Source of the DNA: an uncultured Acidobacteriota bacterium | GTDB taxonomy: Bacteria; Acidobacteriota; Terriglobia; Acidiferrales; UBA7541 | Direction of reading: 5' to 3' | Length of the DNA: 24,000 nt | Assembly: GCA_963800455.1 (NCBI GenBank) | Contig: CAWDAY010000004.1 | Span: 2,684,593-2,708,592, forward strand | Shown: piece after piece, positions 1 through 24,000 of the stretch | Numbering within the stretch: the stretch's first letter is position 1 | How the letters are laid out: each line of letters opens with the position of its first letter | The notes under the pieces: generated by a model | Told to the model about the DNA's origin: nothing | What the model saw: only the letters and a program-made list of their open reading frames with translations | The model's database searches: none | Program-made: the position numbers and the translations under genes

Positions 1-849
1 GATCCGAGTGAGCGCGGCGACGCGCGGATCCGGAACAAGATGCCCGTAATCGTTGTAGGTCATGTAGTCCTTCTCGACGACCTTGATTCGCCGCAAATAT
101 TTTACGTTGTGCATTCCTTCGAACCCGGGAACGAGCAGCCGGATCGGAAAGCCCTGCTGGGGCCGCAAAGCCTCGCCATTTTGGCCATACGCGATCAGGC
201 AATCGTCCATGGCCTTCCCGATCGGAATGCTCGTCGCTCCCTTTACCGATTCGGCTCCTTCCGCCACGATGAAAGCGGCGCCGCTTTGCACGCCGGCCTC
301 CTTCAGCAGCAAAGACAGAGGCACGCCCGTCCATTCCGAGCAACTGGTCAAGCCATGCGTCTGCTGCACGGTTTTGTGAGTGGATTTGGCACGATTTCCC
401 AGGCACTCCAGAAAATGCGGGCGCGTTACAAATGGAAAGCGCTTGATATCGTCCACCGTGAGAATCAGCGGCCGGTCGACCATACCGTGGATCAGCAGCC
501 GGTGTTCCTTGGGATCGATGTTCGGAACATACGAGCCGCGGTGCGTCGAAATATAGTGCAGCGAAGAAGGGGTAATCATGCCGACCGAATCCTGTATCGG
601 CGACAACACGTGAAACGTCATCCCAAATTCGTCCGGCGACATTCTCTCCATCACCGAAAAGCGCTTGGACTTCACGAAGGGCGAACGCTGGCCATAGGCG
701 ATCAGCGCCTCGAGGTCCGGCATGTCCATGTTGTCCATGTCCGCCTTCGGGGCCGGCGCGCCCGCGGCGCGCACTCCCGCGGCGGCCGCGCCGATCAGCG
801 CGGCGCTGCTCTTCAGGAATTTCCTGCGTCCGGATGATTTGGATTCCAT
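1..849 (-). CDS. Molybdopterin-dependent sulfite oxidase/dehydrogenase family protein (SoxC-like), Tat-exported; C-terminus runs off the left edge
   Basis: Absent from the ORF track because it has no stop codon inside the window. Reading the reverse complement from the ATG at 849-847 gives MESKSSGRRKFLKSSAALIGAAAAG (twin-arginine signal). Later segments are ...FLECLGNR... and ...GFPIRLLVPGFEGMHNVKYLRRIKVV..., typical of the Oxidored_molyb domain. AAGGAG Shine-Dalgarno at 860-855. The frame stays open to position 1. The + strand ORF 40..837 is its antisense shadow. Confidence 0.8.
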   Translation of the reverse strand, partial: MESKSSGRRKFLKSSAALIGAAAAGVRAAGAPAPKADMDNMDMPDLEALIAYGQRSPFVKSKRFSVMERMSPDEFGMTFHVLSPIQDSVGMITPSSLHYISTHRGSYVPNIDPKEHRLLIHGMVDRPLILTVDDIKRFPFVTRPHFLECLGNRAKSTHKTVQQTHGLTSCSEWTGVPLSLLLKEAGVQSGAAFIVAEGAESVKGATSIPIGKAMDDCLIAYGQNGEALRPQQGFPIRLLVPGFEGMHNVKYLRRIKVVEKDYMTYNDYGHLVPDPRVAALTRI

Positions 850-1022
850 GGGCACTCCTTTACGGATGAATTTGAGTGGAACTTCTGTTTTGACCCGCCC
901 AGAGCCCCGAGTATACATCCGTTCGGAATCCAGGGGGATTGCCATTTTGCCGGCCGAGTGACCTCGCCACGAACAGTCCAAGCTTGGCTCTTGTTTATGC
1001 GTTGTTTTAAGGTATCTTTTTG

Positions 1023-1420
1023 TTAATTGCTGCTGTTTTCCAAGGTGCGCCTCGAGGCGCGGGCCACCGGCAGGCGCCGATCGGCTTTTCTGAAACACCG
1101 CCATCCAGTCAGATGATAGACAATGCCTCGGAACTCGCGGAACGGCTCGCGAACCTGAATACCACAAATATCACAGTAGCTCGCGTGTACGCGTCGATCA
1201 GCACCAACATCCGCAGTGTTCGTCCATCGTGGGTCATGGTGCTCACAAAATCGTAGCTCCACACATGATTTGCACGCTCGGGCCGCAGCCGCACACACGA
1301 TCCATCGTTCAGCCACAAGCGCCCTCATGGCCGCTGTTTCTGCGGCACGTTCAGCTCCGGATTTTATCTCTTCACGGGCATGACCGGTTTTCCTCCGGTT
1401 GAATTCTCTCTCATTTCACC
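1023..1420 (-). pseudogene. IS3-family transposase (rve/integrase core) remnant, disrupted by in-frame stops and frameshifts
   Basis: Minus-strand translation gives ...ELNVPQKQRP*GRLWLNDGSCVRLRPERANHVWSYDFVSTMTHDGRTLRMLVLIDAYTR. This is the conserved junction of IS3-type OrfB transposases (the LWLNDGS..RP...HVWSxDF..T..G..L..L.vIDxYTRE pattern). It contains a TGA inside the conserved KQ..RGRLW segment and loses frame after IDAYTR. No intact orfA or inverted repeats were recognised. Confidence 0.6.
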
Positions 1421-1680
1421 TGGTACAAAAGTCCCCTGGTCAGATCACTGCCTCGCGGGGGGATAAATTCATACAAGGAGTGGCATTTTCATTGGGCGGC
1501 TGGGGTGACATTTTCACGTTGCTACAACAGCGAAGAGTATCCGGGACGGTCGGCGAATCTGGCTCAATCCGCTGCTATGTGGTTGGCCCAAAAAAGGGAA
1601 TCTCCGTTTCGGCCTGCGGAGCCAAACTTATAAGTTGAAGCTCTGTGCCGGCCTAACTATACTTCTTCCGTTTTTGAGCA

Positions 1681-3867
1681 ATGGACCTCGTCATTCCAAG
1701 GGGCGGCGTGAGGATTGCAAAGGAATTGTCTTCGGGTTTCGCAGCGATCGCAGCCGCTGCGCTGATGGTAGCCTTGCCGGCTGTCTTCCATGGACAGCAA
1801 CGCGCCGGAGCAATTGCCATCGACGGCGACGATATCGCCGGTGTGGTCACCAGCGCCAGTGGGCCGGAAGCGGGCGTGTGGGTGATTGCCGAGACGTCTG
1901 ACTTTCAAACCCGTTTTGCCAAAATCGTTGTCACCGACGACCGCGGCCGATACCTGCTTCCCGAACTTCCGGAAGCCAACTATACCTTGTGGGTGCGCGG
2001 CTACGGGCTTGCCGACTCGCCGAAGGTCAAAGCCAAGCGGGGCACACTCGTCAATCTCACAGCGGTTCTGGCGCCCAGCCCGGCGGTCGCGGCCAAGGTC
2101 TACCCGGCGATCGCCTGGTTCGCGATGATGCACCTGCCGAAGGAAAGCGAGCTCGCCAATCTTAAGGGCGGCATGAACCGCTATCTTTCCACCATGAAGA
2201 GCGACGCCTGCGTTGGCTGCCACCAGCTCGGCGATGAATACACTCGCACCATCCCCGGGAATCTGGGGGCGTTTGCCTCCTCGCAGCAGGCCTGGATGCG
2301 CCGGCTTCAATCCGGACAGGTCGGCCTGCAAATGACCGGATTGGCGGCGTCGACTCTTGGCGGACTGCCTTACAAGTATCTTGCGGATTGGAGCGACCGC
2401 ATCGCGGCGGGCGAGCTTCCCGCCTATAAGCCGGAGCGGCCCTCGGGCCTCGAACGAAATGTGGTCGTCACGGTCCGGGACTGGGCGAGCCCCACAACGT
2501 ACCTTCATGACTTGACGTCGACCGATTGGCGCAATCCGACCGTCAACGCAAACGGACCCATCTACGGCTCTCCCGAACTCAGCACCGACGAATTTCCGAT
2601 CCTCGATCCCGTCAAAAATTCGGCCACCACCTTCCACGTCCCGGTTCGCGATCCCGATACTCCCGTCGCCCCGCCTGCGGCTGTCTTCGCTCCTTCGCCC
2701 GCCTGGGGCAACGAAGCGATCTGGAATAGCCGCGTCAACTCGCATAATCCGATCATGGACGAGAAGGGGCGTGTTTGGTTCACCGCGGTCGTACGGGCCG
2801 CGAAGAACGAACCGGCGTTTTGCAAGCAGGGCTCGGAAAACCCCTCGGCCAAGTTATTTCCGCTTACCAGTTCGGGGCGGCAGGTCGGGGTCTACGATCC
2901 AAAAACCAGGCAGTACACGTTCGTGGACACCTGTTTTTCCACGCACCATCTGCGATTTGCCGAGGACGCAAACAATACGCTGTGGTTCAGCAATGACCGC
3001 AACGCCCAACTGGCTGAGGCGGTGGGCTGGATCAACACGAAGATGTTCGACGAAACCGGCGACGCCGAAAAGTCGCAAGGTTGGACGGCGCTGATTCTCG
3101 ATACCAACGGCAATGGCAAGCGCGATGCCTACGTCGAGCCCGATCAGCCGGTGGACCCGAAGCTCGACAAACGGATCGTTTCCGACTTCTATGCCATCAT
3201 GCCGAATCCCGCCGATGGTTCCATCTGGGGAGCAACCCGCACGTATCCGGAGCGGCCCGAGCAGATCGCGGCCCTGGTCCGGCTGAATCCGGGGCCTAAC
3301 CCGCCGGCGACAACGCTGGCCGAAATCTACAACGTCCCGCCACCCGGATTTGGCGTCCGAGGCGCTGATATCGACCGCAACGGAGTCGTGTGGGTGTCGC
3401 TGGCAAGCGGCCACTTGGGTGAATTCGACCGACGAAAGTGCAAAGGTCCGCTCAATGGCCCCAAGGCTACAGGCGATCAGTGCCCCGAGGGCTGGACTTT
3501 CCACCGGTTCCCGGGCCCGGGGTTTCCGGAACTGCCACAATTCAGCGCGGAGTCGAGCTACTACACCTGGGTCGATCAGCGCAACACGCTGGGGCTCGGC
3601 GCCAACGTGCCCATTGCCACCGGCAATCTCTTCGACGGGGTTCACGCCTTCGTTAACGGCAAGTTCATAACGCTGCGAGTGCCGTATCCTCTCGGCTTTT
3701 TCAGCAAAGGCTTTGAAGGCCGCATCGACGACCCGAAGGCCGGCTGGAAAGGCCGCGGGCTTTGGGTTCCGAGCGGTGACCGCACCCCTTGGCATATGGA
3801 GGGCGGCAAGGGAACCAAGCCTCTGGTTGTTCACTTCCAAATGCGTCCGGATCCATTGGCAAAATAG
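1681..3867 (+). CDS. Exported CarboxypepD_reg-like domain protein with a single CxxCH haem-c motif; function unknown
   Basis: 728-aa ORF with a signal-like segment (AAIAAAALMVALPAVFHG). It has a CarboxypepD_reg-type beta-sandwich signature (GVVTSASGPEAGVWVIAETSDFQTRFAKIVVTDDRGRYLLPELPEANYTLWVRGYGL) and one CVGCH motif. An alternative GTG start at 1708 has a better SD (AAGGGG). Antisense ORFs 1657..2745 and 2854..3930 are shadows. Confidence 0.8.
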   Translation: MDLVIPRGGVRIAKELSSGFAAIAAAALMVALPAVFHGQQRAGAIAIDGDDIAGVVTSASGPEAGVWVIAETSDFQTRFAKIVVTDDRGRYLLPELPEANYTLWVRGYGLADSPKVKAKRGTLVNLTAVLAPSPAVAAKVYPAIAWFAMMHLPKESELANLKGGMNRYLSTMKSDACVGCHQLGDEYTRTIPGNLGAFASSQQAWMRRLQSGQVGLQMTGLAASTLGGLPYKYLADWSDRIAAGELPAYKPERPSGLERNVVVTVRDWASPTTYLHDLTSTDWRNPTVNANGPIYGSPELSTDEFPILDPVKNSATTFHVPVRDPDTPVAPPAAVFAPSPAWGNEAIWNSRVNSHNPIMDEKGRVWFTAVVRAAKNEPAFCKQGSENPSAKLFPLTSSGRQVGVYDPKTRQYTFVDTCFSTHHLRFAEDANNTLWFSNDRNAQLAEAVGWINTKMFDETGDAEKSQGWTALILDTNGNGKRDAYVEPDQPVDPKLDKRIVSDFYAIMPNPADGSIWGATRTYPERPEQIAALVRLNPGPNPPATTLAEIYNVPPPGFGVRGADIDRNGVVWVSLASGHLGEFDRRKCKGPLNGPKATGDQCPEGWTFHRFPGPGFPELPQFSAESSYYTWVDQRNTLGLGANVPIATGNLFDGVHAFVNGKFITLRVPYPLGFFSKGFEGRIDDPKAGWKGRGLWVPSGDRTPWHMEGGKGTKPLVVHFQMRPDPLAK

Positions 3868-3908
3868 GGCTTGCGGTTGTCGGACTGATTTCAGGAGCGC
3901 CGCAAGCC
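3868..3908 (+). terminator. Possible stem-loop directly after the stop of the 728-aa gene
   Basis: GGCTTGCGG (3868-3876) is perfectly complementary to CCGCAAGCC (3900-3908), but the loop is large (23 nt) and there is no clear U-tract. Confidence 0.25.
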
Positions 3909-4073
3909 GGGAATTTCCTCGTCCCTCCACGCGAGAAATGAGTTTGTTGCAGGATCGATGCGTTCAGGTGTAGATTACCGCCATCAGAACGCCACAGAGG
4001 CGGAAACTCAGATCAAATTGTTGCCATCGGCTTCCAGTTGTGGAGCGAGCGACTCGGACGAAGGGAGGCTCCT

Positions 4074-4691
4074 ATGAAGTGGATTGCGAATGTGTTGTTC
4101 ATTGGATTCCTGTTTGCGCCGGTAGCGAACAAGCCCGCTGCGGCCGCCGATGACCCGGTGGTTCAGGCTGATCGAGCCCTTGTGCAGGCCCTTCAAAAAG
4201 GCGATCGAGCGGCCGCCGAGAAACTCCTCGACAAGGATTTCTCCTGGATCGATTCCAAAGGGGTCATGTGGGCGAAGGACGATGCGTTTGAGGCCAAGCT
4301 GAAACCGCTGATTCCCGACGCCGGCGCAGCGACGATTACCGAGCACAAGTACGGAAAGGTCGTATGGATTCAGGAAAATGTGGGAAACAACTATGTCGCT
4401 CACTTTTGGGTGCAGAGGCCCGCGGGATGGCGCCTGCTCCACACCAACGAGATCACCGTCGATCCGGCCCTGGCAGTGCACGAAGTAAGACCTAACTTCG
4501 CGGTGCCGTGCGTGAATCCCTGCCAGCAGATCCCGTACCAGCCGCTAACGCCAAGCGAGAAAGCGGCGCTCGAGGGATGGCTGGACCAGGAGTCCGGCAC
4601 CGGTCATCACGACGCCCACCTGGGCGAAAACCTGCGCTCGGTCCATTCGGAAAACGGCGTCCAACCTCCGAAGTCCGAGACGGATGGCTAA
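4074..4691 (+). CDS. Exported NTF2-like (DUF4440/SnoaL-like) domain protein
   Basis: The preferred start is MKWIANVLFIGFLFAPVANKPAAAADD (signal peptide), with GGGAGG SD just upstream; the track start at 4038 is probably too long. The N-terminal domain matches the DUF4440 pattern (ADRALVQALQKGDRAAAEKLLDKDFSWIDSKG...GKVVWIQE...HFWVQRPAGWRLLH). Confidence 0.75.
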   Translation: MKWIANVLFIGFLFAPVANKPAAAADDPVVQADRALVQALQKGDRAAAEKLLDKDFSWIDSKGVMWAKDDAFEAKLKPLIPDAGAATITEHKYGKVVWIQENVGNNYVAHFWVQRPAGWRLLHTNEITVDPALAVHEVRPNFAVPCVNPCQQIPYQPLTPSEKAALEGWLDQESGTGHHDAHLGENLRSVHSENGVQPPKSETDG

Positions 4692-4977
4692 CACGGCTAA
4701 GGCCATGGCGGACCCGGCGATTCGCAACCGTCCTCCGGTCGGAGTAGCCCCAGTGCTGTGGATGCGCCAGTGGGACTTCGGAGACGCGGTGGTGTCCGTC
4801 ATGCTGCAGCCGACTTATGGCGGCAAAGCGTATTGGTCGAGCCGCGTGTTCGGCAACCATAACGGGTTCTGGATGATGGAGGAGAGCTATCACAACACGA
4901 TCCAGTCTTCTCCCCTTATGACCGCGCTGCCCACCGGCGCTAAGGCTGCCCCGGGCAGTGGCATGCCTTCGGAGTAG
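4684..4977 (+). CDS. Hypothetical protein, possibly the C-terminal half of a second NTF2-like domain
   Basis: 97-aa ORF whose ATG overlaps the upstream stop (gATGGCTAA). The segment WDFGDAVVSVMLQPTYGGKAYWSSRVFGNHNGFWMMEESYH resembles the beta-sheet half of an NTF2-like fold. See the finding on a possible frameshift. Confidence 0.45.
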   Translation: MANTAKAMADPAIRNRPPVGVAPVLWMRQWDFGDAVVSVMLQPTYGGKAYWSSRVFGNHNGFWMMEESYHNTIQSSPLMTALPTGAKAAPGSGMPSE

Positions 4978-4988
4978 AGAGTCAACCG

Positions 4989-6257
4989 ATGCTCACCCAA
5001 TCGAAGCTATGGAAGAAGGTACTCGCAATTCCACTCGCGTTTTGCGGCGTGTTGGCGCTGCCGGCGCTTTCGCAAGCGCAAGCCGTGCCGCACTATAAGT
5101 TCGATCCCGAATGGCCCAAACTCCCTCTGCCCAACAAGTGGTGGATGATGGGCGTCACGGGATTGGCCGTGGACAAGGACGATAACGTCTGGATCCTGGA
5201 TCGTCCGCGCGACATCGACGCCACACAGAACTATGCGCAGCTAAATCCTCCCACCGCCGAATGCTGCGTCGCGCCGCCGTCGATGATCCACATTGACAAA
5301 GCCGGGAACGTGATCGGTTCCTTCGACCCGCCGGAAGGGCATGGCATGGCGGTGGACAGCAAGGGCTTCGTCTACATCGGCAACTCCGTCAACAAAATGA
5401 ACACGGTCCGCAAATACGATCCCCAGACCGGCAAGGTCCTTGCCGAAATACCCAGGGTTCCGGAGAGCCAGCCGGGCGGCGGTGGAGGTGAAGGCGCACC
5501 CGAGGCTGCAGCGGGCGCTGCGGCTCCAGGCGGGGCCGGTCCGGTCGCGTCCGCAAGGAACGCGGCGGGAGGACGCGGCGGCAATCTCGATCCGGCTGCG
5601 CGGGCAGCGGCGATCGCAGCCTTCCGCGCCAAATATCCCCCGACGACGCCGATGATCGTGGGCCAGATCGAAGAGGTTCGGATCGACGAGCCGGCTCACG
5701 AAATTTATTGCGCTGACAGCTACCTGGGCGGCCGCGTAATGGTATTTGACTTGGACACCTTCGCATTCAAGCGGGGTTGGGGCGCCTACGGGCACCCCCT
5801 GTCGGAAATCACGACCGATGACAAAGACCGCGAATACACTCCCGGTGGCCCGGAACCCAAGGAATTCCGGAACCATCTCACGCTGAATATATCCAACGAT
5901 GGATTGGTTTACGCAGCGGATCGGGGGGCCAACCGCATCGATGTCACCACGAAGGAAGGCAAGTTCGTCAAGGAGTTCCTTCTGGCCACGCAGACTGGCA
6001 ATCGCGGCTCCGCCGGTGGTGTCGCTTTCTCGGCAGATCCGAAGCAGCGTTTCCTGTTTATCTCGGATATTTCGAACAACACGATCTGGATCCTCAGCCG
6101 GGAGGACGGAAAAGTGTTGGGCCGAATCGGCAGCGCGGGCGATTACGGCGGCCAGTTCCACGGCCTTCACATGATCGCCACGGACTCGAAGGGCAACATC
6201 TATACCGGCGAGGTGCAGGCTGGCGAACGCGTCCAGAGGTTTCTCCTGGCAAAGTGA
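4989..6257 (+). CDS. Exported NHL-repeat beta-propeller protein (peptidylglycine alpha-hydroxyglycine lyase-like family)
   Basis: 422 aa with a signal peptide (VLAIPLAFCGVLALPALSQAQA). Repeated NHL-like blades are present (GLAVDKDDNVWILDR; GMAVDSKGFVYIGN; NDGLVYAADRGANRIDV; FLFISDISNNTIWIL; ATDSKGNIYTGEVQAGERVQRF). GGAGTAGAGAG SD upstream. Antisense ORF 5241..6431 is a shadow. Confidence 0.85.
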   Translation: MLTQSKLWKKVLAIPLAFCGVLALPALSQAQAVPHYKFDPEWPKLPLPNKWWMMGVTGLAVDKDDNVWILDRPRDIDATQNYAQLNPPTAECCVAPPSMIHIDKAGNVIGSFDPPEGHGMAVDSKGFVYIGNSVNKMNTVRKYDPQTGKVLAEIPRVPESQPGGGGGEGAPEAAAGAAAPGGAGPVASARNAAGGRGGNLDPAARAAAIAAFRAKYPPTTPMIVGQIEEVRIDEPAHEIYCADSYLGGRVMVFDLDTFAFKRGWGAYGHPLSEITTDDKDREYTPGGPEPKEFRNHLTLNISNDGLVYAADRGANRIDVTTKEGKFVKEFLLATQTGNRGSAGGVAFSADPKQRFLFISDISNNTIWILSREDGKVLGRIGSAGDYGGQFHGLHMIATDSKGNIYTGEVQAGERVQRFLLAK

Positions 6258-6396
6258 GGGCGTCGCGTCTGCTACAGCTTTTCGGTCACCGGCAGCGGGT
6301 TGAAATAAGGAACGGGGAGAAAATCCCGCGCGAGTGATTTGCGGCGGCGCCAGGAATTGGCGTGCGGCCATGTCACAGGAGGCCAAGGAAACGCGA

Positions 6397-7158
6397 ATGA
6401 CTCGGACACGTTCGGTCGTGGCGGTCTTCACTTTTTACGTTCTGCTCGGCTCGTACCTCTCGTCGACGCAGCAAGTTCGCGCGCAGCAGCACGCTATGAC
6501 CTTCTTCGTCACGAGCGCGAACATCGGCAAAGGAGGAGACCTCGGAGGCCTGGCCGGAGCGGACGCGCATTGCCAGACGCTGGCCACCGCGGTCGGAGCC
6601 GGCAATCACACCTGGCATGCGTACATGAGCACACAGGCGCGCGGCGATCAACCTGCAATCAATGCCCGGGACCGCATCGGGCAAGGCCCTTGGTACAACG
6701 CCAAGGGCGAAATGATCGCCCACGGCCTCGCCGATCTTCATGGAGACACGATCGAACTCGCACGTCTCGGCAACAACGTCAATAAGCTGACAGCCCTGAC
6801 CGAAAAGGGCGACATCGTCCCCGGCCTGAACGACAATCCCGACCCGCAAGACCGAACCTGGGCCTATGCCTCCCAGCATCCCAACTCCAATCGCCACGAA
6901 ATGCTGACTGGCTCGCAAACCGATGGCCGCGCCTATACCGATAACACGGACCACACCTGCAACAATTGGACGAGCGACGCCCCGGGGAACGGCAACATCC
7001 AGTCCAATACCGGGCCGGCGGCGCAGATCGGGCTTTCCGACCGCAACGGCGGTCGCAACGGATCGTGGAACTCGTCCCATCCTACGCGCGGGTGCAGCCA
7101 GGACGACTTGGCATTCTCACACGGCGTGGGCTTGTTCTATTGCTTTGCCGTGAACTGA
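6397..7158 (+). CDS. Secreted endostatin-like / DUF1554-like (C-type-lectin-fold) protein, paralog 1
   Basis: Preferred start is MTRTRSVVAVFTFYVLLG (SD AGGAGG/AAGGAA upstream), which parallels the start of the downstream paralog. Conserved core: MTFFVTS..GKGG.LGGLAGADAHCQTLA...W.AY.STQARGDQPA.NARDRIG.GPWY.AKGE.IAHGLADLHGDTIELAR ... MLTGSQTDGRAYTD..DHTCNNWTS ... SWNSSH...GC.Q.DL....G.GLF.CFAVN. Confidence 0.85.
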   Translation: MTRTRSVVAVFTFYVLLGSYLSSTQQVRAQQHAMTFFVTSANIGKGGDLGGLAGADAHCQTLATAVGAGNHTWHAYMSTQARGDQPAINARDRIGQGPWYNAKGEMIAHGLADLHGDTIELARLGNNVNKLTALTEKGDIVPGLNDNPDPQDRTWAYASQHPNSNRHEMLTGSQTDGRAYTDNTDHTCNNWTSDAPGNGNIQSNTGPAAQIGLSDRNGGRNGSWNSSHPTRGCSQDDLAFSHGVGLFYCFAVN

Positions 7159-7183
7159 ACCGGGTGACCGCGAGGAGTCCTGA

Positions 7184-7879
7184 ATGACCAAGATTCGTTC
7201 GGCCGTTGCTACCGTGGCGTTGGCTGGATTCTTGAGTTCGTATGCGGCCATCGCCCAGCGAGCTCCCGGGCAGCAAAACGCCACGCCGCATTCCATGACC
7301 TTCTTCGTCACCAGCGTCGGGTTGGGCAAAGGGGGCAATCTGGGCGGCTTGGCCGGCGCCGATGCCCACTGCCAAACACTCGCCGCGACCGCCGGAGCGG
7401 GCGACAAGACCTGGCACGCCTACCTCAGCACACAGGCGCGCGGCGACCAACCCGCCGTCAATGCCCGCGATCGCATCGGCTCAGGCCCCTGGTACAGCGC
7501 CAAGGGCGAATACATCGCCCACGGTCTCGCTGACCTTCACGGGGACACCATCGAACTGGCGCGTCAGGGCACCAACCTCTTCAAACAGTCGGCTCTGAAC
7601 GAAAAAGGCCAAGTCGTCAACGGCGCGGGAGACAGTCCGAACGTCCACGATATGTTGACCGGTTCGCAAACCGACGGCCGCGCCTATACCGATAGCAAGG
7701 ATCATACCTGCAACAATTGGACCAGCAGCGCCGCGGGGTCCGCGCAGGTTGGCCATTCGGACCGCATCGGCGGCGGCAACACGTCCTGGAACTCTTCGCA
7801 CGCAACCAAAGGCTGCGGCCAGGAGGATCTGGTGAGCACGGGCGGCGCGGGTCTGTTTTTCTGCTTCGCCGTCAATTGA
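7184..7879 (+). CDS. Secreted endostatin-like / DUF1554-like protein, paralog 2 (tandem duplicate)
   Basis: 231 aa with GAGGAG SD and a signal peptide (AVATVALAGFLSSYAAIAQ). It is collinear with 6397..7158 along its whole length but lacks two short insertions present in paralog 1. Confidence 0.85.
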   Translation: MTKIRSAVATVALAGFLSSYAAIAQRAPGQQNATPHSMTFFVTSVGLGKGGNLGGLAGADAHCQTLAATAGAGDKTWHAYLSTQARGDQPAVNARDRIGSGPWYSAKGEYIAHGLADLHGDTIELARQGTNLFKQSALNEKGQVVNGAGDSPNVHDMLTGSQTDGRAYTDSKDHTCNNWTSSAAGSAQVGHSDRIGGGNTSWNSSHATKGCGQEDLVSTGGAGLFFCFAVN

Positions 7880-7907
7880 CGAAGCGCTTTTCTGTTCGGG
7901 GTTTTTT
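7880..7907 (+). terminator. Weak hairpin followed by a T6 run after the paralog pair
   Basis: CGAA...TTCG short stem (7880-7898), then GGGG TTTTTT (T-run 7902-7907) immediately after the stop at 7879. The stem is weak. Confidence 0.3.
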
Positions 7908-8018
7908 GTTCTTGCAGGCACGCTTGTCCATAGTCCGTAAGGACACAGACTTCATTTTTGGCAGGATCGAAAAACGGCGCGCAGGAAAGAAGCGCTCCAG
8001 AAGAACGGGAACCCACAA

Positions 8019-9107
8019 ATGAGATTCGCGAGCAAATGCCACCGGCGCGCGGGCGGCTACGGGTCGATTGCCGGTCTGGTTATAGTATTTTTGTGCTCGC
8101 AGATCGGTAGTCGCACGCGGGCCCAGGGACAACCGCCTGTCAATCCGGATGGCGGGATCGGTGGGCTTAAAGCCAGCTTTGCCGACGTAAAGGGCGTCAG
8201 GACACGGTACTACGAAATGGGCCAGGGCGAACCGCTGCTCCTGCTTCACGGAGGCGGCTTGAACGGCCGTTCCAGCGCGAACGTTTGGTCGAAGAACATT
8301 CCCGGTTTGGCGAAGCATTTCCATGTCTTCGCTATCGACCGGCTCGGCTCGGGGCTTACCGACAATCCGCGCGAGGACAAGGATTACAACACACTGGGAG
8401 AAATCGAGTTTCTTTCCAATTTTCTAGAGACAATGAAAATCCGCCAAGTTAATTTGGTCGGCCATTCCGCCGGAGGCGCTTTGGCGTTCTACTTCAGCAT
8501 CGCGCACCCGGAAATGGTCAAGACGCTCATCATTGTGGCTCCCGGCGGCCAAGTCCCGAGGGGCGGCGCCCAGAAGGAAGAAGCCTACACCGTGAACTGC
8601 CCGAAAGAGCCTCCGACCGAAGCCTGGAAGTGTGGGATCCGCGCGCAAACGTTCAAGCCGGATGTGGCGTTCGACAACGACGACTACTGGCAAGCGGGCT
8701 ACTACATGATGGCCCAGCCCAAAGCCAAGGCTACCGCGGCAAAGCTAAAGGCCGGCGCCGGAGAACCCTTGCGCACCCAACAAGCCGCAGCCTGGCGGCA
8801 ATCCATGATCGATCGAGTGGCGAAGGAAGGTGTTTTGCAAATGCCCGTCTTGCTCTATTGGGGCAGGCAGGACCCCACGGATTGGGCCATTGACGATCCC
8901 GTATCGAAGATGCAGCAGGGGCTGGCCCTCTACGACGCGATTGGCGCAAAGGACCCAAGTGTCCAGATGATCGTTCTCAACGACGCGGGACATTACATGT
9001 ATCGGGAATATCCGGAGCTATTCAACGAGGATGTCATAAACTTCATTAGCTTCTGGAACCGCCGCACCCGGAATTTCGTCGAGCCATCGCCGTCAGCCCG
9101 TCACTGA
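8019..9107 (+). CDS. Exported alpha/beta-fold hydrolase
   Basis: 362 aa with LLLHGGG (oxyanion region), a nucleophile elbow VGHSAGG, and a C-terminal DAGHYMYRE (catalytic His context). The N-terminal hydrophobic segment is consistent with export. Confidence 0.85.
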   Translation: MRFASKCHRRAGGYGSIAGLVIVFLCSQIGSRTRAQGQPPVNPDGGIGGLKASFADVKGVRTRYYEMGQGEPLLLLHGGGLNGRSSANVWSKNIPGLAKHFHVFAIDRLGSGLTDNPREDKDYNTLGEIEFLSNFLETMKIRQVNLVGHSAGGALAFYFSIAHPEMVKTLIIVAPGGQVPRGGAQKEEAYTVNCPKEPPTEAWKCGIRAQTFKPDVAFDNDDYWQAGYYMMAQPKAKATAAKLKAGAGEPLRTQQAAAWRQSMIDRVAKEGVLQMPVLLYWGRQDPTDWAIDDPVSKMQQGLALYDAIGAKDPSVQMIVLNDAGHYMYREYPELFNEDVINFISFWNRRTRNFVEPSPSARH

Positions 9108-9135
9108 GCGGCGCTTGCCGCCCTGGATCGGCCAG

Positions 9136-9158
9136 GCGGGGCCAAGGCCCGGCCCCGC
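9136..9158. terminator. GC-rich hairpin between convergent genes
   Basis: GCGGGGCC (9136-9143) / GGCCCCGC (9151-9158) form a perfect 8-bp stem with a 7-nt loop, lying between the stops at 9107 (+) and 9216 (-). No U-tract. Confidence 0.3.
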
Positions 9159-9215
9159 TCGCTCGGTCCAAACGATCCGCGTTTCTGCGCCCGCCGTGCG
9201 GCGCGGGGAGGTTGC

Positions 9216-9605
9216 TTACTCGAGGCGCGGGAAGGCTTCGAGTTGCTTGCCATCGGGGAGCACGACGTTCGTCAACCGCAGGAAATTGTCTTTCTTCTTG
9301 GACTGGTAACCATTCAGAGTGACTTGGTCGCCGGGCTTGATGATCTTGCTATTCCATCCCGCGCGGTGCAGGATGAGCGCGTTCGACAATTCGCCATTCC
9401 AAACTTGAACGTTGCCGTGCTCGTCTTTCACCTGCACATAGATCTGCGCGTGAGGATTAATGAATTGGAAGTCCGTTACCGTTCCCGTGACCGTGACAAT
9501 TTTCGAGGTGTCCTCGCCCGCGGTTCCGTGGTGAGCGAACGCGGGAACGACGAGCAGTACAAAGCCAACGAGAGCCGCGGAAAGGGTCCCGAATATCTGT
9601 TTCAT
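9216..9605 (-). CDS. DUF6152-family small exported protein
   Basis: Preferred start is ATG at 9605 (MKQIFGTLSAALVGFVLLVVPAFAHHG) with GGAGG SD; the track start at 9761 is over-extended. The family pattern is present: AHH...VTVTGTVTDFQFINPHAQIYV...W.GE......L.RAGW....IKPGDQVT..G. Confidence 0.8.
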   Translation of the reverse strand: MKQIFGTLSAALVGFVLLVVPAFAHHGTAGEDTSKIVTVTGTVTDFQFINPHAQIYVQVKDEHGNVQVWNGELSNALILHRAGWNSKIIKPGDQVTLNGYQSKKKDNFLRLTNVVLPDGKQLEAFPRLE

Positions 9606-9970
9606 CGAAATGCCTCCGGAGTGGAGAGTTTTCACCGCGTTCGTTTTGAGCGTCCGCGGATCGCTGAATGACTCTGTTCTTGCGCAGACCGACTCGATTG
9701 AACTGAGTGTAGCATACTTAAGCCGGATGCGAGATCGCTTCATGTGAAGACTCAGGACCACGTTTCCCGGATCCGATTCGCAGGACCATTGACGCCTATA
9801 GCGACGCGACGTATGCCACGATTGCGATCCTATCCCCGGTGTTCAGGTTTTTACAACCGGCTGCATCACTTCGCGTGGGCGAGGACCCTTTTGCCGGGTG
9901 TAAAGCTGCCCCATCGTGTCGATCCCCGACCTATCCCAAAAATTTAGCCTTGTTCAACTGGCCGAACCTT

Positions 9971-9988
9971 AATATCAAGAATATCAAG
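9971..9988. repeat. Perfect tandem direct repeat AATATCAAG x2 in an intergenic region
   Basis: aatatcaag (9971-9979) is immediately repeated (9980-9988), in the AT-rich stretch between the Ldh_2 gene end and the DUF6152 gene. Confidence 0.9.
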
Positions 9989-10053
9989 GAAAAACCTACG
10001 TTGGCCGCGAAGGATGGAACCGGTTTCATTCTGCTGCGCGCGGCAGGCGACGG

Positions 10054-11088
10054 CTAGAAACGGTCCCTTCTTGCTGAATCTGGAGCGGTCGCGGTCGCGC
10101 GTCTCTGCATTTCTTCATAAAGCGGATCGGGCACGGCAATGCCGGATTTGGAGATTCTCTTGCGATCCGCGAATCGCCGCGCGCCGGGCAGTCGCGCGCC
10201 CGGATCGCTCTCGATAGCTTGGCAAAGGGTGTCGATACGGTCGAGTACGGAGTCGCCGCCGAACCTCTCGATATCGAACGCCAGAAAAAGCTGGCCGATC
10301 CCTGGCGGCTGCCCCTTGGCGTCGAAAAAGGAACTCGCTTCAAAGCCGAAGTGCGAGCGCGTCAGCGCGGCGGAAAGCAACTCAACCATCAGAGCGAGGG
10401 CCGCACCCTTCGCGCCGCCAATCGGCACCATGGTGCCGGCGAGCGCTTCCCGCGGATCGGTGGTGGGTTTGCCGGAAGGATCGAGCGCCCAGCCCTCGGG
10501 AATGGATTCCTTCCGTTGTGCCGCCTGCATGATCTTGCCGCGCGCGACAACGCTCATCGCCAGGTCGATCACCAACGGCTCCTGGTTGCGCCGGGGGCAG
10601 GCGAGCGCGATCGGATTGGTGCCGAAAACGCCCCGCGTGCCGCCCCACGGAGCTATGGCCGCAGGCGTATTCGAAAACGCCAGTGCCAACACGTTGTGCC
10701 GGGCAAGGGACTCCACGTGATATCCAAGGACTCCGCAATGGTGAGAATTTCCGATCGCTATCGCCACCACGCCTGTTTCACGCACGATGGGCAGGGCGGC
10801 GCCGAATCCGGAGGAAATTGCGGGGAAGGCGAAACCGTGGCGGGCGTCCACGCTCACCACGGCCGAGGCCGTCCGGGTCGCTTGCGGGATCGCCCGTCCG
10901 TCAATCTTCCCGCTGGCCACCTGATCGGCGTACGCCGGCACGCGCGAAAGGCCATGAGAACCGATCCCATCGATTTCCGCGGCGATCAGCGCGTCGGCCA
11001 CGCTGCCGGCATTCTCCGGGCTTGCGCCCGCGCCGACGAGAACACGGGTCGCGAGTTCATGCAATTCGCTGATCGATCGTACAGTCAT
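10054..11088 (-). CDS. Ldh_2 family (malate/L-lactate/sulfolactate-type) NAD(P)H-dependent oxidoreductase
   Basis: MTVRSISELHELATRVLVGAGAS...IGSHGLSRVPAYADQVASGKIDG...IGNSHHCGVLGYH...FGTNPIALACP...LAMSVVARGKI...PIGGAKGAALALMVELLSAAL matches the Ldh_2 family throughout. The start at 11088 was chosen by family N-terminus; the track start 11157 adds 23 residues that do not look conserved. No clear SD for either start. Confidence 0.85.
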   Translation of the reverse strand: MTVRSISELHELATRVLVGAGASPENAGSVADALIAAEIDGIGSHGLSRVPAYADQVASGKIDGRAIPQATRTASAVVSVDARHGFAFPAISSGFGAALPIVRETGVVAIAIGNSHHCGVLGYHVESLARHNVLALAFSNTPAAIAPWGGTRGVFGTNPIALACPRRNQEPLVIDLAMSVVARGKIMQAAQRKESIPEGWALDPSGKPTTDPREALAGTMVPIGGAKGAALALMVELLSAALTRSHFGFEASSFFDAKGQPPGIGQLFLAFDIERFGGDSVLDRIDTLCQAIESDPGARLPGARRFADRKRISKSGIAVPDPLYEEMQRRATATAPDSARRDRF

Positions 11089-11393
11089 AGACAAATTTGG
11101 ATCAAGTTGGCCCGATGAATTGCCCGGGGTAATGGGCCGCGACAAATAGGAAAACACATTCTACAACAGTCGAAGCCGATCACGCGCCTCTTCCACCGGT
11201 TCTCCGAACATCAACCATGCATTCGCAGCGCGCGATACAGGTAACTCTCCATGAGCTTGGATTCCCGACAGGCCGGAAACGCTTGCTCGCCTCGCGGACG
11301 CGTAGTAGTGTCTGTTGATTCTCGTCCGAACGTTTCTCTGAACATGGGATCGGAGAACGCCCAATAAGTTTCCGTGGAGAAGGATGCACGAGT

Positions 11394-12965
11394 TTGGTTA
11401 AAGACACGGCCAAGAAACGATCCGATGTAGGGAAGTACTTTGGCATATCGCTGCCAATTTGGGTACTCGCCTTCCTTGCTGTCGGACTCGTCGTGGGCTT
11501 TCTCTTTCCCAAAAATAGTTTGGCAAGCGCAGCCTATGTAAGCGGCTCGTGGTTTCCGAAGGGCGTCGTGACGTTCGCCGGGCCGCTGATTTTTGCGCTC
11601 CTCGCCGCGGCTACGGCAAAGCTGGTGCTGCTGCACGGCCGGCGAGCCCAGCGTATGTTCGGTTTGATCGTTGTGCTGTACTTGGCTTTAGGAGTGGCAT
11701 CGCTGGCCTTCGTCACGATTTGGATTCCGTTTCTGACCAAGCTGCCCTTCGTCGCGTCCGATGCGGGCGTGCTGGGGCCCGGCGTGTGGCTCGGACAAGT
11801 CGCGAGCACTCTCGTGTTGTTTCTCACCACGCAGCCGCTCATCCAGGCTCTGATCGGCGCCATGTTGGTTGGATACGTCTCCGCCGTCATGCCCGCGCTT
11901 CGTCCCCTGGCAAGCGGCTTGATCCGCAGCAGCGACGCCATCCTTTGGCTCTTCAGCAATCTCCTTTGGTATTACCCGATCATGATCGGCTGTCTGGCGA
12001 TCGGCATCCCGCTCAAGTTTGGCGCGAAAGGGATGAACGCTTACGGCGAGACGATTCTTTGGACCGCACTCGTCACCGTGGCTTTTTCGGTCGTGATGGT
12101 CTCTCTGACGTTTTGGGCCACCAAGCGGACCGCCAGGCAGGTTTTCTCCTACTTTGCTGCCGTGTGGCCGACCGGATTCGGCACGGGGGGATCGTACGAG
12201 ACTTTGGCGGTGAATATCGTCTCGGCCGAGCGGGATTTAGGCCTGCGCCGCGAAATTGCCGAGGTCTCCATCGTGTTTGGGACCGTGCTCAACAAAAGCT
12301 GCGCGAGCATGTCCATGCTGCTGATTACGATCTCAGCGACGCGCCTGCTGCACATCCCGATTTCCATGACCGACATCATTTTGCTTGTTCCGCCGATGCT
12401 GCTTCTGGGCCTGGTTTCGCCGGGAATTCCGGGCGGCGCGGGATTTTTCATGTCTCCCATCGTCGCGATTCTCTTGCACGTGCGGGACGCAGATACCTTC
12501 GTGAATACGTTCGTGGCCATGTATGCCGGGCTGATTCCCATGTTGTCCACGGCCGGAAACACCACGAACGACGGTCTCGTGGGCGCCTTGCTCAACGATC
12601 GATTTGCGAATTACCTCGGCCTGGAGCAATCCGCCGAGGATGCGAAGAACCGCAAGCTCTCGCCGAACGATGGGGCGGGAACAGAATCGGGAATCGGCAA
12701 AGTCATTGGCTGGGTACTGCTGCTCGTGGGCACGTGGATGCTGGTTTCGCCGCAGGCACACCTCGGTCTCAACCAGTTGAAGTGGATGCATGACTACGCT
12801 TTTCCGGGCGAAGTCCCGCTGGGGATGCTGCTCTTGAGCCTCTCGCTCTACCTCCTGGGTGGCCGGAAGGAGGGAGAGAACAAAGCGGCGCCGGAAAAGG
12901 GTGTCGCCGCGGCGGAATCGGCGGACTCGGTCGCGGAATCCGCTAAACAAGAAGCGAAACCTTGA
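11394..12965 (+). CDS. Divergent dicarboxylate/amino acid:cation symporter (DAACS/SDF)-like membrane transporter with a C-terminal extension
   Basis: 523-aa polytopic membrane protein with a TTG start preceded by GGAGAAGGA. The late segments SPGIPGGAGFFMSPIVAILL and LSTAGNTTNDGLVGALLNDRF resemble the conserved HP2/TM8 motifs of the SDF family. The last ~115 aa add two further hydrophobic helices and a charged tail. ORFs 11549..12793 (+) and 12333..13016 (-) are shadows. Confidence 0.7.
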   Translation: MVKDTAKKRSDVGKYFGISLPIWVLAFLAVGLVVGFLFPKNSLASAAYVSGSWFPKGVVTFAGPLIFALLAAATAKLVLLHGRRAQRMFGLIVVLYLALGVASLAFVTIWIPFLTKLPFVASDAGVLGPGVWLGQVASTLVLFLTTQPLIQALIGAMLVGYVSAVMPALRPLASGLIRSSDAILWLFSNLLWYYPIMIGCLAIGIPLKFGAKGMNAYGETILWTALVTVAFSVVMVSLTFWATKRTARQVFSYFAAVWPTGFGTGGSYETLAVNIVSAERDLGLRREIAEVSIVFGTVLNKSCASMSMLLITISATRLLHIPISMTDIILLVPPMLLLGLVSPGIPGGAGFFMSPIVAILLHVRDADTFVNTFVAMYAGLIPMLSTAGNTTNDGLVGALLNDRFANYLGLEQSAEDAKNRKLSPNDGAGTESGIGKVIGWVLLLVGTWMLVSPQAHLGLNQLKWMHDYAFPGEVPLGMLLLSLSLYLLGGRKEGENKAAPEKGVAAAESADSVAESAKQEAKP

Positions 12966-13028
12966 TTGAAAACGAACGGGGTAGCTGCGGAAAGCTACTG
13001 TCCGTGCCTTTGACACTCGGAAACCGGC

Positions 13029-13784
13029 CTACTTGTGCCCCGCGTACATCATCTCCGCGCAAATGAATTCCCCGATGTCCCAGTCCGGTCGCAACTGGAA
13101 CACGAGCTGCGCATTCCATGGCTTGGTGTAAGCTTTTGGATCCTCAATCGTGATGTCATCCTGCAATGTATCGTGATTCACGCGATGGAATCGCTCCACG
13201 AGATGGAGTTGATCGCTGTGCGGATGCCCAATCCTATCGAGCCAGGTCTTGTCGTTGAAACCGATGGTGTCGACGACAAGCGTATCCCCCTCATAGTGGC
13301 CGACGGCGTGTCCCATCCAAGTTGCCTCCAGGCCGTCGGGATGCTGGCGCCCGTCCGTGAAAATTTCGCGCACGAAGTGATCGTATTCGAAATACATGAT
13401 CACGCGGCCCGGCGCTTGGATGATCTCGACGGGATGTGGCCGGAAATAAATGTAGGGAACACCCGGCGGCAGGCAGTTGTAATCCGGTGAATTGGAATCT
13501 TCCACCGCCACGCCCTTTGGCCCGAAGGTGGGTTTGGCTTCGTGGTATTTGGCCTCCGCCCAAGGCGTCATGGGAGGCTCGTCCTTGGTGAAGGCAAAGC
13601 CGGAGTAGGCTCGTGCGCTGGCGGGCGCGTGCTGCCGCCAGACTCCGGACAAGTCCGGAACCTGACTCGCGGCGGCGGGCGAATTCGTCGTGGCCGGCGT
13701 TTCGGGAGACTGCCCGAATAAGACAGCTGAAAAAGCCAGAGCCGCAATCAGCGCAAAGCCTGGCGCGACAAAGAAGTTTCGCAT
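13029..13784 (-). CDS. Conserved exported protein of unknown function
   Basis: 251 aa with a signal peptide (FALIAALAFSAVLFGQ). The PDLSGVW...PPMTPWA...DPxxNC.PPGVP...PHPVEIIQAPGRV...WMGHAVGHYEGDTLVVDTIGFNDKTWLDRIGHPHSDQLHLVERF pattern is one I recognise as a recurrent family of unknown function in soil bacteria. I cannot name a domain. Confidence 0.75.
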   Translation of the reverse strand: MRNFFVAPGFALIAALAFSAVLFGQSPETPATTNSPAAASQVPDLSGVWRQHAPASARAYSGFAFTKDEPPMTPWAEAKYHEAKPTFGPKGVAVEDSNSPDYNCLPPGVPYIYFRPHPVEIIQAPGRVIMYFEYDHFVREIFTDGRQHPDGLEATWMGHAVGHYEGDTLVVDTIGFNDKTWLDRIGHPHSDQLHLVERFHRVNHDTLQDDITIEDPKAYTKPWNAQLVFQLRPDWDIGEFICAEMMYAGHK

Positions 13785-14858
13785 GGTACCCCCGTCCCGA
13801 TTCTGGCTTCCGAGCGACAGCTACCACTCTAGCACCGAACTTCAAACGGTCGCGACGAACAGCGCACGCGTCTCGATCGCGTGGCCTACGAAACACGTTG
13901 TGAGAACCTCCCGACCGCGGCAGGAAACACTGAACGACGCGTATATCACCAAATACAAAAGAGTGTCAATTCAAAATCCCCCGCGTCGGATATGCCGGTT
14001 GGCGTCATTTCAAACCGAAAACGACCGATTTCTTGATGATAGGGTTCACCGACTCGTTAGACGCCGGGTAGGGCTGCGAAGTTTCTTCTGCGGGAAGTCT
14101 GCAACCCGATGAAATCGCAGACGTCGGGGAATCGGCTTGCGGATGCGCTGTTTTGCGCGGGCAGAGCCGGAAGAATTCCGCGCACCTCAGGGGCGAATCC
14201 TCATTCACGATTGCGTCACGCAGAGCCGCAAGCGAGAGAAATATCTGACAACAAGTCCGATGGAGAATACAAGCGCACATCAAGTAGCAGTCGGGTTCTC
14301 GTCCTTGCGGGGGGCCTTGAATTCGGGTTCATCCGATACATCGAAAAAGAGGTGAGATATTCGGTTGCGGCGAATGCGCGCCTGTTTTGTTTTTCTCCGC
14401 TTACCTACGGTTGGTGTTCTTTGGGAATGTGTGTGTCCGATATTCGTTTCACAAGGGTTGTCAAGATGAAGGAGTCAACAGTGATGGGGAAGACATTTCT
14501 TCAACAGCTGCATTTGGATGGGGTTGGGCGATTGAGCGTTCAACATCCTAAACCATCCGGAATTCGCCAATCCCGGAGGCCCGGCGGCGCCTGGCTGGAA
14601 CGATCCTTCCGTGCCTTCGACCTTCGGCTGCGGTTGCGGCACGCCCGACCAAGTGGCTCCCAACCCGGTGCTAGGTAACGGAGGCAATCGTTCCATCCAG
14701 TTGGGCTTGAAGCTGCTTTGGTAGAGTTCGAGCTTCGCCACTCGGGGATTTCGTAGATCTCGCGCGGCGTTACATGCACGGAGGGTAACGCCCAGAGGAT
14801 GACTGCGGCAGTCGCTGTCACGAGCGGTATTAACTAGGCCAAAGCTCCGTCTTCGGCG

Positions 14859-15131
14859 ATGCGGAAATCAGCGCCCGGCAGCCAGCCCATCGCCGAAGCG
14901 ACCAGCGCTTCGATGAAAACGCTGGTCGAGGTATTGGTTGGGAAAGGGTTGGCTCCGCACTCGACCAAGGACATCTGCTTGGTGGTCAAGCTGGTGATGG
15001 CAAGTGCTGTGGATGAGAACGGCGATGAACTCTATCCGATGAAGTGGAACGCGGAGTTCATTGACGCACCAGTTGAAGTGACCGTGGATTCACACAACTC
15101 GCGACTCGTCTCTGTTTCACGACAAGGTTGA
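14859..15131 (+). pseudogene. Fragment of a tyrosine recombinase (phage-type integrase), N-terminal SAM-like/arm region only
   Basis: The segment KTLVEVLVGKGLAPHSTKDICLVVKLVMASAVDENGDELYPMKWNAEFIDAPV matches the N-terminal core-binding region I recall in a widespread integrase family (...L.P.TI+N....+K.V..SAVDE.GE.L+P.KWN.EFID.P). No catalytic domain follows; the ORF ends 15 codons later. Confidence 0.5.
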
Positions 15132-15244
15132 TTTATTCAGTTCACCACTGAGTTGTTAAAGCTTCTGAAAAACATAAGATTTGGGAAACGACGCGCCGTT
15201 GCGATGCCTTTTGCATGCGGGACCGATTGGTAGACCCGAAGCGA

Positions 15245-15273
15245 GGACGACGTCTTAAAATATGACGCCGTCC
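15245..15273 (-). terminator. Hairpin 12 nt downstream of the rsr stop (possible operon terminator)
   Basis: GGACGACGTC (15245-15254) / GACGCCGTCC (15264-15273) form a 10-bp stem (one G-U on the minus-strand RNA) with a 9-nt AT-rich loop. No strong U-tract. Confidence 0.3.
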
Positions 15274-15284
15274 CCTTTCGTGAA

Positions 15285-16604
15285 TTATATCCGTGGCATT
15301 AACTCCAGTTCGCGGATGTACTCGACAACAGCTTCACTCCAGCCGTCGATGTGCGTCCATGGACCGTAGCCGACACCGTTCTTGTTACTGGCAACGTTGA
15401 TCACATAGCCGCGGCCTCTCGGCCCCGGCACATGATCGTGGGCTTGTTCGTCTGTGATCACGATGATCCGGTCATAATTGTCCCGAATCTGTTCGAGCGC
15501 ACGGCCGAGGTAGGTTGCACTATGCGGCTGGCTCGCATCCAGCGCATCGCGCAACGCAAACCCTCGCCGCTGGGGCACCTCGACCAGGTTGTCCGAAAAC
15601 GTGAATGTGATCGCTTTCTCGCAAACTTCCCGGAGCAGAATGGCGAGGCCATATGCCGCGTCAGTTCGGAGCATCTCCGACCGGCGAGACAGCGCGGCCA
15701 TCATGCTGCCCGAAACGTCTACGAGAAGAACAGTTCGCCCGGGCAGTTTTTCCTGCGCCTTGAGCGAAGCAAGCATGGCCCGCTCGAGGGATTCCTCCCA
15801 CTGAGGCGCAAATCGCGCCGCAGCGAGAAAACGAAACGGCAGGACGCGTCCCGTCTTCATGGACTCAATGCCATCCACCACGAGAGATTCGTCTACGCCC
15901 GCCTGCTTCATGTTTCGCAGGTTACGAAGGAGTGCAAGCCCGCCGAGTTTTCGTTCGCGGAGCAACCGTTCCCATGCCTCACGCTTATCGGCACCGGAAG
16001 AGAGCGCCACCTCCCAGGTGTCGGGAGTTTGCAGCTCTCCTTCGATCAGCCGCTTCCACAGCGCGCTCTGTTCCGCGTCACGCGGCTTCCCGTGGCAAAG
16101 GAACAGAACGTCACGGAGACGAATCGGCCCGCTGCGGTCATACTTGGCGAGCTGGTATTCGTCGAATTTGCGGAAAGCCTCGGCCAGCCCTTTCTTCGCT
16201 TGGGCGGAGAGGGGAGCTTTGCCATCCTTCCAGTAGATTGCAACGAATTCCGCAAGTTCGTCCGCGCGCTGGATCACCTGTACAAGCGTGCGCGAAACAA
16301 ATTCGCGGTGCGTCTTCAGGCGCGCTATTTCACGAACGAGCAGTAACGGAGCGTGCCGAAGTTTCATCTTGGTTCGTGCCTCGACGGCAAGTAACGCTAC
16401 AATCTCGGCTTTCACCTTCGGCACGAGCGACTGAATGCGGCCGGCGATCTCCACTCCGTCCTCATAGAATTGGTCCTCCCACAGCAAGCATGCGAGCACC
16501 GATCGCCGCAATTGAAGCTCGGGGGAAATATTTCGCGCAGGAGCTCCTTCGTGCGTGCGAGTCCCCCACGGAAACGGAATTTTCAAGATGTTCAGTCGTG
16601 CCAT
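15285..16604 (-). CDS. rsr: Ro60 ortholog Rsr (TROVE domain + vWA domain)
   Basis: 439 aa with a strong SD (AAAGGAAAGGAGG). The TROVE-like HEAT-repeat N-region includes EDQFYEDG, RHAPLLLVRE, LRDVLFLCHGKP and LLRNLRNM. The C-terminal vWA has a MIDAS motif (LLVDVSGSM). It sits in a locus with rtcBA, rtcR and Y-RNA-like units. Confidence 0.9.
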   Translation of the reverse strand: MARLNILKIPFPWGTRTHEGAPARNISPELQLRRSVLACLLWEDQFYEDGVEIAGRIQSLVPKVKAEIVALLAVEARTKMKLRHAPLLLVREIARLKTHREFVSRTLVQVIQRADELAEFVAIYWKDGKAPLSAQAKKGLAEAFRKFDEYQLAKYDRSGPIRLRDVLFLCHGKPRDAEQSALWKRLIEGELQTPDTWEVALSSGADKREAWERLLRERKLGGLALLRNLRNMKQAGVDESLVVDGIESMKTGRVLPFRFLAAARFAPQWEESLERAMLASLKAQEKLPGRTVLLVDVSGSMMAALSRRSEMLRTDAAYGLAILLREVCEKAITFTFSDNLVEVPQRRGFALRDALDASQPHSATYLGRALEQIRDNYDRIIVITDEQAHDHVPGPRGRGYVINVASNKNGVGYGPWTHIDGWSEAVVEYIRELELMPRI

Positions 16605-16633
16605 TGTGTCCTCCTTTCCTTTGCCAAATTCAA

Positions 16634-16784
16634 TCGTCGGGGAATTGGTGGCAACGGATGCAGCCTAGGCTGCCGATTGCTCTACCTTCTGAGCTACACG
16701 GAGCGACCGCGAGGTGGATCCGAGGCAGGAGTCGAACCTGCGACCCATCGATTAGAAGCAACCGTCACCTGCGCCACCGACGAA
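16634..16784 (-). ncRNA. Y-RNA-like unit Y5 (YrlA-like): closing helix plus circularly permuted tRNA-like module
   Basis: Minus-strand RNA: the 5' UCGUCGG-UGGCG... pairs with the 3' ...UUCC-CCGACGA. Internally, the T-arm GCAGG-UUCGACU-CCUGC (16741-16725) PRECEDES an imperfect acceptor-like helix closed by a loop. This is followed by GUA + D-arm GCUC-AGAAGGUA-GAGC (16694-16679), then the hairpin GCAGC-CUAG-GCUGC. It ends 30 nt before the rsr ATG. Boundaries are approximate. Confidence 0.6.
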
Positions 16785-16811
16785 TTCTGTATTGCTCGTT
16801 GTTCAAGATCT

Positions 16812-16967
16812 TTCACCGGGGAAAATCGGACACGGGGCTTTTCTGTGCGGTTTCCCGCATTGAGCTACCCCGACGATCGGGAGCAGGAGTTGAACCTGCA
16901 ACCTCCCGCCGCTCTCGCGACGGGCGCTCTACGTCATTGAAGTATCCGTGTCTTTCGCCACCGGCGA
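16812..16967 (-). ncRNA. Y-RNA-like unit Y4 with tRNA-like module (T-arm, GNRA-capped arms)
   Basis: The 5' UUCGCCGG-UGGCG-AAAGACACGG pairs with the 3' CCGUGUC-CGAUUUUCC-CCGGUGAA. Internal order: GUAGAGC, then an 8-bp hairpin CCCGUCGC-GAGA-GCGGCGGG (16924-16905), AGGUU, T-arm GCAGG-UUCAACU-CCUGC (16899-16883), hairpin CCCGA-UCG-UCGGG, GUAGCUCAA, and hairpin UGCGG-GAAA-CCGCA (16859-16846). It starts 5 nt after the stop of the 108-aa ORF. Confidence 0.55.
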
Positions 16968-16971
16968 ATTG

Positions 16972-17298
16972 TCATCGTGAGTTTTCATCCAGGATGAGCG
17001 CGATTTTTTCGCTGCTATTTTCGGTTTCATCGAGACACACGAAGCCCGCGTCCCGCTTCAGTGCGACCTTGTCCAGAACGATGGCGATTTCTTCCATTTC
17101 ATCGAACGTTGGCTTGTTCTTCTCGATGTACGCGGTGCATGCGCGCACGGAAAAGTGCATCCGCCGTTGCGGCCACAATGCCTGGCACACGACGACCAAT
17201 TCGGTCTCGCCGTATCCCCGCGCACTGAAAGCTCGCGAACACGATTCGCACAAAGATGGTCCGTTGACGGGAGTCCCGTTCTTCACATAGATGCCCAT
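16972..17298 (-). CDS. Hypothetical 108-aa protein (CxxC plus two further Cys), embedded in the Y-RNA array
   Basis: ATG at 17298 is preceded by AGGAGGTAAATC (strong SD). The protein reads MGIYVKNGTPVNGPSLCESCSRAFSARGYGETELVVVCQALWPQRRMHFSVRACTAYIEKNKPTFDEMEEIAIVLDK..., with an acidic C-terminal tail. It has the same strand and tight spacing as the flanking operon elements. I recognise no family. Confidence 0.6.
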   Translation of the reverse strand: MGIYVKNGTPVNGPSLCESCSRAFSARGYGETELVVVCQALWPQRRMHFSVRACTAYIEKNKPTFDEMEEIAIVLDKVALKRDAGFVCLDETENSSEKIALILDENSR

Positions 17299-17380
17299 GA
17301 TTTACCTCCTTTCCAAGAAGCGTGAATATTGCGCCTCTGAATCCGCGAGAAATCCTGCACGGCCTTTTCTCGGAAAAATA

Positions 17381-17545
17381 TTCGCCGGGGAACAAGCGCC
17401 CAGGGTTGTCTCAAGGCGGTTTTCAGTAGGTGCCTTGTCCTTCGGGACTACGCCCCCGCCCCTACTGCTTCCTTATCCTTGGCAGGATTTCCGGTCCTGC
17501 GCGACGTTGGCGGAGGAAGTAACCCTCGACTACGCCACCGGCGAA
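17381..17545 (-). ncRNA. Y-RNA-like unit Y3 (no canonical T-loop; different effector module)
   Basis: The 5' UUCGCCGG-UGGCG-UAGUCGAGGGUU pairs with the 3' AACCCUGGGCGCUUG-UUCC-CCGGCGAA (perfect 8-bp closing helix plus GGGUU/AACCC). Internal hairpins are GCAGGA-CCGGAAA-UCCUGC and CAGUAGG...GUCC-CGAA-GGAC...CCUACUG. Confidence 0.45.
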
Positions 17546-17551
17546 ACTTAT

Positions 17552-17661
17552 GGCCAGGGAAAATCAGGCACGGCGATATTGGGGATTCGAACCCCGCCGC
17601 TTTTCGCTTGAGCAAAGAGCGGTCTTCGCCCGAGAAGTATCCGTGTCTTACGCCACTGGCC
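17552..17661 (-). ncRNA. Y-RNA-like unit Y2 (contains a consensus T-arm)
   Basis: The 5' GGCCAG-UGGCG-UAAGACACGG pairs with the 3' CCGUGCC-UGAUUUUCC-CUGGCC. Internally there is a 10-bp arm CGCUCUUUGC-UCAA-GCGAAAAGCG followed by the T-arm GGGG-UUCGAAU-CCCC (17595-17581). It shares the exact 16-mer AAGACACGGAUACUUC with Y4 (forward coordinates 17634-17649 and 16939-16954). Confidence 0.5.
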
Positions 17662-17668
17662 GCTTGAT

Positions 17669-17741
17669 CCTGGGGGAATGACCGTCTACGGTCTTTTTTG
17701 TCGAGTGACAGTCGATGAAATCGCAGACTGCGCCACCCAGG
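17669..17741 (-). ncRNA. Y-RNA-like unit Y1 (short, 73 nt)
   Basis: The 5' CCUGGG-UGGCG-CAGUC... pairs with the 3' ...GACGGUCA-UUCC-CCCAGG. Internal hairpins are CAGUC-UGCGAUUUCAUC-GACUG (17730-17709) and GACCG-UAGA-CGGUC. Confidence 0.4.
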
Positions 17742-17976
17742 TTCAAAAAATTGGAACTAGCAAAGAATTGATGTGAAAGAAGATAGCTATCGCGAGGGAC
17801 CGGACCACGTTCGGACACAATCCCGGCCCAGCATCAATCCCGCTTGCCGATCCATCGAATTGTGTTTGCGATGCTGCATTCCGAACATTCTCCAGAGCCG
17901 CGAATTCTAGATGAATTTCTCGTTTTGCGCAATAGTAAATATTCGATGCCAGAGTCAGATATTTCGGCGGCATCAT

Positions 17977-19014
17977 TCAAGTCGCTGGACTCACCTCGAC
18001 TCTCGTACACCCACTTTCCTCGCGAGTCTCGAAACAAACAGGTAAGAAGGTGGATACGACATCCATATTCGTCCGAGCGTGCCGGTTCAACTTCGAAGCC
18101 GTGAACACTCCGCCGCCCGCCAAAGCAAAAGGGAGCAATAGTTGATCGGCCAAATGCTCGCCGACCGCAGCTGCAGACGCAATGTAAGCGCGCGCTTCCT
18201 TGACGGCCTCCGTTGCGACGCTTTCGGCGCTTGCCCCGAGCCGGCCAAATCCGCAGAACAGTTCCGTCATCCCGGTGGATGTTCCCACTTCGATCAACAC
18301 GACGTTTCCCGGCCCGACAGAATTCCTGGTTTCGACGATTCGCATGCATTTGTTGTCCCAATTCAGCAAGTGCGCAACAGTGTCAATCTCGCGGCGTGCA
18401 ATGGCGGGAGACAAGTTCGCGACGATTGCCAATACACTCCGACGAGTGATTTCGCCGCGCTCTATCATGTCAGTCGGCGACAAGTGTTCGGACGGCTCAA
18501 CAGTCGCAGTGAAGCATCCGCCTCCTACGGGATAGAAGCCATATCGCTCCAGATTCACACTTACTTTCGGTCCGAGCCTGTTAATGACTGGCAAAAAGCA
18601 CTTCTCAAGAAAATCAAAGGGAGGTGCCGCCTGATTGTGTGTACCGCCCTCAATCGTGATTTGGCTCGGTCCAGACGACATCATCAGAGCCGGCAAGATC
18701 GTTTGAAATACGAGTGTGCTGCTCCCAGCCGTTCCGATGACGAAACGGTGCTTCCCCGGTCGTACAGTTCCGGGAATAAAGGTAAGAGTCTTCGATCCGA
18801 GAGTCGCGCCTTCGACTTTTGCCTCTCCAACTTCGGATGCAGCGAGAACCGCCGTAAGGTGTTGCCTTAGCAAACCTGGCCGTTCCCGCTTCGCCCGGAT
18901 GTTTTCAATGCGGAACGCTTTTCCGGTTGCGAGCGACAGGCTGAGCGACGAGCGCAGAATCTGTCCGCCGCCTTCGCCCGAAGATCCATCGATCCGAATC
19001 ATGTTCCGCTCCAT
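17977..19014 (-). CDS. rtcA: RNA 3'-terminal phosphate cyclase RtcA
   Basis: 345 aa, collinear with E. coli RtcA: IRIDGSSGEGGGQILRSSLSLSLATGKAFRIENIRAKRERPGLLRQHLTAV..., GTAGSSTLVFQTILPAL, AAVGEHLADQLLLPFALAGGG, and the His-containing segment NRHARTNMDVVSTFLPV. It starts 10 nt after the rtcB stop. Confidence 0.95.
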   Translation of the reverse strand: MERNMIRIDGSSGEGGGQILRSSLSLSLATGKAFRIENIRAKRERPGLLRQHLTAVLAASEVGEAKVEGATLGSKTLTFIPGTVRPGKHRFVIGTAGSSTLVFQTILPALMMSSGPSQITIEGGTHNQAAPPFDFLEKCFLPVINRLGPKVSVNLERYGFYPVGGGCFTATVEPSEHLSPTDMIERGEITRRSVLAIVANLSPAIARREIDTVAHLLNWDNKCMRIVETRNSVGPGNVVLIEVGTSTGMTELFCGFGRLGASAESVATEAVKEARAYIASAAAVGEHLADQLLLPFALAGGGVFTASKLNRHARTNMDVVSTFLPVCFETREESGCTRVEVSPAT

Positions 19015-19024
19015 TTGCCTTCAG

Positions 19025-20254
19025 TCATCCTTTAACGCACACAACTTGGTGCAACGTATGAACGATTTCCACCAAGTCGGCCTGCGCCGCCATTACAGCC
19101 TCGATCGACTTATAGGCGGCTGGAGTTTCGTCGATCACGTCTGCGTCCTTCCGGCACTCTACGCCGGCAGTCATGCGTTCGTGATCTGCTACGGAAAATC
19201 GCCGCTTTGCTTCGCCACGAGACATCGCACGACCCGCCCCGTGACTACAGCTTTGGAAACTTTCCGGGTTACCCTTGCCGCGAACGATATAGGAACGCGC
19301 CCCCATGCTGCCGGGAATGATCCCCATATCGCCTTCGCGCGCACGGACCGCGCCTTTTCGAGTGACCAGAACATTCTCGCCGTAGTGCGACTCCCGTGCG
19401 ACGTAGTTGTGGTGGCAATTAATCGCCTTCAACTCCGCGACGAATGGTCGCACTTCACTCGAAGAACGGACGGCAGCAACAATTTGTTCCATCATCAGAT
19501 GCCGATTCCAGCGAGCGTAATCTTGTGCCCACTCGACTGCCGCGACGTAGTCATCAAAGTGTTCCGAATGCTCCGGGAAATAAGCCAGATCACGATCGGG
19601 CAGATTGATGAACATTCGTTCCATATCTTTTCGGGCGAGCTCGATGAAGTGGCTGCCCATTCGATTGCCCACGCCGCGTGAGCCACTATGCAGCATGAAC
19701 CACACCGCATCCGATTCATCGAGACACACTTCGATGAAGTGATTCCCGGTGCCCAGCGTGCCCAAGTGATTCGAGTGATTTCCTCGATCGAGCTTGGGGT
19801 GCTTTTCGAGAATCGTGTCATACCGCGGCTTTAGCGTTTGCCAAACGTCCAGCGTGCGCGCCGGGATGTCATTCCACGCCCCTCGATCGCCTCGGCCACC
19901 GTGGTTCGTTCGGCCATGAGGTACGGCCTTCTCAATCGCTTCGCGAACGCCCTTCAGAGTTTCCGGGAGGTCGCGCGCGTTGAGATCCGTTTGTACGGCC
20001 ATCATGCCGCAACCGATGTCGACGCCGACCGCAGCCGGGATAATCGCGCCCTTGGTCGGGATCACGCTGCCAATCGTGGCGCCCACGCCCCAGTGCACGT
20101 CCGGCATCGCAGCAACCCATTTGAAAACGAACGGAAGTTGCGCGACGTTGACAAGCTGTTGGCGCGCCTGGTCCTCTAAGGCGACGCCCTTGGTCCACGC
20201 CTTGATGGGTATGCCCTTCTCAGGAACAATGACGTTATAAGTTGTCTCGGACAT
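19025..20254 (-). CDS. rtcB: RNA-splicing/repair ligase RtcB
   Basis: The start is set at ATG 20254 (MSETTYNVIVPEKGIPIKAWTKGV...) with GGAGGAG SD, giving 409 aa. It is collinear with E. coli RtcB (KMWTKGV, MPDVHxGxGxTIGSV, HSGSRGxGN, INCHHNY). The track start at 20410 would place the sigma54 promoter inside the CDS. Confidence 0.95.
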   Translation of the reverse strand: MSETTYNVIVPEKGIPIKAWTKGVALEDQARQQLVNVAQLPFVFKWVAAMPDVHWGVGATIGSVIPTKGAIIPAAVGVDIGCGMMAVQTDLNARDLPETLKGVREAIEKAVPHGRTNHGGRGDRGAWNDIPARTLDVWQTLKPRYDTILEKHPKLDRGNHSNHLGTLGTGNHFIEVCLDESDAVWFMLHSGSRGVGNRMGSHFIELARKDMERMFINLPDRDLAYFPEHSEHFDDYVAAVEWAQDYARWNRHLMMEQIVAAVRSSSEVRPFVAELKAINCHHNYVARESHYGENVLVTRKGAVRAREGDMGIIPGSMGARSYIVRGKGNPESFQSCSHGAGRAMSRGEAKRRFSVADHERMTAGVECRKDADVIDETPAAYKSIEAVMAAQADLVEIVHTLHQVVCVKG

Positions 20255-20393
20255 TGTCGCTCTCCTCCATTTCAGAACTCTTGGTCCCGTGAGGCGCGGA
20301 GTACATTGTCCCCCGCGCCTCCCTCGGTTCGCGATTCCCACATCGCTCGCGAACTTCCCGCTCGCTTTTTTATCGTCTCTGGCGAGATATAAA

Positions 20394-20409
20394 TGCAGGC
20401 CACGTGCCA
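20394..20409 (-). promoter_or_regulatory. Sigma54 (-24/-12) promoter of the rtcB-rtcA-Y-rsr operon
   Basis: The minus strand reads TGGCAC-GTGGC-CTGCAT against the consensus TGGCAC-N5-TTGCW, with GG and GC at canonical spacing. It lies ~140 nt upstream of the rtcB ATG and between the divergent rtcR and rtcB genes, as expected for RtcR-dependent operons. Confidence 0.75.
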
Positions 20410-20517
20410 ATCTCGATGGCGAAGGTAAGGCACTGCGACTAAGGGAGATACCACCGGGAACCTCCGAAAGAAACTCGATGCGACGATCCCATAAGATACG
20501 ATATTATAAATATAGAT

Positions 20518-22116
20518 ATGCCGGACAAGCCACATGTCGCGATCGGCCTATTGGGCACGACCCTTGACGCGGGCCGCTCGCAGGATCGCTGGTCGAGTTG
20601 GCGGCCAACCGTTGCCATCTGCATGCAACCGGACTTTGTGATTAAGCGCTTGGAACTACTGCACGGATTACGTGACAAGACCCTGGCCCATCGCATCGTG
20701 AGCGACATATCAGCCGTCTCACCCGAAACATCCGTGAAGCTGCACGAAATCGAATTTGGCGATCCCTGGGACTTCGAACGTGTATACGAGACCCTTTTCA
20801 AGTTCACACGCGGCTACCCGTTTGACACGGATAACGAGGAATACCTGATCCACATCACGACGGGTACGCACGTTGCCCAGATCTGTCTCTTCCTGCTAAC
20901 AGAGTCTCGATACCTGCCGGGAAAATTGCTTCAGTCCGCCCCCGAACGCGATAGGAAGGCGCCTGGAAACATAAAAATAATCGACCTGGATCTTTCCCAG
21001 TACGACCGCATTGCTTCGCGATTTCGTCAGGAAGCGCGTGATGCAGTCTCTTACCTGAAGGGAGGAATCGATACAAAGAACGCTGCGTTCAACCAACTCA
21101 TTGACCGGATCGAACAGGTTGCCATCGCCACTCGAGACCCACTTCTCCTGATGGGTCCCACGGGAGCCGGCAAATCGAGGCTCGCCCGAAGAATCTATGA
21201 GTTAAAGAAAATGCGCCACACAATCACAGGAGAGTTCATCGACGTAAACTGCGCGACACTTCGAGGCGACGGGGCGATGTCCACGCTCTTTGGACACGTG
21301 AAGGGAGCCTTTACCGGAGCGCTCAAGGATAGACCCGGAGTCCTTCGGGCCGCAGATAAAGGAATGCTATTTCTGGACGAAATCGGAGAGCTTGGAAACG
21401 ACGAGCAAGCGATGTTGTTGCGGGCTCTGGAAGAGAAAACTTTCCTGCCGCTTGGATCGGACCGTGAAGCTCACAGCGATTTCCAAATGATTGCGGGAAC
21501 GAACCGCGACCTACTCTCAGCCGTCCGGGAGGGCCGCTTTCGTGAGGATCTTCTGTGTCGAATCAATTTATGGACGTTTACATTACCGGGCTTGAGGTCG
21601 CGTCCTGAGGACATCGAACCCAACCTGCAATTTGAGCTAGACCAATTCGCGCAGCGCACTGGCCATCGTGTAACCCTCAGTAAAGAGGCCCGCGAGGCTT
21701 TCCTTCGTGCCGCGCTCGCCTCGTCAGCAAAGTGGACTGGCAATTTCCGTGATCTGAACGCCGCGGTCGTCCGGATGGCCACGTTGGCACAAGGCGGACG
21801 AATTTCCGTTGAGATTGTTGAAGAAGAAATCGAAAGGCTCAAGGCGACTTGGGCGGCACTCGAAGAACAAGAAGAATCGGATGGCCTTCTTACTCAAATT
21901 CTAAGCGCAAAAGCGCTCGACCATATCGACCTGTTCGACCGAGTTCAGCTTGCTCGTGTGATTCAAGTTTGCCGCGATTCACGTTCGATGTCGGAAGCTG
22001 GCCGTCAATTATTCGACGCCTCGCGAACGCGCAAGACAAGTACGAATGATGCGGATCGCCTACGCAAGTATTTAGGCCGATTTGGAATCGAATGGGATCA
22101 AATTGTGAGAGCGTGA
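20518..22116 (+). CDS. rtcR: Sigma54-dependent transcriptional activator RtcR (CARF sensor domain + AAA+ + HTH)
   Basis: 532 aa, collinear with E. coli RtcR from end to end. Shared segments: VAIGLLGTTLD...WRPTVAICMQ...LELLH...ISAVSPET...DPWDFERVY...YLIHITTGTHVAQICLFLL...IIDLDLSQY (CARF-type N-domain), GPTGAGKS Walker A, GHVKGAFTGA sigma54-contact loop, and NDADRLRKYLGRFGIEW at the C-terminus. Confidence 0.95.
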   Translation: MPDKPHVAIGLLGTTLDAGRSQDRWSSWRPTVAICMQPDFVIKRLELLHGLRDKTLAHRIVSDISAVSPETSVKLHEIEFGDPWDFERVYETLFKFTRGYPFDTDNEEYLIHITTGTHVAQICLFLLTESRYLPGKLLQSAPERDRKAPGNIKIIDLDLSQYDRIASRFRQEARDAVSYLKGGIDTKNAAFNQLIDRIEQVAIATRDPLLLMGPTGAGKSRLARRIYELKKMRHTITGEFIDVNCATLRGDGAMSTLFGHVKGAFTGALKDRPGVLRAADKGMLFLDEIGELGNDEQAMLLRALEEKTFLPLGSDREAHSDFQMIAGTNRDLLSAVREGRFREDLLCRINLWTFTLPGLRSRPEDIEPNLQFELDQFAQRTGHRVTLSKEAREAFLRAALASSAKWTGNFRDLNAAVVRMATLAQGGRISVEIVEEEIERLKATWAALEEQEESDGLLTQILSAKALDHIDLFDRVQLARVIQVCRDSRSMSEAGRQLFDASRTRKTSTNDADRLRKYLGRFGIEWDQIVRA

Positions 22117-22135
22117 TGGTCAATCCATCTAAATT

Positions 22136-24000
22136 CTAATTCACGGAGAATAGCGTAGGCTCCACGACAGCCTGCGCTTCGGGATTGTAGTAGTCGTACA
22201 AGGTCGAAGGAGGTGTCACGGCTTTCAACCCGAAACGCGGCTTAAACGTAAAAGAAAACTTCGTGCCCCCTGCGTGCGGCCAGAGATAAACGACCATTCT
22301 GTCCGGCAACACTTCGTACTGGTTGATGTCCCATCCGGATTCCTTCATTGCCGTCTCGACCGAGCTTCTGTCCACTTCCGCGCCGGGTGGCAGGCCGATT
22401 TCGGCCAGCATCATTCCGTAACCTCGAAATCCAATTCTCTCGGCTTCGACACTGCATCGAGTGCTCTCCCCCACCTTGGCCGACGGGCTCTCGTAGTGGA
22501 CTCGCAGCCGCAAAGTGTCCGAAGATTTGTCTTCGTGCTGGAAGTCTTCCTCCTTTGCGGTCTGGACCCAGGGCACATAGTAATCCGAGATCAATTGGAG
22601 CGACGCCTGTGCGGATCCTGCGCCACGGCGAATTTCCAGATGATGTGGTCCCGGGGAAATAAATTTCGATATATCGGCCGTGACCGGGGCGGTCAGTTCG
22701 TCGGGACTCGGCATGTTAATGGTTAAGGTCTGACGACCGTCGACCAGGATCGACGCTACGAGGTTCGCCTTTGACGAAACGCCCGGTCCGCTCGTCGTCC
22801 TTGGAACCGTGAACGAATGGATTGCATCCAGGACGTTCACAGTCGCCTGCGTCGAGAACCAAATCCCGAATCGATCTTGATTACGAAGCAGAAAAAGCAA
22901 ACCCCGGGACACGAGTGGATCGGCCACTGTATTGTTATCCGATGCTTTCTCAAACGCTTGCAGCACGATCGCGGTCGTTTCGACTCGTCCAGTTAGCCCC
23001 CATCCATAGAAGGGCGTATTGGTCTCAAGAGACCAGTAGCTGAAGTTGCCTTCGCGATGTTCCAGTTTCCGCAGCCTCTCAAGACTTTCAGTGACACGAG
23101 GCTTGTCTCCCACATAGAACGACGCGAGCGCGTAGGACGCGATCAGATAGGGCTCATCGTAAGAGCTGGCTTGCTTTTCCAAATAACCGAGCGCTCGCGC
23201 GACTGCCGTCGATGCCGCTTTGGATAAACGTGCGTTTTCTGCGGGATCAGCCACCGTGACTTTTGTTGTGGCAATGACCCGTGCGATATATGCGGTCAAG
23301 ACAGCCGTCCGGTGCGCGTCTTCTGGTCCGCCCCAGGTGGTCGCGATCCAACGACCGTCGTCCTGCTCGTGGTGCAGCAGCCACGACAGATTTCCCTGGG
23401 CGATAGAATCATCGACGTTTGTGAACTCACGTGCTTCACTTAGAAATTTCATGGCGTAGGCAGTCAGCGCGGGATCGGAATCACCTCTACCCCAATACGT
23501 GATTCCTCCATCAGGGGCTTGATAAGAGAGCAGCCGCCCGTAGCCGAGTTCCACATACCGCTTCGCGCGGGCGACAACGGTCGGTGCGGCACCCCGCGCG
23601 TCTTTGGTGTATTGCAGAAGCAAGAGGCTCGGATAAGCCGACGAAATTGTTTGTTCCGCGCAGCCGTAAGGACGGCCCAAAATCCCCTCGACACTTTCGA
23701 GGACGTGAGCATTCAGGTTCGGATAGATCTTCAGTGTGCCTTCAAGAGACCCGGGAATCGTGTTATCCGGAATCCGGATGTCCACGCCTGCGGAGTCTCC
23801 GAAGATTTGGCTGACCGTCTCGACGTGTTCTTCTCCGTTCGGTCGAACGGTGACCGTTCGCTCGATGGCGTCGCCCGCATCTGCGCCACTCGCGACGATT
23901 CTTTGCTTCCCGTTCTTGATCGGCGCGGTCGCATGGAATTTGAACACTTCGTTCTTGCTGTCGCGTGCAGGGACGGTAGTCTTCACAGAAGTCGGACTCA
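22136..24000 (-). CDS. Alpha-2-macroglobulin family protein with thioester motif; C-terminal ~620 aa only (N-terminus beyond the right edge)
   Basis: It contains GRPYGCAEQTISSAYPSLLL (CxEQ thioester site) followed by the alpha-helical TED-like region and a C-terminal receptor-binding-like beta domain. The track start at 23986 is a GTG inside an ORF that stays open to position 24000. Confidence 0.85.
   Translation of the reverse strand, partial: SPTSVKTTVPARDSKNEVFKFHATAPIKNGKQRIVASGADAGDAIERTVTVRPNGEEHVETVSQIFGDSAGVDIRIPDNTIPGSLEGTLKIYPNLNAHVLESVEGILGRPYGCAEQTISSAYPSLLLLQYTKDARGAAPTVVARAKRYVELGYGRLLSYQAPDGGITYWGRGDSDPALTAYAMKFLSEAREFTNVDDSIAQGNLSWLLHHEQDDGRWIATTWGGPEDAHRTAVLTAYIARVIATTKVTVADPAENARLSKAASTAVARALGYLEKQASSYDEPYLIASYALASFYVGDKPRVTESLERLRKLEHREGNFSYWSLETNTPFYGWGLTGRVETTAIVLQAFEKASDNNTVADPLVSRGLLFLLRNQDRFGIWFSTQATVNVLDAIHSFTVPRTTSGPGVSSKANLVASILVDGRQTLTINMPSPDELTAPVTADISKFISPGPHHLEIRRGAGSAQASLQLISDYYVPWVQTAKEEDFQHEDKSSDTLRLRVHYESPSAKVGESTRCSVEAERIGFRGYGMMLAEIGLPPGAEVDRSSVETAMKESGWDINQYEVLPDRMVVYLWPHAGGTKFSFTFKPRFGLKAVTPPSTLYDYYNPEAQAVVEPTLFSVN

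Follow-up and report, generated by a model that had tools for sequence, protein, structure and literature searches.

An Rtc–Ro60 locus from an uncultured Acidobacteriota bacterium: a variant of the known system with two uncharacterised conserved components

The window, i.e. the whole stretch of 24,000 nucleotides analysed here, contains a soil-bacterial Rtc–Ro60 RNA-repair locus, whose parts follow each other on the minus strand in the order sigma54 promoter, rtcB, rtcA, a structured RNA (SP), three Y-RNA-like units (U1-U3), a small protein gene (ORF108), two further units (U4 and U5) and rsr, with rtcR located divergently (Table 1). Pfam searches and reading of the sequence agree with the layout of promoter, genes, RNA units and divergent rtcR that had been described in an earlier note on this DNA. 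The rtcR product matches RtcR (PF06956, 271 bits) and the AAA+ domain Sigma54_activat (PF00158, 161 bits), and the predicted sigma54 element upstream of rtcB (TGGCAC-N5-CTGCA) recurs in a relaxed form (TGGYAY-N5-YTGCW) at the equivalent position in 10 sister loci. An rtcB start at the TTG at 20410 (ORF 19025-20410) was rejected, because such an ORF would extend too far and cover the promoter; the gene actually begins with the Met at 20254 (residue 53, MSETTYNV), and homologues are called at 409 aa. The genes rtcB and rtcA are adjacent on one strand, 10 nt apart. Downstream of rtcA the parts are tightly packed, with gaps of 3-82 nt, and in the window sequence the gaps between the parts leave no room for promoters.

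Table 1 Features of the Rtc–Ro60 locus, with positions counted from the first nucleotide of the window.
Feature	Position	Strand	Basis
Stem-loop directly past the rsr stop codon, without U-tract	15244..15275	-	sequence reading
rsr, divergent Ro60/TROVE protein, 439 aa	15285..16604	-	Pfam TROVE PF05731, 66.8 bits
U5, YrlA-like RNA with complete T, AS and D arms, 150 nt	16634..16783	-	
U4, YrlA-like RNA with GGCGAAAG, T-arm, AS hairpin and partial D-arm, 157 nt	16812..16968	-	
ORF108, conserved Cys4 small protein (C17, C20, C38, C54), 108 aa	16972..17298	-	
Leader hairpin (17337-17317) abutting ribosome-binding stretch UUGGAAAGGAGG	17305..17337	-	
U3, Y-like RNA without tRNA-like arm, 165 nt	17381..17545	-	stem descriptor
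U2, Y-like RNA with T-arm GGGGUUCGAAUCCCC, no D-arm, 110 nt	17552..17661	-	stem descriptor
U1, short hairpin-type Y-like RNA, 73 nt	17669..17741	-	stem descriptor
SP, 103-nt conserved structured RNA, four-helix rod with invariant GUCCC tail	17793..17895	-	
Sigma70-type promoter-like boxes: TTGCGC (17932-17927), 17 nt, TAGAAT (17909-17904)	17904..17932	-	
rtcA, RNA 3'-phosphate cyclase	17977..19014	-	Pfam RTC PF01137, 254 bits; RTC_insert, 58.9 bits
rtcB, RNA ligase, 409 aa	19025..20254	-	Pfam RtcB PF01139, 438 bits
Sigma54 -24/-12 promoter TGGCACgtggcCTGCA	20394..20409 (read 20409->20394)	-	sequence reading
rtcR, sigma54 activator with RtcR (CARF-like) N-terminal domain	20518..22116	+	Pfam

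The score of Rsr for TROVE, a HEAT-repeat ring domain, compares with a cutoff of 23 bits, and the protein also matches PHROG 850 (E 1.8e-47) and, as its best PDB match, the Ro60 protein of the Thermus phage phiLo (9KOP/9L5Y, E 7e-33, residues 13-435). A C-terminal vWA domain (PF25045) reaches 23.8 bits, which is below the cutoff of 27.7. The enterobacterial Rsr equivalog (NCBIfam NF041674) was rejected with 21.3 bits versus a cutoff of 900. Judged by these profile matches, the window's Rsr is a divergent Ro60-type protein and not the Salmonella-type equivalog. The stem-loop past its stop codon, which the terminator scan did not call, is possibly the 3' end of the unit.

Searching all 24 kb with a stem descriptor (G[TC]GG[CT]G, 40-200 nt, T[TC]CCC, at least 6 flanking pairs) revealed exactly five units on the minus strand and none on the plus strand, compared to a mean of 0.35 per 24 kb and a maximum of 3 in Markov shuffles; their coordinates match the span (16634-17741) in which five Y-like units had been noticed before. 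The terminal stem GGUGGCG…UUCCCC is common to all five. The units share the strand of rsr and precede it by 29-1140 nt, within the 4 kb of the YrlA criterion, with U5 ending 29 nt before the rsr start. Position, stem and compensatory pairs are kept in every unit across 15-23 orthologues: U1 has 24 pairs, two of them compensatory (17 orthologues; 92-99% identity in close sister loci), and compensatory pairs number five among the orthologues of U2, 11 in the 23 sequences of U3 and seven in U4. A lack of conservation of the RNA segments in related genomes had been named as speaking against the earlier proposal; they are 85-99% identical in sister loci versus 67-75% at third codon positions of rtcA and rsr.

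A covariance search for YrlA relatives, as had been suggested, bore out the proposal in part: U5 matches the Rfam YrlA model (RF02553) with 38.9 bits (E 1.3e-6), the alignment spanning the entire model (114 positions) with its T, AS and D hairpins, and U4 with 23.9 bits (E 0.03) across the tRNA-like core, with E-values from a 1.7-kb search and with both scores short of the gathering score of 69. Sub-threshold matches are also present in sister loci, and neither ARAGORN nor Rfam at gathering thresholds calls any of the units. The tRNA-like arms form a series, being complete in U5, partial in U4, reduced to the T-arm in U2 and absent from U1 and U3; the modules had been assigned to U4 and U5, which do carry them, but they are not confined there. 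In the alignment and consensus fold of 20 U5 homologues, the order GCAGGUUCGACUCCUGC, AS hairpin, GUAGCUCAGAAGGUAGAGCA is invariant. Described features of YrlA are GNCGAAN0-1G near the 5' end and YUAY (PMC4201824). U4 matches the former exactly (GGCGAAAG), U5 has GGCGAAGG in most orthologues and GGCGCAGG in the window, and U1-U3 are one base off (GGCGCAG, GGCGUAAG and GGCGUAG, respectively); UUAC or AUAC, which is related to YUAY, comes after the motif. Unlike Rfam YrlA, U4 and U5 have an extra hairpin and a longer, fully paired terminal stem, the 3' strand of which is a conserved UUCCCC. Taken together, stem, 5' motifs, arms, sub-threshold YrlA matches, covariation and conservation support a classification of the five units as Y-like RNAs.

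The protein gene that had been noticed within the RNA array is conserved, with 67 homologues of 48-94% identity and a wider family of 1358 clusters (50% identity, E<=1e-3). Its four cysteines (C17, C20, C38 and C54; CxxC … C … C), arranged like the metal ligands of zinc-ribbon-like small proteins, do not vary among 86 sequences, and a sample of 50 sequences from the wider family shows no or almost no change at these positions. Searches of ORF108 against Pfam, NCBIfam, PHROG and PDB gave no match, and Foldseek with the low-confidence AlphaFold2 model (mean pLDDT 60; core 66-80) against PDB and BFVD found nothing at E<1. We conclude from the sequence comparisons that ORF108 is a real conserved protein belonging to a large family, and that it probably binds zinc. 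Most of the bacterial members shown, including some with as little as 35% protein identity, have a hairpin followed by UAGAAAGG, with differing stem sequences. Since ORF108 is located within the Y-RNA array, with its stop codon 3 nt before U4, it is likely to be co-transcribed with the array.

The region of about 230 nt between rtcA and U1 (17742-17976, 235 nt), which had been regarded as a spacer, turned out not to be empty, since it contains promoter-like boxes and SP. The boxes begin 45 nt past the rtcA stop codon, at the head of the part reaching from SP to rsr, and end 8 nt before SP. The pattern TTGC-N17-TAnAnT is in register in 14 diverse loci, the upstream genes of which are unrelated, and points to a promoter function; in a scan with the strict sigma70 consensus, the boxes were not called. 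Model R1 of SP yields 65-119 bits for the window and for 34 loci that were fetched, and each of these matches lies upstream of an ORF108 homologue. Among these loci, an SP stands before each ORF108 homologue with an identity of about 42% or more, also where rsr is missing; the sample was fetched via ORF108 and hence covers SP only where ORF108 is present. Pairing is seen in 94% of cells versus 25-46% in slid controls, and the apical helix covaries. SP is not coding, and it has no match in Rfam at E<=10.

Of the nine architectures seen, six have ORF108 next to rtcB and/or rsr together with Y RNAs, which supports the idea that the Rtc/Ro60/Y-RNA system has been remodelled and includes at least one uncharacterised component; the neighbourhood survey recovered ORF108 in sister loci including the order of the window. 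The six arrangements are rtcBA-…-ORF-…-rsr, a version of it in which the array holds an additional ORF of 266 aa (L040/L041), rtcB-SP-ORF-patatin, SP-ORF-rtcB, MacB|SP-Y-ORF-YrlA-rsr and Y-Y-YrlA-ORF-Y-rsr. They occur on contigs labelled Acidobacteriota and Eremiobacterota, with ORF108 identities down to 40%. Distant ORF108 relatives are found in CutC/GH47, aminotransferase/M29 peptidase and jumbo phage contexts, with neither rtc nor rsr nearby.

In Salmonella enterica, rsr-yrlBA-rtcBA form an operon that depends on RtcR and sigma54 (PMC7790460, PMC4201824). The window shares with it RtcR, RtcB, RtcA and Rsr, the divergent rtcR, the sigma54 promoter, same-strand Y RNAs and a YrlA-type RNA that contains a tRNA-like domain (PMC7790460, PMC4201824), but differs in its order (rtcBA, RNAs, rsr), in having five Y-like units instead of two, in the internal promoter-like element, SP and ORF108, and in an Rsr that is only distantly related (21 bits vs 900). 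Deinococcus radiodurans also carries several small RNAs on the same strand upstream of rsr, some with T-arms, namely five (Yrn1, Yrn2 and RNAs a, b and d), of which Yrn2 and Yrn1 are made with tRNAAsp as one Yrn2-tRNAAsp-Yrn1 precursor (PMC4201824). A real tRNA likewise lies in the array of four sister locus types here (L004, L022, L028 and L039), where a true tRNA-His is located between U2 and U3. The inversion of the gene order and the presence of five units, which had been considered unusual, are therefore only modest novelties. The D. radiodurans locus lacks the rtcBA linkage, a protein gene in the array and an SP-like RNA, and the orientation of its tRNA-like module differs. The phage phiLo has two Y-like RNAs (Yrl1/Yrl2) with a CGAA motif upstream of its Ro60 gene (PMC12135203); among solved structures, this Ro60 comes closest to the window's Rsr. 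In contrast to the window, however, the gene is carried by a phage, is accompanied by only two RNAs and by no rtc genes, and neither ORF108 nor SP has been reported there. We regard the locus as a variant of the known system with two conserved components, ORF108 and SP, which are uncharacterised and undescribed.

The conserved promoter-like element and the structured RNA of 103 nt in the 'spacer' make it improbable that the locus forms a single sigma54 unit. We consider it probable that two units are joined head to tail, the first being a standard rtcB-rtcA RNA-repair operon under the control of RtcR and sigma54, and the second a single transcript from its own conserved sigma70-type promoter-like element that would comprise SP, U1-U3, ORF108, U4, U5 and rsr. 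From the genes, motifs, RNA conservation, covariation and gene neighbourhoods demonstrated above, we infer how transcription, processing and Rsr binding might proceed and which roles ORF108 and SP might have. The individual RNAs would be cut out of the polycistronic precursor, as for the D. radiodurans precursor and in keeping with the tRNA-His in the arrays of sister loci and the lack of room for promoters in the gaps, and Rsr would bind the stem common to the units (GGUGGCG(N)A(A)G / UUCCCC), while their internal modules (none, T-arm only or full tRNA-like domain) could give rise to several Rsr ribonucleoprotein particles. The internal promoter would provide basal expression of the second unit, which sigma54 read-through would increase once RtcR senses damaged RNA. 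ORF108 and SP might act as an accessory pair in the same RNA-repair or RNA-quality-control pathway.

It appears very improbable to us that the five units, instead of being functional Ro60-binding Y RNAs, are either tRNA-derived repeats in decay or processing signals. The absence of ARAGORN and gathering-threshold Rfam calls and the resemblance of the 5' modules to the 5' part of tRNA-His would fit such remnants, as would size: Y RNAs are generally defined by a terminal stem in which the 5' and 3' ends pair and by an internal loop, 80-130 nt is the length given for characterised ones (PMC4201824), and three of the units (73, 110, 165, 157 and 150 nt for U1 to U5), namely U3-U5, are above this range. 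Decay is, however, difficult to reconcile with the compensatory pairs kept across orthologues, with a conservation exceeding that of third codon positions and with the full-length YrlA match of U5, and the units are located on the rsr strand less than 1.2 kb away, a criterion by which YrlA genes have been found (PMC4201824).

A real possibility, though not the one we favour, is that SP merely represents a cis-acting 5' leader of ORF108 (riboswitch-like, an attenuator or an autoregulatory site for the ORF108 protein) and not a stable RNA partner. SP is on the same strand as, and 5' of, the ORF108 homologue in every locus matched, where Y units are missing it lies only 130-270 nt before the start codon, it is not followed by a terminator, and a further conserved hairpin is located directly next to the ribosome-binding site. 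In the window, however, three Y-like RNAs (about 500 nt) separate SP from ORF108, and in L040 the extra 266-aa gene also intervenes, giving a distance of about 1.4 kb, which makes local structural control of translation unlikely; moreover, SP begins exactly where its own terminal helix does, right past the -10 box, in the manner of free-standing small RNAs. It is unlikely, in our view, that ORF108 and SP are an independent module that simply lies beside rtc and rsr in some lineages, with no role in RNA repair or Ro60 function. The housekeeping or phage contexts of distant family members would agree with this, and so would the persistence of SP and ORF108 in loci with a decayed rsr (L010) or with none (L009, L065 and L066), but the six arrangements with rtcB or rsr and Y RNAs and the position of ORF108 inside the array argue for a functional connection.

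The role of bacterial Ro60/Y-RNA particles and their frequent encoding with RtcB are still open questions (PMC7790460). Loci of this type offer a natural series of Y-RNA paralogues with no, partial or full tRNA-like modules, and ORF108 and SP represent two new conserved candidates, which track rtcB and rsr across rearrangements; both the series and this pair provide handles for pull-down and deletion experiments. More generally, 'spacers' in such operons can conceal promoters and structured RNAs. Going beyond the accessory pair proposed above, we suggest with considerable reservation, as a somewhat unlikely reading, that SP and ORF108 might form an unrecognised ribonucleoprotein module with its own promoter and pre-start hairpin, i.e. 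a third arm of RNA repair or quality control beside RtcB and Ro60/Y RNA, which could also work without Ro60. SP and ORF108 are found on contigs labelled Acidobacteriota, Verrucomicrobiota and Eremiobacterota.

The layout of the window is a conserved locus type: in a survey of rsr/rtcB neighbourhoods, the order rtcR<>rtcB-rtcA-…-ORF108-…-rsr, which includes the 108-aa Cys4 protein gene ORF108, recurred in at least 12 metagenomic contigs among the loci fetched via ORF108 homologues (L numbers). Relatives carry the labels Terriglobales, Acidiferrales and Acidobacteriaceae in genome records, and also Verrucomicrobiia and Baltobacteraceae. Pfam matches bear out the gene set that the earlier note had claimed. 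The start of rtcB was assigned to a Met codon at 20254 (MSETTYNV…), giving 409 aa, the same length as in homologues, and the start at TTG 20410 was rejected, its 52-codon over-extension (20255-20410) covering the sigma54 promoter. The latter, also claimed in the earlier note, is borne out at sequence level: TGGCACgtggcCTGCA reads as a good -24/-12 element, and a relaxed sigma54 pattern is present at the equivalent position in ten sister loci, i.e. loci resembling the window. The nearest solved relative of the window Rsr is the phiLo phage Ro60, whose gene is preceded by two Y-like RNAs, and the remaining window genes resemble ordinary chromosomal genes. An alpha-2-macroglobulin-like gene adjoins rtcR, as it also does in L004, L005, L022, L025, L028 and L032.

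Table. Positions of the features of the locus, in the window unless a fetched locus is named.
Feature	Position	Strand	Remarks
alpha-2-macroglobulin-like gene	22136-23986	-	TED_complement, A2M_recep
rtcR	20518-22116	+	Pfam RtcR and Sigma54_activat
sigma54 element	20409-20394	-	
rtcB	19025-20254	-	Pfam RtcB; ORF listing from TTG 20410 too long
rtcA	17977-19014	-	Pfam RTC
Promoter-like boxes	TTGCGC 17932-17927; TAGAAT 17909-17904	-	spacing 17 nt; register kept in 14 loci
SP RNA	17793-17895	-	central 103 nt of the 'spacer' of the earlier note
U1	17669-17741	-	
U2	17552-17661	-	
U3	17381-17545	-	
ORF108 leader hairpin and ribosome-binding stretch	17305-17337	-	kept in most bacterial members shown
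ORF108	16972-17298	-	between U3 and U4
U4	16812-16968	-	
U5	16634-16783	-	
rsr	15285-16604	-	Pfam TROVE
Stem-loop 3' of rsr	15244-15275	-	GC-rich, without U-tract
tRNA-His	L004 7674-7748; L022 4673-4747; L028 4674-4748; L039 477-551		

A descriptor of Y-RNA-like units (G[TC]GG[CT]G, then T[TC]CCC 40-200 nt further on, with at least six flanking base pairs) matched the minus strand five times (U1-U5) and the plus strand not once, compared to 0.35 units per 24 kb expected from Markov shuffles. Each unit folds with its 5' end paired to its 3' end and carries UU(U/C)CCC in the 3' strand. Their 5' modules are paralogues of one another, with the pattern (C)CGGUGGCG-N-A(A)G…GG(U/A)UACUUC, and fit both elements described for YrlA, namely GNCGAAN0-1G and YUAY (Chen et al., PMC4201824); the GNCGAAN0-1G motif reads GGCGAAAG in U4 and GGCGAAGG in the majority of U5 orthologues. 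In U5, T-arm, AS hairpin and D-arm are all present and invariant in 20 homologues; U4 has the T-arm, the AS hairpin and part of the D-arm, the T-arm alone is found in U2, and U1 and U3 lack all three. In a search with the Rfam YrlA covariance model, a check proposed in the earlier note, the full-length model aligned to U5 at 38.9 bits (E 1.3e-6), and the core of U4 gave 23.9 bits; neither reaches the gathering score of 69. Sub-threshold YrlA matches also flank ORF108 homologues elsewhere among the fetched loci. Neither Rfam at gathering thresholds nor ARAGORN called anything in the window, YrlA being visible in E-value mode only. The fold of all five units is maintained in alignments of 15-23 orthologues, with 2-11 compensatory pairs per unit. 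In sister loci, whose proteins are about 90% identical, the RNA units are 85-99% identical, versus 67-75% for rtcA and rsr at third codon positions. Since the units are conserved above third codon positions, the lack of intergenic conservation that the earlier note had set against its own proposal does not apply, and the five units it had claimed stand, all of them stem-closed and with compensatory pairs, U4 and U5 also with sub-threshold YrlA matches.

Between U2 and U3, four sister locus types, but not the window, harbor a genuine tRNA-His (GTG anticodon, encoded G-1), and L040 (3936-4736) and L041 carry a 266-aa ORF without a Pfam match. With a tRNA in some loci and a gene in others, the U2-U3 junction therefore accepts insertions. 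Aligned by eye, the 5' module of U3 (17520-17545, GGUGGCGUAGUCGAGGGUUAC) and the acceptor and D-arm start of the L004 tRNA-His (7673-7700, GGUGGGCGUGGUCUAGCGGUUAA) match at about 20 of 26 positions. There are hints that the module shared by the Y-like units might be of tRNA origin.

The stretch between rtcA and the units, which had been taken for a spacer, turned out to hold a structured RNA, SP, preceded by promoter-like boxes. Upstream of ORF108 homologues that share a protein identity of only 42-60%, SP reaches 72-78% identity. R1, a covariance model trained on 18 SP copies, scores 65-119 bits in the window and 34 fetched loci, in which SP is invariably located 5' of the ORF108 homologue on the same strand, including loci without rsr and rtcA. 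The SP fold is a four-helix rod with 94% of cells paired, versus 25-46% with slid partners, and 16 cells altered on both sides, versus 5.1 in shuffles, whereby these statistics stem from a model-fitted alignment and are thus biased towards structure; the apical hairpin varies in sequence and keeps its pairing. Rfam returned no family for SP at E<=10. SP is non-coding. A 77-aa ORF that fills the stretch (17743-17976, minus strand) was rejected as a gene, as it lacks conservation, 11 of 20 loci have in-frame stops within SP, and 1-nt indels occur. Also rejected was a role of the SP tail as anti-Shine-Dalgarno sequence, the sequences being without complementarity. R1 with filters off gave no significant match in distant ORF108 groups. 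In the L054/L059 group, the region ahead of a tandem second Cys4 ORF begins with CUUGGAGAAUCCCAUGAUUGUGCGCAAA, which may resemble the SP 5' half, although R1 does not score it.

The boxes directly 5' of SP (TTGC-nn, 17 nt, TAnAnT) end 7-8 nt ahead of the point where the terminal helix starts and are kept in 14 diverse loci with unrelated upstream genes (rtcA, rtcB, a MacB/FtsX gene and others). A scan for the strict sigma70 consensus did not call them; we infer a putative internal promoter of the sigma70 type. A second sigma54 promoter in this stretch was rejected, its spacing being judged unsuitable by eye.

ORF108, which the earlier note had claimed as an uncharacterised gene inside the array, has 67 homologues (identity 48-94%), and a profile search retrieved 1358 clusters (50% identity) at E<=1e-3. 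C17, C20, C38 and C54 are invariant. Searches of Pfam, NCBIfam, PHROG and PDB sequences gave no family match. AlphaFold2 reached a pLDDT of 45 from 28 sequences and 60 from 86, and Foldseek found no match in PDB and BFVD. GenBank phages contained no tblastn match to ORF108 or to a phage-type homologue, and close relatives are absent from IMG/VR. Judged by its homologues, ORF108 is a real gene whose family has no assignment in any of these four resources. Within the 60 nt ahead of the start codon, most of the bacterial family members shown have a hairpin, variable in sequence, that abuts the conserved ribosome-binding stretch UAGAAAGG; the hairpin could be a 5'-end stabiliser or a binding site.

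The loci fetched via ORF108 homologues fall into nine architectures. Type A is that of the window, and D is like A with an extra ORF within the array. B reads rtcB-SP-U1'-ORF-patatin with a divergent Lhr helicase. In the rtcB-SP-ORF111 variant (L001, L002, L038), the ORF108 homologue is followed by the gene of a 689-aa patatin-like phospholipase (L001 8572-10641), and the gene divergent from rtcB encodes an Lhr-type helicase. C comprises MacB/FtsX, SP-(Y)-ORF-(YrlA-rsr) and Mla genes, E is SP-ORF-150 nt-rtcB, and F is Y-Y-YrlA-ORF-Y-rsr with an ORF identity of about 40%. Within C, L042 has an intact rsr and L010 a decayed one, with only fragments left 3' of ORF108 (6420-6792), and in L009, L065 and L066, the synteny neighbours of L010, even fragments are absent; SP and ORF108 are intact in L010 and these neighbours. 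This suggests that rsr was lost and the SP-ORF108 pair retained. Because the gene adjoins rtcB or rsr in six arrangements, its neighbourhoods argue for a functional link of ORF108 to rtcB/rsr. Groups G and H lack rtc and rsr and lie beside CutC/GH47, or beside an aminotransferase together with an M29 peptidase, and I comprises jumbo-phage contigs, so that the family as a whole extends beyond the RNA-repair/Ro60 pathway. Group G has a tandem paralogue. In one distant group (L013 ~5540-5935, L059, L061, L050, L049, L054, L057 and L058), a second, paralogous Cys4 ORF is placed in tandem just 5' of the ORF108 homologue. The distant members in jumbo-phage-like contigs from IMG/VR (L067/L069 and L070; 176 and 180 kb) have genes for DNA polymerase A, NADAR and GTP cyclohydrolase I nearby. 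L013 also holds an Acido-Lenti-1 RNA match (1316-1372, minus strand; 34.4 bits, gathering score 37), which is unrelated to the locus.

Published precedent exists for Rsr/Y-RNA/RtcBA operons, for species with several Y RNAs, for tRNA-like modules and for co-transcription with a tRNA. The gene order and the five units, which had been put forward as an unusual layout, are indeed present and are variations on this theme. New are the conserved protein gene within a Y-RNA array, SP as an RNA preceded by a promoter-like element of its own, and the joint persistence of SP and ORF108 without Ro60.

The gaps among SP, U1-U3, ORF108, U4, U5 and rsr (3-82 nt) leave no room for separate promoters, and the simplest reading is therefore that the array from SP to rsr would be transcribed as one precursor and then processed. 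This reading agrees both with the D. radiodurans precursor Yrn2-tRNAAsp-Yrn1 (PMC4201824) and with the presence of tRNA-His in the arrays of sister loci. Since a terminator scan found none between rtcA and SP, read-through driven by RtcR/sigma54 could add to the output of the putative internal promoter. By analogy with Ro60 systems (PMC4201824, PMC12135203), Rsr would bind the stem common to U1-U5. With modest confidence, we propose that ORF108 is a zinc-binding RNA-binding protein and SP its cognate RNA or a regulatory leader, both acting in the same pathway. The stem-loop directly 3' of the rsr stop codon may represent the 3' end of the rsr-containing unit.

What the first reader, a model, noticed from the sequence alone, without database searches (positions are those of the whole stretch)
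16634..17741. Five tandem RNA units share a covarying closing helix and an invariant 5' UGGCG / 3' UUCC signature
Minus-strand 5' ends: Y1 CCUGGG-UGGCG, Y2 GGCCAG-UGGCG, Y3 UUCGCCGG-UGGCG, Y4 UUCGCCGG-UGGCG, Y5 UCGUCGG-UGGCG. Matching 3' ends: Y1 UUCC-CCCAGG, Y2 UUCC-CUGGCC, Y3 UUCC-CCGGCGAA, Y4 UUCC-CCGGUGAA, Y5 UUCC-CCGACGA. The terminal helix sequence changes between units but stays complementary (CCUGGG/CCCAGG, GGCCAG/CUGGCC, UCGUCGG/CCGACGA). The unpaired UGGCG and UUCC next to it are invariant. That pattern is what a protein-recognised asymmetric internal loop above a closing stem would give, which is where Ro60 binds known Y RNAs. The interiors differ (tRNA-like, T-arm only, or unrelated hairpins), suggesting one shared protein-binding handle with diversified effector modules.
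Basis: seen in the sequence. Interest (0 to 1): 0.8.

Follow-up and report, generated by a model that had tools for sequence, protein, structure and literature searches.

The report
Five-gene bacterial Y RNA array
Five small RNA genes sit in a row just upstream of a bacterial Ro60 (Rsr) gene; all carry the same docking structure that Ro60 proteins are known to bind but different bodies, so this is a large and somewhat unusual example of an already known RNA–protein system.

Summary
On the minus strand at 16634-17741 there are exactly five units of the form [6-8 bp closing stem]-UGGCG…UUCC-[complement]. Shuffled windows give 0.24 on average.

The units lie in an apparent operon: rtcR <> rtcB-rtcA-Y1-Y2-Y3-orf108-Y4-Y5-rsr, from an acidobacterium (Terriglobia).

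In 80 related genomes the same handle recurs 1-8 times upstream of rsr on the rsr strand. The closing stem covaries strongly even in units found without requiring it.

UGGCG is the 5' part of the published Ro60/Rsr-binding motif (GNCGAAN0-1G, 'CGAA'). One handle with varied effector modules is the accepted Y RNA model.

One detail is wrong: the signature is not fully unpaired. GG most likely pairs with CC next to a bulged U.

- a second covarying helix (P1);
- an invariant UACUUC box;
- a conserved 108-aa ORF inside the array.

What differs from canonical YrlA is an extra lower stem, a near-invariant 3' RUUCC strand, and at least four conserved paralogue classes, two of them not tRNA-like. This handle type accompanies a short Rsr clade that also occurs in phages.

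Rsr binding, expression and processing are inferred, not shown.

The parts
20518..22116 (+). rtcR, sigma-54-dependent activator, divergent from the operon
   Evidence: Pfam RtcR 4.3e-81 and Sigma54_activat 2.4e-47
20394..20409 (-). sigma-54-type promoter-like site TGGCACGTGGCCTGCA in the rtcR-rtcB intergenic region, facing rtcB
   Evidence: The only match in the window, with 1 mismatch. Chance expectation is 0.7 per window, so it is weak on its own; the position is what makes it plausible.
19025..20254 (-). rtcB RNA ligase. The probable start is Met53 of the listed ORF, whose TTG start at 20410 overlaps the promoter-like site.
   Evidence: Pfam RtcB 5e-131, with the match beginning at ORF residue 85
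17977..19014 (-). rtcA RNA 3'-phosphate cyclase
   Evidence: Pfam RTC 9.4e-76
17669..17741 (-). Y1: short Y RNA-like unit (73 nt). P0 is CCUGGG/CCCAGG, 5' motif UGGCGCAG, box variant UUUCAUC, no tRNA-like arm.
   Evidence: Descriptor hit. Belongs to a class of 44 units in 42 loci. The class alignment shows P0, GG:CC and P1, with 8 of 15 pairs compensatory.
17552..17661 (-). Y2: 110-nt unit. P0 is GGCCAG/CUGGCC, 5' motif UGGCGUAAG, box AUACUUC, T-arm-like hairpin GGGGUUCGAAUCCCC only.
   Evidence: L002 holds a 93%-identical orthologue. Related to the T-arm-only class with P0 GUCAG (57 units in 37 loci).
17381..17545 (-). Y3: 165-nt unit. P0 is UUCGCCGG/CCGGCGAA, 5' motif UGGCGUAG, box UUACUUC, multi-helix body that is not tRNA-like.
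   Evidence: Class of 36 units in 36 loci. In the class alignment 26 of 38 predicted pairs have compensatory changes, and there is a conserved GGGCGUAGYCCC hairpin.
16972..17298 (-). orf108: conserved small protein gene inside the array, with a strong GGAGG ribosome-binding site
   Evidence: tblastn finds it inside the array in 38 of 80 loci. It has 67 homologues, all hypothetical, and no Pfam, NCBIfam, PHROG or PDB match. Cys17, Cys20 and Cys54 are invariant and Cys38 nearly so.
16812..16968 (-). Y4: 157-nt unit. P0 is UUCGCCGG/CCGGUGAA, 5' motif UGGCGAAAG (an exact GNCGAANG), box AUACUUC, T arm + AS stem + partial D arm.
   Evidence: Rfam YrlA partial match, 23.9 bits, model positions 27-81. 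MFE z-score -4.1. Orthologues in L001-L005.
16634..16783 (-). Y5: 150-nt YrlA-like unit. P0 is UCGUCGG/CCGACGA, 5' motif UGGCGCAG, box UUGCUUC, full T arm, AS stem and D arm. Ends 29 nt before the rsr start codon.
   Evidence: Rfam YrlA full-length match, 38.9 bits, E 1e-6, below the gathering score of 69. L001 orthologue.
15285..16604 (-). rsr: short (439 aa) Ro60/TROVE protein
   Evidence: Pfam TROVE 2.7e-18 and vWA_Ro60. PHROG 850 'RNA-binding protein' 1.8e-47. Best PDB match is phiLo phage Ro60 9KOP/9L5Y, E 7e-33.

Best explanation
This is an array of five Y RNA genes: non-coding RNAs that partner the Ro60 orthologue Rsr. They are embedded in an RtcR-controlled RNA-repair operon, rtcB-rtcA-Y1-Y2-Y3-orf108-Y4-Y5-rsr.

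Each RNA closes on itself through a lower stem (P0). Directly above P0 lies a conserved module:
- a bulged U;
- two G:C pairs (GG of UGGYG with CC of UUCC);
- an internal loop carrying YG(N)A on the 5' side and R-UU on the 3' side;
- a second helix (P1);
- a single-stranded UACUUC box.

This module is the docking site for Rsr. The parts beyond it differ between paralogues: two tRNA-like, one T-arm-only, one small hairpin and one multi-helix body. They are proposed to connect or gate Rsr towards different partners or substrates, as Yrn1 does for PNPase in Deinococcus.

Shown here: the location, the structural covariation, the conservation of the motifs, the conservation of the paralogue classes, and the co-occurrence of this handle type with one Rsr clade.

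Inferred: co-transcription from the sigma-54 site, excision of the units, Rsr binding, and distinct effector roles.
For: Context:
- rtcR, rtcB, rtcA and a TROVE gene flank the array.
- No sigma-70 promoter or terminator lies within it.
- A sigma-54-like site lies upstream of rtcB.

Handle:
- There are five exact descriptor hits against 0.24 expected.
- In 80 Terriglobia loci, 286 credible units lie upstream of rsr on its strand, 1-8 per locus.
- Units found from motifs plus P1, with no P0 requirement, number 122 on the rsr strand and 6 on the opposite strand. They have P0 positions 1-6 paired in 92-98% of cases, and this collapses when the partner is shifted by 1-3 nt.
- The count of structure pairs on 101 handles gives 92.8% of cells paired against 69.8% shuffled. 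The covariation score is 0.677 against 0.231 (0 of 500 shuffles reach it) and 0.08-0.17 for slid controls.
- With either motif left free, the 5' pentamer is UGGUG or UGGCG and the 3' pentamer is RUUCC well above background.
- The UACUUC box lies 16-17 nt after the U of UGGYG in 283 of 309 units, against 18 of 309 in shuffled segments.

Link to Rsr:
- UGGCGAAAG in Y4 is an exact GNCGAAN0-1G. That motif and its protection by Rsr are published (PMC4201824).
- CGAA point mutants weaken binding by phiLo Ro60 3-4-fold (PMC12135203). phiLo Ro60 is the closest solved homologue of this Rsr.
- The same handle sits next to Rsr proteins 52-58% identical to this one in a Deinococcus gobiensis plasmid and in Xanthomonas, Brevundimonas and Caulobacter phages, and in variant form next to the 42%-identical crAss001 Rsr. 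The long Rsr of R. etli has a different, fully Watson-Crick handle.
- In crAss001 the handle also occurs internally, closed by a loop. This argues that it is a recognition module rather than an end-processing signal.

Paralogue classes are conserved with compensatory changes.
Against: - There are no expression, processing or binding data for this lineage.
- None of the five units reaches Rfam's YrlA gathering score (best 38.9 of 69).
- Only Y4 matches GNCGAAN0-1G exactly. Position 5 of the motif is variable here (A, C or U).
- phmmer finds no match at E<=0.001 to the D. radiodurans or X. laevis Ro60 structures. RNA-contact residues therefore could not be checked.
- Some Rsr loci at 40-49% identity (Ralstonia and Rhizobium phages) gave no handle with my descriptor.
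- The sigma-54 site alone is not statistically significant.
- Only a minority of related loci have rtcBA within 7 kb upstream. The link to RNA repair is therefore not general.
Confidence: 0.78

Rival explanations
1. The shared stem and signature are mainly a processing or stability signal. It would define the ends of each RNA cut from a polycistronic transcript by a double-strand-specific or tRNA-processing nuclease, and would not be an Rsr-binding site.
For: - The signature sits at the very ends of each unit.
- Units are separated by only 6-7 nt (Y1-Y2, Y2-Y3) or 28 nt (Y4-Y5).
- No internal promoters or terminators are present.
- Bacterial Y RNAs are known to be cut from precursors (PMC4201824).
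Against: - The invariant nucleotides coincide with the motif protected by Rsr and needed for phage Ro60 binding (PMC4201824, PMC12135203).
- The handle type follows the Rsr clade across phyla and phages.
- In crAss001 the same module is internal and loop-closed in RNAs whose ends lie in an acceptor stem. It therefore cannot act only as an end mark.
- The two roles are not mutually exclusive.
Confidence: 0.1
2. The units are a decayed tRNA gene cluster, or tRNA-derived repeats with no dedicated function.
For: Y2, Y4 and Y5 carry T-arm-like hairpins, and Y5 has a D arm. One related unit in a Xanthomonas phage is annotated tRNA-Thr.
Against: - ARAGORN finds no tRNA in the window.
- Y1 and Y3 have no tRNA features, yet their classes are conserved in 42 and 36 genomes with compensatory changes.
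- The handle, P1 and the box are conserved far beyond neutral expectation.
- Strand and position relative to rsr are fixed.
Confidence: 0.03
3. The structures are cis-regulatory leaders (attenuators or protein-binding operators) that control translation or stability of orf108 and rsr mRNA, rather than free-standing RNAs.
For: Y5 ends 29 nt before the rsr start codon, and Y3 ends 82 nt before orf108. Autoregulation by binding of Rsr to its own leader is conceivable.
Against: - Five independent closed units are more than a leader needs.
- Related arrays lie downstream of rsr in crAss001 and R. etli.
- In many Terriglobia loci the last unit lies 100-250 nt from rsr, with other sequence in between.
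- Characterised homologues are stable trans-acting RNAs (PMC4201824).
Confidence: 0.07

Closest known systems
Salmonella Typhimurium rsr-yrlBA-rtcBA operon (YrlA, YrlB)
   Same: - Y RNAs are encoded in one RtcR/sigma-54-controlled operon with rsr, rtcB and rtcA.
- At least one Y RNA has a tRNA-like T/D-arm domain.
- There is a 5' GNCGAA-type motif in the stem formed by the RNA ends.
   Different: - Gene order here is rtcB-rtcA-Y array-rsr.
- There are five RNAs rather than two.
- An extra 6-8 bp lower stem lies below the motif.
- The 3' strand (RUUCC) is conserved, whereas only the 5' strand is reported as recognisable in Salmonella (PMC4201824; bioRxiv 10.1101/312249).
- A protein gene sits inside the array.
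- Rsr is short (439 aa).
Deinococcus radiodurans Yrn1/Yrn2 and the small RNAs a, b and d upstream of rsr
   Same: - Several small RNAs are encoded in tandem upstream of rsr and cut from a precursor.
- A lower stem lies below the Rsr-binding motif, and both strands of the binding helix are retained.
- Some RNAs carry only a T arm.
   Different: Here all five share one handle.
- Sequence similarity could not be tested because the D. radiodurans locus was not available to me.
- A related Deinococcus gobiensis plasmid does carry the present handle type.
Thermus phage phiLo Ro60 with Yrl1/Yrl2 (PDB 9KOP, 9L5Y)
   Same: - It is the closest solved homologue of this Rsr (E 7e-33).
- Two Y-like RNAs lie upstream of the gene.
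- The architecture is stem-bulge-stem with CGAA in the bulge, and CGAA mutants bind 3-4-fold worse (PMC12135203).
   Different: - There are two RNAs, not five.
- The setting is a phage.
Canonical YrlA as in Rhizobium etli (Rfam RF02553, 98 bits in L085)
   Same: - The tRNA-like core is the same.
- The 5' UGGCGAA sequence is the same.
- There is a tandem array next to rsr and rtcR: five motif starts in R. etli.
   Different: - In R. etli the motif strand is fully Watson-Crick paired to a 3' UCGCCA.
- There is no extra lower stem and no UUCC.
- Rsr is long (518 aa) and the array lies downstream of it.
Mycobacterium smegmatis YrlA/YrlB
   Same: There are two Rsr-bound RNAs upstream of rsr, cut from one precursor. 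One is tRNA-like and one has only a T arm.
   Different: M. smegmatis YrlA is cleaved by RNase P in its acceptor-like stem and receives CCA. Nothing here could test that. The AS stems of Y4 and Y5 are 4-5 bp rather than 7.

Membership tests
Bacterial Y RNA (working definition of Chen et al. 2014, PMC4201824) | Encoded within about 4 kb of an rsr/Ro60 (TROVE) gene, on the same strand | tested here: met
   All five units lie 30-1140 nt upstream of the TROVE gene at 16604..15285 on the minus strand. The same holds in 80 related loci.
Bacterial Y RNA (working definition of Chen et al. 2014, PMC4201824) | Long stem formed by pairing of the 5' and 3' ends | tested here: met
   P0 (6-8 bp), GG:CC and P1 appear in every MFE fold. 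P0 and P1 covary across 101 handles.
Bacterial Y RNA (working definition of Chen et al. 2014, PMC4201824) | 5'-strand motif GNCGAAN0-1G in that stem | tested here: inconclusive
   Y4 GGCGAAAG is exact. Y2 GGCGUAAG, Y3 GGCGUAG and Y1/Y5 GGCGCAG differ at the fifth position. The family-wide consensus is GGYGNA(A)G.
Bacterial Y RNA (working definition of Chen et al. 2014, PMC4201824) | Bound and stabilised by Rsr | not testable with these tools
   No expression or binding data are available. The only indirect support is co-occurrence of the handle type with the Rsr clade.
YrlA (Rfam RF02553) | Covariance-model score at or above the gathering threshold (69 bits) | tested here: not met
   There are no hits at gathering. 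Y5 scores 38.9 bits, Y4 23.9 bits, and Y1-Y3 give nothing at E<=10.
YrlA (Rfam RF02553) | tRNA-like domain with a T arm, an acceptor-like stem-loop and a D arm | tested here: inconclusive
   Y5 has all three. Y4 has a T arm, an AS stem and a partial D arm. Y2 has a T arm only. Y1 and Y3 have none.
RtcR-regulated RNA-repair operon | rtcR adjacent and divergent, with rtcB and rtcA in the operon | tested here: met
   Pfam RtcR, RtcB and RTC domains with E-values of 1e-76 to 1e-131.
RtcR-regulated RNA-repair operon | Sigma-54 (-24/-12) promoter upstream of the operon | tested here: inconclusive
   TGGCACGTGGCCTGCA lies at 20409..20394 with one mismatch. A match is expected by chance 0.7 times per window.
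tRNA genes | Recognised as tRNA by a tRNA finder or the Rfam tRNA model | tested here: not met
   ARAGORN finds 0 genes. There is no Rfam tRNA hit in 16500-17900 at E<=10.
Metazoan-type Y RNA (Rfam Y_RNA) | Match to the Rfam model with its GGUCCGA/UUGAC bulged helix | tested here: not met
   No hit even at E<=10. The resemblance is only architectural: lower stem, G:C pairs, then a G-U/A-U region.

The most novel reading that the evidence does not exclude
The handle (lower stem, bulged U, GG:CC, the YG(N)A/RUU loop, P1 and the UACUUC box) would be a portable docking module specific to a short-Rsr clade. It has been attached to at least four conserved RNA bodies, in arrays of 5-8 genes, in soil Acidobacteria, a Deinococcus plasmid and several phage groups. 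In crAss001 it even occurs in circularly permuted form, in place of the anticodon arm of acceptor-ended tRNA-like RNAs. The conserved ORF108 would be a dedicated protein partner of one of these RNPs. Under this reading the locus encodes a multi-adaptor Rsr system, not a single Rsr-Y RNA pair.
Probability: 0.3. Interest if true: 0.7.

Novelty: new variant of a known kind. Interest (0 to 1): 0.5.

Why it matters
Bacterial Y RNAs have been characterised experimentally in only three species, each with two accepted Y RNAs. What their effector modules do is still open, apart from PNPase tethering by Yrn1.

A lineage with five or more paralogues would help. All share one clearly delimited handle, and they fall into four or more conserved body types, two of them not tRNA-like. 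That gives a natural experiment for asking what the variable modules recruit.

The finding also gives a sharper definition of the Rsr recognition element, covering both strands plus a box. This would find Y RNAs that the Rfam YrlA model misses: no unit here reaches threshold, and at least one phage unit is annotated as a tRNA.

Tried and rejected
- Rfam at gathering threshold gave no hits. ARAGORN found none.
- I tested whether the base after UGGYG pairs with the purine before UUCC. The association is real: C with A in 18 of 23, U with G in 9 of 11, MI 0.20 bits, 0 of 2000 permutations. However, the Y of UGGYG shows a similar association with the same purine, and phylogeny is not controlled. 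I therefore do not claim a specific non-canonical pair or register.
- The Rfam alignment of Y5 places the model's first helix on P1 rather than on the UGGCG region. Comparison with R. etli (UGGCGAAUGC) suggests this is a register slip, and I did not rely on it.
- AlphaFold2 on ORF108 with 23 homologues gave pLDDT 43, which is unusable, so no fold search was run. Pfam, NCBIfam, PHROG and PDB profile searches for ORF108 were empty.
- A structure-only scan with both motifs left free had high background: 8876 hits on the rsr strand against 5806 on the other. It was useful only for ranking motif pairs.
- The supplementary tables of Chen et al. 2014 are not held. I could not check whether Acidobacteria were in their list.
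- Literature searches for Y RNA with Acidobacteria or with crAss001 found nothing relevant.
- The metagenome and viral contig scans were not used. The genome set already gave 80 loci.
Full report
**Observation**

The units are:
- Y1 17741..17669
- Y2 17661..17552
- Y3 17545..17381
- Y4 16968..16812
- Y5 16783..16634

I ran a descriptor scan for [stem of at least 6 bp]+TGGCG, 40-220 nt, TTCC+[complementary strand]. It returns exactly these five in the whole 24-kb window, all on the minus strand. 200 dinucleotide-preserving shuffles give a mean of 0.24 hits and never more than 3.

**Context**

Pfam identifies these genes:
- rtcR at 20518-22116 (+);
- rtcB at 20410..19025 (-);
- rtcA at 19014..17977 (-);
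- a TROVE/Ro60 protein (Rsr, 439 aa) at 16604..15285 (-), directly downstream of the array.

An ORF of 108 codons with a strong ribosome-binding site lies between Y3 and Y4 (17298..16972).

The only sigma-54-type site in the window, TGGCACGTGGCCTGCA, lies between rtcR and rtcB and faces rtcB. It overlaps the nominal TTG start of the rtcB ORF, so the real start is probably Met53. There are no sigma-70-like promoters or terminators within the array.

The simplest reading is a single RtcR-dependent transcript: rtcB-rtcA-Y1-Y2-Y3-orf108-Y4-Y5-rsr. This is inferred, not shown.

Rfam finds nothing at gathering thresholds. With permissive thresholds, Y5 is a full-length YrlA match at 38.9 bits (gathering 69). 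Y4 is a partial match at 23.9 bits covering the T arm, AS stem and D arm. ARAGORN finds no tRNA.

**What is already known**

Chen et al. 2014 (PMC4201824) made four relevant points:
- Y RNAs are encoded next to rsr in more than 250 bacteria and phages.
- The stem formed by the RNA ends carries a 5' motif, GNCGAAN0-1G, that resembles the metazoan GGUCCGA and is protected by Rsr.
- Each studied species has at least two Y RNAs.

The 2025 study of phiLo phage Ro60 (PMC12135203) describes Y-like RNAs as a 5'-3' stem flanking a bulge that carries CGAA. It shows that each CGAA substitution weakens binding 3-4-fold. That protein is the closest solved homologue of this window's Rsr (E 7e-33).

Y4 reads UGGCGAAAG, an exact GNCGAANG.

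**Comparative test**

Rsr homologues come from Acidobacteriota, mainly Terriglobia. I fetched 80 genome loci with rsr on the + strand.

- The exact signature recurs upstream of rsr on the rsr strand in most loci and is rare on the other strand.
- A relaxed descriptor gives 309 units, of which 286 are credible, at 1-8 per locus (mode 3-5).

To avoid circularity I re-detected units from the two motifs plus the second helix (P1), with no requirement on the closing stem.
- This found 122 units on the rsr strand and 6 on the opposite strand.
- Their closing-stem positions 1-6 are paired in 92-98% of cases. The figure falls to chance when the partner is shifted by 1-3 nt.
- Compensatory changes occur at positions 2-6 (G:C, A:U, C:G and U:A all seen).

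On a 101-sequence handle alignment, the count of structure pairs gave:
- 92.8% of cells paired, against 69.8% shuffled;
- a covariation score of 0.677, against 0.231 shuffled (0 of 500 shuffles reach it) and 0.08-0.17 for slid controls.

When one motif is fixed and the other left free, the free pentamers well above background are:
- at the 3' end, GUUCC (104), AUUCC (66), UUUCC (6) and (G/A)AUCC (12);
- at the 5' end, UGGUG (117), UGGCG (55) and UAGUG (2).

**Anatomy of the handle**

The consensus is:
- 5' side: [P0 6-8 bp]-U-GG-YGNA(A)-[G, then P1 of 7-8 bp]-N-UACUUC
- 3' side: [P1']-C-(G)CNNN-R-UUCC-[P0']

Details:
- P1 covaries.
- The UACUUC box sits 16-17 nt after the U of UGGYG in 283 of 309 units, against 18 of 309 shuffled segments. 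It probably corresponds to the conserved YUAY of YrlA.
- The box is also present in units with no tRNA-like domain, so it belongs to the shared module.
- All MFE folds pair GG with CC beside a bulged U.
- These columns are invariant in Terriglobia, so they cannot covary there. In crAss001, however, four units read UAGUG/UUCU and one reads UGGUG/UUCC. That is a G:C to A:U compensation.
- 'Unpaired UGGCG/UUCC' is therefore not the best description. What is left unpaired is a 4-5 x 5-8 nt internal loop carrying YG(N)A and R-UU.
- I could not settle the register of any non-canonical pairs inside that loop.

**Paralogue classes**

Clustering gives conserved classes across genomes:
- tRNA-like units with T and D arms: 110 units in 68 loci;
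- T-arm-only units of 91-126 nt with P0 GUCAG: 57 units in 37 loci. Y2 is a relative with P0 GGCCAG;
- short units of 65-88 nt with P0 CUGGG: 44 units in 42 loci, including Y1;
- long units of 154-202 nt with no tRNA features: 36 units in 36 loci, including Y3;
- a small Y4-like class of 6 units.

The Y1-class alignment shows 8 of 15 pairs with compensatory changes. The Y3-class alignment shows 26 of 38, with a conserved GGGCGUAGYCCC hairpin. The different interiors are therefore conserved structured RNAs, not decayed copies.

**Beyond Acidobacteria**

Rsr proteins similar to this short one occur in plasmids and phages. The same handle lies upstream of them in:
- a Deinococcus gobiensis plasmid (2 units);
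- Xanthomonas phage 10KY502B (3 units, one annotated tRNA-Thr);
- Brevundimonas phage Bambus (5 units);
- Caulobacter phage CcrPW (8 units, P0 up to 14 bp).

The long Rsr of R. etli (518 aa) has five tandem YrlA-type starts with a different handle. There UGGCGAAUGC pairs fully with a 3' UCGCCA, and there is no lower stem and no UUCC.

Handle type thus follows the protein clade in this small sample. That is the best computational proxy for a direct interaction that I could obtain.

No handle was found with my descriptor near Rsr in a Ralstonia phage, a Rhizobium phage, a Rhodococcus plasmid, an Allomeiothermus plasmid or a Gordonia phage.

**Mechanism**

The most likely account is as follows.
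1. RtcR activates the operon.
2. The Y units are excised from the transcript and stabilised by Rsr bound to the handle.
3. The distal modules give each RNP a different partner or gating behaviour, by analogy with Yrn1-PNPase.

The anatomy and comparative evidence are shown here. Transcription, processing, binding and effector roles are inferred. My confidence that these are Rsr-partner Y RNAs with the handle as docking site is about 0.78.

Rivals:
- Processing signal only. This is weakened by the internal, loop-closed handle in crAss001.
- Decayed tRNAs. This is excluded by conservation of the non-tRNA classes.
- Cis-regulatory leaders. This is unlikely given five closed units and arrays lying downstream of rsr in other genomes.

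**Novelty**

The kind is known: Y RNAs next to rsr in an rtc operon, with a modular handle-plus-effector design. Several features differ from what the literature I could read describes:
- a two-stranded handle with an extra lower stem and a near-invariant RUUCC;
- a shared UACUUC box;
- five paralogues in four or more conserved classes;
- a conserved small protein gene inside the array.

None of the units is found by Rfam at threshold. I rate it a new variant of a known kind, of moderate interest.

Noticed in passing
window 16972-17298 (-): A 108-aa ORF with a strong ribosome-binding site lies between Y3 and Y4. It is conserved inside the Y array in 38 of 80 related loci. It has three invariant cysteines (plus one nearly invariant) and no match in Pfam, NCBIfam, PHROGs or PDB. 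The AlphaFold2 model was unusable (pLDDT 43). It may be a partner of the Rsr/Y RNA system.
   Followed up: partly
L084 (Bacteroides phage crAss001) 4622-4770 and 4879-5014, downstream of its TROVE gene: Two RNAs look like circular permutations of a Y RNA. They have an acceptor-type stem at the ends, D-like and T arms, and, where the anticodon arm would be, RUUCC-[short hairpin]-UGGUG/UAGUG-UAG-P1-UUACUUC. One gives an Rfam tRNA hit of 46.6 bits with a long insert. ARAGORN calls neither.
   Followed up: partly
L084 4444-4533, 4541-4618, 5021-5164: Three ordinary (non-permuted) units in crAss001 carry UAGUG…UUCU instead of UGGYG…UUCC. This is a compensatory G:C to A:U change in the handle.
   Followed up: partly
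L086 (Caulobacter phage CcrPW) 1224-2422; L083 (Brevundimonas phage Bambus) 2143-2954; L082 (Xanthomonas phage 10KY502B) 2333-2918: Arrays of 8, 5 and 3 handle-bearing units lie upstream of phage Rsr genes. In the Xanthomonas phage, part of one unit is annotated as tRNA-Thr.
   Followed up: partly
L085 (Rhizobium etli plasmid pRetIE4803a) 5553-6160: Five tandem starts of the canonical GRCGAAURC motif lie downstream of rsr, next to rtcR. Three of them are Rfam YrlA hits (98, 57 and 33 bits). Multi-copy arrays therefore also exist for the canonical type.
   Followed up: partly
L007, L015-L018, L022, L029, L034, L036, L038, L046, L048, L050, L056, L064 and others, between the last Y unit and rsr: A recurrent hairpin-like element of about 40 nt (AGAUUCCUCACCG…CGGUUCGGAAUGACAA) occurs in many Terriglobia loci. 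It is often followed by short AGCU-rich repeats. It is not present in the window.
   Followed up: no
window 17742-17976 (-): The 235-nt spacer between rtcA and Y1 is conserved in close relatives: 87% identity over the 122 nt available in L002 and 71% over 145 nt in L003. It contains a GC-rich hairpin with GUCCGAA and UGGUCCGG. Its function is unknown.
   Followed up: partly
window 15285-16604 (-): This Rsr is short (439 aa). It scores far below NCBIfam's Rsr equivalog cut-off (21 against 900 bits). It is closer to phage Ro60 proteins (PHROG 850; phiLo 9KOP) than to the D. radiodurans or X. laevis structures, which phmmer does not reach at E<=0.001.
   Followed up: partly
L003 4563-7000; also L023 and L069: In these relatives the tblastn match to RtcB lies inside the Y array, between Y units, rather than upstream of it. 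Most of the 80 loci have no rtcBA within 7 kb upstream of rsr.
   Followed up: no
window 22136-23986 (-): An alpha-2-macroglobulin-like protein gene (Pfam TED_complement and A2M_recep domains) lies next to rtcR and runs towards the window end. It appears unrelated to the finding.
   Followed up: no

What the first reader, a model, noticed from the sequence alone, without database searches (positions are those of the whole stretch)
16634..16967. Two adjacent circularly permuted tRNA-like modules, apparently opened at different positions
Y5 has the order T-arm (GCAGGUUCGACUCCUGC), looped-off acceptor-like helix, GUA + complete D-arm (GCUCAGAAGGUAGAGC). A short CGAU/AUCG helix then leads into the closing stem. 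This is a tRNA closed at the acceptor end and opened at the anticodon position, as described for YrlA. In Y4 the GAGC half of the D-stem (GUAGAGC) lies BEFORE a GAGA-capped 8-bp anticodon-arm-like hairpin, the AGGUU variable region and the T-arm (GCAGGUUCAACUCCUGC). The GCUC half (GUAGCUC) lies AFTER a minimal acceptor hairpin (CCCGA-UCG-UCGGG). Read that way, Y4 is a tRNA mimic connected to the Y stem through its D-loop, with extra GNRA-capped arms. I am not aware of that topology being described, but this is a by-eye fold.
Basis: partly seen in the sequence, partly recalled or inferred. Interest (0 to 1): 0.7.

Follow-up and report, generated by a model that had tools for sequence, protein, structure and literature searches.

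The report
Two differently permuted tRNA-shaped Y RNAs
Just upstream of a bacterial Ro60 (rsr) gene lie two small RNA genes that both mimic tRNA: one is an ordinary YrlA-type Y RNA, and the other carries a nearly complete tRNA shape joined to its Ro-binding stem through the D-loop, a conserved arrangement I could not find described for Y RNAs.

Summary
On the minus strand, Y5 (16635-16781) and Y4 (16814-16965) lie between rtcB-rtcA and rsr in an RtcR-type RNA repair operon of an acidobacterium.

Y5 has the YrlA architecture: T arm, closed acceptor hairpin, complete D arm, and a short CGAU/AUCG helix leading into the Ro-binding stem. It also has one extra 3' hairpin. Rfam YrlA aligns to it end to end, but at 38.9 bits, below the cut-off of 69.

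Y4 has the order (G)UAGAGC, tetraloop hairpin, AGGUU, T arm, closed acceptor hairpin, UAGCUCA. The same order occurs in 24 loci:
- several acidobacterial lineages;
- a Burkholderiales-like lineage;
- two IMG/VR contigs.

All lie next to rsr or rtcB. The three hairpins covary strongly. The GAGC/GCUC helix is invariant in 24 of 24, so covariation says nothing about it either way. It is supported indirectly:
- positions 15 and 48 (the tRNA Levitt pair) are complementary in 17 of 24 (shuffle p about 8e-5);
- RNAalifold predicts the helix de novo;
- all 21 aligned cores fold to this junction.

The G18/G19 part of the D-loop is uncertain.

Published bacterial Y RNAs join the Ro-binding stem at the anticodon stem (YrlA) or the acceptor stem (Yrn1), not the D-loop. 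I rate Y4 a new variant of a known kind. Its function is inferred, not shown.

The parts
16814..16965 (-). Y4: complete Y RNA with a D-loop-permuted tRNA-like module
   Evidence: Boundaries come from the conserved closing stem (GCCGGUGGCG ... UUCCCCGGUG). CM R1 scores the core at 96 bits.
16946..16965 (-). Y4 5' strand of the Rsr-binding stem, with GGCGAAAG (= the GNCGAAN0-1G motif)
   Evidence: Pairs with 16814-16837 in RNAalifold. The motif is defined in PMC4201824.
16930..16945 (-). Y4 linker AUACUUCAAUGACGUA: conserved UACUUC plus the 3' part of the D-loop (G19 U20 A21 in the tRNA reading)
   Evidence: RNAalifold pairs UAC with GUA here, which competes with the D-loop reading. All letters are invariant, so this is unresolved.
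16926..16929 (-). Y4 D-stem 3' half, GAGC (tRNA positions 22-25)
   Evidence: Invariant in 24 of 24 Y4-type sequences. Pairs with 16862-16865.
16905..16924 (-). Y4 anticodon-arm-like hairpin: 8 bp with a GAGA tetraloop
   Evidence: 7 of 8 pairs show compensatory changes.
16900..16904 (-). Y4 variable-loop-like AGGUU (positions 44-48)
   Evidence: AGG is conserved. The last base covaries with the base after GCUCA.
16883..16899 (-). Y4 T arm, GCAGG UUCAACU CCUGC
   Evidence: The T stem changes to GCGGG/CCCGC, GUUGG/CCAAC and AUGGG/CCCAU in other lineages.
16868..16882 (-). Y4 closed acceptor-like hairpin, UCCCGA-UCG-UCGGGG
   Evidence: 6 of 6 pairs show compensatory changes.
16860..16867 (-). 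Y4 U8 A9 + D-stem 5' half GCUC (10-13) + A14 A15
   Evidence: UAGCUC is invariant in 23 of 24 sequences (L225 reads UGAGCUC); GCUC itself is invariant in all 24. A14 is present in 23 of 24. N15 is complementary to N48 in 17 of 24.
16847..16858 (-). Y4 extra hairpin, GCGG-GAAA-CCGC
   Evidence: Predicted. One compensatory G:C to C:G change, in L201. The loops are mostly GNRA (GAAA, GCAA, GCGA), with AAAA in L002 and ACAA in L219.
16814..16846 (-). Y4 A-rich linker ACAGAAAAG and 3' strand of the Rsr-binding stem
16635..16781 (-). Y5: complete YrlA-type Y RNA
   Evidence: Rfam YrlA RF02553, 38.9 bits, E = 3e-6, model positions 1-114. Consensus fold of 12 relatives.
16725..16741 (-). Y5 T arm
16697..16724 (-). 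Y5 closed acceptor-like helix
   Evidence: Covaries among relatives.
16679..16696 (-). Y5 UA + complete D arm, GCUC AGAAGGUA GAGC
16660..16677 (-). Y5 AUCG (pairs with CGAU at 16747-16750) followed by the extra hairpin GCAGCC-UA-GGCUGC
   Evidence: Both helices covary.
15285..16604 (-). rsr (Ro60 orthologue: TROVE + vWA_Ro60), immediately downstream
17977..20410 (-). rtcB and rtcA, upstream in the same orientation
20518..22116 (+). rtcR (sigma-54 activator), divergent
   Evidence: A sigma-54-like TGGCACGTGGCCTGCA lies at 20394-20409 on the minus strand.

Best explanation
Y4 and Y5 are two Y RNAs, that is, partners of the Ro60 orthologue Rsr. They are probably co-transcribed with rtcB, rtcA and rsr from an RtcR/sigma-54-controlled RNA repair operon and then cut out of the transcript.

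Each has a terminal stem that carries the Rsr-binding motif, and a second module shaped like a tRNA with a closed acceptor end.

In Y5 (YrlA type) the Rsr-binding stem continues from the anticodon-stem position. The module is then T arm, acceptor hairpin, D arm.

In Y4 the Rsr-binding stem is inserted into the D-loop. The two halves of the D stem (GAGC upstream, GCUC downstream) come together and close a four-way junction. That junction holds an anticodon-arm-like hairpin capped by a tetraloop, a 5-nt variable loop, a T arm and a closed acceptor hairpin.

Y4 keeps the nucleotides that build the tRNA core: U8, A9, G10-C13, A14, N15, G22-C25, G26, A44-G46 and N48.

The two RNAs therefore present the same conserved D-stem and T-stem surface, but in different orientations relative to Rsr. 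Y4 also offers an anticodon-arm mimic that has no anticodon loop to cut.

Shown here: the anatomy, the conservation, the covariation and the gene context.

Inferred from work on YrlA and Yrn1: Rsr binding, processing from a polycistronic transcript, L-shaped folding, and action as a tether or decoy for a tRNA-binding partner such as PNPase or an anticodon nuclease.
For: Context:
- rtcR | rtcB-rtcA-[Y RNAs]-rsr.
- A sigma-54-like site lies upstream of rtcB.
- No sigma-70-like promoter on either strand of 15000-20700, and no terminator on the coding strand within the RNA array.

Y5:
- Rfam YrlA aligns full length.
- The consensus fold covaries.

Y4:
- The same element order is found in 24 loci. 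These are the window, L001-L009, L044, L070, L097, L201, L208, L216, L218-L220, L223 (Acidobacteriota); L133 and L225 (order rsr, YrlA-type, Y4-type, rtcB; their RtcB is closest to Burkholderiales); and L249 and L251 (IMG/VR contigs, next to an Rsr of 48-53% identity)..
- Pair counts on 21 cores: 98.5% paired. Compensatory changes occur in 7 of 8 pairs of the anticodon-like stem, 6 of 6 acceptor pairs and 1 of 5 T-stem pairs. 0 of 500 shuffles reach the observed values, and slid controls pair at about 40%.
- 15:48 is complementary in 17 of 24, against a shuffled mean of 7.7 (p = 8e-5). Neighbouring positions give no signal.
- RNAalifold predicts the D stem de novo for the window clade.
- Forcing the D stem costs 0.3 kcal/mol relative to the minimum-free-energy fold.
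- 21 of 21 isolated cores fold to the D-stem-closed junction.
- A parser that put no constraint on the D-stem letters found only GAGC/GCUC.
- Related modules that lack UAGCUC do not keep GAGC; they read GAGG, GAAG or GAAA.

Literature:
- D and T stem sequences are nearly invariant in YrlA.
- YrlA folds as an L.
- Yrn1 tethers Rsr to PNPase.
- YrlA has been proposed as a competitive inhibitor of an anticodon nuclease.
(PMC4201824, 10.1101/312249, PMC7790460.)
Against: - The D stem never varies, so there is no direct covariation support for it.
- The searches partly required GAGC/GCUC: the pattern, and the model R1.
- The shuffle p-value for 15:48 ignores relatedness among the sequences. 5 of 24 are non-pairs and 2 are U:G.
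- In the window clade the expected G18 is a C. GUA can pair with the conserved UAC; in other clades this would form UAC-UUCG-GUA. The D-loop/T-loop elbow may therefore not be tRNA-like.
- The single-sequence ensemble gives the D stem a probability of only 0.15.
- For the second clade, RNAalifold on a poor alignment did not recover the D stem.
- No expression, Rsr-binding or structural data exist for these sequences.
- Both RNAs score below the Rfam YrlA cut-off.
Confidence: 0.75

Rival explanations
1. Y4 is an ordinary YrlA that carries the optional 'V' stem-loop upstream of the T arm and has lost its D arm. On this reading the GAGC/GCUC complementarity stands in for the anticodon stem, or is a relic.
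For: Chen 2014 describes a V stem-loop upstream of T in many YrlAs. Many YrlA-type RNAs in related loci have such a hairpin followed by AGGUC or AGAU. Rfam YrlA aligns partially to Y4, model positions 27-81, at 23.9 bits. The secondary-structure topology (a closing helix plus hairpins) is the same under either name.
Against: - The closing helix has exactly the D-stem sequence with its tRNA flanks (U8 A9 before GCUC, A14 after it, UA before GAGC, G26 after it).
- The hairpin is connected as an anticodon arm: one nucleotide after GAGC, and 5 nt before the T arm.
- N15 covaries with N48.
- The sequence that Rfam forces into a 'D arm' is a separate, covarying GNRA hairpin, and the forced alignment contains non-canonical pairs.
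- Both halves are invariant in 24 of 24 sequences across lineages.
Confidence: 0.12
2. The region holds rearranged tRNA-gene debris or pseudogenes, with no function as RNA.
For: ARAGORN finds no tRNA. No Rfam family reaches its cut-off. No promoter or terminator is detected next to the elements.
Against: - The elements are conserved next to rsr or rtcB in 24 loci from distant lineages, with compensatory changes in every variable helix.
- The Rsr-binding stem motif is conserved.
- Their position inside an operon explains the lack of their own promoter.
Confidence: 0.03
3. Y4 is a precursor. The Y stem is removed and the D-loop ends are joined by the co-encoded RtcB ligase, giving a closed or complete tRNA-shaped RNA. 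This would parallel the way algal permuted pre-tRNAs mature through a circular intermediate.
For: RtcB and RtcA are encoded in the same operon. Genuine permuted tRNA genes with a D-loop junction (20/21) exist in C. merolae (PMC3978253). Wang et al. raised the possibility of such processing for YrlA.
Against: No bulge-helix-bulge motif was tested or is evident, and no splicing endonuclease is known in bacteria. The hairpin has a tetraloop rather than an anticodon loop. The Rsr-binding stem motif is conserved, which argues that the stem is kept in the mature RNA.
Confidence: 0.05

Closest known systems
YrlA (Rfam RF02553; Chen et al. 2014, PMC4201824; structure PDB 6CU1, Wang et al. 2018)
   Same: Both are encoded next to rsr on the same strand. 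Both have a terminal stem with the GNCGAA motif, the same T arm, a closed acceptor hairpin, and the same D-stem sequence GCUC/GAGC. Y5 has the whole YrlA architecture.
   Different: In Y4 the D arm is split and the Ro-binding stem enters at the D-loop instead of continuing from the anticodon stem. Y4 also has a closed anticodon-arm-like hairpin that YrlA lacks. Y5 has an extra hairpin 3' of the AUCG strand. Both score below Rfam's cut-off (38.9 and 23.9 bits against 69).
Deinococcus radiodurans Yrn1
   Same: It is a Y RNA whose effector module has three stem-loops, including a T arm and an 'anticodon arm'. It binds Rsr and tethers PNPase.
   Different: According to PMC4201824 (section 10), Yrn1 has the native order D, anticodon arm, T, with the Y stem at the acceptor position and no full D arm. 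In Y4 the T arm is the middle hairpin, the acceptor is a closed hairpin, and the D stem is formed by distant strands. A Yrn1-like native-order element was seen in L241.
Circularly permuted tRNA genes of Cyanidioschyzon merolae and other algae and archaea (Soma 2014, PMC3978253)
   Same: The same two break points are known there: type II at 37/38 in the anticodon loop (like Y5) and type I at 20/21 in the D-loop (like Y4). In both cases the acceptor end is closed by an intervening sequence.
   Different: Those genes encode real tRNAs with anticodon loops and bulge-helix-bulge junctions, and they mature through a circular intermediate. Y4 and Y5 have no anticodon loop, carry a Ro-binding stem, and are bacterial.

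Membership tests
YrlA (RF02553) | Score at or above Rfam's gathering threshold (69 bits) | tested here: not met
   Y5 scores 38.9 bits (full-length alignment). Y4 scores 23.9 bits (partial, model positions 27-81)..
YrlA (RF02553) | Encoded within about 4 kb of rsr on the same strand | tested here: met
   Y5 ends 30 nt upstream of the rsr start and Y4 about 210 nt upstream. Both are on the minus strand.
YrlA (RF02553) | Stem formed by the 5' and 3' ends, with GNCGAAN0-1G near the 5' end | tested here: met
   Y4 has GGCGAAAG. Y5 has GGCGCAGG, one change from the motif; its relatives have GGCGAAGG. The stems are predicted.
YrlA (RF02553) | Order T arm, closed acceptor stem-loop, complete D stem-loop, closed by an anticodon-stem-like helix | tested here: met
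   This row is for Y5, which meets the feature, with covariation.
YrlA (RF02553) | Contiguous D stem-loop 3' of the acceptor stem-loop (tested on Y4) | tested here: not met
   In Y4 only UAGCUCA follows the acceptor hairpin, and GAGC lies 5' of the anticodon-like hairpin. The Rfam alignment of this part contains non-canonical pairs.
YrlA (RF02553) | Binding to Rsr; pseudouridine 55 and dihydrouridine modifications; L-shaped fold | not testable with these tools
   These require immunoprecipitation, modification mapping, and structure determination or probing.
Yrn1-type Y RNA | Native order D, anticodon arm, T, with the Y stem at the acceptor position | tested here: not met
   The order in Y4 is D 3' half, anticodon-like arm, T arm, acceptor hairpin, D 5' half. 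The definition is from PMC4201824 section 10.
tRNA gene, including permuted tRNA genes | Recognised cloverleaf with a 7-nt anticodon loop and an open acceptor end | tested here: not met
   ARAGORN finds 0 genes in the window. No tRNA hit appears in cmscan at E <= 10. The anticodon-like arm ends in a tetraloop and the acceptor is a closed hairpin. ARAGORN was not run in a dedicated permuted-tRNA mode.
Permuted tRNA gene (Soma type I) | Bulge-helix-bulge motif at the junction, and maturation through a circular intermediate | not tested
   No BHB search was done, and there are no RNA data.

The most novel reading that the evidence does not exclude
D-loop-tethered tRNA mimics are a third, previously unrecognised architecture of bacterial Y RNA, alongside the anticodon-side (YrlA) and acceptor-side (Yrn1) types. 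They are kept next to a YrlA in the same operon because they do something different. One possibility is that they present an uncleavable anticodon arm as a decoy for anticodon nucleases. The more radical possibility is that the co-encoded RtcB religates them across the D-loop into a closed tRNA-shaped RNA.
Probability: 0.25. Interest if true: 0.8.

Novelty: new variant of a known kind. Interest (0 to 1): 0.6.

Why it matters
Bacterial Y RNAs are thought to tether Ro60/Rsr to partners through a tRNA-shaped module, but the partner that reads the invariant D and T stems is unknown.

A second way of wiring the same surface to the Ro-binding stem, conserved in at least two bacterial phyla and next to divergent rsr genes on IMG/VR contigs, gives a natural geometry experiment. 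Whatever binds must tolerate, or tell apart, two very different orientations.

Y4 also shows that the split D stem and the tRNA core nucleotides are kept even when the D-loop is broken. This supports the view that the core fold is what is selected.

Finally, current models miss this class (Rfam YrlA scores it at 23.9 bits), so surveys of Y RNAs undercount it.

Tried and rejected
1. The one metagenome scan, with the pattern TAGAGC..T arm..TAGCTC, returned almost only tandem tRNA genes with short spacers. Two useful loci came out of it, L097 and L133.
2. MAFFT alignment of full-length Y4-type RNAs misaligned the variable hairpins. I switched to a covariance model (R1) and model-guided alignments.
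3. RNAalifold on the second clade did not recover the D stem. The alignment was poor because L208 and L216 were shifted, so I do not count this as evidence.
4. I searched for D-stem variants in three ways: a parser with unconstrained D-stem letters, R1 on 80 acidobacterial rsr loci, and R1 on 80 IMG/VR rsr loci. None was found. The IMG/VR set contained only YrlA-type RNAs with a V hairpin.
5. The single-sequence minimum-free-energy fold of Y4 pairs GACG with the acceptor loop. That pairing is not conserved in relatives, so I rejected it.
6. I considered the Yrn1 topology as the precedent for Y4 and rejected it after reading PMC4201824 section 10.
7. The AlphaFold model of orf108 had a pLDDT of 40, so I ran no fold search.
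8. Three of four look-ups of Burkholderiales-like RtcB neighbours had no rsr or Y RNAs.

Full report
**Where it is.**
The elements lie on the minus strand. In that orientation the window reads as follows:
- rtcB, 20410-19025
- rtcA, 19014-17977
- three Y-RNA-like modules, about 17741-17383
- a 108-codon ORF, 17298-16972
- Y4, 16965-16814
- Y5, 16781-16635
- rsr, 16604-15285 (TROVE plus Ro60 vWA domains)

rtcR (RtcR domain plus sigma-54 activator domain) is divergent at 20518-22116. A sigma-54-like TGGCACGTGGCCTGCA lies at 20394-20409 on the minus strand. No sigma-70-like promoter was found on either strand of 15000-20700, and no terminator on the coding strand within the RNA array. This fits co-transcription, as reported for Yrn2-tRNA-Yrn1 in Deinococcus (PMC4201824).

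The closest Rsr homologues are from Terriglobales and Candidatus Acidiferrales.

**Checking the observation.**
All the quoted strings are present. ARAGORN finds no tRNA, and no Rfam family reaches its cut-off. In E-value mode the only hits in 15500-19500 are to YrlA:
- 38.9 bits over the whole model on Y5;
- 23.9 bits over model positions 27-81 on Y4, where the stretch forced into the D arm contains non-canonical pairs.

**Y5.**
Twelve relatives give a consensus fold with these parts:
- the closing stem;
- a short CG(R)U/A(Y)CG helix with G:C to A:U exchanges;
- the T arm;
- a covarying closed acceptor hairpin;
- the invariant D arm GCUC...GAGC;
- an additional covarying hairpin 3' of AUCG.

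This is the YrlA architecture (PMC4201824; structure paper 10.1101/312249) with one added hairpin.

**Y4 anatomy.**
The sequence reads, in order:
- Y stem 5' strand, with GGCGAAAG
- AUACUUCAAUGAC
- GUA, then GAGC, then G
- CCCGUCGC-GAGA-GCGGCGGG
- AGGUU
- GCAGG-UUCAACU-CCUGC
- UCCCGA-UCG-UCGGGG
- UA, then GCUC, then A A U
- GCGG-GAAA-CCGC
- ACAGAAAAG
- Y stem 3' strand

In tRNA numbering this gives 19-21, 22-25, 26, an anticodon arm with a tetraloop, 44-48, 49-65, a closed acceptor, then 8-9, 10-13 and 14-15. The chain is therefore opened within the D-loop.

**Comparative evidence.**
I fetched 80 genome loci by Rsr similarity. The same order appears in L001-L009, L044 and L070.

More cases came from:
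- look-ups of Rsr homologues: L201, L208, L216, L218, L219, L220, L223;
- a metagenome pattern scan: L097, L133;
- a relative of L133: L225;
- IMG/VR contigs: L249, L251.

L133 and L225 have the order rsr, YrlA-type, Y4-type, rtcB. Their RtcB is about 81% identical to Burkholderiales proteins. L249 and L251 carry the element immediately upstream of Rsr homologues that are only 48-53% identical to the window's, and they have different T stems (GUUGG/CCAAC and AUGGG/CCCAU).

The class is a minority. It occurs in 11 of 80 acidobacterial loci, and in 0 of 80 further IMG/VR rsr loci, which all had YrlA-type RNAs with a V hairpin. Most Y4-type loci checked also carry a YrlA-type RNA (no clear one was seen in L002).

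**Pair statistics.**
I built a covariance model from eight cores and used it to align 21 cores. Results:
- 98.5% of cells form standard pairs, against 85% in shuffles and about 40% when partners are slid.
- Compensatory changes occur at 7 of 8 pairs of the anticodon-like stem, 6 of 6 acceptor pairs and 1 of 5 T-stem pairs.
- The four D-stem pairs are G:C, A:U, G:C, C:G in 21 of 21 aligned cores. They are the same in L006, L249 and L251.

Invariance says nothing for or against pairing. It does match what is reported for YrlA, whose D and T stem sequences are nearly invariant although they are not needed for tertiary structure (PMC4201824).

**Indirect support for the D stem.**
1. The base after GCUCA (position 15) and the last base before the T stem (position 48) are Watson-Crick complementary in 17 of 24 sequences: G:C 8, A:U 7, U:A 2. 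The shuffled mean is 7.7 and p = 8e-5. Switches occur within both acidobacterial clades. Positions 14, 16, 46 and 47 give no signal. This corresponds to the Levitt pair of tRNA, and it requires the 5' D half to sit against the variable loop. The p-value ignores phylogeny.
2. RNAalifold on nine full-length window-clade RNAs predicts, unprompted, the D stem closing the three hairpins, plus the GNRA hairpin and the Y stem.
3. In the window's Y4, enforcing the D stem costs 0.3 kcal/mol (-67.6 against -67.9 kcal/mol). The isolated core's minimum-free-energy fold is exactly the proposed junction. The same holds for 21 of 21 cores.
4. A parser with no constraint on the D-stem letters finds only GAGC/GCUC. 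Related modules that lack UAGCUC after the third hairpin read GAGG, GAAG or GAAA instead of GAGC.
5. The sequence keeps the partners of the tRNA core triples: U8-A14, A9-A23-U12, G45-G10-C25 and G46-G22-C13. This point rests on established tRNA knowledge applied to the sequence.

**What remains uncertain.**
- In the window clade the base expected to be G18 is C (GAC-G-UA-GAGC). Other clades have GGUAGAGC or GGAUAGAGC.
- In every clade the GUA can also pair with the conserved UAC of UACUUC, forming UAC-UUCG-GUA in many. RNAalifold draws that pairing.
- Whether the T loop is capped as in tRNA therefore cannot be decided here.
- The single-sequence ensemble gives the D stem a probability of only 0.15.

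**Comparison with what is known.**
- YrlA: T, acceptor, D, with the Y stem at the anticodon stem.
- Yrn1: D, anticodon arm, T, with the Y stem at the acceptor position and no full D arm (PMC4201824 section 10; 10.1101/312249).
- Y4 matches neither.

The alternative name for its hairpin, the 'V' stem-loop of some YrlAs, does not fit. The hairpin sits one nucleotide after GAGC and five nucleotides before the T arm, which is the connectivity of an anticodon arm, and Y4 has no other anticodon stem.

Among real tRNA genes, permutation at the D-loop (20/21) and at the anticodon loop (37/38) both occur in Cyanidioschyzon (PMC3978253). The two break points therefore have a precedent, but not in Y RNAs.

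Full-text searches for YrlA, Yrn1, tRNA-like Y RNAs and permuted tRNA turned up no description of a D-loop-tethered Y RNA. Reviews in subscription journals could not be read.

**Mechanism.**
Shown here: two conserved structured RNAs with a Ro-binding-type stem, in an rtcR/rtcBA/rsr operon, carrying tRNA-like modules wired differently.

Inferred:
- They bind Rsr through the terminal stem.
- They use the tRNA-shaped module as a tether, gate or decoy.

In Y5 the L-shape would hang from its anticodon end. In Y4 the Ro-binding stem leaves from the D-loop side, so both the closed acceptor end and a tetraloop-capped anticodon arm point away.

Hughes et al. suggested that YrlA might competitively inhibit the anticodon nuclease that triggers the operon (PMC7790460). 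A mimic with an uncuttable anticodon arm would suit that role, but this is speculation.

**Verdict.**
Y5 is a new member of a known kind. Y4 is a new variant of a known kind. Confidence in the D-loop-tethered fold is about 0.75.

Noticed in passing
window 16972-17298 (-): A 108-codon ORF lies between the Y RNA genes. It encodes a conserved small protein with four invariant cysteines (C17, C20, C38, C54). It has no Pfam match and every homologue is annotated 'hypothetical'. Homologues occur in 39 of 80 acidobacterial rsr loci, often ending a few nucleotides before a Y RNA. It may be an unrecognised component of Rsr/Y RNA operons.
   Followed up: partly
window about 17383-17741 (-): Three further Y-RNA-like modules (Y1 about 17669-17741, Y2 about 17553-17660, Y3 about 17383-17543) have the same GGUGGCG...UUCCCC closing stem. 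Y2 has a 4-bp T arm, GGGGUUCGAAUCCCC. None matches any Rfam family.
   Followed up: partly
L014 about 1100-1200, L016 about 2960-3050, L019, L050 and many other loci: A widespread module in Terriglobia rsr loci reads GG(U/C)AGAAACAGCC-UUCG-GGCUG, T arm, GGGC-GAAA-GCCC, Y stem. It has the same hairpin order as Y4 but lacks the UAGCUC half, and GAGC is not conserved in it.
   Followed up: partly
L241, reverse strand about 2536-2626: An IMG/VR contig carries UUACUUC-UAGCUCAACGGUAGAGC, then an arm with a 7-nt loop, then a T arm, then a Y stem. This is the native tRNA order with the Y stem at the acceptor position (Yrn1-like). It lies next to an Rsr homologue of 30% identity.
   Followed up: no
window 20394-20409 (-) and 19025-20410 (-): A sigma-54-like TGGCACGTGGCCTGCA lies inside the 5' end of the longest rtcB ORF (461 aa). 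Relatives have an RtcB of 409 aa, so the true start is probably downstream and the site is probably the operon promoter.
   Followed up: no
window 16930-16945 (-); L004 about 3290-3302: The conserved UACUUC of the Y stem and the GUA before GAGC can form a mini-hairpin: UAC-UUCG-GUA in many clades, and UAC..UC-AAU-GA..GUA in the window clade. All letters are invariant, so this is unresolved.
   Followed up: partly
window 22136-23986 (-): An ORF with alpha-2-macroglobulin TED and receptor-binding domains, that is, a bacterial alpha-2-macroglobulin-like protein. It runs off the analysed region and is unrelated to the finding.
   Followed up: no

Follow-up and report, generated by a model that had tools for sequence, protein, structure and literature searches.

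What does a 108-codon open reading frame (ORF) do inside an array of Y-like RNAs, between the RNA-repair genes rtcB and rtcA and the gene for a bacterial Ro60 orthologue (Rsr)? The question is raised by a locus within a 24,000-nucleotide stretch of DNA from an uncultured acidobacterium (the ‘window’ in what follows). In current descriptions a bacterial Ro60 system consists of Rsr and Y RNAs, PNPase being tethered via the Y RNA, and to our knowledge no dedicated protein cofactor belongs to such systems. An original prediction, made from the sequence alone, suggested that the small protein encoded by this ORF (here termed the ‘Cys4 protein’) might be an RNA-binding or assembly partner of Rsr, the Y RNAs or RtcB.

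An RNA-repair operon with five Y-like units

The genes for RtcB, RtcA and Rsr all lie on the minus strand and the gene for the activator RtcR is divergent, so that the locus reads, from rtcR onward, as rtcB-rtcA-Y-Y-Y-ORF-Y-Y-rsr. Its features are as follows.

15285 to 16604, minus strand: rsr, Ro60 orthologue with TROVE and vWA domains (Pfam TROVE, E=2.7e-18; vWA_Ro60)
16642 to 16787, minus strand: Y5, which resembles YrlA best and has a tRNA-like module (Rfam YrlA and motif)
16812 to 16970, minus strand: Y4 (repeats, motif, fold z-score -3.05)
16972 to 17298, minus strand: gene for the Cys4 protein, 108 aa (ORF list and translation)
17305 to 17310, minus strand: Shine-Dalgarno sequence AGGAGG, 6 nt 5' of the ATG
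17382 to 17547, minus strand: Y3, 3' limit uncertain (repeats, alignment A3, motif)
17552 to 17661 (approximate), minus strand: Y2 (repeat family D1/D2/D3, alignment A3, motif match)
17669 to 17741 (approximate), minus strand: Y1, a short unit (5' block at 17714-17737; closing stem in the fold)
17977 to 19014, minus strand: rtcA, RNA 3'-phosphate cyclase (Pfam RTC, E=9e-76)
19025 to 20254, minus strand: rtcB, RNA ligase (Pfam RtcB, E=5e-131)
20394 to 20409, minus strand: candidate sigma-54 -24/-12 promoter TGGCACGTGGCCTGCA, about 140 nt 5' of the rtcB ATG
20518 to 22116, plus strand: rtcR, divergent sigma-54 activator with a CARF-like RtcR N-domain and a sigma-54 AAA+ domain (Pfam RtcR, E=4e-81; Sigma54_activat, E=2e-47)

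The true start of rtcB is likely the ATG at 20254, giving a protein of 409 aa, and the TTG listed as the start, at 20410, probably extends the frame too far; the Pfam RtcB match begins at residue 85 of the long form, and homologues are 409 aa in length. The candidate promoter TGGCACGTGGCCTGCA is the best -24/-12 match in the window (with one mismatch), although the pattern is not enriched there over shuffled sequences, so that it is the position of the site that speaks for it. A search of both strands of 15000-20700 detected no sigma-70-like promoter, and the only terminator-like site on the minus strand (15853-15840) falls inside the rsr coding region.

The Rsr protein of the window retains an intact MIDAS motif (DVSGS), and D-x-S-G-S is likewise retained in all 42 of the Rsr proteins linked to the family described below. 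Its best PDB sequence match is 9kop/9l5y, a ‘TROVE domain-containing protein’ (E=7e-33). The accession 9KOP is given for the crystal structure of the Thermus phage phiLo Ro60, in a report that describes the role of the Ro60 MIDAS site as unclear (PMC12135203). A split Ro60, in which an Rsr of only about 440 aa would be completed by the Cys4 protein, was considered and rejected: the Cys4 core does not resemble HEAT repeats, and the alignment of the compact Rsr with the 500-residue 9kop/9l5y chains runs from one end to the other.

A common 5' block, GGTGGCG-N8-GGNTNCTTC, is present in each of the five Y-like units, and Y2 to Y5 align to each other. The positions of these blocks on the minus strand (17714-17737, 17634-17657 and 17516-17539 upstream of the ORF, 16939-16962 and 16755-16778 downstream) put Y1 to Y3 ahead of the ORF and Y4 and Y5 behind it, and the ORF sits on the operon strand inside the array, where the original prediction had located it. 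The spacing that it described holds as well: about 80 nt separate the end of the conserved 3' block of Y3 from the ATG, and the stop codon (16974-16972) abuts Y4, whose 5' end, at about 16970, follows 1-2 nt later. In its fold, Y2 combines a closing stem with a T-arm-like GGGGUUCGAAUCCCC hairpin. An extra hairpin 3' of Y3 runs to about 17340. Y5 gives a full-length Rfam YrlA alignment (16648-16768, 38.9 bits, E=3e-6) and Y4 a partial one (16849-16903, 23.9 bits, E=0.07); none of the five units reaches the gathering threshold of Rfam YrlA (RF02553), which is 69 bits, and they are therefore called Y-like rather than counted as curated YrlA members.

The closest known arrangement is the Salmonella-type rsr-yrlBA-rtcBA operon (e.g. 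PMC7790460, PMC9879122), which consists of the same parts (divergent rtcR, rtcB, rtcA and rsr) and which, as in the window, combines tRNA-like Y RNAs between the genes with a -24/-12 promoter (here a candidate). The window differs in that its gene order is reversed, with rtcBA first and rsr last; in that it holds five Y-like units instead of two; and in that an extra protein gene, the Cys4 ORF, lies inside the Y array. No counterpart of the Cys4 protein was found in the literature searched, and we know of no such protein from the systems of Salmonella, Deinococcus or mycobacteria.

A small four-cysteine protein with an acidic tail

The strength of the ribosome-binding site was among the features that had drawn attention to this ORF, and with good reason: AGGAGG-N6-ATG occurs a single time in the whole 24 kb window, at the start of the ORF (AGGAGGTAAATC-ATG, 17310-17296, minus strand), where 0.07 occurrences would be expected by chance. 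A conserved leader, CGCGCTTCTTGGAAAGGAGGTAAATC, encloses the Shine-Dalgarno sequence and is kept in three related loci (L004, L006 and L001). Conservation of the reading frame had been named beforehand as a test on which the gene should be judged, and the frame is kept. Against the 92%-identical relative L004 the dN/dS ratio is 0.065, with codon-position differences of 7/2/31; against L006 it is 0.157; and over the comparisons of the ORF it ranges from 0.065 to 0.3, with changes biased to the third position, indicating purifying selection.

A chance reading frame in the spacer of an RNA array, corresponding to no gene, might have been suspected from the facts that every source leaves the ORF unannotated or ‘hypothetical’ and that a long spurious ORF overlaps it on the plus strand. 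That reading is effectively refuted by the low dN/dS ratios and their third-position bias, by the retention of length and cysteines down to 30% identity, and by a ribosome-binding site that is both strong and unique in the window. The ORF of 108 codons is a genuine gene under strong conservation, and its product is a small protein with four cysteines and an acidic tail.

The translation contains, as originally noted, C17-x2-C20, C38 and C54 together with the acidic tail LDETENSSEKIALILDENSR. The four cysteines lie in a core of residues 1 to about 87, with the spacing C-x2-C-x17-C-x15-C, and the tail comprises residues 88-108 and terminates in EKIALILDENSR. A fifth cysteine of the window protein, C88, is non-conserved. 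Homologues of the ORF form 67 clusters at 48-94% identity, and the wider family comprises at least 267 representative clusters (50% identity) at E<=1e-3. Its motifs run from an N-terminal (V/I)K-N-G-T-P through C-x2-C, G-Y-x-E-S/T-E, C, F-x-V-x-x-C-x-x-Y, M-E-x-I-A and A-G-F to the acidic tail, and the window protein carries every one of them. Distant relatives can be tied to the family by hhalign, with probabilities of 99% for a member on a viral contig and 97.7% for a paralogue.

The four cysteines are the most conserved positions of this large family: among 92-116 diverse sequences, C17 and C20 never vary, C38 and C54 are present in at least 90%, and a variant (P0023, from L006/L007) is without C38 and carries a 4-residue deletion. 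The acidic tail is family-wide (median charge +1 for the core and -5 for the tail over 97 sequences), so that a mildly basic core (pI ~7.6-9.4) is joined to a tail in a protein that is acidic as a whole (median pI ~5); in the clade of the window the tail ends in a clade-specific motif, [EK]-I-E-L-[IV]-L-D-E. Two AlphaFold models predict the core with a pLDDT of about 90 (85-93) and little regular secondary structure, namely an N-terminal CxxC turn, then a beta-hairpin, and a sole core helix (residues 65-72 in both models) about 10 residues after C54; the tail is modelled at low confidence and is read as probably disordered. Such scarcity of regular secondary structure is typical of small metal-stabilised domains, and a metal site is further suggested by the fact that the four cysteines are the most conserved positions, as the ligands of such a site would be. 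We therefore infer that the Cys4 protein binds metal, most likely in a structural Zn(Cys)4 site.

The original prediction recognised no family, and the profile and fold searches that it proposed lead to the same result: the ORF and its homologues match nothing in Pfam, NCBIfam, PHROGs, PADLOC or PDB sequences, and neither AlphaFold model, for all the confidence of its core, has a significant Foldseek match in the PDB or BFVD. The only matches obtained with the ORF and 92 homologues are at noise level (YqbF_HeH, E=0.08; CopZ, E=0.02; and GATA, E=0.06, the last owing to the C-x2-C-x17-C spacing). PADLOC defence models were matched by neither the ORF, three homologues nor the window Rsr; tblastn with three family members returned no match in phage and plasmid collections; and a homology search seeded with the viral-contig member recovered only its near-identical copy. 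A genome scan yielded only two loci, a ‘Saccharimonadales’ MAG contig and a partial match in a Baltobacteraceae MAG.

The suggested zinc-ribbon or treble-clef arrangement fares only partly well, in that the four cysteines are indeed conserved but the label is not secured, given the missing second CxxC and the absence of a fold match. For a treble clef, two ligands would be expected at the N-terminus of a helix, in addition to the CxxC knuckle; in both models the only core helix begins some 10 residues beyond C54. Small Cys4 zinc domains (zinc ribbon, treble clef, rubredoxin-like, DksA/TraR and Trm112-like) have in common with the Cys4 protein the four conserved cysteines, the small size, the N-terminal CxxC turn and the beta-hairpin; in contrast to them, it lacks a second CxxC or C/HxxC/H knuckle, and the place of ligands three and four is taken by lone cysteines with 15 residues between them. 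A zinc ribbon was accordingly rejected (one CxxC, formed by C17 and C20; C38 and C54 single; no Pfam zinc-ribbon match above threshold), as were archease, the RtcB activator (no Pfam archease match for the ORF or 92 homologues), and the ZAS anti-sigma, DksA-TraR and WhiB-like families (no Pfam or NCBIfam match, and a C-x2-C-x17-C-x15-C spacing that differs from all of them).

Linkage to rsr and to Y-like RNAs

The layout of the window, with rtcR followed by rtcBA-Y-ORF-Y-rsr, is repeated in L006 and L007, and relatives that are 35-40% identical are found ahead of TROVE genes, at distances of 16-48 nt. In a sister clade (35-41% identical), rsr is the next gene downstream, on the same strand, in 64 of 65 informative metagenome loci (those with at least 300 nt of downstream sequence), with a median gap between ORF and rsr of about 69 nt. 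When informative loci are grouped at 90% identity, 38 of 42 clusters are linked to rsr.

The Y-like RNAs follow the same pattern. YrlA-like Rfam matches occur just upstream of the ORF in all five distant loci tested, and the Y 5'-stem motif is present in 87 of 100 loci, with a count of ~280 matches against an estimated ~1 expected by chance, nearly all in same-strand arrays of 1-7 units immediately upstream of the ORF; in the sister clade the units finish a few tens of nucleotides before the ATG. By contrast, rtcB was found within 6 kb in none of 15 long sister-clade loci. Of the co-occurrence with rsr and rtcB that was to be checked, then, the part concerning rsr, and with it the Y-like RNAs, is very strong, whereas the part concerning rtcB does not extend to the sister clade. 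The nearly constant placement of the gene between Y arrays and rsr, in soil bacteria most often labelled as Acidobacteriota, indicates that it is probably an undescribed part of the Ro60/Y-RNA machinery for RNA quality control in bacteria, and intergenic gaps of 12-100 nt argue for co-transcription.

Several members sit elsewhere. The L001 lineage has rtcB and one Y unit, with no rsr within 8 kb. An orphan subclade (47-50% identity) lies between an aas-like gene and an mla operon, with no rsr, rtc gene or Y RNA nearby; this neighbourhood is conserved in three separate clusters, and the IELILDE tail is retained. A single 33%-identical member, on a 653-nt contig, overlaps an ECF sigma-factor gene by 8 nt (Sigma70_r2, E=4e-14), and the viral-contig member, 34% identical to a sister-clade query (alignment A4), overlaps a gene for an AAA_25 primase/helicase-type ATPase. 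The seven source labels are mixed: three point to Acidobacteriota (Terriglobales/Acidobacteriales, Ca. Angelobacter), and the remainder read Saccharimonadales, Baltobacteraceae, Actinomycetota and Verrucomicrobiae. The 92%-identical ‘Saccharimonadales’ MAG contig is probably mis-binned.

A possible accessory component of the Ro60 ribonucleoprotein

Taken with the position of its gene, which is what suggests a physical association with Rsr or RNA, these observations favour, at somewhat better than even probability, the view that the Cys4 protein binds metal and belongs, as a dedicated accessory component, to the ribonucleoprotein that Ro60 (Rsr) and Y RNAs form in bacteria. In such a scheme, a single RtcR/sigma-54-driven transcript would carry rtcB, rtcA, the five Y-like RNAs, the Cys4 ORF and rsr, and, as a consequence of this common transcript, the Cys4 protein would be made at the same time as Rsr and the Y RNAs once the operon is induced by RNA damage. 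The folded core of about 87 residues, near-neutral to mildly basic, would dock on Rsr, on Y RNA or on both, and the disordered acidic tail would engage a cationic site, for which the candidates are the MIDAS metal in the vWA domain of Rsr, the basic surfaces with which Rsr binds RNA, and a third effector protein; in this way the Cys4 protein might gate the access of RNA or bring in an effector. A bolder version, which we consider rather unlikely, would add the Cys4 protein to an acidobacterial Ro60/Y-RNA particle as a third subunit in stoichiometric amount, with its tail acting as a MIDAS ligand or as an RNA-mimicking plug of the cavity, such that Ro60 would be switched between Y-RNA-bound and substrate-bound states or an effector would be recruited. 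Models for such a tail may be sought in acidic-tailed adaptors (for example, the C-terminal tip of SSB), which likewise join a folded core to a disordered acidic tail with a short conserved end motif, and in the acidic ligands of vWA MIDAS sites in integrin-type interactions, given that the Rsr encoded beside the Cys4 gene keeps its MIDAS; both are pure analogies, with no sequence or fold kinship to the Cys4 protein.

The same placement might be explained by a zinc-finger protein that binds RNA and acts on the Y RNAs or their polycistronic precursor, helping to process, fold, stabilise or load the array, rather than by a stable partner of Rsr. The embedding of the gene in Y arrays, with its stop codon against Y4, would suit such a role, as would the mildly basic core and the loci (L001-L003) that hold a Y unit, the ORF and rtcB with rsr not nearby; however, the whole protein is acidic, Pfam and Foldseek detect no known RNA-binding domain or fold, the orphan subclade persists where no Y RNA is near, and rsr itself is the tightest and most constant neighbour. 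This explanation is judged unlikely, if the best placed of the rivals. A small regulator or sensor acting outside the ribonucleoprotein (a redox-sensitive zinc or Fe-S Cys4 switch, an anti-activator or an anti-sigma-like protein), tuning the expression or activity of the RNA-repair module, is a proposition that we regard as improbable. A redox switch or an Fe-S site could be built from the four conserved cysteines, the response of Rsr systems to oxidative and UV stress counts in its favour, and the 33%-identical member is translationally coupled to its ECF sigma factor; but that case is one example on a very short contig, and the protein neither matches ZAS/zf-HC2, DksA/TraR, WhiB or other regulator families nor has a cysteine spacing that fits any of them.

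The linkage might, finally, be nothing more than synteny inherited within one bacterial lineage, the protein having a role unrelated to Ro60. If most members come from one lineage, part of the synteny may indeed be inherited rather than selected, and the few labels that look reliable point to Terriglobia, the others being mixed; the orphan neighbourhood with its threefold conservation and the distant members in unrelated contexts can be read in the same direction. Yet the adjacency to rsr and the Y array survives between clades that are 35-41% identical and saturated in dS, it survives rearrangements of all else, whether rtcBA lies upstream, rtcB lies downstream or rtc genes are missing altogether, and the short intergenic gaps favour co-transcription. 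We regard this reading, too, as improbable.

The view of the Cys4 protein as an accessory Ro60 component has precedents in concept. In RYPER (the Rsr-Y RNA-PNPase complex of Deinococcus and Salmonella) and in the phiLo Ro60 with Yrl1/Yrl2 (PMC12135203), with which the window shares a compact Ro60 gene immediately preceded by Y-like RNAs, the common idea is of Ro60 plus an adaptor that brings another activity; in the known cases the adaptor is the Y RNA itself and the effector, PNPase, is encoded elsewhere. The window differs from both in that it encodes a dedicated small protein between Y RNAs and rsr. The long Y-RNA arrays of these soil bacteria, of up to about seven units, are unusual in themselves, and the family is new to annotation, with neither a Pfam model nor a detectable structural relative. 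Its gene, held between the Y array and rsr in lineages that have diverged to 35% identity, points to a component of bacterial Ro60 systems that has so far gone unrecognised.

Reading frame and RNA array

The interval of the window between rtcA and rsr (the gene for Rsr, the bacterial Ro60 orthologue) holds five related RNA units, Y1 to Y5, on the same strand as both genes. Units Y2-Y5 have repeated blocks in common, and a motif built from their common 5' block (GGTGGCG-N8-GGNTNCTTC) places three units before and two units after a 108-residue reading frame, ORF108, which starts about 80 nt past Y3 and ends a few nucleotides before Y4, as the original prediction had it.

Features of the locus (window positions; genes from Pfam, Y blocks from the motif)
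20518-22116, plus strand, rtcR
19025-20254, minus strand, rtcB, with the start set at the ATG that gives 409 aa, as in homologues
17977-19014, minus strand, rtcA
17714-17737, minus strand, 5' block of Y1, 5' of ORF108
17634-17657, minus strand, 5' block of Y2, 5' of ORF108
17516-17539, minus strand, 5' block of Y3, 5' of ORF108
16972-17298, minus strand, ORF108 (open reading frame, 108 aa)
16939-16962, minus strand, 5' block of Y4, 3' of ORF108
16755-16778, minus strand, 5' block of Y5, 3' of ORF108
15285-16604, minus strand, rsr/Ro60 (TROVE and vWA domains)

The translation (MGIYVKNGTPVNGPSLCESCSRAFSARGYGETELVVVCQALWPQRRMHFSVRACTAYIEKNKPTFDEMEEIAIVLDKVALKRDAGFVCLDETENSSEKIALILDENSR) agrees exactly with the cysteines (C17-x2-C20, C38 and C54) and the acidic tail first described for it; a fifth, non-conserved cysteine lies at position 88. 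The strong ribosome-binding site (AGGAGGTAAATC-ATG) is also real, the arrangement AGGAGG-N6-ATG occurring a single time in the 24 kb window, at the start of ORF108 (0.07 expected by chance). A word-indexed search returned 67 homologous protein clusters (48-94% identity, lengths of about 101-111 aa), all of them labelled ‘hypothetical’, and HMMER, run exhaustively over 1.84 billion representatives, gave 267 clusters at E<=1e-3, of which 36 reach E<=1e-10. The reading frame, on whose conservation the original prediction had been staked, is kept: against a 92%-identical relative (locus L004) the differences number 7/2/31 at codon positions 1/2/3 (dN/dS = 0.065), while dN/dS is 0.157 against the close relative L006 and 0.15-0.32 in more distant pairs, where dS is saturated. 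ORF108, the ‘Cys4’ gene, is a real, conserved gene, and that it should be no gene at all is scarcely credible. A 452-aa frame on the plus strand (15932-17290), antisense to rsr, the Y units and ORF108, looks spurious.

No unit of the window matched Rfam at the gathering threshold; in E-value mode, Y5 gave a full-length alignment to the YrlA model (38.9 bits, E=3e-6) and Y4 a partial one. The term ‘Y-like’ is used for the units, which fall short of curated YrlA membership. The same mode placed YrlA-like RNAs just 5' of the Cys4 gene, on its strand, in 5/5 distant loci. When 100 loci were scanned for the 5'-stem motif, allowing <=2 substitutions, it was found in 87, with about 280 matches counted against about 1 estimated by chance, almost all of them in same-strand arrays of 1-7 units directly 5' of the Cys4 gene. 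Arrays of up to 6-7 units precede the Cys4 gene and rsr in metagenome loci L022-L095 (whose few taxon labels are mainly Acidobacteriota), which is more than is known from described bacterial Ro60 loci. Calls of tRNA genes or tRNA-like elements fall within three arrays, and could be either functional tRNAs or tRNA-like modules of the Y RNAs.

Examples of long Y arrays (motif) and tRNA calls within arrays (positions in each fetched locus)
L041, 4566-5836, long Y array
L063, 3276-5831, long Y array
L049, 3040-3694, long Y array
L006, 7674-7748, tRNA-His (GTG), 60.9 bits
L041, 5548-5615, tRNA-Asn (GTT)
L027, 5635-5708, tRNA-Asn (GTT)

Linkage to rsr

In the close relatives L006 and L007 the layout of the window is repeated (rtcR, then rtcB-rtcA-gap-ORF-gap-rsr), and in L004 the Cys4 frame is followed by one Y unit and then rsr. 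A ‘sister clade’, 35-41% identical to the window protein and with the N-terminus M-x-Y-R-K-V-Y-G-G-T-P, has members 16-48 nt 5' of TROVE genes, with rtcB next in some. This clade was followed into 80 metagenome loci, with neighbours identified by tblastn in the 65 that extend >=300 nt downstream. Of the two partner genes with which co-occurrence had been envisaged, rsr stood, being the next same-strand gene in 64/65 loci (median gap about 69 nt; rtcB in the remaining one), and rtcB fared less well, lying within 6 kb in 0/15 long sister-clade loci, which points to rsr, and not rtcB, as the primary partner. When all fetched loci were collapsed at 90% identity, 38 of the 42 informative clusters were rsr-linked. 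From this linkage and the motif scan, the conserved module consists of a Y-RNA array followed by the Cys4 gene and, after it, rsr, compared with which the window clade (the close relatives of the window protein) has two extra Y units between ORF and rsr and has rtcBA upstream. The Cys4 gene is thereby placed for co-expression with rsr and the Y RNAs.

Both major clades carry a leader element, GCTT(C)TT(A/G)GAAAG, before the start codon (compared over the 30 nt 5' of the ATG in related loci; 17299-17328, minus strand, in the window). It is extended into a strong SD (GAAAGGAGG) in the window clade; an SD-like motif is present in only 11/80 sister-clade loci. The element may mark the place where a Y RNA has its 3' end or is processed, or else serve as an atypical signal for the initiation of translation.

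The best sigma-54-type match of the window, TGGCACGTGGCCTGCA, lies at 20409-20394 (minus strand), about 140 nt 5' of rtcB; neither strand of 15000-20700 showed a sigma-70-like promoter, and the sole minus-strand terminator-like site is within the rsr coding region. Taken together, these make one RtcR-dependent transcript across the whole locus plausible. A TTG-start form of rtcB (19025-20410, minus strand) looks over-extended and overlaps the candidate promoter. Beyond the 3' end of rtcR, a large minus-strand frame cut by the window end (22136-23986) has a GCAEQ thioester-like motif; it resembles bacterial alpha-2-macroglobulin-like proteins, and TED_complement/A2M_recep domains are annotated in the L006 counterpart.

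The linkage has exceptions. In loci L001-L003 (59% identity) the ORF is accompanied by rtcB, a single Y unit and a patatin gene, and rsr is not encoded within 8 kb. An ‘orphan’ subclade (L008, L009, L012 and L013; 47-50% identity) retains the IELILDE tail in a different, conserved setting, flanked by an aas-like gene and by mlaDEF, where neither rsr and rtc genes nor Y-like RNAs lie close by; in L008 the member (809-1129) is followed by a divergent 147-aa paralogue (1151-1594) with a hydrophobic N-terminus and an hhalign probability of 97.7%. More distantly, on a contig of only 653 nt (L099), a member with 33% identity (107-424) runs into the beginning of a gene for an ECF sigma factor (417-653; Sigma70_r2, E=4e-14), and another, on an IMG/VR viral contig (L100, 5437-5745; 99% probability in hhalign), overlaps the gene for an AAA_25 primase/helicase-type ATPase (5727-6776); both are, judging from these overlaps, translationally coupled to the neighbour. 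On the strength of these exceptions, the wider superfamily is a general small Cys4 module, of which the two largest sampled clades are specialised with Ro60 and Y RNAs.

The Cys4 protein and its possible role

Residues C17, C20, G28 and A72 are invariant in two alignments of 92-116 diverse members, and C38, F49, V51, C54, G85 and F86 reach >=90% in both; C38 is invariant in the larger (116 sequences), and M68 reaches 90% in the smaller (92) only. Further signatures are an N-terminal K-N-G-T-P, G-Y-x-E-S/T-E after the CxxC, and an M-E-x-I-A-W helix. Among 97 sequences from the fetched loci, the median net charge is +1 for the core (about 87 residues) and -5 for the tail (about 27 residues), and the whole protein has a median pI of about 5. 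Tails vary by clade but close with a short motif that each clade conserves: the window clade, the L001 lineage and the orphan subclade share [EK]IEL[IV]LDE, and much of the sister clade has ...PEE[IV]PAA... instead. AlphaFold models of the window protein (92 sequences) and of the member P0228 (116 sequences) both have a core pLDDT of 85-94, a low-confidence tail, and a common topology of CxxC turn, beta-hairpin, extended segments, one short helix (65-72) and two short strands.

As anticipated, the family is not a recognised one: neither single sequences nor the profile matched Pfam, NCBIfam, PHROGs, PADLOC or PDB sequences, and Foldseek comparison of the two models to the PDB and BFVD gave nothing below E=0.28. 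The suggested zinc-ribbon or treble-clef arrangement survives in its four conserved cysteines and not in its fold names, for C-x2-C-x17-C-x15-C has one knuckle only, short of the zinc-ribbon definition, and the treble-clef label finds no support either. The cysteines are read most economically as a structural Zn(Cys)4 site, with an Fe-S cluster as a possible alternative. One variant, P0023 (L006 8001-8315, also L007; 7 contigs, operon otherwise intact), carries Arg in place of C38 and lacks four residues ahead of C54, and may be a decaying or divergent copy.

On balance, we lean towards the Cys4 protein being an accessory protein of the Ro60/Y-RNA particle, and the original, hedged description of an uncharacterised, probably metal-binding protein and probable Rsr/Y-RNA partner is supported at that strength. 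Its core, stabilised by the metal, would dock on Rsr, on Y RNA or on both, and the motif of the acidic tail would engage a cationic site, for which one candidate is the MIDAS (the metal site motif of the Rsr vWA domain). This motif is intact in 42/42 linked full-length Rsr proteins, and what it does in Ro60 is described as unclear (PMC12135203); that the tail binds there is doubtful. A Y-RNA-binding or processing factor, rather than an accessory protein, seems unlikely, and a redox or regulatory Cys4 switch, a reading prompted by the sigma-factor-linked relative, distinctly more so.

The synteny might also be simply inherited, with the protein serving an unrelated role. Source labels are few and mixed, so that part of the synteny could be inherited and not selected: three are Acidobacteriota (Terriglobales/Acidobacteriales, Ca. 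Angelobacter), and the others (Saccharimonadales, Baltobacteraceae, Actinomycetota, Verrucomicrobiae) are suspected to be mis-binned. However, the rsr/Y adjacency outlasts saturated divergence and the rearrangement of all other neighbours, and we regard an unrelated role as improbable. The contig of L004 (DATHNC010000017.1), whose Cys4 protein is 92% identical to that of the window, is filed under a ‘Candidatus Saccharimonadales’ MAG; a binning error is suspected there, given how scarce and varied the labels are in the rest of the family, three being of Terriglobia type.

Comparison with known systems

The Rsr proteins of the window and linked loci are compact (about 440 aa). The solved structures of Deinococcus and Xenopus Ro60 are absent from the PDB sequence matches of the window Rsr. 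Its nearest entries are 9kop/9l5y (‘TROVE domain-containing protein’, E=7e-33), 9KOP being the accession given for the crystal structure of Thermus phage phiLo Ro60 (PMC12135203). The phiLo locus has upstream Y-like RNAs, as does the locus described here, which varies on the rsr-yrlBA-rtcBA operon that RtcR controls in Salmonella (PMC7790460, PMC9879122). It is set apart by the extra protein gene within the array, by the number of Y units and by gene order. No description of a small cysteine-rich protein beside rsr was found in the literature searched, which did not extend to Burroughs & Aravind 2016, the comparative-genomics study closest to the subject, or to the Ro60 review of 2020. What appears to be new here is a variant Ro60/Y-RNA locus, built around a protein family without known relatives.
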